A stretch of DNA of 63,312 nucleotides, the filler included, from Guillardia theta CCMP2712 (taxonomy: Eukaryota > Protista > Cryptophyta), in NCBI RefSeq assembly GCF_000315625.1. It is 3 parts of 3 records of this genome, joined end to end, with 100 filler letters (N's around TTAATTAATTAA, not from the genome) between each part and the next. Parts side by side here need not be neighbours in the genome. Positions count along the whole stretch, not along the records: positions 1 to 14,950 come from NW_005434428.1; 2 more parts are not named here. One strand, 5' to 3'. This document shows positions 1 through 63,312 of this stretch, piece after piece. The notes beneath the pieces are model-generated. The model was given only the letters and a program-made list of their open reading frames with translations, was not told where the DNA came from and did no database searches. The translations under genes were made by a program, and so were the position numbers. Every line of letters begins with the position of its first letter. Position 1 is the stretch's first letter.

Positions 1-32
1 TCAAGTTGCCCGTTAACTTTGGGGAAAAATCT

Positions 33-233
33 TTATTTGAGCGGTCATGACGAATCCGGAGTTCGCCTCCTCGTGCAACAAATGTCCGAATGCTCAAACG
101 TTGCCTAATCGCAACCTTTCAAGCTGAAAAAAAAATCATTATTTGAGCGGTCATGACGAATCCGGATTTCGCCGCCTCGTGCAACAAATGTCCGATTGCC
201 TCAAACGTTGCCTAATCGCAACCTTTCAAGCTG
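33..233. repeat. Two near-identical ~95-bp direct repeats (33-126, 139-233)
   Basis: ttatttgagcggtcatgacgaatccgga...gcaacctttcaagctg occurs twice with few differences. Confidence 0.9.
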
Positions 234-283
234 CTTCCGTACAAAGCCGGAGAACGCCGCCTATGCCCCATTGGCCCCCTCAA

Positions 284-457
284 CTACGCCGCTTGACCCC
301 CTTATCTACGCCGCTTGACACCCTTATCTACGCCGCTTGACACCCTTATCTACGCCGCTTGACACTCCTCATCTACGCATCTTGACGCCCCTCATCTACG
401 CCGCTTGACACTCCTCATCTACGCATCTTGACGCCCCTCATCTACGCCGCTTGACCC
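284..457. repeat. ~21-23 bp minisatellite (ctacgccgcttgacacccttat), about 8 copies
   Basis: Directly visible head-to-tail repeats with small variants. Confidence 0.9.
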
Positions 458-574
458 ATACGCATCTGTGTACTTTTGCCGTCGTACTCAAGCACGCGCA
501 GCAGGCTCCATGCTGGGGCTCAGCAAGCTCAATGCTGTATATATGAACCGCACACCTCGAGAGCGCATGGGACG

Positions 575-1465
575 ATGCCCCGTACAATCTCACTGTTGCT
601 ATGCATTGCCATGATCCACGGCGCGATCTGCGGCCCATGCCCAGAGGGCACCATTGGATACGCGGGTGGGAATGAGACATATAACCTCCTCACCACGTGC
701 AATTTCGACAAGAATGCATACAGCAGCAACGACGCGACCACCGGGTGTGAATGCCAGTCCGGTCCGACAACCAGCCAGGACTGCATGATCGCGTTCGACA
801 ATGACACATCCACGGTATACAACATGACGGACGATGACTACCGATGGATGTGGTTCACCTTCATCAACATAGGGAGCGCATACATTGACAGTATCGAGTT
901 CTCAAACGGGATATATGCGGCCGACCATAGATCACAATATATAGCAAGGGTCGCAGGCTCCGAAACACTCGAGCAGATACACTACATACGCTGTCACCTC
1001 GAGGGCGATGCCATCCTCAACGGCACCTTTGTTTTCCGATGCAATGCGCGCGGCAGCCTAATACTGATACACAAGAATACCGTCAATGAGAGTGCAAGGC
1101 TATCATTCGGCGAGATCTCAAGCATCGTTGGATGCTCGGCATGCCCAAGAGGCATGAAGGCCAGCCCAAACAGATCCACATGCATCGCATGCGCGCAGGG
1201 TGAGCCGTGTGAAGTGTTAGCTGAAGCGACATGGCAACCCCCCGATGCCCCAATCATAATTCCCGATGCCCCAATCACAATTGCCACACAGGCCGCACAG
1301 GAAAGCTCGTCGGTATTCAACATCGTGATACCCATAATATGCTGCATCATAGCCTTGATGACAGGCCTATACTTGTGCCGCGTGTATAATAGCACGGGGC
1401 ACTGGCAGAGAAAGAAACCGGCAGTGATATCAAGCCATTTCAACCCGCAATACGGGTGTTTGTGA
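575..1465 (+). CDS. Intronless Cys-rich type-I membrane/surface protein
   Basis: ATG at 575 gives signal peptide MPRTISLLLCIAMIHGAICG; CxxCPxG motifs (CGPCPEG, CSACPRG, CIACAQG); C-terminal TM helix VFNIVIPIICCIIALMTGLYLC and short tail. Confidence 0.7.
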   Translation: MPRTISLLLCIAMIHGAICGPCPEGTIGYAGGNETYNLLTTCNFDKNAYSSNDATTGCECQSGPTTSQDCMIAFDNDTSTVYNMTDDDYRWMWFTFINIGSAYIDSIEFSNGIYAADHRSQYIARVAGSETLEQIHYIRCHLEGDAILNGTFVFRCNARGSLILIHKNTVNESARLSFGEISSIVGCSACPRGMKASPNRSTCIACAQGEPCEVLAEATWQPPDAPIIIPDAPITIATQAAQESSSVFNIVIPIICCIIALMTGLYLCRVYNSTGHWQRKKPAVISSHFNPQYGCL

Positions 1466-1546
1466 GCATTATAGGTGGTTTTTGATGCGCGGATGCGTGT
1501 TGTTTGAGATAAAAATCCTCACACTGAAACAATCACTGCGGAGCGA

Positions 1547-1561
1547 GCGGCCGAAGGCCGC
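1547..1561. terminator. GC hairpin gcggcc-gaa-ggccgc between two convergent genes
   Basis: Perfect 6-bp stem with GAA loop between the stops at 1465 (+) and 1582 (-); function inferred. Confidence 0.3.
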
Positions 1562-1581
1562 GATAGAGACAATTGTTTTGG

Positions 1582-2325
1582 TCATTCATATTGTTGTATA
1601 ACGTGAATAATGATTGGAATCATTGCATTGACATCGCCTTCGAACCATTCATTGCCTTCGGCTTTTGTGAAGTTGACTTTGAAGCGTTTGATGATTTCAC
1701 TTTCAATCGCCTTTACATTTCTTTTGGAAACCTCTTGGCATAGGAAGACACTGGATTTCTTTCCGTATAATGAAACTCTTTCTGGATATATCATGTTCTT
1801 TCGCATTCTACATATTGTCATGCCGATTTTGAAGACGTTGTCCTTAGCATATGCTGGTTGCACTAAGTATATAAAACCAGTTTTTCCGTCTGTGGTTTTT
1901 TCCTTTGGGACTAGTTTACAATTTTGCTTGTTTGTGTTCAGATCCGTTACTGGGGTGTCCCGTTGACCCTGTCCTGAAAACTTGAAACTTTCACATTTCA
2001 TCTGACAATCGGGGGTGTTGGATAAACCAGTTTTTCCGTCTAGGTTTTTCTTCTTTGGGAGTAGTTTACAGATTTGCTTGATTGTGTTTGGATCCGTTAC
2101 TGGGGTGTCCCGTTGACCAGGTCCTGAAAACTTGAAACTTTCACATCGCATGTGAAGAACGGGATTTTTGTTCAAAATTCTTTTCAGTATGATAGATGCG
2201 TGCTTGTTGCTGTTTCCAGTAACAGTACAGATAACATCTATTATGGAAAATTTTGGAGGTGATCCAGGTATAAATCGAAAGGATGTATATGGGGCAATAC
2301 ATGTCAAAGGAATCATTGAATGCAT
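1582..2325 (-). CDS. Bro-N-like DNA-binding repeat + T5orf172/MUG113-type GIY-YIG domain protein, giant-virus-like
   Basis: N-terminal SIIDVICTVTG...FKFSGPGQRDTPV, partly duplicated with a 150-nt period; C-terminal GFIYLVQ..VFKIGMT..IESEIIKRFK..GNEWFEGD pattern; intronless and AT-rich. Confidence 0.7.
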   Translation of the reverse strand: MHSMIPLTCIAPYTSFRFIPGSPPKFSIIDVICTVTGNSNKHASIILKRILNKNPVLHMRCESFKFSGPGQRDTPVTDPNTIKQICKLLPKKKNLDGKTGLSNTPDCQMKCESFKFSGQGQRDTPVTDLNTNKQNCKLVPKEKTTDGKTGFIYLVQPAYAKDNVFKIGMTICRMRKNMIYPERVSLYGKKSSVFLCQEVSKRNVKAIESEIIKRFKVNFTKAEGNEWFEGDVNAMIPIIIHVIQQYE

Positions 2326-2507
2326 TTGGATTGATGTTGTTTTTACTTTTGAATTACAATGAATTCAAATACTTTATTCTTTTTTAGAGAGACTTATAGG
2401 ATAAGTTATTTCATTCCTCAATACAATCGCGCACCGCTCATTCAACACACATCCACGCATCAAAAATCTCATCAAACATCACACACATCCGCGCATCGAA
2501 AATCTCA

Positions 2508-3170
2508 TCAAAAATCCGCGCAACTGCAAACATTCAGCGCCATGTTGTATTTGCAAGAGTAATCCTCAAAGGCCGGGTTCATAACGGCGGTGAAGCACGC
2601 AAGCAGCGCCGCATGGCAGAACCTCTTGTTCTTGTGTGCCCAACACTCGGGCACAAACTCATCGATGTCGATGTAGACATCGCTCCCGATAAGGGTATCC
2701 TCGATCCCTCGGATGAACTTCTTAGAATCCCTGCAGACCATGAAAAACTCCGTGGCAATCCGCGCACACGCGATAAGGTCCGTGTCCTTCCGTTCCGAAT
2801 CGGTCAGGGCCACTCTATTCCCGTCCATGTCAATCCGGCCCGAATCAGGCTTGCGCTTCTTGACGCTCAGTGTCACTGTCTTTCCATCGAGATGGAATGC
2901 ACTCCCACCCGAGAGATCGAGCCCAAACACACCGCTAGAGTGGGCCTTGGCAATCTCCTTGAACATCCCCTTGGCAATCACCCTAGATATGATGGATTTA
3001 TAGCTTGTCTTCAAAAGGATTGCATCCTTTACAGTGGTTGGGGATTGGATGAGGGTTGGGGTGAAGCTTGGGGTAGAAGTGGGAGTGGAAGCGGTGGGAG
3101 TGGAAGCGAGAACGGCAACAGGCATGGGATAGGGCTTTGGATTGGCCATGGATCGTGGCCCCGGATTCAA
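2508..3170 (-). CDS. Hypothetical intronless protein (220 aa; P/T/S-rich N-terminus)
   Basis: Open ATG-initiated ORF with globular-looking sequence; upstream repeat-rich putative promoter. Confidence 0.5.
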   Translation of the reverse strand: MNPGPRSMANPKPYPMPVAVLASTPTASTPTSTPSFTPTLIQSPTTVKDAILLKTSYKSIISRVIAKGMFKEIAKAHSSGVFGLDLSGGSAFHLDGKTVTLSVKKRKPDSGRIDMDGNRVALTDSERKDTDLIACARIATEFFMVCRDSKKFIRGIEDTLIGSDVYIDIDEFVPECWAHKNKRFCHAALLACFTAVMNPAFEDYSCKYNMALNVCSCADF

Positions 3171-3194
3171 AACAAGCTCGAACTCTCTTTACCA

Positions 3195-3535
3195 CAGGGG
3201 TTTTACTGCACACACAGCCCCCACAATAATGGTCTTTTAAAACACGTAAAATGTGATTGGTGCTCTCTAACGCAAGCACGTGCGTTTGGAGCAAAACAAA
3301 ACGGGTTTTACTACACACACGGCCCCCACAATAATGTTTTTTTATCCCCTTTCGTGCGCTTGGTGCAAAGTGTTTTTTTCTCTAACGCAAGCACGTGCGT
3401 TTGGAGCTAAGTTTATCCAAAAAAAACGGGGTTTACTACATACAAGGCCCCCACAATAATGTTTTTTTATCCCCTTTCGTGCGCTTGGTGCAAAGTGTTT
3501 TTTTCTCTAACGCAAGCACGTGCGTTTGGTGCTAA
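3195..3535. repeat. Three degenerate ~110-125 bp tandem units in a divergent intergenic region
   Basis: gcccccacaataatg and ctctaacgcaagcacgtgcgtttgg each occur three times. Confidence 0.85.
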
Positions 3536-3648
3536 GAAATCCAAACGGACATCACTATCCAAACGGATTGAAAAAAAAGATCAAATCTTCCAACGTACAG
3601 TTTTCAATTTTTTTTTCGAACGCGCGCACGTTCCCAGCAAGATCCACA

Positions 3649-4558
3649 ATGGCGAACAACTACATCTGCCATGCCCACAAATGGATCCTCAGCCACATCA
3701 GGAAGATAGATGGCCAGGGAATACTGTCCCCAGACACTGCACATCACATAGATGGCATCTATGAGCACTCAAATAGCATCATAAATGCCTGGAAGGACCT
3801 TTTGGGTGATCAACGCCTCCTCCATTGGTAACCCTCTCTAACTCCAATTTCAGAGCCACATACTGACATACCAACACGCAAGGTACCTCTTTGATCTCAC
3901 CTCGTACGAGATCAACAGGCTGCAGGAGATGATTGATGAAATCTCCATAGAAGATGAGAAGAAAGGGATCATCCAACGTTTCATCGACATCACAAGACTT
4001 GACCCAGACTCACCGATAGACCCTGTGGATGGGGAAGATTATCAATTCCATCGGGGAGAGGTATACCAATCCAGTTATCATCACACGAATAACCAATAGA
4101 CAAGGTGCTCGGGGACATACTCGACAACAACAAGGATGACTTTGAGGCATTCAGGACAGCCGTCAAGCAGGTGCCTCCCCCATTGTATGCTTCGCGCATG
4201 ACCTTCATTGCAGTTCTTTCCACAGTGCTCACAATTCCTCGCAATCAAGCACCGCACCCCGACTGAAACACCAAACAGGGAACTATCGCAGGGTCTCCTT
4301 GACTCCTGCATCGCCATCCTCAACCTATGGGAGAGGTTCACTTGGAGGCAGAGGAGGTTCCTCATCGAGGCAATCGAGATGTTCGATCCACAGATCAGGG
4401 CCGCAGCCACCTTCATCCGGATTTCCGACCCAACGATGAATGATATCGTTGACAAACTCCACATCACGGCAATCGGACTCAAGGACTGCAGATACGGCGG
4501 ACAACCTCCCCCACAGAAGAGGCAGAGGCATACCACTGGGACGAGACATCCACGCTCT

Positions 4559-4598
<40 letters not shown>

Positions 4599-4603
4599 CG
4601 TGA
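3649..4603 (+). CDS. Hypothetical spliced gene with poly-Asn C-terminus
   Basis: ATG 3649; clear in-frame intron 4171-4213 (GT...CAG) joins ...RTAVKQ to FFPQCSQ...; the upstream intron boundaries (~3830, ~4060) are not resolved. Confidence 0.45.
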
Positions 4604-4672
4604 ACGCGCACATGGCCGTCTTGTATCTTGTTCGAGTGTGTTTTTATTTTCATCTCAATGAAAAACAAAGCT

Positions 4673-4940
4673 TTAGTCGGAATCGGCGGTTCTTCCTGAT
4701 ATCAATATGTCAATGTATGATGAATTGCTTGTTGCTTGTTGTTGAGAGGGATGAGGGGATGACTGCTTCTCCTTCCTTTGCCGTTGAGAGGAGCGAGGGG
4801 CTAACTTCTTCTCCTTCCTTAGTAGTCGTTGAGAGGAGCGACGGACTGGCTGCGACTCATCCAGGGCTGGGGTGGAGCGACGGACTGGCGGCGACTCATC
4901 CGGGGCATCTAGTGATGCCCTTGGTCGCTTGGAGCCCTCC

Positions 4941-4990
<50 letters not shown>

Positions 4991-6349
4991 ACCGGACCGA
5001 GACTGCTGATCATCGCTTGATCTAAGCATCTTGCCGTGTACAAGGATATCGATTGCATGCATTCTACGCTCTCTCATCTCCTCCACTTCGGATTGCATCA
5101 ACAGGGCTTCTGCTTTGGCCTCATCTGCAGCCTTCTGTAGCAAATTATTCTGCTCTTCCAACAGCTTGATCTGTGCATCGTTCTGCTGTTTGACCTTGGC
5201 AACCTCCGACTTGGCCTTCTCTGCAGCCCTCTCCAGCATCGAGATGGAATTGGATGCTGATTCTAGCTGCGAATTCTTCGTCTCGAGATCCTGTTTGACC
5301 TTGGCAACCTCCGACTTGGCCTTCTCTGCAGCCCTCTCCAGCATCGAGATGGAGTTGGATGCTGATTCTAGCTGCGAATTCTTCGTCTCGAGCTCACGTT
5401 GAACCTTGGCAACCTCCGCCTTGGCCTTCTCTGCAGCCCTCACAAAACCATCCTTCTCCTTCTCCAGCATTGAGATGGTCTGCATCAAGTCGGATTGCAA
5501 AATTAGCTGCGCATCCTTCATCTTCAGCTCCTGCTTCACCCCATCGAGCTCACGTTGAACCTTGGCAACCTCCGCCTTGGCCTCTTCTGAAACCCTCTCG
5601 AAATGATCACCCTTGCATGGCCTTTGCTTCACCTGCTCAATATCACGCATCAGGTTTGAGATGGTCTGATGGTCAGATTCGTGCCGCTCTTTGGCCCTCT
5701 CGAGTTTCTGCTCAAGGTCGTTCCTTTGCCTCTCGGTGGTGAATAGCGTTGACAATGCCTTGAAGTACTCCTCCTGTCTCAACTTGAAGAGCTCTCGGTA
5801 CATGGTCGCAGGCTCATTGAGCTTCAAGTCGCATCTCCCATTGAGAAGGTAATCCTTTGCCTCGACTATGGTCCGGGACTCATCGCTGCAGATACCCGCT
5901 CTGGCTTTGTCCGAGTGTTTGTACTTGCTCATCATTCTGAAAGCCTGTTTGATCTCCATGTCTGTATATGTCTTGGTTGCGTCGAGACCAAGAGTGAGGT
6001 AGAAGAAGCCCTTTGTATAGTCAAAGGGGGAATCACGATCTTTGAGTTTCTTGGATGCTTCCTCCAGTTTGATTCGTGTATCTCGTAGATCCTCATTCAG
6101 ATCAAAAATGTTGTCTTTGAGATCACTTATCTCTGTTATCATAGCTTCGATGCGATTTTGTCTCTTGTCTAGGGCCACTTCAAGGTCAAGTATGTATTTG
6201 TCCTTCTTTTGCAGGTCCGCTTTCTGGTATGCATTCAGATCCTGCATTTGTTTGTAGCTTTCATCGAGGATATTGTATTGTTGATCAAGATTCAAGAACT
6301 TCTCGGAGAGAGATGTGTATTGATGCAGTAGAGAGGGGGTTGGTTCCAT
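4673..6349 (-). CDS. Coiled-coil protein with degenerate J (DnaJ-like) domain, 35-aa repeats and polyQ
   Basis: FYLTLGLDATKTYTDMEIKQAFRMMSKYKHSDK resembles J-domain helices I-II with HSD replacing HPD; repeated AAEKAKxEVAKV blocks; ATG 6349. Confidence 0.65.
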
Positions 6350-6497
6350 GGTTGGATATGCGAATGGGCACCGGAGCACCCAGGAACCGCTTTGATTTTA
6401 CTACAGGGGAACCGAGCGGTAGTAAAGATTAACCGACAACAAGCACGTGCAATCGGTTTGTCAGCATTTTTTTTAGTTTGCACCTTAGCACTTTTGC

Positions 6498-6674
6498 ACC
6501 TTAGCACGTTCTCTTTTTTTTGCACCTACAGCTACGGCGCTCCGATGCCCTTTTTTTTAGAGTCAGCATTTTTTTTACTTTAGCCCCTGTACCTTAGCAC
6601 GTTCTCTTTTTTTTGCACCTATAGCTACGGCGCTCCGATGCCCTTTTTTTTAGAGTCAGCATTTTTTTTACTTT
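6498..6674. repeat. Tandem duplication, ~84-bp unit (6498-6581, 6591-6674)
   Basis: accttagcacgttctc...gagtcagcatttttttactt occurs twice. Confidence 0.9.
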
Positions 6675-6753
6675 GGTTCAAAGAAGAAGAAAGTCTTCAT
6701 TGGAAGTGTGTAACGATATTTTTAGTCTGTCATTCAACGTACAGAATTGATAG

Positions 6754-6942
6754 TTGAAAAAAGGGATAACAGATTCACGAAAGACGTGTGTCAGAGGTTT
6801 GAAACGGTGTACAACCACTGAATGTTTCAAGTTTCCATTCGTATCCCGGGATGTCAATGCAGCAAAGAATATCATGCTATGTTTCAAGGCACTTCCTGGA
6901 AGGCCCGGATTTCTGCAAAGACCTCATCATCATCCTCATTAG
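6754..6942 (+). pseudogene. Fanzor/TnpB C-terminal remnant (Zn-finger half + RuvC-III)
   Basis: VRGLKRCTTTEC...VSRDVNAAKNIMLCF...RPGFLQR: RD-x-NAA-x-NI is the TnpB/Fanzor RuvC-III motif, preceded by a CxxxxC Zn-finger half; no RuvC-I/II or ATG upstream. Confidence 0.8.
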
Positions 6943-7060
6943 TCGTCGACTAGTGGGGGTCGTCGAGAGAAACATTCATTTGTTCGCTCTTGGCGGGTAT
7001 GCTCCCAATTGGGGGTACATACCATAGCCTATGGACTTCAAATTTGATTTAGATTCGATA
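6940..7060 (+). ncRNA. Putative Fanzor omegaRNA scaffold plus guide region
   Basis: Directly after the Fanzor stop: stem gtcgagag(6962-69)/ctcttggc(6987-94) with inner aaca/tgtt; stem ggtatg(6996-7001)/catacc(7018-23) with inner ctccc/ggggg; stem ccata/tatgg (7022-34); then acttcaa, resembling IS200/IS605-type right ends. Confidence 0.55.
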
Positions 7061-7130
7061 TTTATTTCGGATTGTCGTTTATAGGTTAATCTGTCATTCA
7101 ACGTACAGAATTGATATGAAATATAAACTT

Positions 7131-7463
7131 TCATACACGCTTTCCACGCTTTGACAACTCCTGGCACTCCCGCTCCAGCCGCTTGATGTTCTCACGGAAG
7201 AACTCATCCGTAACACTCGCAGATTCCTTCCATTCCATGTACCACCCCTCCATAACCCGAAGCTCCGAGAGCTTCTCCATCAACTCATCACAACATTCAT
7301 CATCGGCCTCACCCTCACCCTCTTCCTCACCCTCAACACACCTGTAACAAAGCCTAGGATCAACCGCAAGCCCCGGTCTCACCCCCGTAACCGCATCCGG
7401 CACGTTCATACAACATTCCTCAGCCCTAGCATCAACCCCACATGGATGGTCAAATGTAGACAT
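7131..7463 (-). CDS. Small acidic Cys-rich coiled-coil protein (110 aa)
   Basis: ATG-initiated intronless ORF bounded by repeats A and B. Confidence 0.5.
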   Translation of the reverse strand: MSTFDHPCGVDARAEECCMNVPDAVTGVRPGLAVDPRLCYRCVEGEEEGEGEADDECCDELMEKLSELRVMEGWYMEWKESASVTDEFFRENIKRLERECQELSKRGKRV

Positions 7464-7673
7464 CGCAGTTCAATCCGTAGCAAGCAAGATCGATCCAGAT
7501 TCGTTATTTATTTCGGATTGTCGTTTATAGGTTAAATGATTCTTTTTTCAAGAAAAATCAAGAAAAATCAAGAAAAATCAAGAAAAAAGAATCCCCAAAA
7601 ACGAAGGGGTCCTCCAAAAAACAAAAAAATATATCAACAACCATCCACCAAGCATTCGCCGCAGAAAAATTCA

Positions 7674-8153
7674 ATGTCCCAACAGCACATGAAGTCGCAA
7701 TCGCAATCCAAATCACAATCCCAATCCCAATCTCAAACATCCCATCAATCCATGGATATCTCACAAACTGCTTCATACGTCACAGCAGATTCATCATCCG
7801 AGATCAACTACATGACACCAAGATCGGATATATCTAGCATCACAATCGACCTAGACACAAGGAAATCACTTCCCGTATCACCACATTCATCAATGCTGTC
7901 ATGCATATCCGACGAATATGACTGCGTCATAGACGCATTGAGAGACGCAGAACTGAACGACTCCAAGAAAAATCAGCACGAGACCAATCAACAATGCAAA
8001 ACAAACACATTTTCAGAAGAAAATCACAATGACACCGCAGTGCACCAAAAGAGGCGCCGTGACGCAGCAAAAACAGGGGAGATGGCACACACACCATACA
8101 GGAAAAGAGCAAAGATGGGAAGTCCAAACACAAACTGTTGCATCATAGCATAG
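7674..8153 (+). CDS. Ser/Gln-rich disordered protein with C-terminal CaaX box
   Basis: ATG 7674 (MSQQHMKSQSQS); ends in basic RKRAK...NCCIIA*. Confidence 0.55.
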   Translation: MSQQHMKSQSQSKSQSQSQSQTSHQSMDISQTASYVTADSSSEINYMTPRSDISSITIDLDTRKSLPVSPHSSMLSCISDEYDCVIDALRDAELNDSKKNQHETNQQCKTNTFSEENHNDTAVHQKRRRDAAKTGEMAHTPYRKRAKMGSPNTNCCIIA

Positions 8154-8162
8154 ATATATATA

Positions 8163-8423
8163 ATGTCATATAATGTCATCTCGATTATGCCACCACGCAT
8201 TAATCACAGAATATGCCATATCAAAAAAATACGCATCAAAACATACGAGCCATCGCCGCAGAAAAAATTAGATGCTTTGTCACACTGCATATCCCTCCTC
8301 ACAAAAGACCCAAAATCCAATCGTCATAGGCGCAACAGGGTATCAGATATTGCTATAACCTCAACAAATATAAAAAAAGTCATCATTCAAACACAAAAAT
8401 GCATCCAACAAGCATCACAATAG
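8163..8423 (+). CDS. Small basic hypothetical protein (86 aa)
   Basis: Starts 9 nt after the previous stop; same A-rich codon style. Confidence 0.35.
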   Translation: MSYNVISIMPPRINHRICHIKKIRIKTYEPSPQKKLDALSHCISLLTKDPKSNRHRRNRVSDIAITSTNIKKVIIQTQKCIQQASQ

Positions 8424-8587
8424 TATCATTCCTCATGTTATTCGCGGTTTCGATCATTCTCACAATACTCCGAAAAAACACAACAAAAAAACGGGAAAAA
8501 CATAGTCATTCCCAAAAAAATCACATTCCAAAGCATAATACAACAGTGTATCCCTATCCAGACGACAATGAAACAGTATTCTGCTAG
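8399..8587 (+). CDS. Small single-pass membrane protein (62 aa)
   Basis: Hydrophobic ITIVSFLMLFAVSIILTIL followed by basic RKNTTKKREK; overlaps the upstream ORF. Confidence 0.45.
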   Translation: MHPTSITIVSFLMLFAVSIILTILRKNTTKKREKHSHSQKNHIPKHNTTVYPYPDDNETVFC

Positions 8588-8650
8588 ACAAATCCCGAAA
8601 AAAAAACACAAAAGTATCCGAATAATCTTCAACACAATATCAAGACAGCC

Positions 8651-8746
8651 ATGCTCAAGATAGCCATACTCATATTGATCATCATAGAGGCCACCATAAT
8701 ATCGGGATTGCTGCTACATTTGATAGACTTCGTCAGCACAGAATGA
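8651..8746 (+). CDS. 31-aa hydrophobic micro-ORF
   Basis: MLKIAILILIIIEATIISGLLLHLIDFVSTE*, below the ORF-track cutoff. Confidence 0.3.
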   Translation: MLKIAILILIIIEATIISGLLLHLIDFVSTE

Positions 8747-8759
8747 ACTCCGCGTATCC

Positions 8760-11700
8760 GTTTTCAAGAAGGCGTGCAAATTTGCTATACCCATGAAAGG
8801 TGCAACACATGAATCATTGCGTTATTGCCGCACAGGATTGCACCGCTGGATTATTGCGGCGGTTACATCATGGGATGGCGCGTAACTGGCGGTTTAAATA
8901 AACCGGTATGTAAAACGGTCAAAAATCACCTTTTGTCCCACATCATGAACTTTTCCCGCGTCACAAAATTTTTTGCCGTATTTTGGTCTTTATGAAACCC
9001 CCTTCCTCACAACACCGTCGGATTCACCCTAAACGTTGCGGAAACGAGGTCCATTCCGGTCGACGGCTCCTTATAACGGTTCCTTATAACCGTCCTACTA
9101 ACGAATTTTTCATATATAAGAAAAATATGTATAGAAAGAATAGCACGGATTCTATATGGAGCCCTTTCTTTTACTTAAAGTTGAGTAAACTTTCTTAGTT
9201 AAGTAACGTTCACAATGCAGGAAGCACAATGAAGAGCATCGACGCCGCCCTACAGCAAGGATGATGGTGTTGTACATCCGATCACGTCTTGGGATCATTC
9301 TAGGAATAGTTGTGCATTACTTCTACACATCTTTCAATCATGATAACGATAGAAAACCTTTCAAGTTAGACATGAACATGGTCTGAAGAATCATACTTGT
9401 CATGTTGAGATTCCCAAGTTGTCATTATCATGATGTCATCCATCCCCAAATGTCTTCCAATATGCAAGTCCCTTGAGCAACCATATCACGCTTGTTTCCT
9501 TTGTACACTGCACGATCATCCACACCCTAATCACAAAAGCATCTTCAAGCTCCCCTTACCCCGCACTTGTCCCATGATCCCATCCCCAAGAACATTATAG
9601 AAGTGACAAGGTGTAATCGTTGTTGCATGCAGCATAGCATCCAACTTCACAATGTGTCTGTACCTAATCCTCTCAAACCTGCCGCAGTGCGCATACTCCT
9701 TCACCCCCATCCCCAGTTCTCTGGTATTGCACTTGCATGTTTCTAGACATCACCGACAGGTACTGTACTGTGCTCTTCTGTATTGCACATTAATGTATTA
9801 CACTAGTAACTACACCAAAACATCTCTACATCCTTCGCCCTCGCCCGCTCTTCCTAAGCAAGTCCACCACCGTCATCCACGACAAATGGCCAAACCTTGA
9901 CGTCACGTTCCATTCTCCTCTTGCTTTCTTGTACACTTCCATCAGAAAGTTTTCACACTGATCATACATAAACCCCGCTTCCTCTATCCCTTCCGGTTGC
10001 TCGACATACACTCCCAGTGCTCTGGCTTCTATTTCTATTTCCCTCACAAGATAACGCAAGTCACTTAACCTCTTCTTTTGATCCTTGGTGTAGAAATGGC
10101 GAGGCTTCAAGGTTTTGTAAGCAGGATACCCTTTCTCCCTGTTTCCGAAATGCCATTGTGTATAAATTGCTCTTGCATTCGCTTTCACCCATTTGAAATT
10201 GGTGGGAAGTAACCTGCTCTCGTCCCCTTCCGCATTGTCATTCACTGTTTCATCTTCAACCTCGCCGCCATCGTCCTGAGCATCTTCCATCACATCTTCC
10301 ATCTCCACATCCTCCGTGCGACTTTCCATTCCCCTATCCCTCCCATGCCTTACCCCCATTCTTCTGCGCACTGCAGTACTCGCCAGTGAATGACTTACCG
10401 CTCTCTTGATCTCATCTGTCATGCCTTCTTTCAATTCCTTGATAGACCGTTTCATTTCTTCGAATTCCTTCATAGACCCTTTCATCTCTTCCAACGTATT
10501 CTGTATCCCTTGCAGGCACTGTTGCATTCCTTGCATCTTCGCATCGATTTCCTCTCTCAATTTGCCTTCTCCATCCCTTGTTTTGGTCACGAAATCATAC
10601 ATTCTCCACACAACCTCAATCAAATGGTTCAGGGTGTCCTCCGCTGCTGCTTTCACGCCTGCATCCACACCTGTTCCTCCATCCCCCAACCCACTCTGCA
10701 AGGAATTGGCTAGAGGACGGTTCTCTGCGATCGCTCGGAAGATTGAATCAGCTGAAGTGCGGAAGCAAACTGCAAGCTTCTCTTCCATTGTTGCATTTGT
10801 TTCTGTCAAGTGATTGATAGACCCTCTCATCTCGGTAATGTTCCCGTTCATGCCGTCTACGGCCCCTTTCATTTCTTCCATTGATCGGATCGTCATGACA
10901 TGAGGAGGCAAACCAGTGGGTCTTCTGCCGTTCCCGTCAATTGAAATGTATCGGCTCAACAATGGTAGAAATTCATGATATGAAAACAGCTCTGTTTCGA
11001 ATAGAGGATGATTTGCTGGCATGGTCTTTCTCAACCAATCCTGGTGGTAAACCACCGCCGCAATAGCCTGCTCTGCAATGTACTTCTTCTTCGCATCCAG
11101 GTTGGGGAAAAGATGCTCGATCACTCTGTCTACGTCCATTCTGCTTTCCCCATTTTCACATTTGAAGAATGGTGGCAAGATGGCAAAGTCCGCATGATTC
11201 ATGGGGAGACCGCACACTGTGCGTCCAACGTAGCAGTCTGACGCGGCTTCATACCTCAGGTACGTGTCGTAAATTGTCCCAAGCTTCCACCCTGCTCGAA
11301 TGCTTATTGCTGCTAGGCTCGGGCAAGCAGTGCTCCCACTAGAGCAGAATGTCGATGCACCTTTCCGAATAGAGTGACTCCCTGTACAAATGTAAACTGG
11401 ATGCATGCAGTGATTGGAATATGAAGCGTGTTACCGATTTCATTTGCATTCAAACCCTTCGCGTGAATTGCAGCAGCTACTTCCTCATCCGCAATGAGAA
11501 GTCTGTTGCATAATAGCTTTCGAAATCTGTCATACTGGTTTGTGCCTGATACTCGTGATCACTGGCAATACATGATGACCACAAGGCAACTTCACCTGGG
11601 AACAGACGCCCACCGCTAGCAGTATGATTAAAACCATAACAGCAGAAGTAAATTCCTGTGATATGTCAAGCGAGGGAAGATCCGGCTCCCACCCCCAAAC

Positions 11701-13117
11701 AAAATCATACTCACCCAGTGCTAGCAGAGGACATACTTCAGGTGAACACACGTTGCTGTAGACATGCTTTGGATCCCGCGGTTTCTCACCAGCCTGATCA
11801 TTTTTTGCGTGAATTACATAGAAGCGCAAGGCATCCCCGACGAATTCCATGTGATTGTACAACAGTGTGCATACGTTTCTGGATCTGGACATCAAATTCC
11901 AAGCCAGAATCAAAAAGGTCCTGGCCCAAACATATTCTCTTTCTGGTTTCTGTAGCATAACCTTGGCGAACACTGAGTACAAATCGTATGACAATGGTAC
12001 CTTGCCGGTTGTCACTTTTGCATCTTGATTGCAAGATTGAGAAAGATTCAACGTTCGCTTCAATCCTCTGAAGTCACTGCTCAATGTTTTCACCGCCTCG
12101 ATGCTCAGTGTAACCCCGTAATTCTTGAGCATGTGCATCAATCCTGACTTGTACGACGAGCATGTTTGGAATGTTAGTTCTGGATTTTGTTGAACTTTAT
12201 GGGTCACCCAGTCAAGAAACATCACTGGCGTGAATTTTTCAAAGTGGATGGGATTAATTTGCTTCTGTAACATTATACTCTTGATGTAAGTTGTAGTTGG
12301 TAAACTCTCGTCCGTCATCGCTGGCTCTGTCACTTGATCTGATCCGTTCAAGAATTTGTCATGTTCTTCACGCATATTCGTTTTGAATTCATCAGTTATG
12401 AGAGCATAATACTCGTCATTCGCGTACAACCATTCTATGAAGCGTATCATGTAGTTCATATACATCTCTCTGGTCTTCTCCGATACATTGTTCTGCTGAA
12501 TGCGTGTACGTCTTTCCTCGAATTCTCTCCGCTGTTGCACACATAAAACAGCAGCTGTGGATTGAGGACGCTTGCGACCTCGCCGTGCCCTAGGCTGCAC
12601 CGGTGATTGATCCAATGCGGCTTCAGGTTGCAATACGTTTTCATCTTCTTCCACAGCAAAAGCTGGAATAGCCTGTTCCCGTCTTACCTCTGGCCCCGTT
12701 GAATCACTGTCATGAACCTCTTCCATTACCTCCTCCTCATCCCCGGAGTCCCCTCGATCCTCTTCCGCCGTCACTTGCACTTCAGCACTGCGTAAGACAC
12801 TTCCCTCTGCGCCAGACATAACTATGCTTCCGTGGTTAGCTTGGTGCCGCTGAAGGACGTAATACCCCCCCACCCCATAATTCTCTTCAAAACAGGGGTA
12901 CTACTATGAATCCATCTGGTTCACGTGTTTGCTTTTTTTTACTTCCTGTGCTAAGACCTAGGTCCTATTCTTTCATATGTACATAACTAGCTATATACAA
13001 AACAAAAGAACGAATTTGACGGATTCCGTCGGGATCAACGGTATTTAAGCCCCTCATACAGCCCGCACATGCCCAGTTTTGGTCCGTGACGGCCCGTTAT
13101 ATTACAGATACGTTTTT
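8760..13117 (-). mobile_element. Crypton-type tyrosine-recombinase element (minimum extent; may extend leftwards with cargo)
   Basis: Intact recombinase gene; flanks share short motifs (gaaagaatag 9134-9143 inverted to ctattctttc 12965-12974; ccgtcgg, aacgaattt and ttttggtc on both sides); sharp junction with the satellite at 13118. Confidence 0.65.
9826..12819 (-). CDS. Crypton (CryptonS-like) tyrosine recombinase with C-terminal GCR1_C-like DNA-binding domain; exons 12819-11715, 11655-11596, 11545-11435, 11381-9826
   Basis: Splicing three GT-AG introns gives one frame: WNLMSRSRN (R), HAKNDQ (K), PKHVYSN..CPLLALG-IY..LFPG-TNQYDRF..NEIG-SHSIRKG (HxxR), RAGW, YLRYE (Y); C-terminal LPTNFKW..YTQWHFGNREKGYPAYKTL..KRLSDLRYL. 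Confidence 0.9.
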
Positions 13118-14950
13118 GGTTTTTGGATCTGCGATATAAAAAAGTCTTGTCTCGGTCACGTGATGTGTCACGTGACCGGTCAGGTGAGCCTGTCAGCCGG
13201 GTCACGGCCCCTGTCAGCCGGCTGACATGTCACGGGCCTGCTGACACGGTCCGCTGACCGGTCACGGCCGCCCGGAGAGATCAGGCCCCCGGCCAATCTC
13301 CGGACACTTAGCCTCCTGGGCGGGCCTCCAGGGGGTCTGAGGCGGGGCTGAAGGCTGCATTCGGTCTACTGACGGGCCCGGCCGGCAAGATCCGTCAGAA
13401 ACAGGGGGTCAAAGGAGGTTTTCTTCCCCCTGGGAGAAATGTCCTATGGGTTTTTGGATCTGCGATATAAAAAAGTCTTGTCTCGGTCACGTGATGTGTC
13501 ACGTGACCGGTCAGGTGAGCCTGTCAGCCGTCTGACATGTCACGGGCCTGCTGACACGGTCCGCTGACCGGTCACGGCCGCCCGGAGAGATCAGGCCCCC
13601 GGCCAATCTCCGGACACTTAGCCTCCTGGCGGGCCTCCAGGGGGTCTGAGGCGGGGCTGAAGGCTGCAGTCGGTCTACTGACGGGCCCGGCCGGCAGGAT
13701 CCGTCGAGAAACAGGGGGGTCAAGGGAGGTTTTCTTCCCCCTGGGAGAAATGTCCTATGGGTTTTTGGATCTGCGATATAAAAAAGTCTTGTCTCGGTCA
13801 CGTGATGTGTCACGTGACCGGTCAGGTAAGCCTGTCAGCCGGGTCACGGCCCCTGTCAGCCGGCTGACATGTCACGGGCCTGCTGACACGGTCCGCTGAC
13901 CGTTCACGGCCGCCCGAAGAGATCCACCCCCGGCCAATCTCCGAACACTTAGCCTCCTGGCGGGCCTCCAGGGGGTCTGAGGCGGGGCTGAAGGCTGCAG
14001 TCGGTCTACTGACGGGCCCGGCCGGGCAGGATCCGTCGAGAAACAGGGGGGGTCAAGGGAGNNNNNNNNNNNNNNNNNNNNNNNNNNNNNNNNNNNNNNN
14101 NNNNNNNNNNNNNNNNNNNNNNNNNNNNNNNNNNNNNNNNNNNNNNNNNNNNNNNNNNNNNATGTGTCACGTGACCGGTCAGGTGAGCCTGTCAGCCGGG
14201 TCACGGCCCCTGTCAGCCGGCTGACATGTCACGGGCCTGCTGACACGGTCCGCTGACCGGTCACGGCCGCCCGGAGAGATCAGGCCCCCGGCCAATCTCC
14301 GGACACTTAGCCTCCTGGCGGGCCTCCAGGGGGTCTGAGGCGGGGCTGAAGGCTGCAGTCGGTCTACTGACGGGCCCGGCCGGCAGGATCCGTCGAGAAA
14401 CAGGGGGGTCAAGGGAGGTTTTCTTCCCCCTGGGAGAAATGTCCTATGGGTTTTTGGATCTGCGATATAAAAAAGTCTTGTCTCGGTCACGTGATGTGTC
14501 ACGTGACCGGTCAGGTGAGCCTGTCAGCCGGGTCACGGCCCCTGTCAGCCGGCTGACATGTCACGGGCCTGCTGACACGGTCCGCTGACCGGTCACGGCC
14601 GCCCGGAGAGATCAGGCCCCCGGCCAATCTCCGGACACTTAGCCTCCTGGCGGGGCCTCCAGGGGGTCTGAGGCGGGGGCTGAAGGGCTGCAGTCGTCAG
14701 GCTACTGACGGGCCTGGCCGGCAGGATCCGTCGAGAAACAGGGGGGGTCAAGGGGAGGTTTTCTTCCCCCTGGGAGAAATGTCCTATGGGTTTTTGGATC
14801 TGCGATATAAAAAAGTCTTGTCTCGGTCACGTGATGTGTCACGTGACCCGGTCAGGTGAGCCTGTCAGCCGTCTGACATGTCACGGCCTGCTGAACACGG
14901 TCCGCTGACCGGTCACGCCGCCCGGAGAGATCAGGGCCCCGGGCCAATCT
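13118..14950. repeat. GC-rich tandem satellite, ~311-340 bp unit, at least 6 partial or complete copies, runs into gaps
   Basis: Unit starts ggtttttggatctgcgatataaaaaag at 13118, 13449, 13760, 14449 and 14789; contains palindromes cggtcacgtga-tgtg-tcacgtgaccg, gtcagccggctgac and tgacatgtca. Confidence 0.95.
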
Positions 14951-15050
14951 NNNNNNNNNNNNNNNNNNNNNNNNNNNNNNNNNNNNNNNNNNNNTTAATT
15001 AATTAANNNNNNNNNNNNNNNNNNNNNNNNNNNNNNNNNNNNNNNNNNNN

Positions 15051-15427
15051 CAAGATGAGCAGGAGCATAAGAAGCGAGGAGGAGAAGCAGGAGCAGGAGC
15101 AAGAGGAGCAGGAGGAGGAGCAGGAGGAGCAGGAGGAGCAGGAGGAGCAGGAGGAGGAGCAGGAGCAGGAGAATACCTGACAGAGCTGAGAAGTTCTCTG
15201 AGCTCCGATTGCCTTCACTAGCATCTTCATCATGCCAGGAGAAACTCGACGATGACCCGACGAGCTGAAAGAGCAGACTTAATGCCCTCCTGTCATTTCT
15301 GTTCCTCCTCCTCTTGCTCCTCCTCTTACTGCCCTTCCTCTTACTGCTCCTCGTCTCATACTGCTGCTCCTCCTCCTCTTCCTCCGCCTGCTTCTCTTCT
15401 CCTGTTCATCTTTCTGCTGCCCCTGCC

Positions 15428-15492
<65 letters not shown>

Positions 15493-17350
15493 CCCTGCCC
15501 CTGCCCCTGCCGTTGCACTTTCTCCTGCCCCTGCCCCTGCCCCTGATCCTGATCCTGCTCCTGCCCCTGCCCCTGCCCCTGGCCCCTCGCCCCTCGCCCT
15601 CGCCCCTGCCCCTCGCTCCCTGCTTCCCCCTCCCAGCCCACCCCCATCCCGGCCTTCCATTGCTCTTGCTTCACCTCAGCTTCTCCATGGTTCTCTCGGC
15701 AATCCAGCGAACCTACAGCAAGAGTAAGAAGTGAAGCGAAGGAAAGGGGAGCGGGGAGGAGGGGGGCGACGGAAACGAGGGAGGGAAAGAGGAGCGAGCG
15801 AGGCAGGCAGGCAGCGATACGTGTGTGCTACCTGTGATCGCAAGTCTCGGATCATGGCATTCCGAGTTGAAGAAGATTGCGCTAGCAAGAAAGGAATATC
15901 AAAAGAAACAGAAAACAATACAAAACATCCTTCTTTTCATCATCAAAATTATCTTCATCATCAACACCATCACCATTACCACTTCCTCCTCACCTCTGAC
16001 AGAGTTTTCTTGTTGAGTGTAGGCTGACTTCAGAGATTGCTGGATGTTTGAGATAGCAGCTCTTCTTTAAACCATCACCGTCGAGTTGCGTTGCCAGCGG
16101 CTCTTACCTGTTGGCTGGAACAATCTGCTCCCCATCTTGCGTCTCAAACTGCACGGGTGGGCTGCTCCTGCACATCGACACATCACTGTGAGAACCAAGT
16201 CTCGTCTCTTGCTCACTGTAGGTTGTTGCCCCTGTCTTGAAAATCTGATTTGATTTCCTCAGACAACAACAAAACAAAACAACACAAGAGAGAACAAATT
16301 GAACAGTTGAAGAGTTGAAGAGAAGCAGACGATGACAACAAAACGATAACACATCAATCACTAACATGCATCGGGTGAAATTCCTTTCGCCGCGTTGTGT
16401 TTGTGCAACCAGTGAATCTGCCGTGATAGATCATCCTGTCGTCACGTCAGGGAAAAAAAATCACAACAAGTCTGAGGTTGAACATGCATCAACTCACACA
16501 GGTCAACACCATACTATCGTAACCTATTTACACGACAGGACAAGACATCCGTCCAAGCAGCATTGAACAAACGATCTAACATACAAAGATCGTCGATCTT
16601 GTTGCTATCAGCCAACAACAATAGCAGGAGATCCGATCAACCAGCACGCTTAGTCTCTCTCAGGAGTTGAAGACTCCAAGCTCCTCTCCTCGCCTCCTCT
16701 CTCCGCTCACCGTCGACATCGCCGTCCCAAACGCCGGAATTGCATCCACCCATTGCCTGTCGAGCTTCTCTGCTCTCAACCCATCAGCCTTGCAAGCATG
16801 TCAAACTTCCAACCTTGCTCGTTATCTTCTCCTCTCCTCACACTCACACACACCAACACTGCGCAAGTCACAGCTGTAGCTGGCAACATCGTCAGAGCCC
16901 GACGAGATGAGATGTGCTACCTGCTAGCAAGAGGCTGACTTTACGCATCCTTACGAATAGCTCTTGCTTCCCTCCTATGCCATGTCATGTGACACTCCCA
17001 TCCTCGACCTGCGCAGGCTGTCAGAGCACAGCATGCTTGCATCGAATTTTCCCCTCCAACCACCATGGCCACACGAGCTAGTTCAAGCATGCCGCTCCAA
17101 TTGATCCTTAGCTCGGTCTTCCCGCATCATCCTATCGAGTCCAGGCACCCCGATGAGGGTAGATGCACTAAGTTTATCCTCTCCCTCTCCCTGTCCCGCT
17201 CCTCAAATTCTCTTGCTCCTCATTCCTTTCCCATCCCATCCCATCCCTCCTCCCTCTCTCACCATCTGCCTCCTCGCTTCCCTCCCTGCCTCGCTCTCCG
17301 TCCCACCAACTTCATTGTGATCCGCTAGGCCATCGCATCGTCAGCATGTC
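15051..17350 (-). CDS. Probable multi-exon hypothetical gene with Q/E-rich low-complexity parts
   Basis: Repeated minus-strand splice signatures (tac/ctg on +) bounding short open segments; structure unresolved. Confidence 0.3.
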
Positions 17351-17946
17351 GACTCTCCGTCGCTCCCTATCTCATGGGGTAGTGCAATAACGCTGCCTTT
17401 TTAAAACTAGTTTTGAAAATTATTGAGTGAACTATTCGGCTGAGTCCCTGTCTAGCAAGTAAATACTATTTAAAAATGATATAAACGAAGACCAGGTAGT
17501 GAATTTCAGATAATTAAGTTTAACTAAAGTATAAATACAGTTTTTAAAGAATTACGATATTCATAGGGCCGGAGTTCCTCTGCCTGGTTATCATCATGAA
17601 ATGTGAGTTAAATCGCGATGTTTCGTCAACGAAACGTTGATATTTAGATATAATTGATCTAAATTTAGATGAAAGTGAGCTATCTTAGGTAAATCGTTGA
17701 TATTTCTCGGCTACTTTTCGGCAGGCTACCGTGACTCCCCGAAATATCCGACGATGGCTATCGACGACAATGCTAGGTGACTTCATCCGTGCTCCTGCTC
17801 CTGCTCCTGCTCCTGGCGCAAGTTCTCCGGAGGCTCATGCTCCTCCCGGAGTCCTCGGGAGTCCCCTCAGTCCTGGCTCCTCCCCTACACCTGTTTCTCT
17901 CGTCCTGCTTCTCTCCTCCTGCCGCACTCCTGCTCCCGGGCCTGTA

Positions 17947-18003
<57 letters not shown>

Positions 18004-18239
18004 ACTAACTCGGCCATTCCTTCACCGTATTAGATCTGTTGTTGCCTTCTTGCCCTTTTCTGACTGCAACCTTACTCATTCTCTCACACAAACCTGCTCC
18101 TCCTTTCTCGCTGCTCCTGCTTTGTAATCTGCTTGATCACCATCTGCCATCCGCCATTCTGTCGTGCATCACCGATGCTGCTTTGGCCTGACAGGCTCTT
18201 GGCAGCACCGATCGGAGCTCCTTGCACAACTCGTGGGTG

Positions 18240-20998
18240 ATGCTGGAGCAGTCGATCCACTCGGAGCAGGACAAGCAGGCAGAGAGCATGGATGCGAGTC
18301 AACTCAAGGAGGCGATGCAGCGGCGAGAGAAGGCTCGATCCAAGGTCATGAATGCGCTCAAGAAAGCTGGCGCCACTCCCTCAACCATCCGTCAGGTGTC
18401 GCAGGCCATGGAGAGGAGGACGCTGACCCCTAGGAGCATCGACTTCGCTGACTCGCTCCCTCCTCTCGACCAGCCGCCCGCGTGGAGGGGGGAGGAGGAG
18501 GTCCGCAAGGTTGGGCTTGGGTGTACCTTGGAGATGGACATCAACGGCTTCTACTGGATCTCGTCTGTGCTCCCTGGGGGACGTGCGTGCTGGGAGGGGT
18601 GGAAGAGGGCAGCACCCTGCTCTCTATCGACGGGGTTCCGATCCGAAACATGCCCCTGCATGACATTCGCCTCCTCTCGTCCGGCCCTGCCGGCTCCTCC
18701 GTCACCCTGCGCTACAGGCCCCCCGGACGAGACCCCAACCACCCGGCGAGCGAGAAGACGGTGACGCGACGGGAGTTCCAGCGGCTGTCGGCCCTTGGGA
18801 TGCTGGGGCAGCGTGAGGACGGGAGGGAGGCGAAGCACTCCAGCTCTCCTGAGAGCTCCTGGATGCAGAGGATGCTCAAGAACTTCTTCGGGAGCAAGGA
18901 AGCTGTTGCCAGCGACCGAGCGACGTTCCCTCAGCGCAGGCGAGAGGGGGGAGACGAGGGAGCTGACAGAATGTCGAGCTACCTGTGGAGAGGCTCAGCT
19001 GGGGAGTCGACCTCAGACAAGATCGTCAATCTCGTGTCTCTCTCCAACAACATGCAGACGCAGGAGAAGCTGTACCAGCCGCCGCTCTCCGACCGCCTTT
19101 CCCTGAGCGAAAGGATGTGAGTGCTCTACGAGTGGCATGTGGAGAGCAAGTGACGTCATGCAGAGCGGCGGCTGCGCACCGGGGGTATAACGGGGCGATG
19201 CTTGCGCAGGAGGACGTGGATCATGTGGACCTGGAGATGGACAGGTGGGCATGGCAGCTGGGGAAGAGCTGAGGGCAGTGACGTGATGGCAGGCAAGACC
19301 TCAAGGAGAAGCTCGATGAGCTCGATGAGGCGATGAGAAACCTGACGAGGCCGCGGGACCAGCAGGCGCCGAGAGAGGACGAGGTGCAGGCCGTAGCCTC
19401 GAAGCAAGTGCCTCTGCCGGCTCAAGAAGATGCGCACGAGAGTCAGCAGGTGAGGGTTGCGAGCTGAAAGAGGAGCGATGTAACGGACAGGAGCAGAAGC
19501 CTGTCTTCGTTCAGTTTGACCTCGTTGCCTTGACTTCCATCCCATCCCAAGTCCAGGAAAAGTTTGTGCTGATGCTCAGCTGGGATGGAGTTGAACATCC
19601 GGAGTATGTCACGTCCCCCAAGAGCGCTCAGTCCGACCTGCGCATCAACGAGAACTTCGTCTTCCTCCTCTACGGCCTGCACGGCCTCGGATCCATGCAC
19701 GTCGATGTGTGTACCTACGATGCCGCTTCGCAGTCAACCGTCGTCTGCGGGACTTCTGAGATCCCTTGCGCCTTCTTCGACCGGGTCTTGTCGCAGGCAG
19801 AGCGCGAGGCCCACCAGTCGTTCGACATCACTGAAGATACCATGCCCAGCACTGCGTCTTGCCAGCTCGAAGTTCGAGCGAAGCTGCTGGGCGATCACGT
19901 CTCTGAGCGCGTGACCCCACGATGTGCTTGCAGCTTCCCGCGTCGTTGACTCCTTGGAGCAGGTGCTGCCCGAGCCCAGCAGGAGCCCAGTAGAGAAGGG
20001 GCTGCCCCCTAGTGTTCCCCAGGTAGAACTGTGCGAGGAGAAGAGGTGCAAGTTGGATGAGAGGATGGTCAGACCCCTTGCGATGACGCTCGAGCCCAAG
20101 AGGACAGGGTCTTGAAGCTCGGAAACGCTCCCTTCCACCTCAGGTTGATCTCAGCTAAGGTCGGACTCTGACCGCGAAGCTCCTCCTCTGATGACCTCCG
20201 CAGGACCTCCCCAAGGTTGACATAACAACAGGTGCTGAGAGCTTTGGGGCAAGCCTTGTTCCCCATCACTTTGTTCACTCCCAGGGCTGTGCGACCCCTA
20301 CGTCAAGCTGAGCCTCGGGTCCATCCTGCACAAGTCAACGGTGAAGCACAAGAACAGAAACCCCGTGTGGAATGAGGAGTACTTCTTCTCTTTCCTCGAC
20401 TCCGACGACGCTCCATCCAAGCTCCACATCGAGGTGCGGGCCCTCCAGGAGGCATGCGCTCGCTGACGCTTGCTCAGGTGTGGGACTGGAATCAAGTCGT
20501 CCAGCACTCCCTGATAGGAAGCGCCGTCGTCGACCTGGAGGAGATCGTGCTCGACGCCAAGGTCTGCGAGACTCGCTCGGCTGGAGGTGGTGACCTCTAG
20601 GGCAGGGGAGAAGCGAGCAGACCTGGGTTCCTCTTGAGCTCAAGGTCCACGGCAAGACGAGAGTCAGCAGTGCGTCCCCTGCCGCCGCTGCCCAGATAGC
20701 CTCATGCCTCGCGCAGGTTTCGTTTGCGTCCAGTTCAAGTCGGAGGATGCGGAGGAGACGTCGAACTCAAGAGACTGCAAGGTCAGCTAGTGCATGCGAC
20801 ATTCCATGTGAGCTGAAGGGGGACCAGATACCGGACAGCCCAAGCTCGAAACTCCCCGAGGTGAGAAAGTGGCGTTGGTGTGCGAGGGAGAGTGATGAAA
20901 AGCAGGGATGGAAGGAGTACTGGAGTAGGTCTAAGAACAAACCTTACTACAAGAACAAGCACACCGGACAGACTTGTTGGCATCTACCGGTCGAGTAG
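18240..20998 (+). CDS. Multi-exon PDZ - C2 - WW domain protein (apparent frameshift in PDZ near 18585)
   Basis: PDZ: GLGCTLEMD..ISSVLPGG / GGVEEGSTLLSIDG..GPAGSSVTLRY; C2: PYVKLSLG..KNRNPVWNEEYFF..LHIEV/VWDWN..LIGSAVVDL; WW: GWKEYWSRSKNKPYYKNKHTGQTCWHLP*. Confidence 0.8.
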
Positions 20999-21244
20999 GG
21001 AGAAGGGACACGGTCTTAGGAGCCAGGCACATTTTTGTTCTGATTGAATTCTATTAATACATGTGTTTCATACATTCATCTTTTCAGGATCTAAAATTAT
21101 GCATGCTTCGTGATTGGGGTTTTGCACCAACAGCCCACCTGTGCCCCAAGACAGTTGCATGCTCCTGCTCTAACCAAACGAAATGATGACATTCACAAGG
21201 ACCATGGCGACCAAAATCACACAGATGATACTGCAAACATTACG

Positions 21245-22730
21245 CCTGAACCTCAGTAGCTGTTCGTTGTTTTGTGATCTTTGCTGAAGAGAGACTTGTC
21301 AGAAGGGATTATGATGCAGGCAAGCAAGATGTTACCACCACAATCTGATTCAAAACATGTTCGTGCTGCCCTTCAAACCAAACGGGAAAAACGATCTGAT
21401 CATTGAATTCGGCTCAGTATGACAAGACATATAAAAAGATAATTGTCCACCTGAAGATTACAACTGGGACAGCATCCTGCAAGCCTGTCGTTTAGCTTTG
21501 CAGATAACCATCTGCAACAGGCATTGTCAGGGATGGAACTTCTCATCAAGCAAGCATCAAACAATATACTTGGCAATGCAGCTGTGATGAAAGGTGTGCT
21601 TGCAGGGTAATGTAGAAACTTGGTCGCCAACCTCCATTTTCTCTAAGCAGATCACACATTCCAGTCCACCAAAGCCTGCCTCAGCCTTGTCCTGCTAGCA
21701 AGGTCAAGCTTCCCACTCTAGCAGCTGCTGCTGGTACCTGATGGAGGCTGATGTCGACTGCTTCTTGAGCCTCCTCCTCCGTCAACTCATGCTGATCGAG
21801 CATCGGGCCAAGATCACTTGAAAAGTGGTACAATCTTGGCAACAACGTCACAGAACACTCGCCTCATGATTCATGCCATACCTGCCAATGTTCGGTAGCA
21901 TGGTTCCTTCTGGGAAATTCGCTGGCATATCTACTGCCTATCGCACAGTCAATGTCTGTCTACATCACATCCTTTTTCGCTACCGTCTCTTCATGGCTGT
22001 GGCTTGAGATGTTGGTTTGCGATGGCTCAACGTGATCTGTGAGCATGTTAGCAAGAGCTAGTACTTGGTTCAACGCACCAAAAGGCCTAGCCAATATTAC
22101 AGGCCTCCTTTGACCGTACGACCTCTCAGCGACCATTTGATCGGTACTGTCGTTTCTGTTCTCATCTGCTTGCTCAGGGGACTGATTTGACCGCGTAGTC
22201 TCGTCCCACACGGAAGAGTTAGTCACGTCCAGAGCGCTGGAGTCATCGTTGACAAGATACGCCTCCAAGGAATACGGCTGTATTCCGATGGGGTAGTTTT
22301 CGTTCTCGGTAGAGAATGTCAGGTCGGAGTTCACATGCACCATCTCCTATCAGAAGCATGTCAGTTTTCTCTTCTCTATTTCGTGAATTTCAATCAATGA
22401 CAGCCTATCCCTTCACCTCAAAATTTCAGACAGATTCGTGTGAGCACACAAATCCGTGCTAGTCCTCACAACGGTTAGTTGTTCTGCCCTGAATTTTTGA
22501 ATAGAAGACTTTTGTAAATACGAGGACAATATATACACAGTTACTACCAGCCAATCCATCAAAGTTTGACAACCCTTTGGCTAATCATGTTTGTTCTCAA
22601 CAAGTTCCTTCTGCTTTATCATGGTTTGGGGGTCTCTGACACATTTGCATGCAATCACAAACAAACAGATTCTCTCGTGTTGATCTCGTAGCAAAAGATT
22701 CATTGTTCATCTTCCTCCTCTCATTTCATC
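21245..22730 (-). CDS. Probable multi-exon hypothetical gene
   Basis: 127-aa open exon 21960-22343 with acceptor and donor signatures, plus further short exons. Confidence 0.35.
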
Positions 22731-23900
22731 TCTAACCTCTCCTCTCTTCCCACACGCCTCCCGCCATATCTCATTGCAAGCTAGATAGAACCCAAGTTCC
22801 CCACCCCAGGCCCCCTATCCAACCACCCCCCTGCCCCTTTGTTCCCTTGGTACGCTACGCCCTTGATCCGTACCCCTACCCTGTCGGGGGTGGCAGGAAC
22901 ATGCATTAACACCACCCTACCCCTGCTTACATATCTTTCTTTTGTGTTCCTCGATAATGCCAGCCGGCCCTCTCCCCTTCCGCCTCCCCACCTCCTTCTA
23001 GAATGAGTACCCCCTTGTCCCCCACAACATCCCTACCCCACCACCCCCAACTGGAAGTTTGCAACCCGACGTATTCCATGACCCCCTGCCTGAAATTAAC
23101 AGTGCCATCACCACCCCTAACCCCAGTTGATACTAACACCTATCATCCTAGCCACGTAGATACTACTCTGGTGAGTTTGTACATTGTACACCACCCCTAT
23201 CATGCGACCCAGCTTACTCTAATAAAAAACAATGAATGACCTGGTGTTGAATTTAAAAAGCCAGTGACAAAATTTCAAATGCGGCTACGATCTCTCAAAT
23301 TGTTTTAGTAATCATGTCCTAAAAGAAGTCTTTTCGATCACGCACCCACTTCCATGTTTGGTACCGCGTTCCATCGGAAAAGTTCCAGTCGTAATATAAG
23401 TACCCACCAGGTACTTGCGGGGTTTATCTGGTATTGTTTTCATGCCCCCTACCAGGGAATATGACCTGGCCTCCTTTACAATCAAGGGGGTTGTAACCTG
23501 CAGAAGAACGAAAGAAAAATAAGAAAGCCGTGGAGAAAAAAACCTAAAAAGAAATAAAAAGAAATTGCTACACCTTATCGACTTAGTAATCTTATTAATT
23601 GTAAATTGTACCAGGTGGCATCAAACTTGACGGTACTATAATCTGATATTGATTTTGATGATATTGATTGTTGTGTTGTACCGGGCAAACACCCCCAGGT
23701 ACAAACTGCGATCCCAGCCCTCTCTACATCTACCAGGTATGGAAGCCAGCAGTACAAATATCAATTATATAATCATGGCCTTCAATCCGCCGGGGCCGGT
23801 ACTCTGCCACGGAGAGGGTACTGCTGTATATTTCTACTAGTACGTGACTGATCGGAATTATGGAGTTATAGCCTTCTGTTGGTTGCCTCCTGACTCTGAG

Positions 23901-24036
23901 TCTCCTGATTGTCCTCGTACTGATTTTTAACTTAACTTTGAGTAAAGAATGTTGCGATGTGACTCATGGTAATTAATAATAATAATGGTCTTTACTCAAA
24001 GTTAAGTTAAAAATCAGTACGAGGACAATCAGGAGA
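23901..24036. repeat. Perfect 48-bp inverted repeat with 40-nt spacer (foldback/MITE-like)
   Basis: 23901-23948 is the exact reverse complement of 23989-24036. Confidence 0.9.
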
Positions 24037-24254
24037 GTCAATAGACTCTTACATATCACATAGATAATAGTGGTAGTAATTTTTACTCAAAGTTAACTTG
24101 CTAAATGATGCCGCACGGTAGCACTGAATAACCGCCCGGGCCTGAACCGTCCGACTGCGGCCGCCCGGGGGCACATTTGGCCCGAACTTCGTCGGAAGTT
24201 GAATGGCCATTATGAAGTATTCTGCCGCAGAGCCTCAGCGGCCTAGTATCAGGG

Positions 24255-24720
24255 TCAGGGTCAAGCCTCCGACTCGTCTCTCAGGCTCCTGATTGTCCTC
24301 GTTCTGATTTTTAACTTAACTTTGAGTAAAGAAGTATCAGGGTCAAGCCTCCTCGACTGGCAGGCTCCCGGTGATTGTCCTCGTACCGTACTGATTAGTA
24401 GCGGAGTTAACTTTGACCCCGGATTATGATGGCCCGCATTATACTCAGGCTCACTGAGTACTACTACGGCGGTTATACTGAGTCGGAGCCTGGAGTGATC
24501 GGATGAACAAGTTGAACCCCGGCGAGTCAGGGTCAAGCCTCCTCGACTCAGGCTCCCGGTGATTGTCCTCGTACCCGGCGTACTGATTAGTAGCGGAGTT
24601 AACTTTGACCCCGGATTATGGCGCGGCATTATACTCAGGCTCAGTACTACTACGGCCGGGCGGTTAGGCTGAGTCGGAGCCTGGACTGGGAGTGATCGGA
24701 TGAACAACTCCGTTGAACCG
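24255..24720 (+). repeat. Further copies of the dispersed ~68-bp repeat plus two degenerate ~190-bp tandem units
   Basis: tcagggtcaagcctcc...tgattgtcctcgt at 24255, 24337 and 24527. Confidence 0.8.
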
Positions 24721-25204
24721 GACTCCTACTTGAAGTTGAACAGTAAACTCACGATGGCACGGTTGTAAACGGTTCGCTTGCAAGAATGGCCGCCAACTTC
24801 TGTCACGCGGACGGCGTACAAGACACCGTGACACGGTACCCGGTACTCCGCCGCCCGCGGCCGCCGCATCCGATGATCGGATCGGATCGGACGGTACTAC
24901 CGTACTGCCGGGCCGATACGGTCGGACGGTCGGGTGACAGTGACCGTACCGGCGGTGCCGAGATCGGGACTCGCGGCCGCCGGAGTCCGTCGTGACCGTA
25001 CTCGGACTCGGGAACAGACTCTCGGCGCGGCGCCCGGGCCGGGCGGGGCGCCGGGCGGCCATTCGCGCCGGGTCCGATCCGGTCGCCGTGACTGACGGCG
25101 CCACTGCCAGTGCGGCAGTCCGGTCACGGACTCACGGTGCCGCCGGGTGACTCGGACTCGGCCCGGAACTTGCGTGCAGCACCGTCGGCGGCAGCCTGCG
25201 GCAG

Positions 25205-25800
25205 CCCGGTGTGTGGTTTCAAACACGCCGTGTTTGCAATAGTAGCACTTGCCTTGCCACGCGACGGAGTCAAGTTTGGCGTCAAAGCCGACCTGCGGAG
25301 AGAGCAAGCGAGCATTAAAGGACTCGCCTTGAACAACAACATGATGTCAAACGTCTTCACCTTGAGGGTTCCTCTTGCTATACCAGCGATGGCGCATTTC
25401 GATGCCTCCTCAGGAATTTCATAGCCCCAAGACTGGAGGAGCATCGCCACCACCCCCTTGCCCGTCTTGGGCACTGCTGTGTATACTTTTTGCTTCTTGG
25501 TAGCTCTGGAGCTCGAAGATGGATTGGATCGCTTCTTGACAGTGGGAGCATCTTCAGCAGCTGAAGTCTGTCAAGAATTAGAGGAGTGTAGGAAGGAAGT
25601 ACTGAGCAAAAACCTGCTGTGAGGGTAGGGTGTAGAGCAAACGTCAGGAACTTCGACGACGACCGTACTTCCGACGACGACCGGGCAATGTCGACATCCT
25701 ACCAGAGTGGTTCAGCGGCCTCGAGCAAGGGAGCAAGTGACAACAGAGCTCTGGGTTCAACAGCCTGAGAAGTTGAAGGGAAGGCGGGATCAAAACATGG
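25205..25800 (-). pseudogene. Spliced gene fragment of unknown family that runs into a GC island
   Basis: Exon-like LLQSWGYEIPEEASKCAIAGIARGTLK and LDSVAWQGKCYYCKHGVFETTHR, then abrupt low-complexity GC sequence. Confidence 0.35.
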
Positions 25801-26093
25801 CGAGAGAGACAGGAGCGAAGATGGAATTTTCAAACTTGGCAGAGGCCGAGAGAGAGAGCGCGCGAGGGGGGGTTTCCAAAGACACAGGTTTCAAGTCGAG
25901 AGTAGGCGATGGGTGACTCTCCGCCCTCAAGCTCACGCTAGTTACGCTTGGTGATCTCATCGACCGACACTTTTCGAAGTTCACACCGGGCTAGCCGCGA
26001 GATAGTAACTTCTACGATGATTAAAAGTTACCTCCGCCGACTAAAGTTGCTCTGGCAGCGGCGCCGCGCCGCTAGCACGGTAGCCTGTGACTG

Positions 26094-26135
26094 TGATTGT
26101 CCTCGTACTGATCTTTAACTTAACTTTGAGTAAAG
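26094..26135 (+). repeat. Copy of the dispersed repeat core
   Basis: tgattgtcctcgtactgatctttaacttaactttgagtaaag. Confidence 0.85.
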
Positions 26136-27585
26136 GCCGCGCGAGACTACGAGCAAGGCTCATCACGAGAGCTCATACGAGTACTATGATAGGCGTCTCT
26201 GCGCCGGGTCTGAGGCGGCCCGATCCGGCCCTCCGGGCCCGGAGTCACTGTCTCTCCAAGCGGCTTGAAGGCTCCGAGTCCCGCAGTAAAGATCGAAACC
26301 CTCAGTTCACGGTTGGCGCTGTGGCCCTCAGGAGGTGACTCACCCCCCCAGGGTTCAGTACCCACCCCCTGATGGGACTGCACTGCAGTCCCAATGGCAA
26401 CTCACCCACCCTATCTCCCCACCGTGATTTAGTCATCTCACTATGATCGGACCATCCAGATACGTTCCAGGTACCGATGCGCCCCACCGCAACCACCCCA
26501 CAGGGCCACACCCCCTCCAGTACCCCTCTAGTCGTGGGTACCACCTAGCCCCTGAGGGTCTTTCCCATGTCGCCTTTGCCCCATGGGGCACAGTACCGGT
26601 ACCTATCAAACATACAGTATGAGACTACCCCCTCCCTCCCTCCATGGCCGTACTAATAAAATATGTCTCCCACTACACCCCTACCCCATTCATTGGTACG
26701 TACCACCAGTGCAAGGGACACAACTACTGCTAGGTTCCACCCTACCCTGCTCAATTCAAATACGGTTCTATTCTCTATATTTCGGATGGGGGTAGATGTC
26801 AAATGAGCTTAAAAAGAAACTAAGGTGTATTTGTACCAGAAATTGCAACACACATGTGGTAAAGATCCCCCAGACCCGATAGTATGTTTTTAAGACCACC
26901 CCTCACATTCGTTGCAGGAGGACTCCGACAGCAAGCTGGGGGTAGAGAGCAGGGGGTTGCGTAAAGAAGGAGCTACAAAGGGTGGGGACGCAGTTTAAAC
27001 TGTTTCTGGGCAATGGTGGGGTACTCCAATTTTTCAGGAAGCGTGGGGTGGTTGAGATTGAAATAAAGATTTCAGTGACAGTCATTCGTGGGGGTGGGTA
27101 GAAGTTGTACCTAGGGTGCGGTTGAAATGGAGGAGGTGGGGGTAGTCTTGGGTACACTTGTGGTACTTCATGGATGAAAAAAGCGTATCGAAGGAGGTAG
27201 GGGTAGTAGGGGCAAAGGGGTGGGAAGGGCATTGCGGCTTCTGGGGAGACGCAAGAATGGCGGGAGGGATGGGAGAGGGGGGGGACGAGGAGGACGAGGA
27301 GGAGGAGGACGACGACGAGGAGGAGAGATAGATGCTGGTGAGAGATGAAAGCAGTTGACGATTAGTTACGATGCCGGTGAGATACGATGCAGGAACGGAA
27401 GGTAGGATGAAAATCGAGGGTCGTGCGCATGATGGGAATGATTTGTAGCATGTTGGAGTGGAATGCATGGAAAGTCGCTGATCTCGCACTATCAGGGGCG
27501 ATCAACCCGTCATTGACTGAGGATGACCATGTACTTTGGGCATCAGCTTACAAGTAAGGAGACAACGGCAATATTGTCTGTTCGT

Positions 27586-29703
27586 ATGGCTGATCGCGAA
27601 ATCGCAGTTCTTTACGTCATTTGTCTAGTGTCCATTGTTGGGCCTTCTTCAGCGTTGATATCTCCGATGCCTTGTATAGAGCTTCGGCAAACTTTTTCGG
27701 TCTGCAGTAGAAGTGAGTGCAAGTTCGGGTCTAGATTTCATGTGAGTATTAATTTCCCTCTCCTCGTGCATGTTTCTGATTGCGTTGCATTTTTTTGCCC
27801 AGTCCTTCAAAACGTCTGAATACAGGATGGGGATGGCCAGGCGTCCAAATGACGATGATACCAAGCAGAACAAGGAAGCTGGGAAGCCAGAATCTCCTGT
27901 TCCTCACGAGGTTTCGGATATTAAACTAAAGTATCTGTTGTTGAAGGTGAGATTGTCTCTGTATCATGGCAAAGCAACTTAATACGGTTGTGTGGTTTCA
28001 GAGTCAATTGTCGCAATTGATAGACAATGAAAGGTTTCACGCGTAACTTGCTGATTCCTGCAGCTGACCTACGAAACAGATACGAAGAAGCAAAGGCCTT
28101 GAAAAAGGAGATGGATAACCTGCAGGAAAAGGACACTGAGGTGCAGCCAGAACCTGAGTTCGTGCGTCAGAGTCTGATCTTGATGTTCGCGTTAGTTGTT
28201 GGCCTGTAAGCTATTGAATGTCAGCAAAAAGATGCAAGCATCTTTGGATGAAACGCTCAAGGCCAACAAACTTTCGAGGCTTGAACACGTAACAACACGA
28301 ATTTTAGAGGTTTCTTGTGATCATGGTGTGTCTTAGGAGCTTCGAATGGCCATTGCAGAAGAGGACTATTCAAAGGTTTAACACACTGTCAAGAAAGATT
28401 CTAAATAGTGAATATCGATTTCAGGCGAAAGAAAAGAAAGCTGAAATCATGAAGGAGAAGGGCGTGTCCAAGAACATTTCAATGCAGGCAAGATCGCGCA
28501 GAGAGTAGTTGCATTTGTTGCTGATGCATTTGACCCTGAATACAGCAAGAATTAAACTCGACCATCTCAAAGGCTGTGTTACAGCGCATTGATCTTGTGC
28601 TGTTGGAGGCAGAAATCAAGATGAGGTCTTGCACGTTAAAAAGATGACCGCCGTCGTTGAACGACTTTACCTTCAGGGTTGTGAAGCTCAAAGCAACTGA
28701 AAAGGAAACTTTTCAAGATCCGAAGGCAAAGTTGCAGGTAAAGTGATTGTTTTTAAGACTGAGTGATCTGAGTTCCACTTCAGCATCAACTGCAAAGGTC
28801 CATTGAGAGCGAGGAGTATGAGGCAGCACATGAGTATTTGCAAGAATTGAAGGTATTGCTACTTCCCTGCTCTGTTTGAATTTATGACTGTTTCTTCTAC
28901 AAGAAATTGGAGTTCCATGAAGACAGCATAAAGATGATGAAAGAATTGGACATACAAGTTGTTCTGGATTGTCTATACCGCCTGTCTCTCATTGACTAGT
29001 TTTAATAGCTCATGCGGATGCACCATGAAAAGATGAAATTGTCCGCTGACCGGGGCAAGCTGTTGGAGAAAGAACTAACAGAAGCCGTAAACGCAGAAAG
29101 GTAGATAACGTGGGCGTATAATAGTCAGTGGATATTGATTTTGTTGTTTGGCAGGTATGAGGACGCTGCTCAAATATCGAAGGATCTTGCTCACCAAGAG
29201 AAACTCAAAATGCATGATGCGCTGCAGAAGCAGATTACTGAAGTAAGAGACAAGAACCCTCGCTTGACTCTGACTTCTTCTAGAACATCGCAGTGAAACC
29301 CCAACCAGCCGTAAGCATCAGCGCCAGCCCTGCGCTAGTAGAGACCAACGAGTCCCTTGTTCCCTTGGAGCAAGAGGTGTCGGACAGGAGGGTTGTAAGT
29401 GCAAACGCTCAAGATGGCGGTGGATTAGACGTTGACATGAAGCAGGTTCGGTCGACAAGCTACTTCATGATCGCCCTCACCTTCGCCTCCTTTTTCGCCA
29501 ACTTGATGATCATCGGAAAGGCCTTTCAGGTGCCGGCTTGTGAGGAGAAGGGCGAGAAGGCTCATGATGTGGCAGGCCGGTGCATGGTGAGAGAGGAGAG
29601 CTTATCGCGTTTGAACGCGTGCTGCTCGAGCATGGAGCGGAATCTCGTGAACAAAGACTGTACTCATAACCTTCTTGCTTTCTCCTTGTCTCGAGGACGT
29701 TAG
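27586..29703 (+). CDS. Multi-exon signal-peptide protein with coiled coils and UVR (UvrB/C) motifs
   Basis: MADREIAVLYVICLVSIVGPSSA signal; LQRSIESEEYEAAHEYLQELK and LEKELTEAVNAE-RYEDAAQISKDL resemble UVR motifs; many short GT-AG introns. Confidence 0.6.
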
Positions 29704-32125
29704 CTCGCGACTTCATGTCTTGGTCCAGTCAACGATGTGGCCTTCCGTCCAGTACTCTCCAGTTGGCGATCCTGGCAGGTGGTTAGCAGAGCCGGGAACT
29801 GGCGTGTAGAAGGATCACCGTCGGGCAACAGAGCAAGCTTCACAGGGGTTTCCGCTCCTTGAGCTGCAGCAACAGTGAGGAGGGGGAGAAGAGGAGGAGG
29901 GAGGAGCACCAGCCGTCTTGGTGCCTCCCCACGAGGACATGTCTGTGGCACAGTACCCGGGGCAGCAGCTGTTGACAAGGATCCTCCTCTCAGCGAGCTG
30001 TAGCTCGGATCTTAGGAGACCCACAGCACCTCCTCTTCCCACAGCACCTCCTCCTCTTCCCACAGCACCTCTTGCCCTCCCTTCTCTGTTCCCTTTCCCT
30101 CCTCCTTTACCTCTCTGGCAAGGATCCTCGTGTACGCGTTCACTGCTGACTTGCTCACTCCGTAGCAAGTGTTGGGCCATCCGTGGACTGAATGATCGCC
30201 CTGTGCCAGCAGACACTTCCAATGAGCCTCAAAATCCCCTGCCTCCCTCCTACTTCCAACCTGAACCAATCTGTTCCCCCTTCCTCCCTCCCTTTCTTCC
30301 CCTCCCTTCTTTCCTCCCCTCTCCCTCACTTCTTCCCTTCGCCATCCTCCTCCCTTCTCTCCCGCTCCCTCTCTTCCAACCTTCTGCACGTGCTCCACGA
30401 AGGACTCAGTCAGCTGAATGATATCCTCCTTCTTCAGCTGCGGCGACAGAATCTTGCTCCTCACACTGCAAGCCATCACCACCACCACCACCACCACCAC
30501 CACCTCCTCCTCCTCCTCGGCAAAATGGAACAACCGACATCAAATCGCTTCTGGATACACCGATTTCGTAGACAAACCTACACGATGCATCAAATACTGA
30601 GTTTGGAATATGCTATCCTTGCTCAAAACCACTCTCAGAAAAGCACCATGGCATAGACACATGTGATTTGAATATGATGGAACCCTCATGCGTGCTTCTC
30701 TGACGCATGAGCATTGCAAAAATATTCACAGATACGCGCGCTTCCTGGCAATTACCGTGGGCTTGAGCGGGGAAANNNNNNNNNNNNNNNNNNNNNNNNN
30801 NNNNNNNNNNNNNNNNNNNNNNNNNNNNNNNNNNNNNNNNNNNNNNNNNNNNNNNNNNNNNNNNNNNNNNNNNNNAGGCAGGAACATGGCGACCACGGTG
30901 TAGCAGTCATGGGGAGAACTGTGGTCTCTTTCGAAACCTTCCTCGTCTAGTCATCGTTTCCTTGAATCTCATATTTGATCAGCGGGTCAGGTGGGTGACA
31001 CTGATGGAAAGTCGTGCTTGATCGCGAGCTTCGAACTTGAACGAGAAGCATCTTCCGGCCGTTTTGCAAAAATTATCCGACCTATCAATAAGCCATTTCG
31101 CGGTGCCTCAGTCGACGGACCGCAGCCACCCAGTCAGGGCCGTGGGAAGCCGCCTATCTCCGTGATCACATTCTATGCTCACCCCCCTGTCCACCTTTCT
31201 TTCTCCTCTCCCACAAGCACCTTACCGACTCGACGTCCAGTCACCCTGGCTAAGAGTTTCTGCCCTAGGCGTCGTCCTCCCCGCCTCCCTCCATCTCTCC
31301 CTCCCTCCCTCCCCTCTCTCCCATCGCGAAGCTTCTCACGGGGTCGGGTCGCGAGCCTTGAAAGCGATCGCTGCATTGTTGACGAGGATGTCGAGGCCTC
31401 CGAACTCTTGCTGGAGCTGCAGGAGCGCGTGAGGAGATGGGATGGGGCGGCGAGGTAGCGAGCACAGGCAGCCACAGACAAGAACGAAGACAAGGAAAGG
31501 TGACATTGCGAGAGGGAGCAAGCAAGTTTTGTGGGGTGAGAGAAACGCATGGAGAGGATGGAGCTTAGCGGAATTGCAGGAGAGCGATGGATGAAGCTGA
31601 AGGAAGCAAGGAGTAGGAAGGAGGGGAGGATTGGAAGGAGGGGAGGAGAGAGAGACAGGGGGGGAGAGGGCCCGGGTTGAAGTAGAAAGGGTCTAGGGGG
31701 GTTGAGGCACCTGCTTGGCAAAGGATTGGATACTCTGCTTATCAGATATGTCGATCCGACGAAAGACTACATTGCATCCCTGCATGTCAATGAGAGGAGG
31801 AGACAGGAGCCAGGAGGGGGAGAAGGAGACGGACGAGGACGAGGACAAGGACAAGGAAGAAGAAGAGGAAGAGGACGAGGACGAGGACGAGGATGAGGAA
31901 GAGGAAGAGGACGAGGACGAGGACAGGGAGCAACAGGAGGAGGAGCAAGAGGTGGGCGATGACGAGGACGAGGACGAGGACGAGGAGGAAGTGGAGAAGG
32001 AGGGAAGGAGGGAATCGAAGAGAAGGAGAATCAAATAGGGAAAAGATGTGAAGAAGAAGATGCAAGCACTCGCCTCTTTCTTCAGCTCCTCAGCAGAACG
32101 CTGGCCCAATTCAGCATTGCGACAG
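29700..32125 (-). CDS. Carbonyl reductase (classical SDR, CBR1-like); 5' exon and a middle exon lost in gaps
   Basis: Exons RNAELGQRSAEELKKE, IDISDKQSIQSF, FGGLDILVNNAAIAFK, GWPNTCYGVSK (YxxxK), ILVNSCCPGYCATDM, GAETPVKLALLP. Confidence 0.88.
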
Positions 32126-32522
32126 CTGCACAATGGTAATAAAAGAGTCAAGATGCAGTAAGAGGCAAAGAGGAGGCGGGGGGGGGGGGGGCAAGAGAAG
32201 GAAAGGAAGGTAGAGGAGGAGGAAGACGGACGGAGACGAAGATGAGAAAAAAAGGGGGAAAGGAAAGGGGGGTATTTTAAAAAGGGTAGGAGGGGGAGGG
32301 GATGAGGAGGAAGGTAAGAAGAAGAAAAAGAAGAAAATTTGTCTACCCCAAGAATCCTTTTTGGGCCGGGACCTTTCCTAAAGCCTTTCGGAACTTAAGG
32401 CCCAATCCTTTTTTGGGTCCTTNNNNNNNNNNNNNNNNNNNNNNNNNNNNNNNNNNNNNNNNNNNNTTAATTAATTAANNNNNNNNNNNNNNNNNNNNNN
32501 NNNNNNNNNNNNNNNNNNNNNN

Positions 32523-35500
32523 AGTGATTTAAATCTCTCATGATCATGATGCAAAGATATCAACAACAAGACTTGCTGGTTACCCGTAGAGTGGAACTCC
32601 AAAGTATGGGATCGATTGGCGCTCAATCTGAAGGAGGGAGGGTTCTTGAAAGCAAGGATTGTGCATCGGCCAGACATTGTAGAAAGTAGGTTGGTCAGCT
32701 TGAAGAAGCTGCTGCTCCCTCTGATCGCCAAAATCAGGATAACATGTGCAATGAAAAGAATCGTCGCTAACTCCAGAATCTCAAACAAACAGCACCTCAC
32801 TGTCACAGTCATAGGCATTATGGTCGTACACTTTGACATCGATGATGCCATTTCATGTGATACAAGTCAAGTCAAGTCAAGTCAAGTCAAGTCAAGTCAA
32901 GTCAAGTCAAGTCAAGTCAAGTCAAGTCAAGTCTCAAGTTACGACCTCGCTCATGTTCTCGTCGGGTTTGATAATTCCCAACTTGTTCATCTGCTCAATC
33001 ACTTCTTGCACTTGGCGGGTCCGATCGGAACTGCTCCTGGCCGAGGGAGCAAGGCACAGAAATCTGCGCAGTGGCATGAGACGAGGAGAGGGGAGGATGA
33101 AGAGGAGAAGAAGAAAGCTCAGCAGCAGCAGCAGCAGTTGTACATTACCCAGTTTGCATGGCTCCCGTGTTGACATCGCATGTTCCAAGCGAGCAAGTAA
33201 ACAACTTGTCGTTGCCCTTTGATGTACAAACATATCAAATCATGAGATGCACACAGTTTCCTTCTCACAGGCAGTAAGATCATTTCAGCCGCTATGCTTT
33301 CCCCAATGTATCCGATCTGAGGATATGGTTGAGTGATGGTGATTGACCAGATTGAAACAAGAAATATAAGACTAAACAAGGCAAGCAAAAGTCACCAAAT
33401 TAAATTACAACACATTACAACATTTCGCAGCATCAATGCACAAAGCAAGTGATAAACCTGTCTTGTTCCAACGAAGACCGGGATGTAACCAGTAGGGCTG
33501 TAAGCGTTGCAATAGTTGATGATGTCAAGATAGGTGATAGGGGTTTGACCATTTCCAAGAGAGTTTTCTCGAAGACATCGGCGAAATTCTTCGAAGGAAA
33601 TAAACCCATCGCGATCAATGTCCATGGAGCCAACAAGTTGATCGGAGAGAGAGAGGGAGAGGGTGAAGCTGAGGTCTTTGAGAACTTGGCGAACTTCTTG
33701 TGCCGTCAACATACCCTTGTCACTTTTGTCCCACCTGGTGTGAGACTGTCAAGTATTGGCATGACAATAGAAGGGAGGAAAGAAAATGGAACAATGACGG
33801 GCATGGGTGTCATTCTGATCAAAAGAGGAAGATTGTACAGCAAAAACAAGAAATCGAAGGAAGAACAAGAAAAACTGATGGCCCAAGAAGAAGCATTCTA
33901 TGAACAGTAGGAAAGATACACTATGGTCGTTGTCGCAAAGATACTCAACAATGCTACTTGGATAACATGAAAGACATTAAATCGTGATTCCAAACCTTAA
34001 GAAGGTATCCAGTAAGATCTTATCAACTTCATCATCCTGCTCAACAGTAAACCAAAGGAACCGAAGATGTCGCGGAACATTCACCGCCATCAATGAAGTG
34101 CTCCACTTGTCCAGCATGTTCTGAGTGCAGCCGTCAGCTGAAGTCGATCGGTTGAGGAGTTTTCAGACTTGTCTGATCAGCGTCGTTGTCAGCCCCTCGG
34201 GTCGAAAAGGAGCCACGTCTGCAGTACGGGGAGGCAGAAACCGGTCGATGACCTTTGCGATGTTGTAAAAGAGACAATCAGCAGGTGTGGAGGTAGCGGA
34301 ACAATGATCAGAGATTCGAGGAAGAGTGAGAGTTCACAGGTTGATTACCTGAGTTATCTCTTTGAAGACATCGAGTTCGTGTTTAGTCGAGTCTATCACT
34401 GTTGTGCGATCTTTGAAAATCTTCATGACCTGTCCGCGTCGTCACAAACAGTTCAACATATGTCATCCTTCACTTGGTCAAACGTCTCATGATGAACTTT
34501 CAGCCTGTCAGAGACATAGTTGTCAAGGTGGTGGTTGAGGTCGGGACAAAAACAATCAAACTCAACAATCAAACTCAACAATCAAACTCAACAATCATAC
34601 TCAACAATCAAACTCAACAATCAAACTCAACAATCATACTCAACAATCAAACTCAACAATCAAACTCAACAATCAAACTCAACAATCAAACTCAACAATC
34701 AAACTCAACAATCAAACTCAACAATCAAACTCAACAATCAAACTCAACAATCAAACTCAACAATCATACTCAACAATCAAACTCAACAATCATACTCAAC
34801 AATCAAACTCAACAATCATACTCAACAATCATACTCAACAATCAAATCAGACCTTAAGTTGATCGCATCAACAGTGTCGTCGATCCTTCGAATCAAGTTC
34901 GTCTCAACCTAAAGTGAAGCTTTGTCAAGGACTGAGATCAAAAAGAGAAGCAAAAACGCTCAAATGCGATCAAGAGGGAGGTTGGAGAGGAGAGGAGAGC
35001 CAGAGAACGATAGTACAGCATGGGGAGGAGGAAACAAGATGTGATAGGAAAGAGGAATGGAAGGTTGAGTGCTCAGCAGCAGGAGGTACCTCAGCAGGGG
35101 CAGGGTTGAACTTCGGGTGATAAATGATTCCTGCTCAAAAACATTTCACCATGATCGCAACTCAAGACGGCAGGGAGTAAAGAACAGGAGCAGGAGCAGG
35201 AGCAGGAGCAGGACCTGTGGTCGGATCGAACGCCCTTCCTGCAGCGCAGCAAGTCATCTCAACAGCAGCATGACGACTGAAGCATCGAACGAGCGACACT
35301 CACCCGAACACCACTCTCGCACCACCTCGTCCGGTCGGTCAAGTATGATGACGTGATCAGGAATGATCTTCTCCTCTATCAGCATCTTTGCCTGCATGTC
35401 AATCAGCAAGCAGAGTCAGCAACACAACAACCCTTGTCAACCTGTTCCACGGTGCGAGGAAAGCCGTCAAGTATCCATCCATGGTAGATACAATCATCCT

Positions 35501-36332
35501 ACACCTCCATCTTCACTGGTGCACAAGGGAAAGGCAGCGAGCAAGCGCAGCATGTCCTACTCACTTGCTCGATCCTCTTCTTCACTATCGAGATCACTAG
35601 GTCGTCGGGAAGCAGCTTCCCCTCCTTGACATACTCGAACGCCCGCGCTCCCAGCTCCGACCCCACTTTCATCTCTGCTCGCAGCAAATCCCCTGTGCTA
35701 ATGTGCACGCACCGATACTTCCTGCTGATCAGCGGAGCCTTCGAGCATGGTCAGCATGAGACAAGGCACCGGACTTGGTCAGGACCTGTGTTCCCTTGCC
35801 TGAGCAGGGTTTTCCTGCTAGTAAGATGCGAACCCCGTACGCACGGGAGGTAGGATTGCTCTCCTTTCGACGCTCCTCGACTGTCGACCCTGAGGCTCGA
35901 GGTTTCAAGATCAATGCGAGCAAGCGAGCATGCGGGCGCTCTTACCGACTTCTCTTGCTTGCATTCGCCAATGTGGCGGGAAACTTCTGCTCTTGACCCG
36001 CTGGGGACATGGTCAAGTCGACAAAACTCCAATGCAATGACCAAACCGGAATCGTCCATGAGCGAGACAGCAGAGGAGAGACGTGCTGGCATCTTTGAGT
36101 GCAATCAGAATCTCTCTCACGAGGAAGACTCTGCTGAGGATGATTCCCTCACCTTCCTTGAGCTAGCTTGATGCCGTCATGGTTGAAACGATTGACTGTA
36201 GAAGACCAAGAATCAAGGATAACGGTCGGAACATTCGTAGGACTCGAACTTACGTTGCACGATGAAGGATTCGCATGCAAGAACGAAAGAAAGTAGAGAA
36301 ATCACGTATAACAGCACCGAAGGTAGTGACAT
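32523..36332 (-). CDS. Adenylate kinase with bipartite targeting signal, fused to an EF-hand pair and an unknown C-terminal region
   Basis: Signal MSLPSVLLYVISLLSFVLACES-F; P-loop ILLAGKPCSGKGTQ; HISTGDLLRAE; LLDGFPRT; EF-hand DIDRDGFISFEEF; 3' end in gap. Confidence 0.8.
32864..32932. repeat. (AAGTC)n microsatellite, intronic
   Basis: Direct reading. Confidence 0.95.
34551..34847. repeat. 13-bp minisatellite (aacaatcaWactc)n, intronic
   Basis: About 22 tandem copies. Confidence 0.95.
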
Positions 36333-36889
36333 GGTTGGCCCAATCCAAGAAACACTCAAACACACATTCGAAATCCTGCCGTAGCTTTCAGCCGTCATGG
36401 ATGAGATCCCTCTCGTCCCTTCCCTCCCCTCCCCTCCTCTCCTCTCCTTCAACTCTTCCTCTTGCTCATTCTTCTCCCCTCCCCTCCCCTCCCCTCCCCT
36501 CCCCTCCTTCCTCCGTCCCCCTCCCCTCGCCCCCTACTAGCATTTTCGCATCTTTGCTCTTTGCTGATCCAAAAATTCTTTCCCCTCTTCCTTCAGCCCC
36601 TCATCCCCAACACCCCAAACACAGTTTCCAGCCCTCATCCCCGCTCAGTCACCGTTCGATCACTGGCCGGTGACCGGCCGGCCCGGGGCCGTCACTGAGG
36701 GGGCCGCTCGGCCGGCCCGGGGCCCGGGGCCCGGGCTCACTCTCCACTGTGACCTCCGACTGGCCAGACCCTATTCAGTCCAAACACCGTCCAACAATGA
36801 GTCTCCGGCTCCGTGTCACATCCGGGCCTCACGACCGTCGCAGGGCTGGAAGCGGCCGAGCCTGGTTCAAGTTTCAACTTCCGAAGTTC

Positions 36890-37728
36890 GGCGTTCAAGA
36901 AGCCGTACTCTAGCGACAAGGACTTGAGGTTTAACTTGAACCCTCCTACAGCAGCTCTGCCTCGCAACGCATCGGTAGGAGCCATTCTTGCCTTTGACAG
37001 TGATGTTCTTGAACACATCCCAAACTGTCACAAGTTCAACGGTAGGCTGAGCCATCATTGGATTGGCTGAGCCGGGGTAGGAGGAATTCTAATCGAAAGA
37101 AGCCTGAAGCCCATTCGCGTTGAAAACGGCAAGCACCAAGGCAGGTACAAGGAAACACCTGTTCAATGAAGTGTCGATGGAGAAGGCGATGCCGGGGATC
37201 AGAATGAAGCGAGTGTAGGAGAAGAAGCGGAGAATGGAAAAAACCCGGCTAGGTTGTAAAAGAAGAAAGGGGGTGGGGAAATCGAAAACTGCCATCAATC
37301 AGGACAAGCCATATCCTCCCTGCTCTACCAGAACCCTGTGAAGGTTGCTTGATAAACATGATTCCCTTTCTCTTGCTGTTGACAGATTTCGAGCCAGCAT
37401 GGCAAATACGAGCATGTTTGATACCGTTGAAGATGTTTGTTACAACCTTGCAATTCAAGTCGAAACTACGGATGATGCTAGGTGGCATCCCAAACAAGTT
37501 CTACTACAAACTCAGTTTAGGATGAGAGGCGAAGAACAACAAGGTGGAGTGTTTGTAAGGAGAACGAGGAATGCGCTATCTGCTTGCAAGGCAGGGCTCA
37601 GTTGGCACTGATCCCTTGCGGACATGCGTCTGTGCGATGCCTGTATGGAAGCAGCAGCTGTGAGGGAGTTTCCGATGTGCTGGTCTGAACCCACAGGAGT
37701 TTGTAAGATCTACAAGGTCGGAGATTGA
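36890..37728 (+). pseudogene. Frameshifted C3HC4 RING-finger (IAP/MGRN-type) pseudogene
   Basis: From 37572: CAICLQGRAQLALIPCGHA, frameshift, LCDACM..EFPMCWSEPTGVCKIY; the expected CPxCR is mutated to FPMCW; another frameshift just upstream. Confidence 0.65.
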
Positions 37729-38091
37729 ATGCGATGAAGAAGCATTATAATGTGATTAAACGCTCTTGGTACTCCCTTGCTGTAGTACGAGGCTGAAATC
37801 GGCATCTTGCCAGATACTTTCTGATTGAAATTATATCTGCTCTTCCTTATCCTTGCGGAGGCATATCCGTTCCGATAAGAGCTCAACACTGCGACTGAGC
37901 TGTTGTAGGAGGGGGAATCTGATTCGTCCTTCTATAGATGTCAAGCATGTCAAGATTGATGGAACAGTAGTCCTACTTAACCACCAGTTTATGGCTCTCT
38001 CGATCCATGGACATGCTTGCAATTGATGGGTTGGTCTTTCGATTTACCGTTGACTCTCATCATCCTCCTCCATCCCCCTCCCTTCGTCCCT

Positions 38092-38661
38092 CATCGTCTC
38101 GTCTCCTGTCCTGTCTCGTCTCGTCTCGTCTCGTCTCGTCTCGTCTCGTCTCCTCTCCTGTCTCCTGTCCTGTCCTGTCCTGTCCTGTCCTGTCCTGTCC
38201 TGTCCTGTCCTGTCCTGTCTTCTTGCCTCCTCTCCTCTCCTCTCCTCTCCTCTCCTCTCCTCTCCTCTCCTCTCCTCTCCTCTCCTCTCCTCTCCTCTCC
38301 TCTCCTCTCCTCTCCTCTCCTCTCCTCTCCTCTCCTCTCCTCTCCTCTCCTCTCCTCTCCTCCTCTCCTCCGCTCCGCTCCGCTCCCCTCCCCTCCGCTC
38401 CCCTCCCCTCCTCTCCTCTCCTCTCCTCTCCTCTCCTCTCCTCGCCTCGCCTCTCCTCTCCTCTCCTCTCCGCTCCGCTCCGCTCCCCTCCGCTCCCCTC
38501 CGCTCGTCTCGTCTCGTCTCGTCTCGTCTCGTCTCGTCTCGTCTCGTCTCGTCTCGTCTCCTCTCCTCTCCCCTCCCCTCCCCTCTCCTCTCCTCTCCTC
38601 CCCTCTCCTCTCCTCTCCTCTCCTCTCCTCTCCTCTCCTCTCCTCTCCTCTCCTCTCCTCT
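38092..38661. repeat. Compound pentamer microsatellite (TCGTC/TGTCC/TCTCC/CGCTC)
   Basis: Direct reading. Confidence 0.95.
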
Positions 38662-39162
38662 CACGTGTCCACTTCTGCAAAGTTGTGGGTCAAATCAGGA
38701 TTTAGCGTCCTTTCCCACCCCACCCCCTCATTCCCAACAATCTATCACCCTACTTTGTACCCGTTCATCTCCCTGCAACCTGAGGTCACGATAGGGGTAC
38801 TCGTCTAATTGAGAGGGGGTGGAAAAACGCGAGTTTCCCGCCTCCTCCCTCTGCCCGCACTCCTCCTCCTCCTCCTCCTCCTCCACCACCTCCTCCACCT
38901 CCACCACTACCTCCTCCTCCACCACCACCACCTCCTCCACCACCTCCTCCACCACCACCTCCTCCATCACCACTACCACCTCCACCTCCACCACCACCAC
39001 CTCTTCCTCGACCTCGTCATCTCCATCGATTGTTCCCTCGTCCTCCCGTCATTGATTGACGCATTTTCAGTGACTTTCACAACACTTGCGGAGCAATTTC
39101 CCTCGACTTGCTCGCTCTGATTTGAGTAACAGCGGCTGCTCCGCATTGTAAGCTTTCAGCTC

Positions 39163-42100
39163 ATGTCCAACACCATGGGTACCTACAGCTCTCAAGACTC
39201 CCAGCGATTGCAAGCAGCATTTACTGTCTACTCCTCCTCCTCGCGCAGTTCGATCTCAGAGTCTTCGAACTCCTTCATGCATTCAGCGTTCGCCACACCC
39301 TTTTCTGGATTCATGCAGTCTCAGGCTTCCTTCTCCCAGGCGAACCAGCCTTCCTCCTTCTGCTCAATCCTACCAGGGCAGCAAGAAGGTTGTATTCCAA
39401 CTTCAAATCGTTTTCTTTCCATCTCAGGAGGAAGTTTTCCTGCACAGCCAGGCCAAATGAGCTACCCTTGCCGTCAGGACGTTTCCCTTCATTCTTCATC
39501 CTCTTCGTCGCTGTATCCAAACTGCTTCACAAGCAGCTCGAATTTTTCTAGGCCAGTCCCTCCATTCATTGGGGTTCCTAGCGTGCCAGGTGAGCCTCAA
39601 CCAGCAAACAGCCTAACAGACCAGGCATGTCAGAGCAAGGTCGCTGGGTCTCCAAACAGTTCACAAGAAAGCTCAGGAGTGGAGGAGAAGCATCGTACTA
39701 GTGTGAATGCTTCGACTTCCCCCTCTCCTGTCCGTAGATCGCTGTCTCCCTCTCCCTCTTCTGTTCCCTCTCCCTCTTCCTCTCCCTCTCCCTCTCCCTC
39801 TGCTTCCCTCTCACCCTCTTGGTCCCCTTCTAGCTCCCGCTCTTCTGCTTCTCGATCAGTGTCTGGTTCCCGCTCGGCATCAGCCTCGGCGTTTGCTTCG
39901 GCCTCTTGCTCGGCACCTGCCTCTACTTCTCCCCCTCCTCCTCCTGTAGCTCCTGCAACCAGTTCGACTGTTCCTGCTCCTTCTCCTCCTCGTGTTGCAG
40001 CCTGTGTCGTTGAACCTCCTCCAAACTCCAATGCTGCTGCTTCTAGCTCACATTCTCCTCCGATGGATTGTTCCACCCCATATCCCTGCCCTCCACTTAC
40101 TTGCTCCGGGGGACACTCGACTACAACTTGGACTTCGATGTCAACTCCAGTCTCAGCTCTGGCTCAAGCGTCAACATTGGCTCAAGTGTCCCTTCCAGCC
40201 AACGACTTCGTCGCGGACATGCCTCTTCGACCCCCTTCTTCGATCTCGACGCCAGAATCATCGTTCACAGGCTTGCCTTCGACCCCTTGTCCTTCTAGTG
40301 CGTCGCGTAACAGCAAAAGGCCGTTCACAGAAGCAGCTCTTGAGGAATGCTTGACTTGCCCGATCTGTCTGGAGCGATACTCGATGGAAGGGAATCGTCA
40401 GCCGAAGATCCTTTCGAATTGTCCCCATACCGTCTGTCTGTCATGCATTCAAGAATGCAAGAAGCCCGAGTGTCCCCTGTGCCGGAAACCCTGTCGGACA
40501 AGGGATTACACCAGACTGTCAAACAATCCAACTGTGATGAAACTTCTGAATTCTAAGGCCAGTGAAGCTGGTGCTCTTGAAGGAGGTGATGGCAACGATG
40601 TGTCCAACCACGAGCAAGAGGAACCGGATGAAGAGTCGATGTTCTTCAAACCCAACTCCTCTTTGGCAGAGCTCTATCAAGCTTTCCAGAAGTTTCGAGA
40701 AGAGAGCCAGGAGATTGATATTCGTTGGAAGAACAATGACATCAGTGAAGAAGAAGCAACAATCCAACTGCAGGGAGCCCAAGAAAGGCTGCAACTGGTT
40801 AAGAAAAGTTTCGCAAAAGCCCGACGAAAATCAATCCTTTCCACAAAGAAGGCATGCAAGTCTGTCAAGTCCGAAGACTCTGGAAGTCTTAAGACGTCTG
40901 ATGTGCATTTGACTTCCAGCACACTCCATTCAAACCAGCAGAACATGTCTCCGTGTTACTCTGAGATTGAACCTGACGGTATGAATGAAGTTTCAAGCTT
41001 GAATAGCGCAGCTTTTCCTTCCAAATATGCTCCCAAAATTTCAGACATGAATGCGTACATCTACAAGCTGAAGGATGATATGATTTGTCTGGCTGAAAGT
41101 ATCCCATACTCAGCTGTTCACACTAAGAAACCTGGGACCTGGAACTCACTGAATAATTGCGTCACTGCCGCATTGGATATTCAGACTCTGAGGACAAACT
41201 TAAGATGGATACTGAAACAGATCAGAACTGAGTTTCTGATGAAAGATTGGATCCAAGGCAGGCAAGAGTCGTGGGTTTCGCAATGCGAGACGTGTAGATC
41301 TCTGAAGCAACTTGAGTCACTCATTGACGAGCTTAAATCTCTTGCGATCGATTGGGACAAAGCCAACGGGACAGTCAAGCCGTCAACTTCATCAACGTGG
41401 AAAGAGCAGGACGATAGCTCAACGCAATCGAAGCCCCCGGAGCCTGAGGTCAAGAAGAAAGAAGATCCTGTCAAGACTGAGTTCGAGCCGCCAAAGAATC
41501 CGAGAGGTGTACCTATCAACAATCATAAAATTCGCATGCAAGGGCTACCTGCTGGATGGCAAGGAAGCCTGGCACGAGGAAAAGATAGGTACTTGTACAC
41601 CTTCACCAGCCCCGACGGTCTCACAATGACGGCGCCCTCAGACATTCTAAAGTGGTGTGAGCAGTTCCAAGGGATGGAGGCTGACAAACAAAGGAACGCG
41701 TTCGTCAAGAGCATACGGGAGGCAAAGAAAGCTTTCAGGAGAAAGTATAGCACCTTGAAACTTTGCCGGGCAAGAAGGGCCCGAGCCAATACAGGCGACC
41801 GACCTCTGCCTGCCCAGCCGCAGGATCCTGCACAGGATGGTGAATCAGTAAGGAGCGAAACGCAGGAAGAGGAGGACGAGTCCTGTCGAGCGAAGGGATC
41901 TGAGGAGGGGAGCGACAAGAAGAAAGCCAAGTTGAAACGGCAGCTGCTCAACCGGCGGCTGAGGAGGAAGTGGTTGAGGGAGGGGATGATAAACAGGGAC
42001 AACGAGGAGCTGCCGGAAGGATGTCAGTGGTATGTTGCCAACGAGAACGAGACTATAACTGGCATCTCTCGACGGTACAAGCTCGACCCCGAAGTCCTCG

Positions 42101-42276
42101 TGTCCCTCAACCGCCACAGGCTGATGGAGTTGAAGAAGAAGTCGCGCTTCTACGTTGGGACCAAGCTCCTCCTCCCCGACTGGGTGGTGGTGGACAGGAG
42201 GGTGAAGGGAAAGTCTGTGGGCAAGGCTGGTCGAGAGGAGAGCGAGAGAAGGCAAGCTGGGAGCGAGTTGGGGTGA
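39163..42276 (+). CDS. Intronless 1037-aa RING finger + WHIM3-like + MBD-like + LysM protein (putative chromatin E3 ligase)
   Basis: RING CPICLERY..PKILSNCPHTVCLSC..CPLCR; W-spaced helical block like BAZ/WHIM3; GLPAGW..YTFTSPDG MBD-like; YVANENETITGISRRYKLDPEVLVSLN..GTKLLLP LysM. Confidence 0.8.
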   Translation: MSNTMGTYSSQDSQRLQAAFTVYSSSSRSSISESSNSFMHSAFATPFSGFMQSQASFSQANQPSSFCSILPGQQEGCIPTSNRFLSISGGSFPAQPGQMSYPCRQDVSLHSSSSSSLYPNCFTSSSNFSRPVPPFIGVPSVPGEPQPANSLTDQACQSKVAGSPNSSQESSGVEEKHRTSVNASTSPSPVRRSLSPSPSSVPSPSSSPSPSPSASLSPSWSPSSSRSSASRSVSGSRSASASAFASASCSAPASTSPPPPPVAPATSSTVPAPSPPRVAACVVEPPPNSNAAASSSHSPPMDCSTPYPCPPLTCSGGHSTTTWTSMSTPVSALAQASTLAQVSLPANDFVADMPLRPPSSISTPESSFTGLPSTPCPSSASRNSKRPFTEAALEECLTCPICLERYSMEGNRQPKILSNCPHTVCLSCIQECKKPECPLCRKPCRTRDYTRLSNNPTVMKLLNSKASEAGALEGGDGNDVSNHEQEEPDEESMFFKPNSSLAELYQAFQKFREESQEIDIRWKNNDISEEEATIQLQGAQERLQLVKKSFAKARRKSILSTKKACKSVKSEDSGSLKTSDVHLTSSTLHSNQQNMSPCYSEIEPDGMNEVSSLNSAAFPSKYAPKISDMNAYIYKLKDDMICLAESIPYSAVHTKKPGTWNSLNNCVTAALDIQTLRTNLRWILKQIRTEFLMKDWIQGRQESWVSQCETCRSLKQLESLIDELKSLAIDWDKANGTVKPSTSSTWKEQDDSSTQSKPPEPEVKKKEDPVKTEFEPPKNPRGVPINNHKIRMQGLPAGWQGSLARGKDRYLYTFTSPDGLTMTAPSDILKWCEQFQGMEADKQRNAFVKSIREAKKAFRRKYSTLKLCRARRARANTGDRPLPAQPQDPAQDGESVRSETQEEEDESCRAKGSEEGSDKKKAKLKRQLLNRRLRRKWLREGMINRDNEELPEGCQWYVANENETITGISRRYKLDPEVLVSLNRHRLMELKKKSRFYVGTKLLLPDWVVVDRRVKGKSVGKAGREESERRQAGSELG

Positions 42277-42294
42277 AATAGAAGAAACCCAGTG

Positions 42295-42781
42295 TCATTC
42301 GAGCATCTCTACATTTGAAGTCGGGGATCCAGTCCTCTGGGCATCCTCCTCCTCCTCCTCCTCCTCCCCTCCCAACCTCTCCTCGTCCTCCCTCTCGTCC
42401 TCCCTCTCGTTCTCCCTCTCTTCCTCACTCTCCTCCCTGTCACCCTCCCTATCTTCTGCTCCATCCTGTTCCTCCACCATGTGCCGAGGGATCTTTACCG
42501 GCAGGTCGACGACTTCATCTGCCTCTGACGAGCTCATTCCCTGTGCATGTCTCTTGTTTGCAGTTCGTTGCTCGTTCCCGTTCGTCATGCTGTGAAGCTC
42601 TTGCTCCTGTTCCTGTCTTCCCTCCTCCTCTTCCTGCTCCTGCTCCTCCTCCTGCTCCTGCTCCTGCTCCTGCTCTTCCTCCTCATTTCTTGCCAGCGAG
42701 CCTTCAAAGATTCTGCCTTTCACGACGAACTGAATGTTGACCGACTGAAACAACGGTCATCATCATCATCTCCACCATCAT

Positions 42782-42836
<55 letters not shown>

Positions 42837-44198
42837 TCCATCTCCATCATCATCATCTCCATCATCATCATCTCTATCATCATCATCATCATCATCATCA
42901 TCATCTCCATCATCATCATCTTCAGCAGCATCAGCATCAGCAGCAGCAGCAGGAGCAGTATCTCTCGTCGTCGTCATGACCAACTACATCTTCCTGCTCT
43001 TCGATCATTCCATCATCTCATCTTCACCTTGCGATCCCTTGAGATTTCTGTCACTTTGCATCGGAACGCAAGCGGCGGCTGCTCCGGACGGCTCGAGCAT
43101 ACAGCCTTCGGGTCTTGAAAGAGGACGCTCCTAGTTGCAACCTGAAGGTCTTTGCGGCTGATAACTCATGGTGACTTGCGCGGGAGGAGAGAGGAGGGAG
43201 AAGGGATAGGGGAGGAGTGGAGAAGCGAGGACGAGGAAGCGGAGGTAGAGGAGGAGAAGGAGGTTGAAGAGGAGGTTGAGTAGGAGGAGGAGGAGGGGGG
43301 GGGGGGGGGCACAGGAAAAAAGGGGAGAGGATGAAACAGAGAGGGAGGTCAAGGAGGAGATGATGCAGGACGAGAACGAGGAAGGAGGGAGGGGACGGAG
43401 GAAAGTGAGAAAAGGAGGAAGAAGAGAGGAAGGGTGGCGATGGAGGAGGACGAGGGAGGAAGGGAGGGAGGGAGGAGGAGGTAGGTGGAGGAGGGAGGAA
43501 GGGAGGGAGGAAGGGAAGGAGGGAGGGAGGAATGAAGGGAGGGAGGGAGGGAGGGAGGGAGGGAGGAGACCTGGGATGAGGTTGAAAGCAAGGCAGAACA
43601 GGGCGAGCCATCCATCCTTCGAACCCGTCTCCTTCCCTGAGACGAACCTGAAGGAGCGATGAGCTCCAGGAGGATGAGGAGACAGAGCAGGAGCAGGAGC
43701 AGGAGCAGGAGCAGCAGGAGCAGCAGGAGGAGAAGATGGAGACGAAGGAACAGAAGCAGGAGCAGGAGCACGACGAGCAGGCAGGAGAGGCAGGGGAGGA
43801 GGAGGAAGTGAAGGAAGTGGAAGATCACCGGGGTGAAGTGCATGTCTTCAACCATCTTCTTGCGCTTCTTGGCGTCTTCCCCCATCTGGATCCACTCTGG
43901 AACAGAGACAAGGCAGAAGTGAGCAGAGATCTGAAGAGAGAGTTGAGAAGAGATTTGTGATTGCAATCATGATCAGGGCCAGAAGAATGTCGAAGTGGAG
44001 AGGTGTGCTGGGTTCACCAGACAGCAAGTAGACGTTGCCCTGAGTTGAGTTGTTCTGTCCAACATTATCAAACACGACAAGCAGCAGAAGGGGAAACGAA
44101 CATGCAAGTCGATGTCATCTTCGTGTGTTTCGCTGTAAAACAGGATCAGCAGGAGCAGGAGGTTGAGGAGGAGCAGGAGCAGGAGCAGGAGGTTGAGG

Positions 44199-44230
<32 letters not shown>

Positions 44231-45119
44231 CAGGGATTGTGTACACCTGGTATCCTCCAAGATCTCTGGATCTTCTACGGTATCCACTCTCTGCTTCGGC
44301 ACGGCTGATATCTGCCAAACAAATATGCAATGACAAGGAGGATTGGAAGCCAAAGAAGTCGTCATGATAACAAACAAGCAGAAACAACAATCTCTTCTCG
44401 TGATTGGGATGTCAAGCTCCGTGACACAATTTCAATAGCCATCATATCAACAACGAAGGAAGATATCATGATCATACCGGTGTCTTGACTGACTGCCTTA
44501 GCTGTGTGAAAACAATCAGGTTGGAATTCTGGTGCAATAACACTCACCGCGTTCAGACATCTTGTCATCTTCTTCACTTTACCGTTCAGCGCATCCTGTT
44601 GGATCGGATCACTTGTGTTGAGATGGCGAAGAAGTTCAAATCAATCAGGACAACAAAAATCTTTTGCAAACAAGATTTTCATCCGCAAACTCTTGGCAGC
44701 TCGGTTGTGATAAGCACACACTCACGACCAAGAAGACATTCAGAGCATAACCAAGACGCAAACACAACCAGAGACAACTGGCTGCTTGCGCATACATGTA
44801 TGCACACCTGCTTTCCAACAGCTTTCCTCCCGAAGGGCGAGTAGATGGTCCGATGAGAAGGATGCAGGTGCGGAGTTTCCCGGCGGTGCTGTAGAAGCTT
44901 GGAAGGGTTCTTCAAGGATTCTTTGATCCATCCCCTCACGCTCTCCGTCTCCTGCTCAGCTCGTCATGTCGTCTCACGAGCAGGAAGCAAGCAAGGGACC
45001 TCGTCCTTTGACCCGTCGCGGTACCAGTGCTGAGGTTGAGGTCAGCGACGAGGCAGAGAGGCGGGGAGAAGAGTCAGACGCATGACGAGGAGGAGAAGAC
45101 AAGAAGGAGGGGGGAGTAT

Positions 45120-45159
<40 letters not shown>

Positions 45160-46382
45160 TATCGAGGAAATGACAAAGTGGAGGAGGAGGAGCAGGAGGA
45201 GACAAGGAAGAGTCGGGGCATGTACAGACCAGGAGTCTGATCAGATCCATCCCAACCATCTTCGACATCTACAACATCGTCATCGTCAACAGCCTACGAC
45301 AGCAGCAGAGCTCAGTTCACTTGGCCCATGTCAGCGTTCAACCTCTGCACGATCTCCCTCATCCAACCCTGACAACTCGCAAGTCAGACAGTGAACAACA
45401 CTCAACGATTTTCACCTTGGTGTCTTGCCAAAGGCGAAATTTCAAGAAATCCTCCTCAACCCTGTCGAAGACTTGACGGCCAAGGTTCTTCTCCCCAAGA
45501 TGTCGAGTCAAGATTGCTCGCTGCTTGTCTTGATCTTTCTTCTGTTCACTCCTCGCATCTGACATGCTTGCTGTCTTCTTCATGTGTGATAGCGACTTCG
45601 CGACCTCTCTGAATCTTTCCCTCACCCTTGCATCTGTTCCATCCACCATGCTCCCAAAATCTATTCCTTCACACCAACGACTGTCACCAACACAGTCAGT
45701 CACAGCAGCTGGAGCACCTTCAAGTTTCCCTCTGAAGACACTCTCGTCAACATCATGTCCTAGAATCAACCTGGAGCAAACAAGTTTGACCCGCGTGCAA
45801 CAGCAAGCAATCAACCCTACGTGATGGTCATATGGTGCCTTGTAAGGTCGGGGAGCTTGTTCGGGACAGGAACATCTCTCCATGTCACGCTCCATCCGCA
45901 TGATTGCTGGTTGTCATCTTGCAAGTGAAACACCGAGCTGAGACAAGTCCCTTGTTTGATCTTACAGATCAACACTGAACAGTTCACCCTCAATGAAGCA
46001 AATCGTACAACCCCAGCACTCTCACCATACATACATGCCTCCTTGTCCTGCCCGTGTGCGATCAACCTCAGCCTGCTCGTGTTGTGTGTTGAGAACTCAC
46101 AGCAGCATCTTTGCCTGACATCCCATCGCTCAGAAGAAATTGATAGGGTCCCCTATTCCTACCCGGAGCTGAAACAAAAGGTTGCTCGAAGACTGGAGAT
46201 TTCCGCATCTATCTCAAACTGCCTCCCCAGCGCGAATTGATTCGCCATGATGATCAATCCCCTGCATAAACCTGGAGCTAGGAGGAAGACAAGAGATTAC
46301 AACAACAACATGGCAACGTTGCTGAGAGACCTTCAGTTTCCGAAGGTTTCTTCAGACAATTCTCACACTCCATAATCTCCAT
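42295..46382 (-). CDS. Multi-exon hypothetical protein
   Basis: Series of open exon-like segments with splice signatures separated by microsatellite introns; acidic last exon 42295-42753. Confidence 0.45.
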
Positions 46383-47379
46383 CTTGCGATGACGAAAGTG
46401 GATCTTCACAGCTCACATTGAATCTTGGCTGATGGTTCAAGAAGATCATCAATAACAGCTCATTGTATCGTGATCGGCACAACAAAACACATAAAGCTGC
46501 AGATGTTCTAACGGCAAACACTCCTCATGCTGTTTTGTTTCACAACCCTGCTCCATACGCCCCGACCTTTAACTCTATCCCTCTCCTCCTCCTCCTCCTG
46601 TACCTCTGCCCTCTCTCCCCCATCCTCCCCCATCCTCCCCCTCCTCCTCCTCCTCCTCCTCTCGCGCTTCCCACCTGGGATCCCCTTGACTCCGGACATT
46701 TCCTCTGGTTCTGCAGATTCGCCTCAGGATCGAGAATGACCGAGGCGGGCCTGCTGATAACGAGAGCTGAACTCGAGTGACTCGGCGCCGGGGCTGCCGG
46801 GCGGCCGGGCCGGGCGGCCACTCCCCGGGCCCGGTTGTACGGTTAGTACCATGCCAAACTCACTGAATGCAGATATTGATGAGTCACACCGACCTCAGCT
46901 CATGAGCTCAACAAGACTCAGTGTATGCTAAGATGTAAGGGTGGGTTTGCAGAAAAGTTTTGTACACTTTATGGCTGACCGTCACCGAGTCACTGTTACG
47001 GTTTATGGTTGACTTTCAGTTATGGCGACCACTGATGGGGGGAGGTCAACTTGACGTTGCTGTTGTCGATCCGATCTAGGAGCCTGACTCGCGGCCGGAG
47101 CAGCTGAGCCTGGCAGGCTGAGCAGGCATGAGGGGCAGGGAGCGGCTCTGCCAGACCAGCAGGGGCAGGGGCAATGTGGCAGGAGCAGCCCGTGCAGGAG
47201 CCTGAGGGGCAGGGGCAGGGGCCGCCCGGCCAGGAGGAGGAGGAGCAGGAGGAGGAGGAGGAGGAAGAGCAGGGACAGGGGCAGGGGCCGCAGGAGCTGC
47301 CAGATACATGCTGATAGTGTTTGCAAGAGTTTGCAAGTTGATTAGTTCGGTTTGTTTTGCCTTGGCACAAGCATTGAAT

Positions 47380-49036
47380 GTCTGGAAGAGTAATCCCTTT
47401 GGATAATTATTGCACGGTATATTGAGAAGTATCGTTCTCCTCAGATTCAGCGTTGAGATACAATCACGTCGAGTTACGTATGCTTAAGATGTATCCATGG
47501 TTGTGGTTATGGCAGTAAGAGACAGTTTTGATTCTTCTCTTGCTCTTGCTCGATTTGTCGGGTTGTCTCAATTTTTTTGATTTCATCTCGAAGGATCATG
47601 GTCTTGAGATCAAACATGTGATGTGCTGATAAAGTATCAAGAGATTGAGCTCGTACAAGACACTCTCACCTTGCGTTGCGACATCCAGCAGATTGCTTAA
47701 TTCCTCCCTTTGTGACATGTTGTTCTTTGCCATGATTGAAGTGAAGTAGAGTGAGATTTCGTCAAGCGCCTCTTCATCAGCTTCAATTCTTTCTAATCGC
47801 GTGTTTGTGTCACGGAGATTAAAGCTAGAGAGTTCCTTCAGATTGCAGTCCTGGCAGCTTTTCACTCACGCGCATAGAAGGATCAACATACACCACCGTC
47901 TCCTCCAACAGGCATTTGCGAGCAATTGAAATCTTCTCTTTCAAAGATCTGATGTTCTTTCCAAACATCAACACAGTCATGTTGTCCTCTCATTTATTCA
48001 CCTGTCGAGTGAGATGAAACTGAGCGATGATGCTGTAGTCTCGTAGTAAGATCTCTTCTACCCCTCTCATCACCTGCTGCCTTTTCACAACCTCACATCT
48101 CCAAGAATTCTCTACAGACCTCAGTCAAGTCTTCCATGTTTGTCTTCTCTTTATCCGCTATGATTGTCAATATCCTGAAGATCTTCGACACACGCCTCAT
48201 CTTCAGCAAGTGAGATCAAACGTGTCTTGTTGAAACTCATCAAACCTTGGCGACAGGGAATCTGACTAGTTCTGCTTCAAAGCTCGAAGCGCTGTGATCA
48301 TGGTTTCTCCGTTCTATCAGGAGCTGCAGACATCATGTGACCATAAGGAACTATTATCTACTTCCCGCCTCTACCTTGACTTTCTCTCCAGGAACGTCTG
48401 AGCTACACAGATGTCGTTGGACATCGTTGTATGAGTGCACACTTTGATGATTGATCTGCAACATGTGTAAAGATGTTTGGTGAAGTAGGTGCCGGTGAAA
48501 GTCGTCAGTACGTACCCTCTTCCTCCTCTTCCTCCCCTCCCTCGCCTCCCTCTCCTCCCTCCCCTCCCGCTGTTCCTCGCACTTCTCTCTGCGTCCCTCT
48601 CCTCCTATCTTCTCCTCTCCCTCACCTCAACGATCTTGTCTGAACTCTGCAGTCGAGCGAGAAACGCCTGCGAGCACTGAGCAACATCCGATGTACTGCA
48701 TCCTCGTCAAGGATCCTTACCGGCCCACCAGGGATGATGCTCTCTATCTCCTTGCAGCAGCCTCCGTCAGCCCCTTCGACATCTTCATCCCCTAACTTAC
48801 CGTGTCAGTGACAACCATCCCCAACGTCGTCTTCGGCATATTTGGCTCGAAAGATCCTTCAGAGCGATCGTCTCCGAACAGTGCGAACTGGCGTCACTGA
48901 GGTCAGCGAGGGCTGGAGCAGGGAGGGCTGCAAGCCAACGGCAGTCTACCTCCATGCTCGAGAACATGTCGCTATCCTCCTCCATTCTCTCTGCCGCTTC
49001 CTCCGCTTCTTTCATGGCCGCTGCCGCCCTGAGCAT
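47380..49036 (-). CDS. Multi-exon hypothetical protein
   Basis: ATG 49036, short exons with GT-AG signatures; coiled-coil-like segments. Confidence 0.4.
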
Positions 49037-49194
49037 GGTTTGCGGGATGAAACGGTAAACTTTATAACGTTATGAGTATTATGAGATCTCAAATTATAAA
49101 ACCTCGTACTAAAACAGTTGAGTAAAACTTTCATCATGGCGGGGCGCATTAGCGAGAGGGAGGAGGGGGAGGAGGAGACGGGGGCACACACTTG

Positions 49195-49320
49195 CAGCAT
49201 GCTGTGATATGCTGTGATATGCTGTGATATGTGTTGATATGTGTTGATATGTGTTGATATGTGTTGATATGTGTTGATATGTGTTGATACGTGTTGATAT
49301 GTTTTGATATGTGTTGATGT
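49195..49320. repeat. 10-bp minisatellite (atgtgttgat)n
   Basis: Direct reading. Confidence 0.9.
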
Positions 49321-49576
49321 GGTATGGTCTTCGGTGATTCATAAGGTAATGACATGTCGCAACATGCTATGATACATTTTTTACATCATAAGTGTTGATG
49401 AAATTGGATGGAATAGGATTGAATATGAAGAGATAGGATTTAACTTTTTTTCAAGGTTGCATAGTTTGACATCTTTTTCTTTCAGCTGTAGGTGTAGCAA
49501 CATGCGTGGATTTGGTGGGAGCATCGAGGCAGCCATACAGCCACTGTGACTGCCGTGAATCCTCCTGCATTCAGCG

Positions 49577-51705
49577 ATGACCGTCGCCTGGTCCTCTACC
49601 ATGACCTGCACGTTCGGGGGTGTCACGTGGTTGAGCAGCAGGGGAATTTTGCTTTTGGTCCTGCTCCTGCATATCAGGGCGACGTATGAGATAACTCCGC
49701 TATCATCCGCACCATCTCGCTTGCATGCTCAATGCATGGAGTTCAGGGGCCCTGCCTCCTACCACCCAGCCTTGTGTCTGCGAGGCGGGAAGTCTCGGCC
49801 GGGAAAGAGAAGGAAGAGCAGGAAGGGAGAGGAGGAGGAAAAGAAAGGGGAGTCTTCCGAGCTCGAATCGGAGGCGCTGCGTTCGGACTATCCCACCTCT
49901 CAATGCGAACTTTCCAGCATTCCTGAAGACGCTTACAAGGACATATCGGACTCCAAGATGTCCAGCGTGGACTCTCAGGCTGACGAGATGCAGGAGGAGG
50001 GAGAGGGCGAGGAGGAGCCGGAATCGGAGAAGGAGGAGTCTGAGGACGTGGAGAGATCAAGTGAGGATGTTAGGGAGGAGGGTGTGATGGGAGAGGGAGA
50101 GGGCCAAGTTCCTGGGGATGCCTTGATGACAGTAGACAAGTCTGAACGAGACCTGTTGCAAGAGGAGCTGCTGAACGCGAGCAGGGTCGGCGACTGCAGG
50201 CTGATCCGATCGCTGATCTCTCAGGGGGCGGACCCCAACGGCAAGACGAAGGACAACGTCGAGCACGGTTGCATCCACCTAGCTGTGAAGGGAGGGCACC
50301 TAGAGGCGCTGGAGACTCTGACGTCCTTGGGAGCTGACGTCAGCATGGAGTGCGGTACGGGAGATACTGTCCTTCACCTCGCGTCCCAGCACGGACATGC
50401 CAAGATCGTAGCTAAACTCCTTCAAGACGGCTTCCCTGTCGACGCCCATGGGTTCGGGAACCGAACGGCTGTCTTCGATGCCTCCGTCAAGGGGCATGCG
50501 GACGTGTTTGCCCTACTGGTTGAGCATGGAGCTGACGTGAACGCGTCTGATATGTGGAGCTCGACTAGCCTGCATGAAGCTGCCCGCTTCGGCCGATGCG
50601 ACATGATCCAGTGCCTGGTGGACGCTGGTGCTGACCTGGAGGCAAGGGACTGGGGCTCGAGGACTCCCTTACATGTGGCAGCCGAGCATGGCGAGACTGA
50701 GGCGTGTGATCTCTTCCTGGAGCTCGGGGCGTCGCTGGAAGCGCGAGCGGAGAACGACTTCAACGCTCTTGAGTGGGCGGAGTGGCGAGGGTTCAAGGAG
50801 ACGGCACAGCTGCTGCGGAAAGCGTACGGGATCATGGAGGATAGCGACGAGATGGAGGTTGAAGGCGAATTCGGTGAAGTTGCCGCATGCGAGTTTGTGT
50901 GTTGTATCGTGACGTCCGCATGCTGTGTTTCAGACGGGAACGTGACTGCGCTGGTGGAGAGGCAGAGGAAGTCCAACGCCATCGTGACGACCGAGGAGAG
51001 CAGCATAAGGAATCTGCTGGTGTCGAGGAAGGACTGGTTGAGCGAGAGCCGACGGGTGCTGATCAAAGTAAGGATGCTCTCCTCCAGTCCCTCTCGTATT
51101 TTTCTAGGATGAAGGTGATGATGATGCTTTCGCAGACGGGAAAGAAGAAGGGTCTTGCATTGTACACGGACATGGCTGGGAGGCTGGTTTCGAACGATCA
51201 GGTTGAAGAGAGTGTGTACAGGATGATGATTATTGCGAGGAATGAGATGATGATGATGATGATGGAGATGATGATGATGATGATGATGATGGAGATAATG
51301 ATGGATGATGATGATGGAGATGATGATGATGGAGATGATGATGATGGAGATGATGACGATGATGAGATGATGAAGATGATGTTGATGGAGATGATGGAGA
51401 TGATGATGATGATAGAGATGATGATGATGATGGAGATGTTGGTGTTGGAGATGATGGAGATGATGATGATGGAGGGTTTGGAGACAGCGAGCTCGTCGCT
51501 CACCTACAAGCAGGACATGGGGCCGGCCATTGGAAGACCGTCGAACGCGGGTGTGAGTCATCTCAAGAACAAGCAGGTAAGCAGCAAACATGTTCATTTA
51601 GCAGCCTCACACCTCGATCAGTGCCGAGCAGTTGACTGCACAAGGACCGCCTACTTCGGTGACCCACATGATAGCATCAGAAGGTTCTGTCGCATACACA
51701 GGTGA
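49577..51705 (+). CDS. Ankyrin-repeat protein with N-terminal signal peptide and LRGG motif
   Basis: About 6 ANK repeats (GDTVLHLASQHGH, RTAVFDASVKGH, TSLHEAARFGR, RTPLHVAAEHGE); hydrophobic GILLLVLLLHIRA; CLRGG; spliced 3' end uncertain. Confidence 0.85.
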
Positions 51706-52116
51706 GAGGAAACGAACATGTTTGTTCGACATGTCTTGAACTTGTCTTTACTTGTCTCTTATTTGCCCATTACTTGTCTCTTACTTGTTGTGGTTTCGCA
51801 CAGACGTGAAACAGACATCGACGTCTATTATAAGGCTCCTGCTGTCCCGCATTTCGGCAAGAAAGTTCCACTGCCATGGCAGCTCAACTAAGGAAATCGA
51901 CGAGCTAGAGGACGAGGAGAACAGGGAGGAGAGGAGAATTCGGAGAGGAAGAGGAAGAAAGTGGGGAGAGGGGGAGGGGGAGCGGATGGAGGGTTTGAGC
52001 TGATGACAAACAGGGATGATGTTTGCTTGAACATAAAGCGTAGCACTCCTACTTCGGTTCTTGTTGTTTGCATTCGTGATACACGAGTCAGATTGAAGGG
52101 GATGGAGTTAAAACAT

Positions 52117-54267
52117 TCATGACATTTGAAGAAGAATATTCTTGTGTGAACATCTACAATATTTACGACGATAGGAAAGGAACCTTGAGCAGAAACCCTT
52201 ACGACGACGGCGAGGAAACGACGGGGGAGGAGAGGAGGGCAACGAACTTGTTCGGAGAGTTGGTGAAACCCTCTTCCTCATACAACTTGATCTTGTCATT
52301 CCCTCCGTTCCTCCACTTCTGCCTCCCCCGCCGAGCATGTCCCTCCCATCCTTCCTCTCCGTCGAGCGCGACTGCTCGAACCAGGCGCCGAGGAGGAGGA
52401 GGAGGACGATAGGTGCAAGCAACGAGCCCATGAAGCTGAGAGACCAGCGCAGGTCTGCCACGTCACGGATGGAACCGACGAGGATGGGGCCGGAAAAACT
52501 TCCTAGCTGAGCGAACATGTACTTGACTGCAAACAAGGAGAGTGAGTTGAAGAGCATCGAACAAGAAGAGTCAGGAAGAGAACAAGGAGGGAGGAGGGCT
52601 GGAGGAGGGCGAAAGGGATAGGGACAGAGGAAGAGGAATTGGCGGAGGAGAAGAAGGAGGAGGATGTAAAGGAGAATGAGGAAGTGAGGGAGGATGTGAA
52701 GGAGGTGTGAAGGAGGAGATGAAGGAGATGAAGGAGATGAAGGAGGAGGAGGAGGACCAGGAGGAGGAGGAGGAGGAGGAGGAGGAGGAGGAGGAGGACC
52801 AGGAGAAGGAGGAGCTTCACCTGCTATGGCCTGGTCACGGTATTCGCTGGGGATGCCCGAGAAGAGCGCGACGCCGCTGAGAGGAGACTCGGAGAAGTTG
52901 TAGATCAGGAGCCCTCCTGACAGACAGGCGATGGCGACTAGCTGGCTCGGTGACCAGAGGGAGGAGAGGAGGAGGGGCATGGCGAGGACGCATACAGTAG
53001 CTGAGAACATGCTCGAGATGTAGGCTCGCCTCTCGTCGCTCTCCTCGCTATGATAAGCCTCCTGCTGCTGACTCGCGCACAGCCGATCGAGCAGCTTCCC
53101 GCCCATGATGACGCCGACGACCCCGTTGAAGAGGAACATGACTGTACAGAGCTTCCCGCTGTCGCTCTGCCGCATCCCAAGGTGAGACATGAGGAACGAG
53201 GGCGTCCAGAACAGGAAGGACTCAAGCGCCATGCGGTGGAGGCCGGAGACAACCGTGAAGCAGGGGAAGGAGGGATGCTTGCATACGTTGACGGCGACGT
53301 TGGCCGAGCTTAGCCGCGAGATCTCCCGCTCCTTCTGCGGTCTGTGGATGAATCTTGACTCGTTGTAGAGCCCAAAGACGACGGCAGGCATGGCCAGCAG
53401 GCCGATGGCGCTGAAGGCGAACGAAGCCTGTTGCCAGTCCTTCATCTCCCCAGCGATGAGGTTGCCGAGGGAGAAGCCGATGATGGAGCTTGTGAGGTAG
53501 ATGGCTGTGAAGGTGGACGAGCTTCCGGCCGGAGCAGCGTCGTCCACCAGCCCCGGCCCGAGCGTGTAGAGCGCGGAGAACCCAAGACCGTTGATGAACC
53601 TCAAGAAGAGCAGCAGTGAGTAACTAGGAGCTATCAGAGTGAAAACTTTCCCCATCTGGGCAACTGCGAACAATGAATACAGGAGGAACACAACTCGGAC
53701 CTTTCTCGTCGTTGTCTTGCAGGCAAACTGCGCAATGAAAGGTGAGATCAGCGCATTGATACTTCCTATCGACCCCACGAGCCCTTGAACGGCGCCGGGC
53801 GCTTTGCCGAAATGCTGTTCGACATGTTGCATCAGTTGACTCATGAAACTCCAACTCGTGAAGAAGAGGCAGAAGCTCCAGGAGAGCACGAACAGCTGAA
53901 GGTAAGGACTTATCCTTTGCTTGTCCCTGGGCTCGCCTGCTCTCACCAGGCTTTCAGGGTCGACCGATGGCTCCTTATCGGCGCGGTGGTCGAAGAGGAC
54001 GACGGGCGAGGGCTTGGGGAAGAGCTGAACGTTCATCTCCTGGAACGGTGAGGGAGGGATAGCATCAAGGCCGTCCTCGCAAAAGTCGAGGTTAACATAG
54101 TGAGAGGCTCTACCTCCCAGCAGGTCTAACACTGGAGGAGGAGCCTGTGGGTACAGCGGGTGGGGACTTGACTTGGGCTGGTCCCTTGTTTCCTCTGCAT
54201 GCCTTTCAGAGCTCACGCGGTGGTTCTGTTGTACTGCCTCAGCAGCTATCAGGCCTCCCTGGTCCAT
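52117..54267 (-). CDS. MFS transporter (Spinster-like)
   Basis: About 12 hydrophobic helices; FLRFINGLGFSALYTLGPGLVDDAAP; microsatellite intron ~52531-52820 read through in frame. Confidence 0.8.
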   Translation of the reverse strand: MDQGGLIAAEAVQQNHRVSSERHAEETRDQPKSSPHPLYPQAPPPVLDLLGGRASHYVNLDFCEDGLDAIPPSPFQEMNVQLFPKPSPVVLFDHRADKEPSVDPESLVRAGEPRDKQRISPYLQLFVLSWSFCLFFTSWSFMSQLMQHVEQHFGKAPGAVQGLVGSIGSINALISPFIAQFACKTTTRKVRVVFLLYSLFAVAQMGKVFTLIAPSYSLLLFLRFINGLGFSALYTLGPGLVDDAAPAGSSSTFTAIYLTSSIIGFSLGNLIAGEMKDWQQASFAFSAIGLLAMPAVVFGLYNESRFIHRPQKEREISRLSSANVAVNVCKHPSFPCFTVVSGLHRMALESFLFWTPSFLMSHLGMRQSDSGKLCTVMFLFNGVVGVIMGGKLLDRLCASQQQEAYHSEESDERRAYISSMFSATVCVLAMPLLLSSLWSPSQLVAIACLSGGLLIYNFSESPLSGVALFSGIPSEYRDQAIAGEAPPSPGPPPPPPPPPPPPPGPPPPPSSPSSPSSPPSHLLHILPHFLILLYILLLLLLRQFLFLCPYPFRPPPALLPPCSLPDSSCSMLFNSLSLFAVKYMFAQLGSFSGPILVGSIRDVADLRWSLSFMGSLLAPIVLLLLLGAWFEQSRSTERKDGRDMLGGGGRSGGTEGMTRSSCMRKRVSPTLRTSSLPSSPPPSFPRRRRKGFCSRFLSYRRKYCRCSHKNILLQMS

Positions 54268-56577
54268 GGCTCGTTTTGTCTTGTTATATGGGAAAAAGTC
54301 TTGGAAACAGAAATCCTCCTTCAGTCAGTTCGGTTTGTTCGCTTGCAAGGTGTAGGATAGATTCCGTTGATCTTGTTTTCCGAGGTTGTATTAAAAATAC
54401 GTGCTAACACTCAGAGAGTGGGAATATGGCAGTGCAGCTCGATGTAGTTCAAACAAGTAGCAGAGAAAGCAGGAGGTCGATGGAGGGTGAAGAAGGATGG
54501 ATAGAGCGGGGACGAAGAAGTGAAGCAACGGGATAGAAGCAGAGCCGAGAGACTAGGGAGGACAAGGTACAGGTCCAGGATGAGACGGAGGAAGGGAGGG
54601 AGGGAGGGAGGGAGGGAGGGAGGGAGGGAGGGAGGGGGAGGGAGCACGACTGGAGGAAGTTGGGGAAGGAAACAGGTCGAGAATGAGTGGAAGGATCTTT
54701 TTATTGGGTGCAGAATGGGGGCCGATCACGGGGGTGGGGGTAGTACTTAAAAGATAGAGTGGAGGGTGGTCAACTCCGGGGGGTGTTGGAATAAGGGGGT
54801 GGTCCTGGATGCTGAGGACGCAAGAGGGAAGGGTGGGGGTAAATGTGCTGCAAAGATGGGGTGATGAAAAGAATTCTTTGGGCATGGTGGGGTATCAAGA
54901 TTCGGGGGATGGAAAAACTCTCCAAGGGGGTGGGTGGTACCACATAAACACGTTTGTGTTGGTGGGGTGGTGCTATGTCCACATTGTGGTTAATGGACCA
55001 GGGGTGATAGTATATAATCCAGGGGTGGGGGTACAGAATTTGACAGTGGCTTGTGTTGCCGAGTGGGGTGAAATACGGTTGAAGGTAGGGGTACAATCTG
55101 TAGAATACTGGTGAGGGTGGTGGAATTGCCGTGTCTTGAGGGTGGGGTGGACAGGAGCACTTTTCTAGCAGAGAAGGAAAAGAAACTCGGAGAAAAGAAC
55201 TCCATCTCGGGGGGTAGGGTGGCTGACCCTACCCTTCTGTAAACCTAACATCGATGTCTGAGATGAGGTAGGGTGTCGTACCCCACTATACCCAATCCAG
55301 CAGGCGCTTCCAGTTCCAACACGCCGTCACCCACCCACCCCCCTTCTGTTTTTTAATTGAGTACTACTGTACCCCTACATTAAATAACGATATCCACCGG
55401 TGTAGATCATGGCAGAACCCCTGAGTACACCATGGAATTCCATCACCACCGGTAGTCTCAATTCTTTTTTCCCCACACTTCATACGCCCTTCCCCCACCT
55501 TTAACAAACCCGCTCCCCCGAGCTAAACCCCCCCCACCCCCACCCCATCCATGACAAGGGTGAATCGCTGACCCCACCGGTCCAGGAACTTTGAAAAAGG
55601 TCGCTGATCCGACTCTGTTGACGACCCCCCCTTCTCCCCACATCTCCAGCTTTCCGAGTGGCCCTTTTGATAGTCGTATCCCTACAGATTCCCCCGAACT
55701 AACACCTGAAACTAAACGGATTGAGTTGGTGCCGGCCGTGACGGTCACTGAGCGGCCCGGCGCCGGGGCCGGGCCAGTGACTCTCAGTGACCGTACCGTC
55801 GGGCCCGACTCCCGCCCCCGGCCGCCGGGGGCCGGATGCCGCCGTCGGAGTGACCGACTCTGTTTGCCGCAAAGACTCTTCCTGAATGGTGACATCCATC
55901 TGCTGTCACATATTTTTGGCATCATGTAAGTGGATAGGAGGAACTACAGAGCTTGCTCCGAAGCCTTGTGAACTTGAAGGAGGATCATCCGAGGTCCCTG
56001 CGGAGGCTGCCAGTGGACTCGAACTTGGAATGCCGGGCGGCCACGTAATGAAGTTGATGCACTGCCGCAACAAGATGTTGAAAATTTACAGATGGGTGAG
56101 GAGGACGAGGAGTGTAAGGAGGAAGTTTCGAAAGTTGAAAGAGACTGTTTTGTTCGACGAGGCCGTGAAAGAGAAAACATTCTAGGTGCTGAAACCAAGG
56201 ACATGCAGGATCAAAAGTTTGGTCAGGGGGCCCACAGAGGTGGCTCGACTTTCCATGTCTGCAATGAAAACAAAGTTACAGGGAATGCTCCGACAAGGCA
56301 CCTCCACTGATCACACATGAAGGTGTGGTGTAGTGAGTTTACTAGCGATGCTCGATCAGCGTGGCATACAACATGAGGGGCAGACCCATCTAGCTGAAGA
56401 GGCAGATCCTATATGCTTCAAGCGCGCAGTCCTTTGAGAGTCCTTCGCCTGACTTTGTTGACGCTCCACGCTAAGCCTAGCCTTGAGTGCTGTCCCTTAC
56501 CTGAGGCAGGTCCAATGTGAGTTGATCTCGCTGTTGTAGGGCTCTGATAAGAGGCTTTTCAACACCTTGACTCAAGG

Positions 56578-57378
56578 TTATTTCATTATGCCGTTTCCTG
56601 TCTGTACTACTGTCGCTTCCAGTGGCGTTTGCATCATTTGTTTGACCACAGGTTTCAGGCAGTTTTGAAGCTCCTTATTCGTGGCAAGTTCATTCTTTAA
56701 GACTGCCTTGAAGGCTTGACTGCTGAGAATGCCTTGAAAGAACGTAAGGCTATCGTATTTCGAGGTTTTACACTTCTTCTGCTTTCGCCCCTCGTCCGCT
56801 TCCTGTCCAGAGGCATCCTCACTCTGGAGCTGAAATAGATCAGCAAAATGTCCCCATTTCACTCGACAATTGGCCTTGTGTGATCCAAAGTGCCGATCTA
56901 CCTTCTTCGTGACCACATCTAGAAGGTCCTCATCAGTGTCACCCTGGATCTTCTTCAGAATCGCTGTTTTCACTTTTGGATCTTTGATAGAATCGTAACA
57001 AGCCGGAATTGGTTCATCGGGGTCAGGGGAAATAATCCCTTCGCGTTTGGCTTCATCCAAATGATGACTAAAACCTCTCTGCTCCTCAGACTCTTGTAAG
57101 ATTCGAAGCAACAACTCAGGAGATCTACCTGCATCCCAGGTGTCACAAAGATTTGAATTTTACAAATGATCTCTTTACAAACCTATGGCCTTCAGGCAAG
57201 CATTGACATTAGGTTGTCCCTGCCATTTTCCTTGTTTATAGAGTAAGCCAGCTTGTCTTGCCAGAGACTCCCAGGTGAGCAATTCATCGTCTTCCAGGGT
57301 GATGGTTTGTTTTCGACGTCTGGCCGAACTTGCTTGCAATGGTGGGGATGTCTGATCTGATGTCTTTGGTTCCAACAT
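56578..57378 (-). CDS. Hypothetical spliced protein
   Basis: Two open segments (57175-57378, 56578-57114) separated by an intron-like GT-AG stretch ~57130-57182. Confidence 0.4.
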
Positions 57379-57803
57379 GCTAATAGTTGATCAAATGTCT
57401 GTGTTCGAAACTTATCAGCAGATTTCAAGTTCTCAACCTGTGCAACCTGTGGCAACTTGCCTGTCCCGGGGAAAAATTTGAATTCAAATCCCTCGGGGGA
57501 CCACCCTGCCCCCTATTTGTCACAGCACTAATGGAGAACGACCCGGTGGTATAATATCCGAGGCTGTGCCAAAATACTAAGCTACTACTACTACTACTAC
57601 TGCTACGGGAGGCTGAATACTGTACTGCTACTACTAAGCTACTACTACTGCTACCGTACTGCTACTGCGGCTACTACTACTACTAAGCTACTACTACCTG
57701 ACTCAGTACTACGAGTCCGAGTCACTCAGTAGTACTACAGTGACTCAGCCTCACTACCGTAGGCACCCTTTCGGCGGCGTTGATAATCCTGATGGTTCGT
57801 AGC

Positions 57804-57871
57804 TTTTACTCAAAGTTAAGTGAAAAATCAGTACGAGGACAATCAGGAGAGTCGAGGAGGCTTGACCCTGA
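57804..57871 (-). repeat. Cleanest 68-bp copy of the dispersed repeat
   Basis: Reverse complement = tcagggtcaagcctcctcgactctcctgattgtcctcgtactgatttttcacttaactttgagtaaaa. Confidence 0.9.
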
Positions 57872-58422
57872 CACTGTCGCACAGGCCAAACGGCGAGAAG
57901 AGAAAAGACAGCGAGAACCAGTGTGAAATTCCGAAAATACTGAGGCGAGGCCACCTTCATTGGGCCGACTACACTGTACCGTGTTTCGGGCCGCCGGCTG
58001 CGGCCGCGGCCCATGCGGCCCACGGACCGTGGCCCGGCCCGGGCCGCTGCCGGGCGGCCGCCCGGAGTCGGACGGTCCCCGGCGGAGCCCGCGGGCCCCG
58101 CCGTCTGATGCCGTCGCACTCCTGGCAGAGTGTGAAAGCTGACTACTGTCGGAGCGGCCCTCCGGGCGCCGAGCCTGGGGCCTCCCGGAGTCCGGGCATC
58201 CGAAGTTCGCCCGGGCCATGGCACCGCCGGCCGGTGGCCCGGCCGGGCCGGCGAGTGACTATAATAATCAGTCACTGCCACTGAGAATTTTGGGTATAAG
58301 AACTTGGGGGGTCCAACTGACGGAGGGTAGGGAGAGTACGTATGTGTACCGTTGACTTGGGTCCTAAGGGGTAGGGGTATACATGAAGGGGGTGGGGGTG
58401 GGTTTATAACACAACGGCGTTC

Positions 58423-59704
58423 ATGGCATGGTGGGAGGCAGTCGGCATGCTGGTCGGGCTGAAGTTGAGGAAGATGCAGAGGGAGTTGAGGAAGGCGAAG
58501 ATGAGGATAGAAGAACTAGAACAGTGCCCTGCCCTCCCTTCTCCTCCTCCCCCTTCTCCTTTCCCGTCCTTCTCCACAGCTCTGCACCTGTCCTGCCAAT
58601 CTTCGAGGCTAGAGTTCATGAGTGCTAAGGAGGACTCCAACCCGGCCATGCAGATTCTCTCTCCTCCCTCATGTCTTCTAGGAGAAAGTCTCACTCTGTC
58701 TCTCTTGCCTTGCGATGATCACAGCTGCAAGATGTCAGATAGCTTCGTCAGCGCTAAGAAAGGAGGGCAGGTTGAAGAGAAGTTGAAACTACACATCATT
58801 CTTGAACCGATCATCAGACATATCGAGAGCCATGTGGAAAACATGGTTTCGTTATGCACCAAAGCGAAACATGCCTACCAAGAGCAGCTCCAACTCATCC
58901 AACAGCAATCAGCCCATCTTGAAAGAACCTGCACCCAACTCAGTGTCGAGCGCGATCGAGCGATCAGCGAGAGGAATGCTCTGGAGGCTGAGATGATGGA
59001 GCAGAGCAAGCTCATCCACGAGCTCGAGCTGCTAAGTTGCGACGCCATTCCAGAGCTTCGTGCCGCTCAGCTGAAGCTCGAGGAGCAGCTGGCGGAAAAG
59101 GAGTATATGTTGGAGGCGTTGAGGAGAGCAGAGGGAGAAAGGATCCAGTCGACGTTTCCTAGCACACCGACTGCCGACAGCTCAAAGTTCAGGGAGGAAG
59201 CGATGATGCACGGGCTGAAGATGGTGGAGGAAGAGAGTGAGTGACATGTTCGAGTTGCGATTCGCCATGACATGACCGTGGGCAGGGCGGCGGAACTCTG
59301 TGGAAAGAAACACGTACCTTAGGAAGATTCGCTTCCTCGAAAGCGAGCTCCAGGAGGCTGAAGGGCAGCTGGACATCAAGGTGAAGCGAGCCCGACGTCT
59401 AGAGCGTCCCTGTGTCTCACACTTGGCTTGCCTGCAGGTCAAGGAGTGCGACGAGTGGAGGGAGGCAGCGGAAGAGTTGTCAAGGGAGGTGACGAGGGAG
59501 CAGAGCTGCAAGGAGCAGCTGAGCGAGGAGATGCTTGAGCTCAAGCAGGACCGTGACCTCCTGGTTATCCGTGAAGAAGCTCAGAGTGAGATGGTACAGG
59601 ACCTGCTGAGGATGTTGAGAGCAGTTGCGCCTCCTCCTCCGGTAGCAAGGAGACGCTCGCGCATTCCCTGGTGGCCTACGAAGTCGCGCAGCTGCGTTGG
59701 GTGA
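58423..59704 (+). CDS. Multi-exon coiled-coil protein
   Basis: E/Q/L-rich heptad segments in ORFs 58423-59244 and 59300-59704; GT-AG introns. Confidence 0.6.
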
Positions 59705-59959
59705 TTTTGTTTGGTGTTGATGTGCGATGTTTGTGTACAGTACAAGGAAGTTAAGCTCACGTGCTTCGGTTTCAACTGCACATGTTTTCACACACAAACT
59801 CTCTCTCTCTCTCTCTCTCTCTCCCCCCCCCCCCCCCTCGCCCCTCCTCAAACCTGTCTCCGTCTCCGTCTCTGTTTCTGTCTTTTCTTCCTCATCTCCT
59901 TCTTATTCATCATCTCCATCATCATCTCAATCTCCATCATCATCGTCATCATCGCCTTG

Positions 59960-61063
59960 AGCTCGCCATGCCGGATCTGCCAGTGTCTCTCCCTGACCCC
60001 TTCCCGCCTGTCCACATCGTCACGAATCCATCGCATCCCACAGCAACAAGTGGAAGTACTTTGAGGCTGCAGGGTCGTCTGCGCGTTGGAAGGATGCATG
60101 ATCTGCCTCACAGCGTTCTTGAACCGCGCCTCCTCCGCGAACTTGAGGGCCAGCCTCTCCAGGAAGTCAGCGTTCTCAATCTGCGGGGACGGACGGTCAG
60201 TGGGAGCCGGCATGTTCAGGGAGTTGCTACAAGGTCAGGCAGCTCTTTCAGATCTGCTACCCCGAGGTCGTTGACCAGCCTGTCATGATATTGACTGCGA
60301 GCAGATTTCAGCAAGGTCAGTTGGAGCCGAGCAAGGGAGGGCATGTTGCATCAAGGTACCTCAAATGGATCTTTTCCAGGAAGGTAATCAGCGCTGCTAT
60401 CTTGTTCTCCGCCTCCTCGTCTCTTGACACTCCATCCATCTTCTTTCTCAGCTTCTTCACCATCAGTCCGTCTAGCCCAATGTGTTCCTCCATCTCGTCG
60501 TCCTCCATGGCGCGCAGAAGGTCCCCGTCAACCTCCTTGGATCGGATGTTGTTCAGAACCTTCTTCTTCTCGGTAACACATTCCTTGAAGAACACGATCG
60601 TGTCTTCTACCGTCCAGGAGCTCATCGGCTTCGTTCGGTATGCTGGCGGGGGTTTCTTGGACGCCAACCCTGTCGATGCTGTCTTGCTGAACATGTCGAG
60701 CCACAGGCCAAGTCTGTTCGATGCAAAAGTCACGTTATCCTCCTCTTCGCTCCCGCCCTCCTCCCCTCCTTTAACTCTGATGCCTTTCCCTCCACGACTA
60801 TCCTTTCCAGCCAATTTCTCGTCTCCAGTCCATAGGCTACGTCATGTGGCGCGAACTTCTGCATACAGCTCTCTTCCAACCAGCTTCACTGCTCGTCCCC
60901 GAAATGCTCTGCTTCCCCTTCTTCTGCTCTTGCTTTCCTTAAGCAGACTTGTTGGTTTAGATTCTCCTGCTTCTCTTCCTGAAGTTACCATTGTGCTGCT
61001 GTTGATCTTGCACACATCGCAGCACTGCTGCTCAACGTTACTCTCCTCTGGTTTGAAACTCAT
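59960..61063 (-). CDS. SAM-domain protein
   Basis: PMSSWTVEDTIVFFKE..IRSKEVDGDLLRAMEDDEMEEHIGLDGLMVKKL is a SAM signature; N-terminal CDVC; possible second SAM-like segment. Confidence 0.7.
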
Positions 61064-61618
61064 GATAGCCCACCCTGCTACTGATGCTGCTTACTAACGC
61101 TTCTTCTTCTCCTGATCCTCTCCTGATCCTGATCCTCCCCTCCCTCCTCCTCCTCCTCCTCCTCCTCCTCCTCCTCCTCCTCCTCCTCCTCCTCCTCCGC
61201 TACTTTTCGTTGAAAGATGCTCCTGTCAAATTTTCGAGGCACCCGTCATATTGACAATAAAGGTTTATAATGAATAATTGTGCTCCATCTATAGTGAAAG
61301 TAAGGGATTTGTTAGTTAAAAGGCCTCTTAGTGAAGTTTCATAATAGGCTTTGTAGTCAATACAAGATGCACGCGTGGCTTATCACCCATAGCGACTACC
61401 CCTGACACGTACCCACCCCCTCATCTGAGTACCCCACCCCCTTCAAATGTATCCTGCCAATCGTAATTCGTTTTGAGAGCGTCGTCACTAATAGACCCAC
61501 TAACAGAAAGATCGAGTTTTTTGCTGCCCTCCAAAGCCTCCTATCGCCAATTCGGGAAAAATGGAAAGGGTGGGGTAGTATGGATACCCCCTACCCTCCT
61601 GCGAGACTGTGAGCCGCC

Positions 61619-63312
61619 ATGATGATGGAGGAGTTCGACGATGGCCTTGATGCAGCCAACATCGCGGCAGCACAGGCAAGGGAGGAGGGAGGNNNNNNNN
61701 NNNNNNNNNNNNNNNNNNNNNNNNNNNNNNNNNNNNNNNNNNNNNNNNNNNNNNNNNNNNNNNNNNNNNNNNNNNNNNNNNNNNNNNNNNNNAGGAGGAG
61801 GAGGAGGAGGAGGAGGAGGAGGAGGAGAAGGAAGGAGGGAGAGCGTGTGAGAGGAGGATAAGGAGGAGGAGGGCGGGCAACGAGGTGGGAAAGGCGAATT
61901 AGAAGGTGGGTCAAGTCCTTGAGGACGAGGAGGATGGAAGAAGTTTAGATGCAAGGAGGGGAAGGAAGTCTGTGGTCCTAGTGCTGATGAACCCAACAGG
62001 ATCTATCCCGCCAGCACTACCTGGGCGGGGAGTATGACATGCCTGAGGACGAGTACAAGTGAGTCATACCGACCCTTAGTTTGATCTTTTCCTCCCTTGG
62101 GAGGATGTTGCTTGTGTCGGCTGATCATAGTCGGCAGCGACTATGCCGCTCAGTACGACCCGCACTTCACCATGCCCCAGTATGTGGCGGACTTTCTCAG
62201 GGAGTTCCAAGACCTGATTCATCGGTAATGACTTGACTGTTGCAATGAGGAGAGGACGATGGGGTCGAGCGACCAAGTTATGATGATGAAGTTATGATGA
62301 TGAAGTTATGATGATGAAGTTATGATGATGAAGTTTTGATGATGGATATGATGATGGATATGATGAATTTGGAGCCGATGATTATGATGATGATCGTGGT
62401 GTTGGTGTGGATGGTGTCGGTAGTGACAATTGTTGTTGTATTGTTGTTTCCTGATCTCATATATGCAGAGATGTCTACGTACAAGAGAAGGACGAGTACG
62501 GAGAGATCATCGGTTACAAGCCTGACCCTCTCGTCCGTGAGCAGAAGCTGAACAGCATCCGTGAATGTGAGTACTAGCACGAGGAATGCAGAGAAAACTT
62601 GGCAAGGTGGCTGTGAAAACGAAGATGTCTGATATCCTCCATTTCATAGGCTACGAGGTCAGGTTCAGCAGCATCTCGGACAGGTCTGACGATCCTCCAT
62701 TTGCCTGTCCCACTCGTGTTGATCGTCACTGCAGATTCTACAAGCAGCAGCCCTGGCCCCACCCGATCGAGCAAGTCGCTCCTCTGGTGGAGAATGACGA
62801 TGTCTTCATCATGCTCTACAAGGTTGAGATCCTTTCCTTTCTTCCTTCCTCCTCCTCCTCCTCCTCCTCCTCCTCCTCCTCCTTTCCTTTCTTTCCCATT
62901 TCCTGCCTTGTTTGTTTTCCCACTTCTTTCGTTTCCGTCTTGTCTCTGAATGTGTAACTTTGGGCCAACAGGAGCTTTACTTCCGTCACATGTACGCGAG
63001 ACTGGGACAGGCGATCTCGATTGAGCAGGTGGGAAAGAGGAGGAGGATTAGGAGGAGGAGGAGAAGGAGGGAGAGCAGGATCAGTAGTAGTAGTAGGAGG
63101 AAGAGTAGGAGGAGTAGTAGTAGGAGGAGAAAGAGTAGTAGTAGTAGTAGGAGGAGGAGGAGGAGAAAGAGTAGTAGTAGTAGTAGGAGGAGGAGGAGGA
63201 GGAAGAGTAGGAGTAGTAGTAGTAGTAGTAGGAGGAGGAGGAGGAGGAGGAGTAGGAGTAGTAGTAGTAGTAGTAGGAGGAGGAGGAGGAGAGTGGAAAG
63301 AGTTGGTGGTGG
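61619..63312 (+). CDS. EIF3L: Eukaryotic translation initiation factor 3 subunit L, 5' part (continues beyond window)
   Basis: Exons YEVRFSSISDR-FYKQQPWPHPIEQVAPLVENDDVFIMLYK-ELYFRHMYARL match the eIF3L conserved block. Confidence 0.88.

Follow-up and report, generated by a model that had tools for sequence, protein, structure and literature searches.

The omegaRNA of GtFz1, a Fanzor1 nuclease of Guillardia theta, is 153 nt long, with four stem-loops, and its 5' part coincides with the final 17 codons of the nuclease ORF; its scaffold is ~140 nt (PMC10432273, PMC11423790). The TAM of GtFz1 is TTAA(N), and every base of the TAM is needed (PMC10432273, PMC11423790). The solved complexes of GtFz1, SpuFz1, and PpFz1 share a conserved first stem-loop of 7 bp, SL1 (PMC10432273, PMC11423790). 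In Fanzor1 complexes, the guide comes after the 3' TSD, which counts as scaffold (PMC13565253), and Fanzor RNAs extend through the right terminal inverted repeat (TIR) of the transposon (PMC10530073). TTAA-targeting TIR transposons of the piggyBac type that carry a Fanzor are listed for Repbase (PMC13565253). In bacteria, there are also protein-less derivatives of IS200/IS605 elements, known as PATEs, which still encode omegaRNAs and need TnpB in trans (Meers et al. 2023, PMC10055086). What Fanzors do in eukaryotes is so far deduced by analogy with bacterial TnpB, which restores its transposon by homing.

The window is 63,312 nucleotides of DNA from G. theta CCMP2712, filler included, and our analysis covers its first 15 kb (positions 1-14950). 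This piece is identical, base for base, to the reverse complement of JH993210.1:1-14950 (GCA_000315625.1). It contains a locus that resembles GtFz1 in many ways: the organism is the same, the putative omegaRNA overlaps the end of the ORF, has four stem-loops, and ends at the right end of a transposon, and the guide would come from the flank. Also, the element ends in TTAA, and GtFz1's TAM is TTAA(N). We think it roughly 60% probable that this locus is what is left of a Fanzor1 TIR transposon: its right end, truncated but with an omegaRNA-like module of four hairpins, which was made by repair and is now most likely an inert young relic.

The coding part of this locus, at 6754-6942 on the plus strand, is a remnant of the C terminus of a Fanzor1 and not a nuclease. 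It has 62 codons, and its translation terminates in CVRGLKRCTTTECFKFPFVSRDVNAAKNIMLCFKALPGRPGFLQRPHHHPH and a stop codon. When aligned with its relatives, it corresponds to only the last 44-56 residues of the nuclease, with the second half of the zinc ribbon and RuvC-III. The original prediction, that only the last ~60 codons of a Fanzor or TnpB are left, is confirmed by translation, phmmer, and tblastn, and the motifs that it listed (CxxxxC, RDVNAAKNI, and RPxFLxR) are all found in the translated ORF. The RuvC-III motif SRDVNAAKNI (6844-6873) matches (R/H)DxNAAxNI, with none of the invariant residues (R, D, N, A, N, and I) lost. More broadly, the remnant retains all of the invariant columns of the C-terminal alignments (RGL, two cysteines, RD-NA-NI, and RP). 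The zinc ribbon (TNB domain) is incomplete: only the second cysteine pair (CTTTEC) is present, and the first CxxC of the relatives maps upstream of the truncation point. RuvC-I (with its Asp), RuvC-II (with its Glu), WED, and REC are absent from the remnant. When we compared six full-length relatives to the 15 kb with tblastn, they matched 6754/6790-6921 and there was no other piece of a Fanzor.

We searched 1.84 billion representative proteins exhaustively with phmmer, which gave 16 matches to the remnant at E <= 1e-3. The remnant aligns at the extreme C terminus of Fanzor1-like proteins of 560-670 amino acids. The best relative is P0002, the product of a Hanusia phi transcript (E 6e-10; 64% identity over 47 residues), with residues 11-57 of the query aligned to residues 551-597 of 598. 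P0003, P0006, P0007, and P0008 match the remnant at the C terminus in the same way. (The top match, P0001, is an artefact: it is a DUF1375 repeat protein that aligned in 20 short stretches.) On its own, the remnant matches positions 29-60 of PF07282 (Cas12f1-like TNB), which is not significant (E 0.11). Its full-length relatives do match PF07282, and 4 of 7 pass the gathering cutoff. Homology between the remnant and a solved Fanzor1 structure is indirect: the remnant matches P0002, and P0002 matches SpuFz1, the Fanzor1 of Spizellomyces, with ~500 residues aligned to 8gkh (E 1e-5).

Judged by sequence, the remnant is not of the GtFz1 lineage. The C terminus of GtFz1, with NRNVAGAFNI, is about one third identical to the remnant by eye, and GtFz1 ends in ...CTNDSCCSRWWNRNVAGAFNIL... 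GtFz1 was not among the PDB matches (E <= 1) to a profile of the remnant's clade, and P0002 retrieved SpuFz1 only. The right-end motif of our element (described below) is absent from the published G. theta Fz loci. So, besides being a 62-codon stump where GtFz1 is full length, the remnant represents another lineage of Fanzor1, and the locus adds a second, uncharacterised lineage to G. theta.

Elsewhere, members of this lineage occur in Hanusia phi and on giant-virus contigs. L003, from an assembly of a public read set, is a complete Fanzor-only element of 2.3 kb that carries the 670-residue P0007. The other relatives are on giant-virus-like contigs or in giant-virus MAGs (L001, L002, L008, and L014/L015). 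(L008 was the one locus found when we scanned metagenomes with a pattern from a three-sequence alignment.) Across the C-terminal 44-56 residues, the proteins from Hanusia phi, L003, L001, L002, L008, and L014/L015 are 47-66% identical to the remnant, but all of these are full length and from other organisms. We found no relative of the remnant in IMG/VR, and neither the DNA nor the remnant's translation had a match in the phage collection.

The end of the remnant overlaps a strongly structured region. On the Fanzor strand, a block of four predicted hairpins (6932-7088) begins 10 nt before the stop codon. Hairpin 1 (6932-6960) has 13 bp, includes the TAG stop codon (6940-6942), and has a folding energy of -16.1 kcal/mol (z -5.4), versus -7.3 on the minus strand. 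For hairpin 2 (6961-6995), the energies are -13.7 kcal/mol on the plus strand (z -3.6) and -6.4 on the minus strand (z -1.0). Hairpin 3 (6996-7023) is about as stable on the plus strand (-13.3 kcal/mol, z -3.0) as on the minus strand (-12.9 kcal/mol). Hairpin 4 (7025-7088), whose 3' arm is the TIR and part of the TTAA, has -21.9 kcal/mol on the plus strand (z -5.3) and -5.5 on the minus strand (z -0.7). The original prediction described three stem-loops. These are real, as each hairpin is individually significant, but there are four in total and the block continues to 7088. The stretch GGACTTCAA, which it listed after the stem-loops, is present at 7032-7040 but forms the 5' arm and loop of hairpin 4 and is not where the scaffold ends.

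Taken together, 6940-7089 (150 nt) folds with -54.7 kcal/mol on the plus strand (z -5.9), and none of 200 shuffled sequences was as stable. The same was true of 6930-7045, which covers hairpins 1-3 (-46.5 kcal/mol, z -5.3, 0/200 shuffles). On the minus strand, 6940-7089 has -32.7 kcal/mol (z -3.3), so the plus strand is more stable by 22 kcal/mol. Because 12 of the 62 pairs in the predicted fold are G.U, most of the stability of hairpins 1, 2, and 4 is gone on the minus strand. This difference between the strands bears on whether the hairpins could be something other than an RNA scaffold: palindromes in the DNA, serving as cruciforms or transposase-binding sites, or signals for the 3' end of a convergent ORF. 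The subterminal regions of transposons are often palindromic, and an orphan ORF on the opposite strand (ORF X, 7134-7463) does terminate 41 nt beyond the element's right end. DNA palindromes would fold equally well on both strands, though, and we consider this explanation very improbable. The strand-specific fold points to an RNA on the Fanzor strand.

We predict that the fold at 6932-7089, about 158 nt, is an omegaRNA scaffold. Like the omegaRNAs of Fanzor1s, the block is on the same strand as the nuclease, overlaps the end of the ORF, and continues through the right TIR and the TTAA, and its fold has several stems. The idea that an omegaRNA-like tail follows the remnant therefore holds up. 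We found nothing significant in the hairpin region or close to it when we scanned with Rfam and for tRNAs, so the region is not explained by a described RNA family. (Across the whole 15-kb piece, the sole match to Rfam at E <= 1 was to CrcZ at 4560-4628, which is spurious, and there was no tRNA or tmRNA.)

Comparisons with other scaffolds are less clear. The hairpin tail and the omegaRNA of GtFz1 are alike in position, size, and number of stem-loops, but by eye they have no sequence similarity. Hairpin 1 has 13 bp, versus 7 bp for SL1 of the solved Fanzor1 complexes, but the counterpart of SL1 could lie elsewhere. In the 3' flanks of L001-L004, L008, L010-L014, and L016, nothing can be aligned to 6943-7071. 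This counts against the omegaRNA reading, with the caveat that these relatives are from other organisms and have at most 66% identity at the C terminus. Some of their 3' flanks are also strongly structured (z -4.1 for L004 and z -4.2 for L008). What one of these relatives, L003, does share is the TIR (7072-7088).

We place the right boundary of the element at 7089 (...GGTTAA), because similarity between two copies of the right end stops there, because the TIR matches that of L003, and because the TIR is an arm of hairpin 4. The first copy of the right end (repeat B) has its core at 7051-7089 on the plus strand, with the TIR TTGTCGTTTATAGG at 7072-7085 and then TTAA at 7086-7089. The sequence at 7039-7089 is repeated at 7485-7535. 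The second copy (B', 7497-7535, plus strand) is a solitary copy of the last 39 nt, which is the only part of the element with a second copy in the 15 kb; 38 of the 39 positions are identical, and the similarity stops exactly past GGTTAA. B' lacks the Fanzor remnant, the partner arm of the hairpin, and the flank duplication that is described below.

The ends of the L003 contig are inverted repeats, TATCCTTTAAACGTCAAGAG and the reverse complement of TAACCTTTAAACGACAAAAG (0/2000 shuffles as good). Its right TIR is identical to 7072-7088 at 16 of 17 positions, and the reverse complement of the end at 7089 matches both of the TIRs of L003 (6 and 11 of 2000 shuffles were as good). L003's ends read TTAT-CCTTTAAACG...CGTTTAAAGG-TTA; in G. 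theta, the TIR ends with ...ATAGG beside TTAA. This is also how the locus resembles the piggyBac-type transposons. In contrast to those, we found no left end, no transposase, and no second TTAA that would reveal a TSD at the locus, and L003 also has just the Fanzor. No left TIR was found in the 15 kb within 3 mismatches, so it is a single end that suggests the type of transposon. None of the nine long ORFs that we scanned (which leaves out ORFs of 195-220 amino acids) has a transposase domain. Candidates for the left TIR at 6426-6439 (gapped) and 8553-8572 scored no better than unrelated places. In IMG/VR, the 17-nt TIR pattern has three matches (L005-L007), which we rejected because they have no Fanzor nearby and are as many as chance would give.

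Given a boundary at 7089 and a scaffold that includes the TSD, the guide, if one is made, would start at 7090. That is, the putative omegaRNA would read its guide from 7090 onward. The original prediction had the guide starting at about 7042, but 7039-7089 is still part of the element, as indicated by the repeat at 7485-7535, the match to the TIR of L003, and hairpin 4. The 20-mer at 7042 that was proposed as the guide is element sequence.

Could this locus be a stand-alone source of guides? In that case, the protein-less remnant would be transcribed and processed, and its RNA would load a full-length Fanzor from G. theta and target matches to the flank that lie beside TTAA. The scaffold-like fold is intact and strand-specific, the remnant is young, and there is a precedent in the bacterial PATEs, whose omegaRNAs require TnpB in trans (PMC10055086). 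Like those elements, the locus has lost the nuclease but not the guide-RNA module, and the nuclease would have to be supplied in trans. However, PATEs keep both ends and form families alongside intact TnpB, while here there is just a right end and one known copy.

We also have several pieces of evidence against action in trans. First, there are no proteins from G. theta among the 16 matches to the remnant (E <= 1e-3) or the 30 matches to P0002 (E <= 1e-5), and the short NCBI-derived matches are from other assemblies. In 5.8 billion clusters, nothing related to P0002, the remnant's best relative, exceeds 39% identity to it. Second, compatibility with GtFz1 cannot be assumed, as its C terminus is divergent and its omegaRNA is unrelated. 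Third, the upstream region of the Fanzor gene itself has been lost, and the long ORF beside the locus (4673-6379) runs along the minus strand. Fourth, within the 15 kb, the would-be guide's only match is the adjacent duplicate A1 (see below), which is behind TTAG, and the proposed guide from 7042 onward is element sequence. Overall, programming of a full-length Fanzor in trans seems highly unlikely: it is unsupported, as the collections that we searched contain no cognate G. theta protein, but it is not refuted, as these were collections of proteins. Because the promoter-bearing upstream part is gone and no cognate G. theta nuclease was found in those collections, we infer that the locus is an inactive relic.

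We then considered how the fragment arose. The 27 nt just to the right of the element (7090-7116) recur perfectly (27/27) at 6726-6752, adjoining the first codon of the remnant. This 27-mer occurs exactly twice in the 15 kb and not at all in shuffled sequences, and it is absent from IMG/VR. If the preceding tetranucleotide is included, the repeat is 31 nt long. The left copy (A1, 6722-6752, plus strand) is TTAG followed by the 27 nt TCTGTCATTCAACGTACAGAATTGATA and abuts the truncation point, and the right copy (A2, 7086-7116, plus strand) is TTAA followed by the right flank, with the putative guide from 7090. TTAG versus TTAA is the only difference. To the left of A1 is an 8-nt patch, CGATATTT (6714-6721, plus strand), that is identical to 7056-7063 within the right end (by local alignment; shuffle p ~0.003). 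The patch and A1 look like a copy of the junction between the right end and its flank, with 22 nt skipped over the TIR. The order of the locus is TTAG-A, then the remnant, the four hairpins, and TIR-TTAA, then A again, then ORF X, and then B'. The would-be guide and its perfect match beside TTAG are 364 bp apart, on either side of the fragment. On paper, the locus is "self-targeting," as the duplicated flank matches the would-be guide.

This order could also be read as TTAG-[A...B]-TTAA-[A...B']-TTAA. In other words, there might be two tandem non-autonomous elements, each with A as the left end and B as the right end: one at 6726-7089 with the Fanzor remnant and another at 7090-7535 with ORF X, separated by TTAA. 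The order is regular, and ORF X need not be a host gene, given that its only homologue in 5.8 billion clusters is itself. However, the family has inverted terminal repeats, as in L003, and A does not resemble the reverse complement of B or the ends of L003 (443, 226, and 1145 of 2000 shuffles were as good). The interiors of the supposed elements (6753-7038 and 7117-7484) have no similarity to each other, and there are no other copies of A or of the B end in the 15 kb or in the rest of L009. This arrangement of two elements is quite improbable. (Nor was repeat A significant as a degenerate left TIR.)

The original prediction supposed that a deletion had kept exactly the RNA-coding part, which is not supported. 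Hairpin 1 is preceded by ~180 nt of the coding sequence that were also kept, and the left edge is a copy of the fragment's own right flank, which suggests a repair or duplication event and not a tidy deletion. Because the left edge is fused to this copy, with the 8-nt patch beside it, simple erosion does not account for the fragment. Instead, error-prone repair of a double-strand break or a local duplication at this site may have copied ~340 bp from the right-hand side of a full element. The junction between the right end and the flank (TTAG and 27 nt, with the 8-nt patch) would have been copied to the fragment's left edge in the same event.

DNA transposons with internal deletions arise by abortive gap repair, which leaves templated filler DNA at the junctions, and classical deletion derivatives retain both ends. 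The locus is similar in that the element is truncated and the junction has patches from nearby (8 nt and 31 nt). It differs in that a copy of the right flank now stands in for the left end. We infer that the fragment originated by repair, and of the three routes considered, a generic repair origin is the best supported. These routes are not separable because there is a single locus. The 8-nt patch is explained if error-prone repair used templated filler, or if a tandem duplication was then trimmed by deletions, but several steps are needed.

A more specific route is that the break was made by the Fanzor itself. Under this scenario, an empty TTAA site was cut using a guide from flank A, within ~30 bp of the insertion point, and homing was aborted after the right ~340 bp had been copied from a filled copy. 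The repair could have been by one-sided synthesis and end joining or by integration of a small circle. The product would be the TAM and the target (A1), a partial element, and the flank (A2), and the change from TTAA to TTAG would prevent re-cutting. The observed layout (TTAG-A1, then remnant, hairpins, and TIR-TTAA, then A2) is exactly as predicted. Furthermore, the duplication begins at the boundary between the element and TTAA and is 27 nt long, which suggests a break beside the insertion site, where the guide cuts. The single difference in the 31 nt lies in the TTAA, and GtFz1 requires each base of its TTAA(N) TAM. Restorative homing is the accepted role for TnpB and has been proposed for Fanzor (PMC13565253, PMC10530073).

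Nevertheless, we consider aborted homing unlikely. Known Fanzor1s cut at 14-21 nt from the TAM, but 27 nt are retained here, and there are 2 extra nt at the junction. The 8-nt patch to the left of TTAG (p ~0.003) would not be expected if this were pristine host flank. The chance that a lone mismatch lands in the four bases of the TAM is 4/31. Also, this is a single locus, and the TAM of GtFz1 may not be the TAM of this lineage. It is similarly doubtful that the locus is a fossil of Fanzor-guided cutting in a eukaryotic genome, with the filled allele as the template (or, as a more speculative option, the transcript of the omegaRNA itself). Read as such a fossil, which again we think unlikely, the locus would have the cut target and the source of the guide side by side, with the target made immune by the change from TTAA to TTAG.

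What the locus means depends on whether there are others like it. If the genome has several such loci, they would amount to direct evidence from the genome for in vivo cutting by Fanzor at its own empty sites, and the TAM and the cutting distance of this lineage could be read without biochemistry. If it is a one-off repair scar, then it is ordinary transposon decay. A life cycle of homing by Fanzor would be expected to leave debris of this kind, namely truncated copies whose guide module is intact.

Whichever route was taken, the event appears to be recent, given the identity of the repeats and the open reading frame. A1 and A2 are identical across 27/27 nt, B and B' match at 38/39 positions, the invariant residues of the remnant are intact, and its frame of 62 codons is still open (the probability of this by chance is ~0.03).

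The Fanzor1 lineage to which the remnant at 6754-6942 belongs is also found in sequences assigned to giant viruses or resembling viral ones. Two metagenome-assembled genomes of giant viruses, of 242-344 kb, carry it (L014 and L015, 2501-4255), as do three gene-dense, virus-like contigs (L001, L002, and L008), in which the neighboring genes encode PARP, YqaJ, and patatin-like proteins. This distribution suggests that viruses carried the lineage into cryptophytes.

Another relative is encoded by L003, a contig from Logan (SRR20069373). There, a 670-amino-acid Fanzor1 is the only content between inverted repeats of about 20 bp (L003, 1-2276), and the ends of the contig coincide exactly with these repeats. 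L003 appears to be one complete transposon of 2.3 kb.

On the right of the remnant is ORF X (7134-7463, minus strand; 110 amino acids), which is annotated by NCBI. ORF X is flanked on one side by repeat A (the 27-nt right flank of the Fanzor1 element) and on the other by the solitary right-end copy (a second copy of the element's last 39 nt, at 7497-7535). Among 5.8 billion protein clusters, the only homologue of ORF X was itself. A divergent ORF of 205 amino acids (7536-8153, plus strand) begins 1 base past the solitary right-end copy and contains four copies of TCAAGAAAAA (at 7548-7587). Just to the left of the remnant are two tandem units of 93 bp that are rich in T runs (6495-6674), with a third, partial copy of the end of these units at 6460-6480. 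These units may belong either to the element or to intergenic DNA of the host. Nearby, at 6441-6450, is AAGCACGTGC, which is related to the palindrome GCAAGCACGTGC that lies within three tandem units of 105-125 bp at 3191-3536.

Two adjoining long ORFs on the minus strand, at 9826-11406 (526 amino acids) and 11530-12873 (447 amino acids), look like parts of a single gene, from a Crypton-type tyrosine-recombinase transposon, with an intron or a frameshift separating them. The pair had no match in Pfam. It contains HSIRKGAST...YLRY motifs, which are suggestive of a Crypton-type tyrosine recombinase. Its relatives include a JGI metagenome protein (P0021, 90% identity), a protein from Hanusia phi (44% identity), and one match that its source labels "integrase."

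The minus strand also encodes a 247-amino-acid protein with a T5orf172 (GIY-YIG-type) domain (1582-2325; E = 5e-6), and a tandem duplication of 150 bp lies within this ORF (1874-2170). T5orf172 genes are common in the polinton-like viruses of cryptophytes (PMC12220804).

A coiled-coil ORF of 568 amino acids (4673-6379, minus strand) contains in-frame repeats of 105 bp and a polyglutamine run of 18 residues; the NCBI annotation has a shorter product of 393 amino acids. Finally, a GC-rich (58-61%) tandem array with units of about 310-360 bp and many internal inverted repeats (13072-14950) reaches the edge of the piece.
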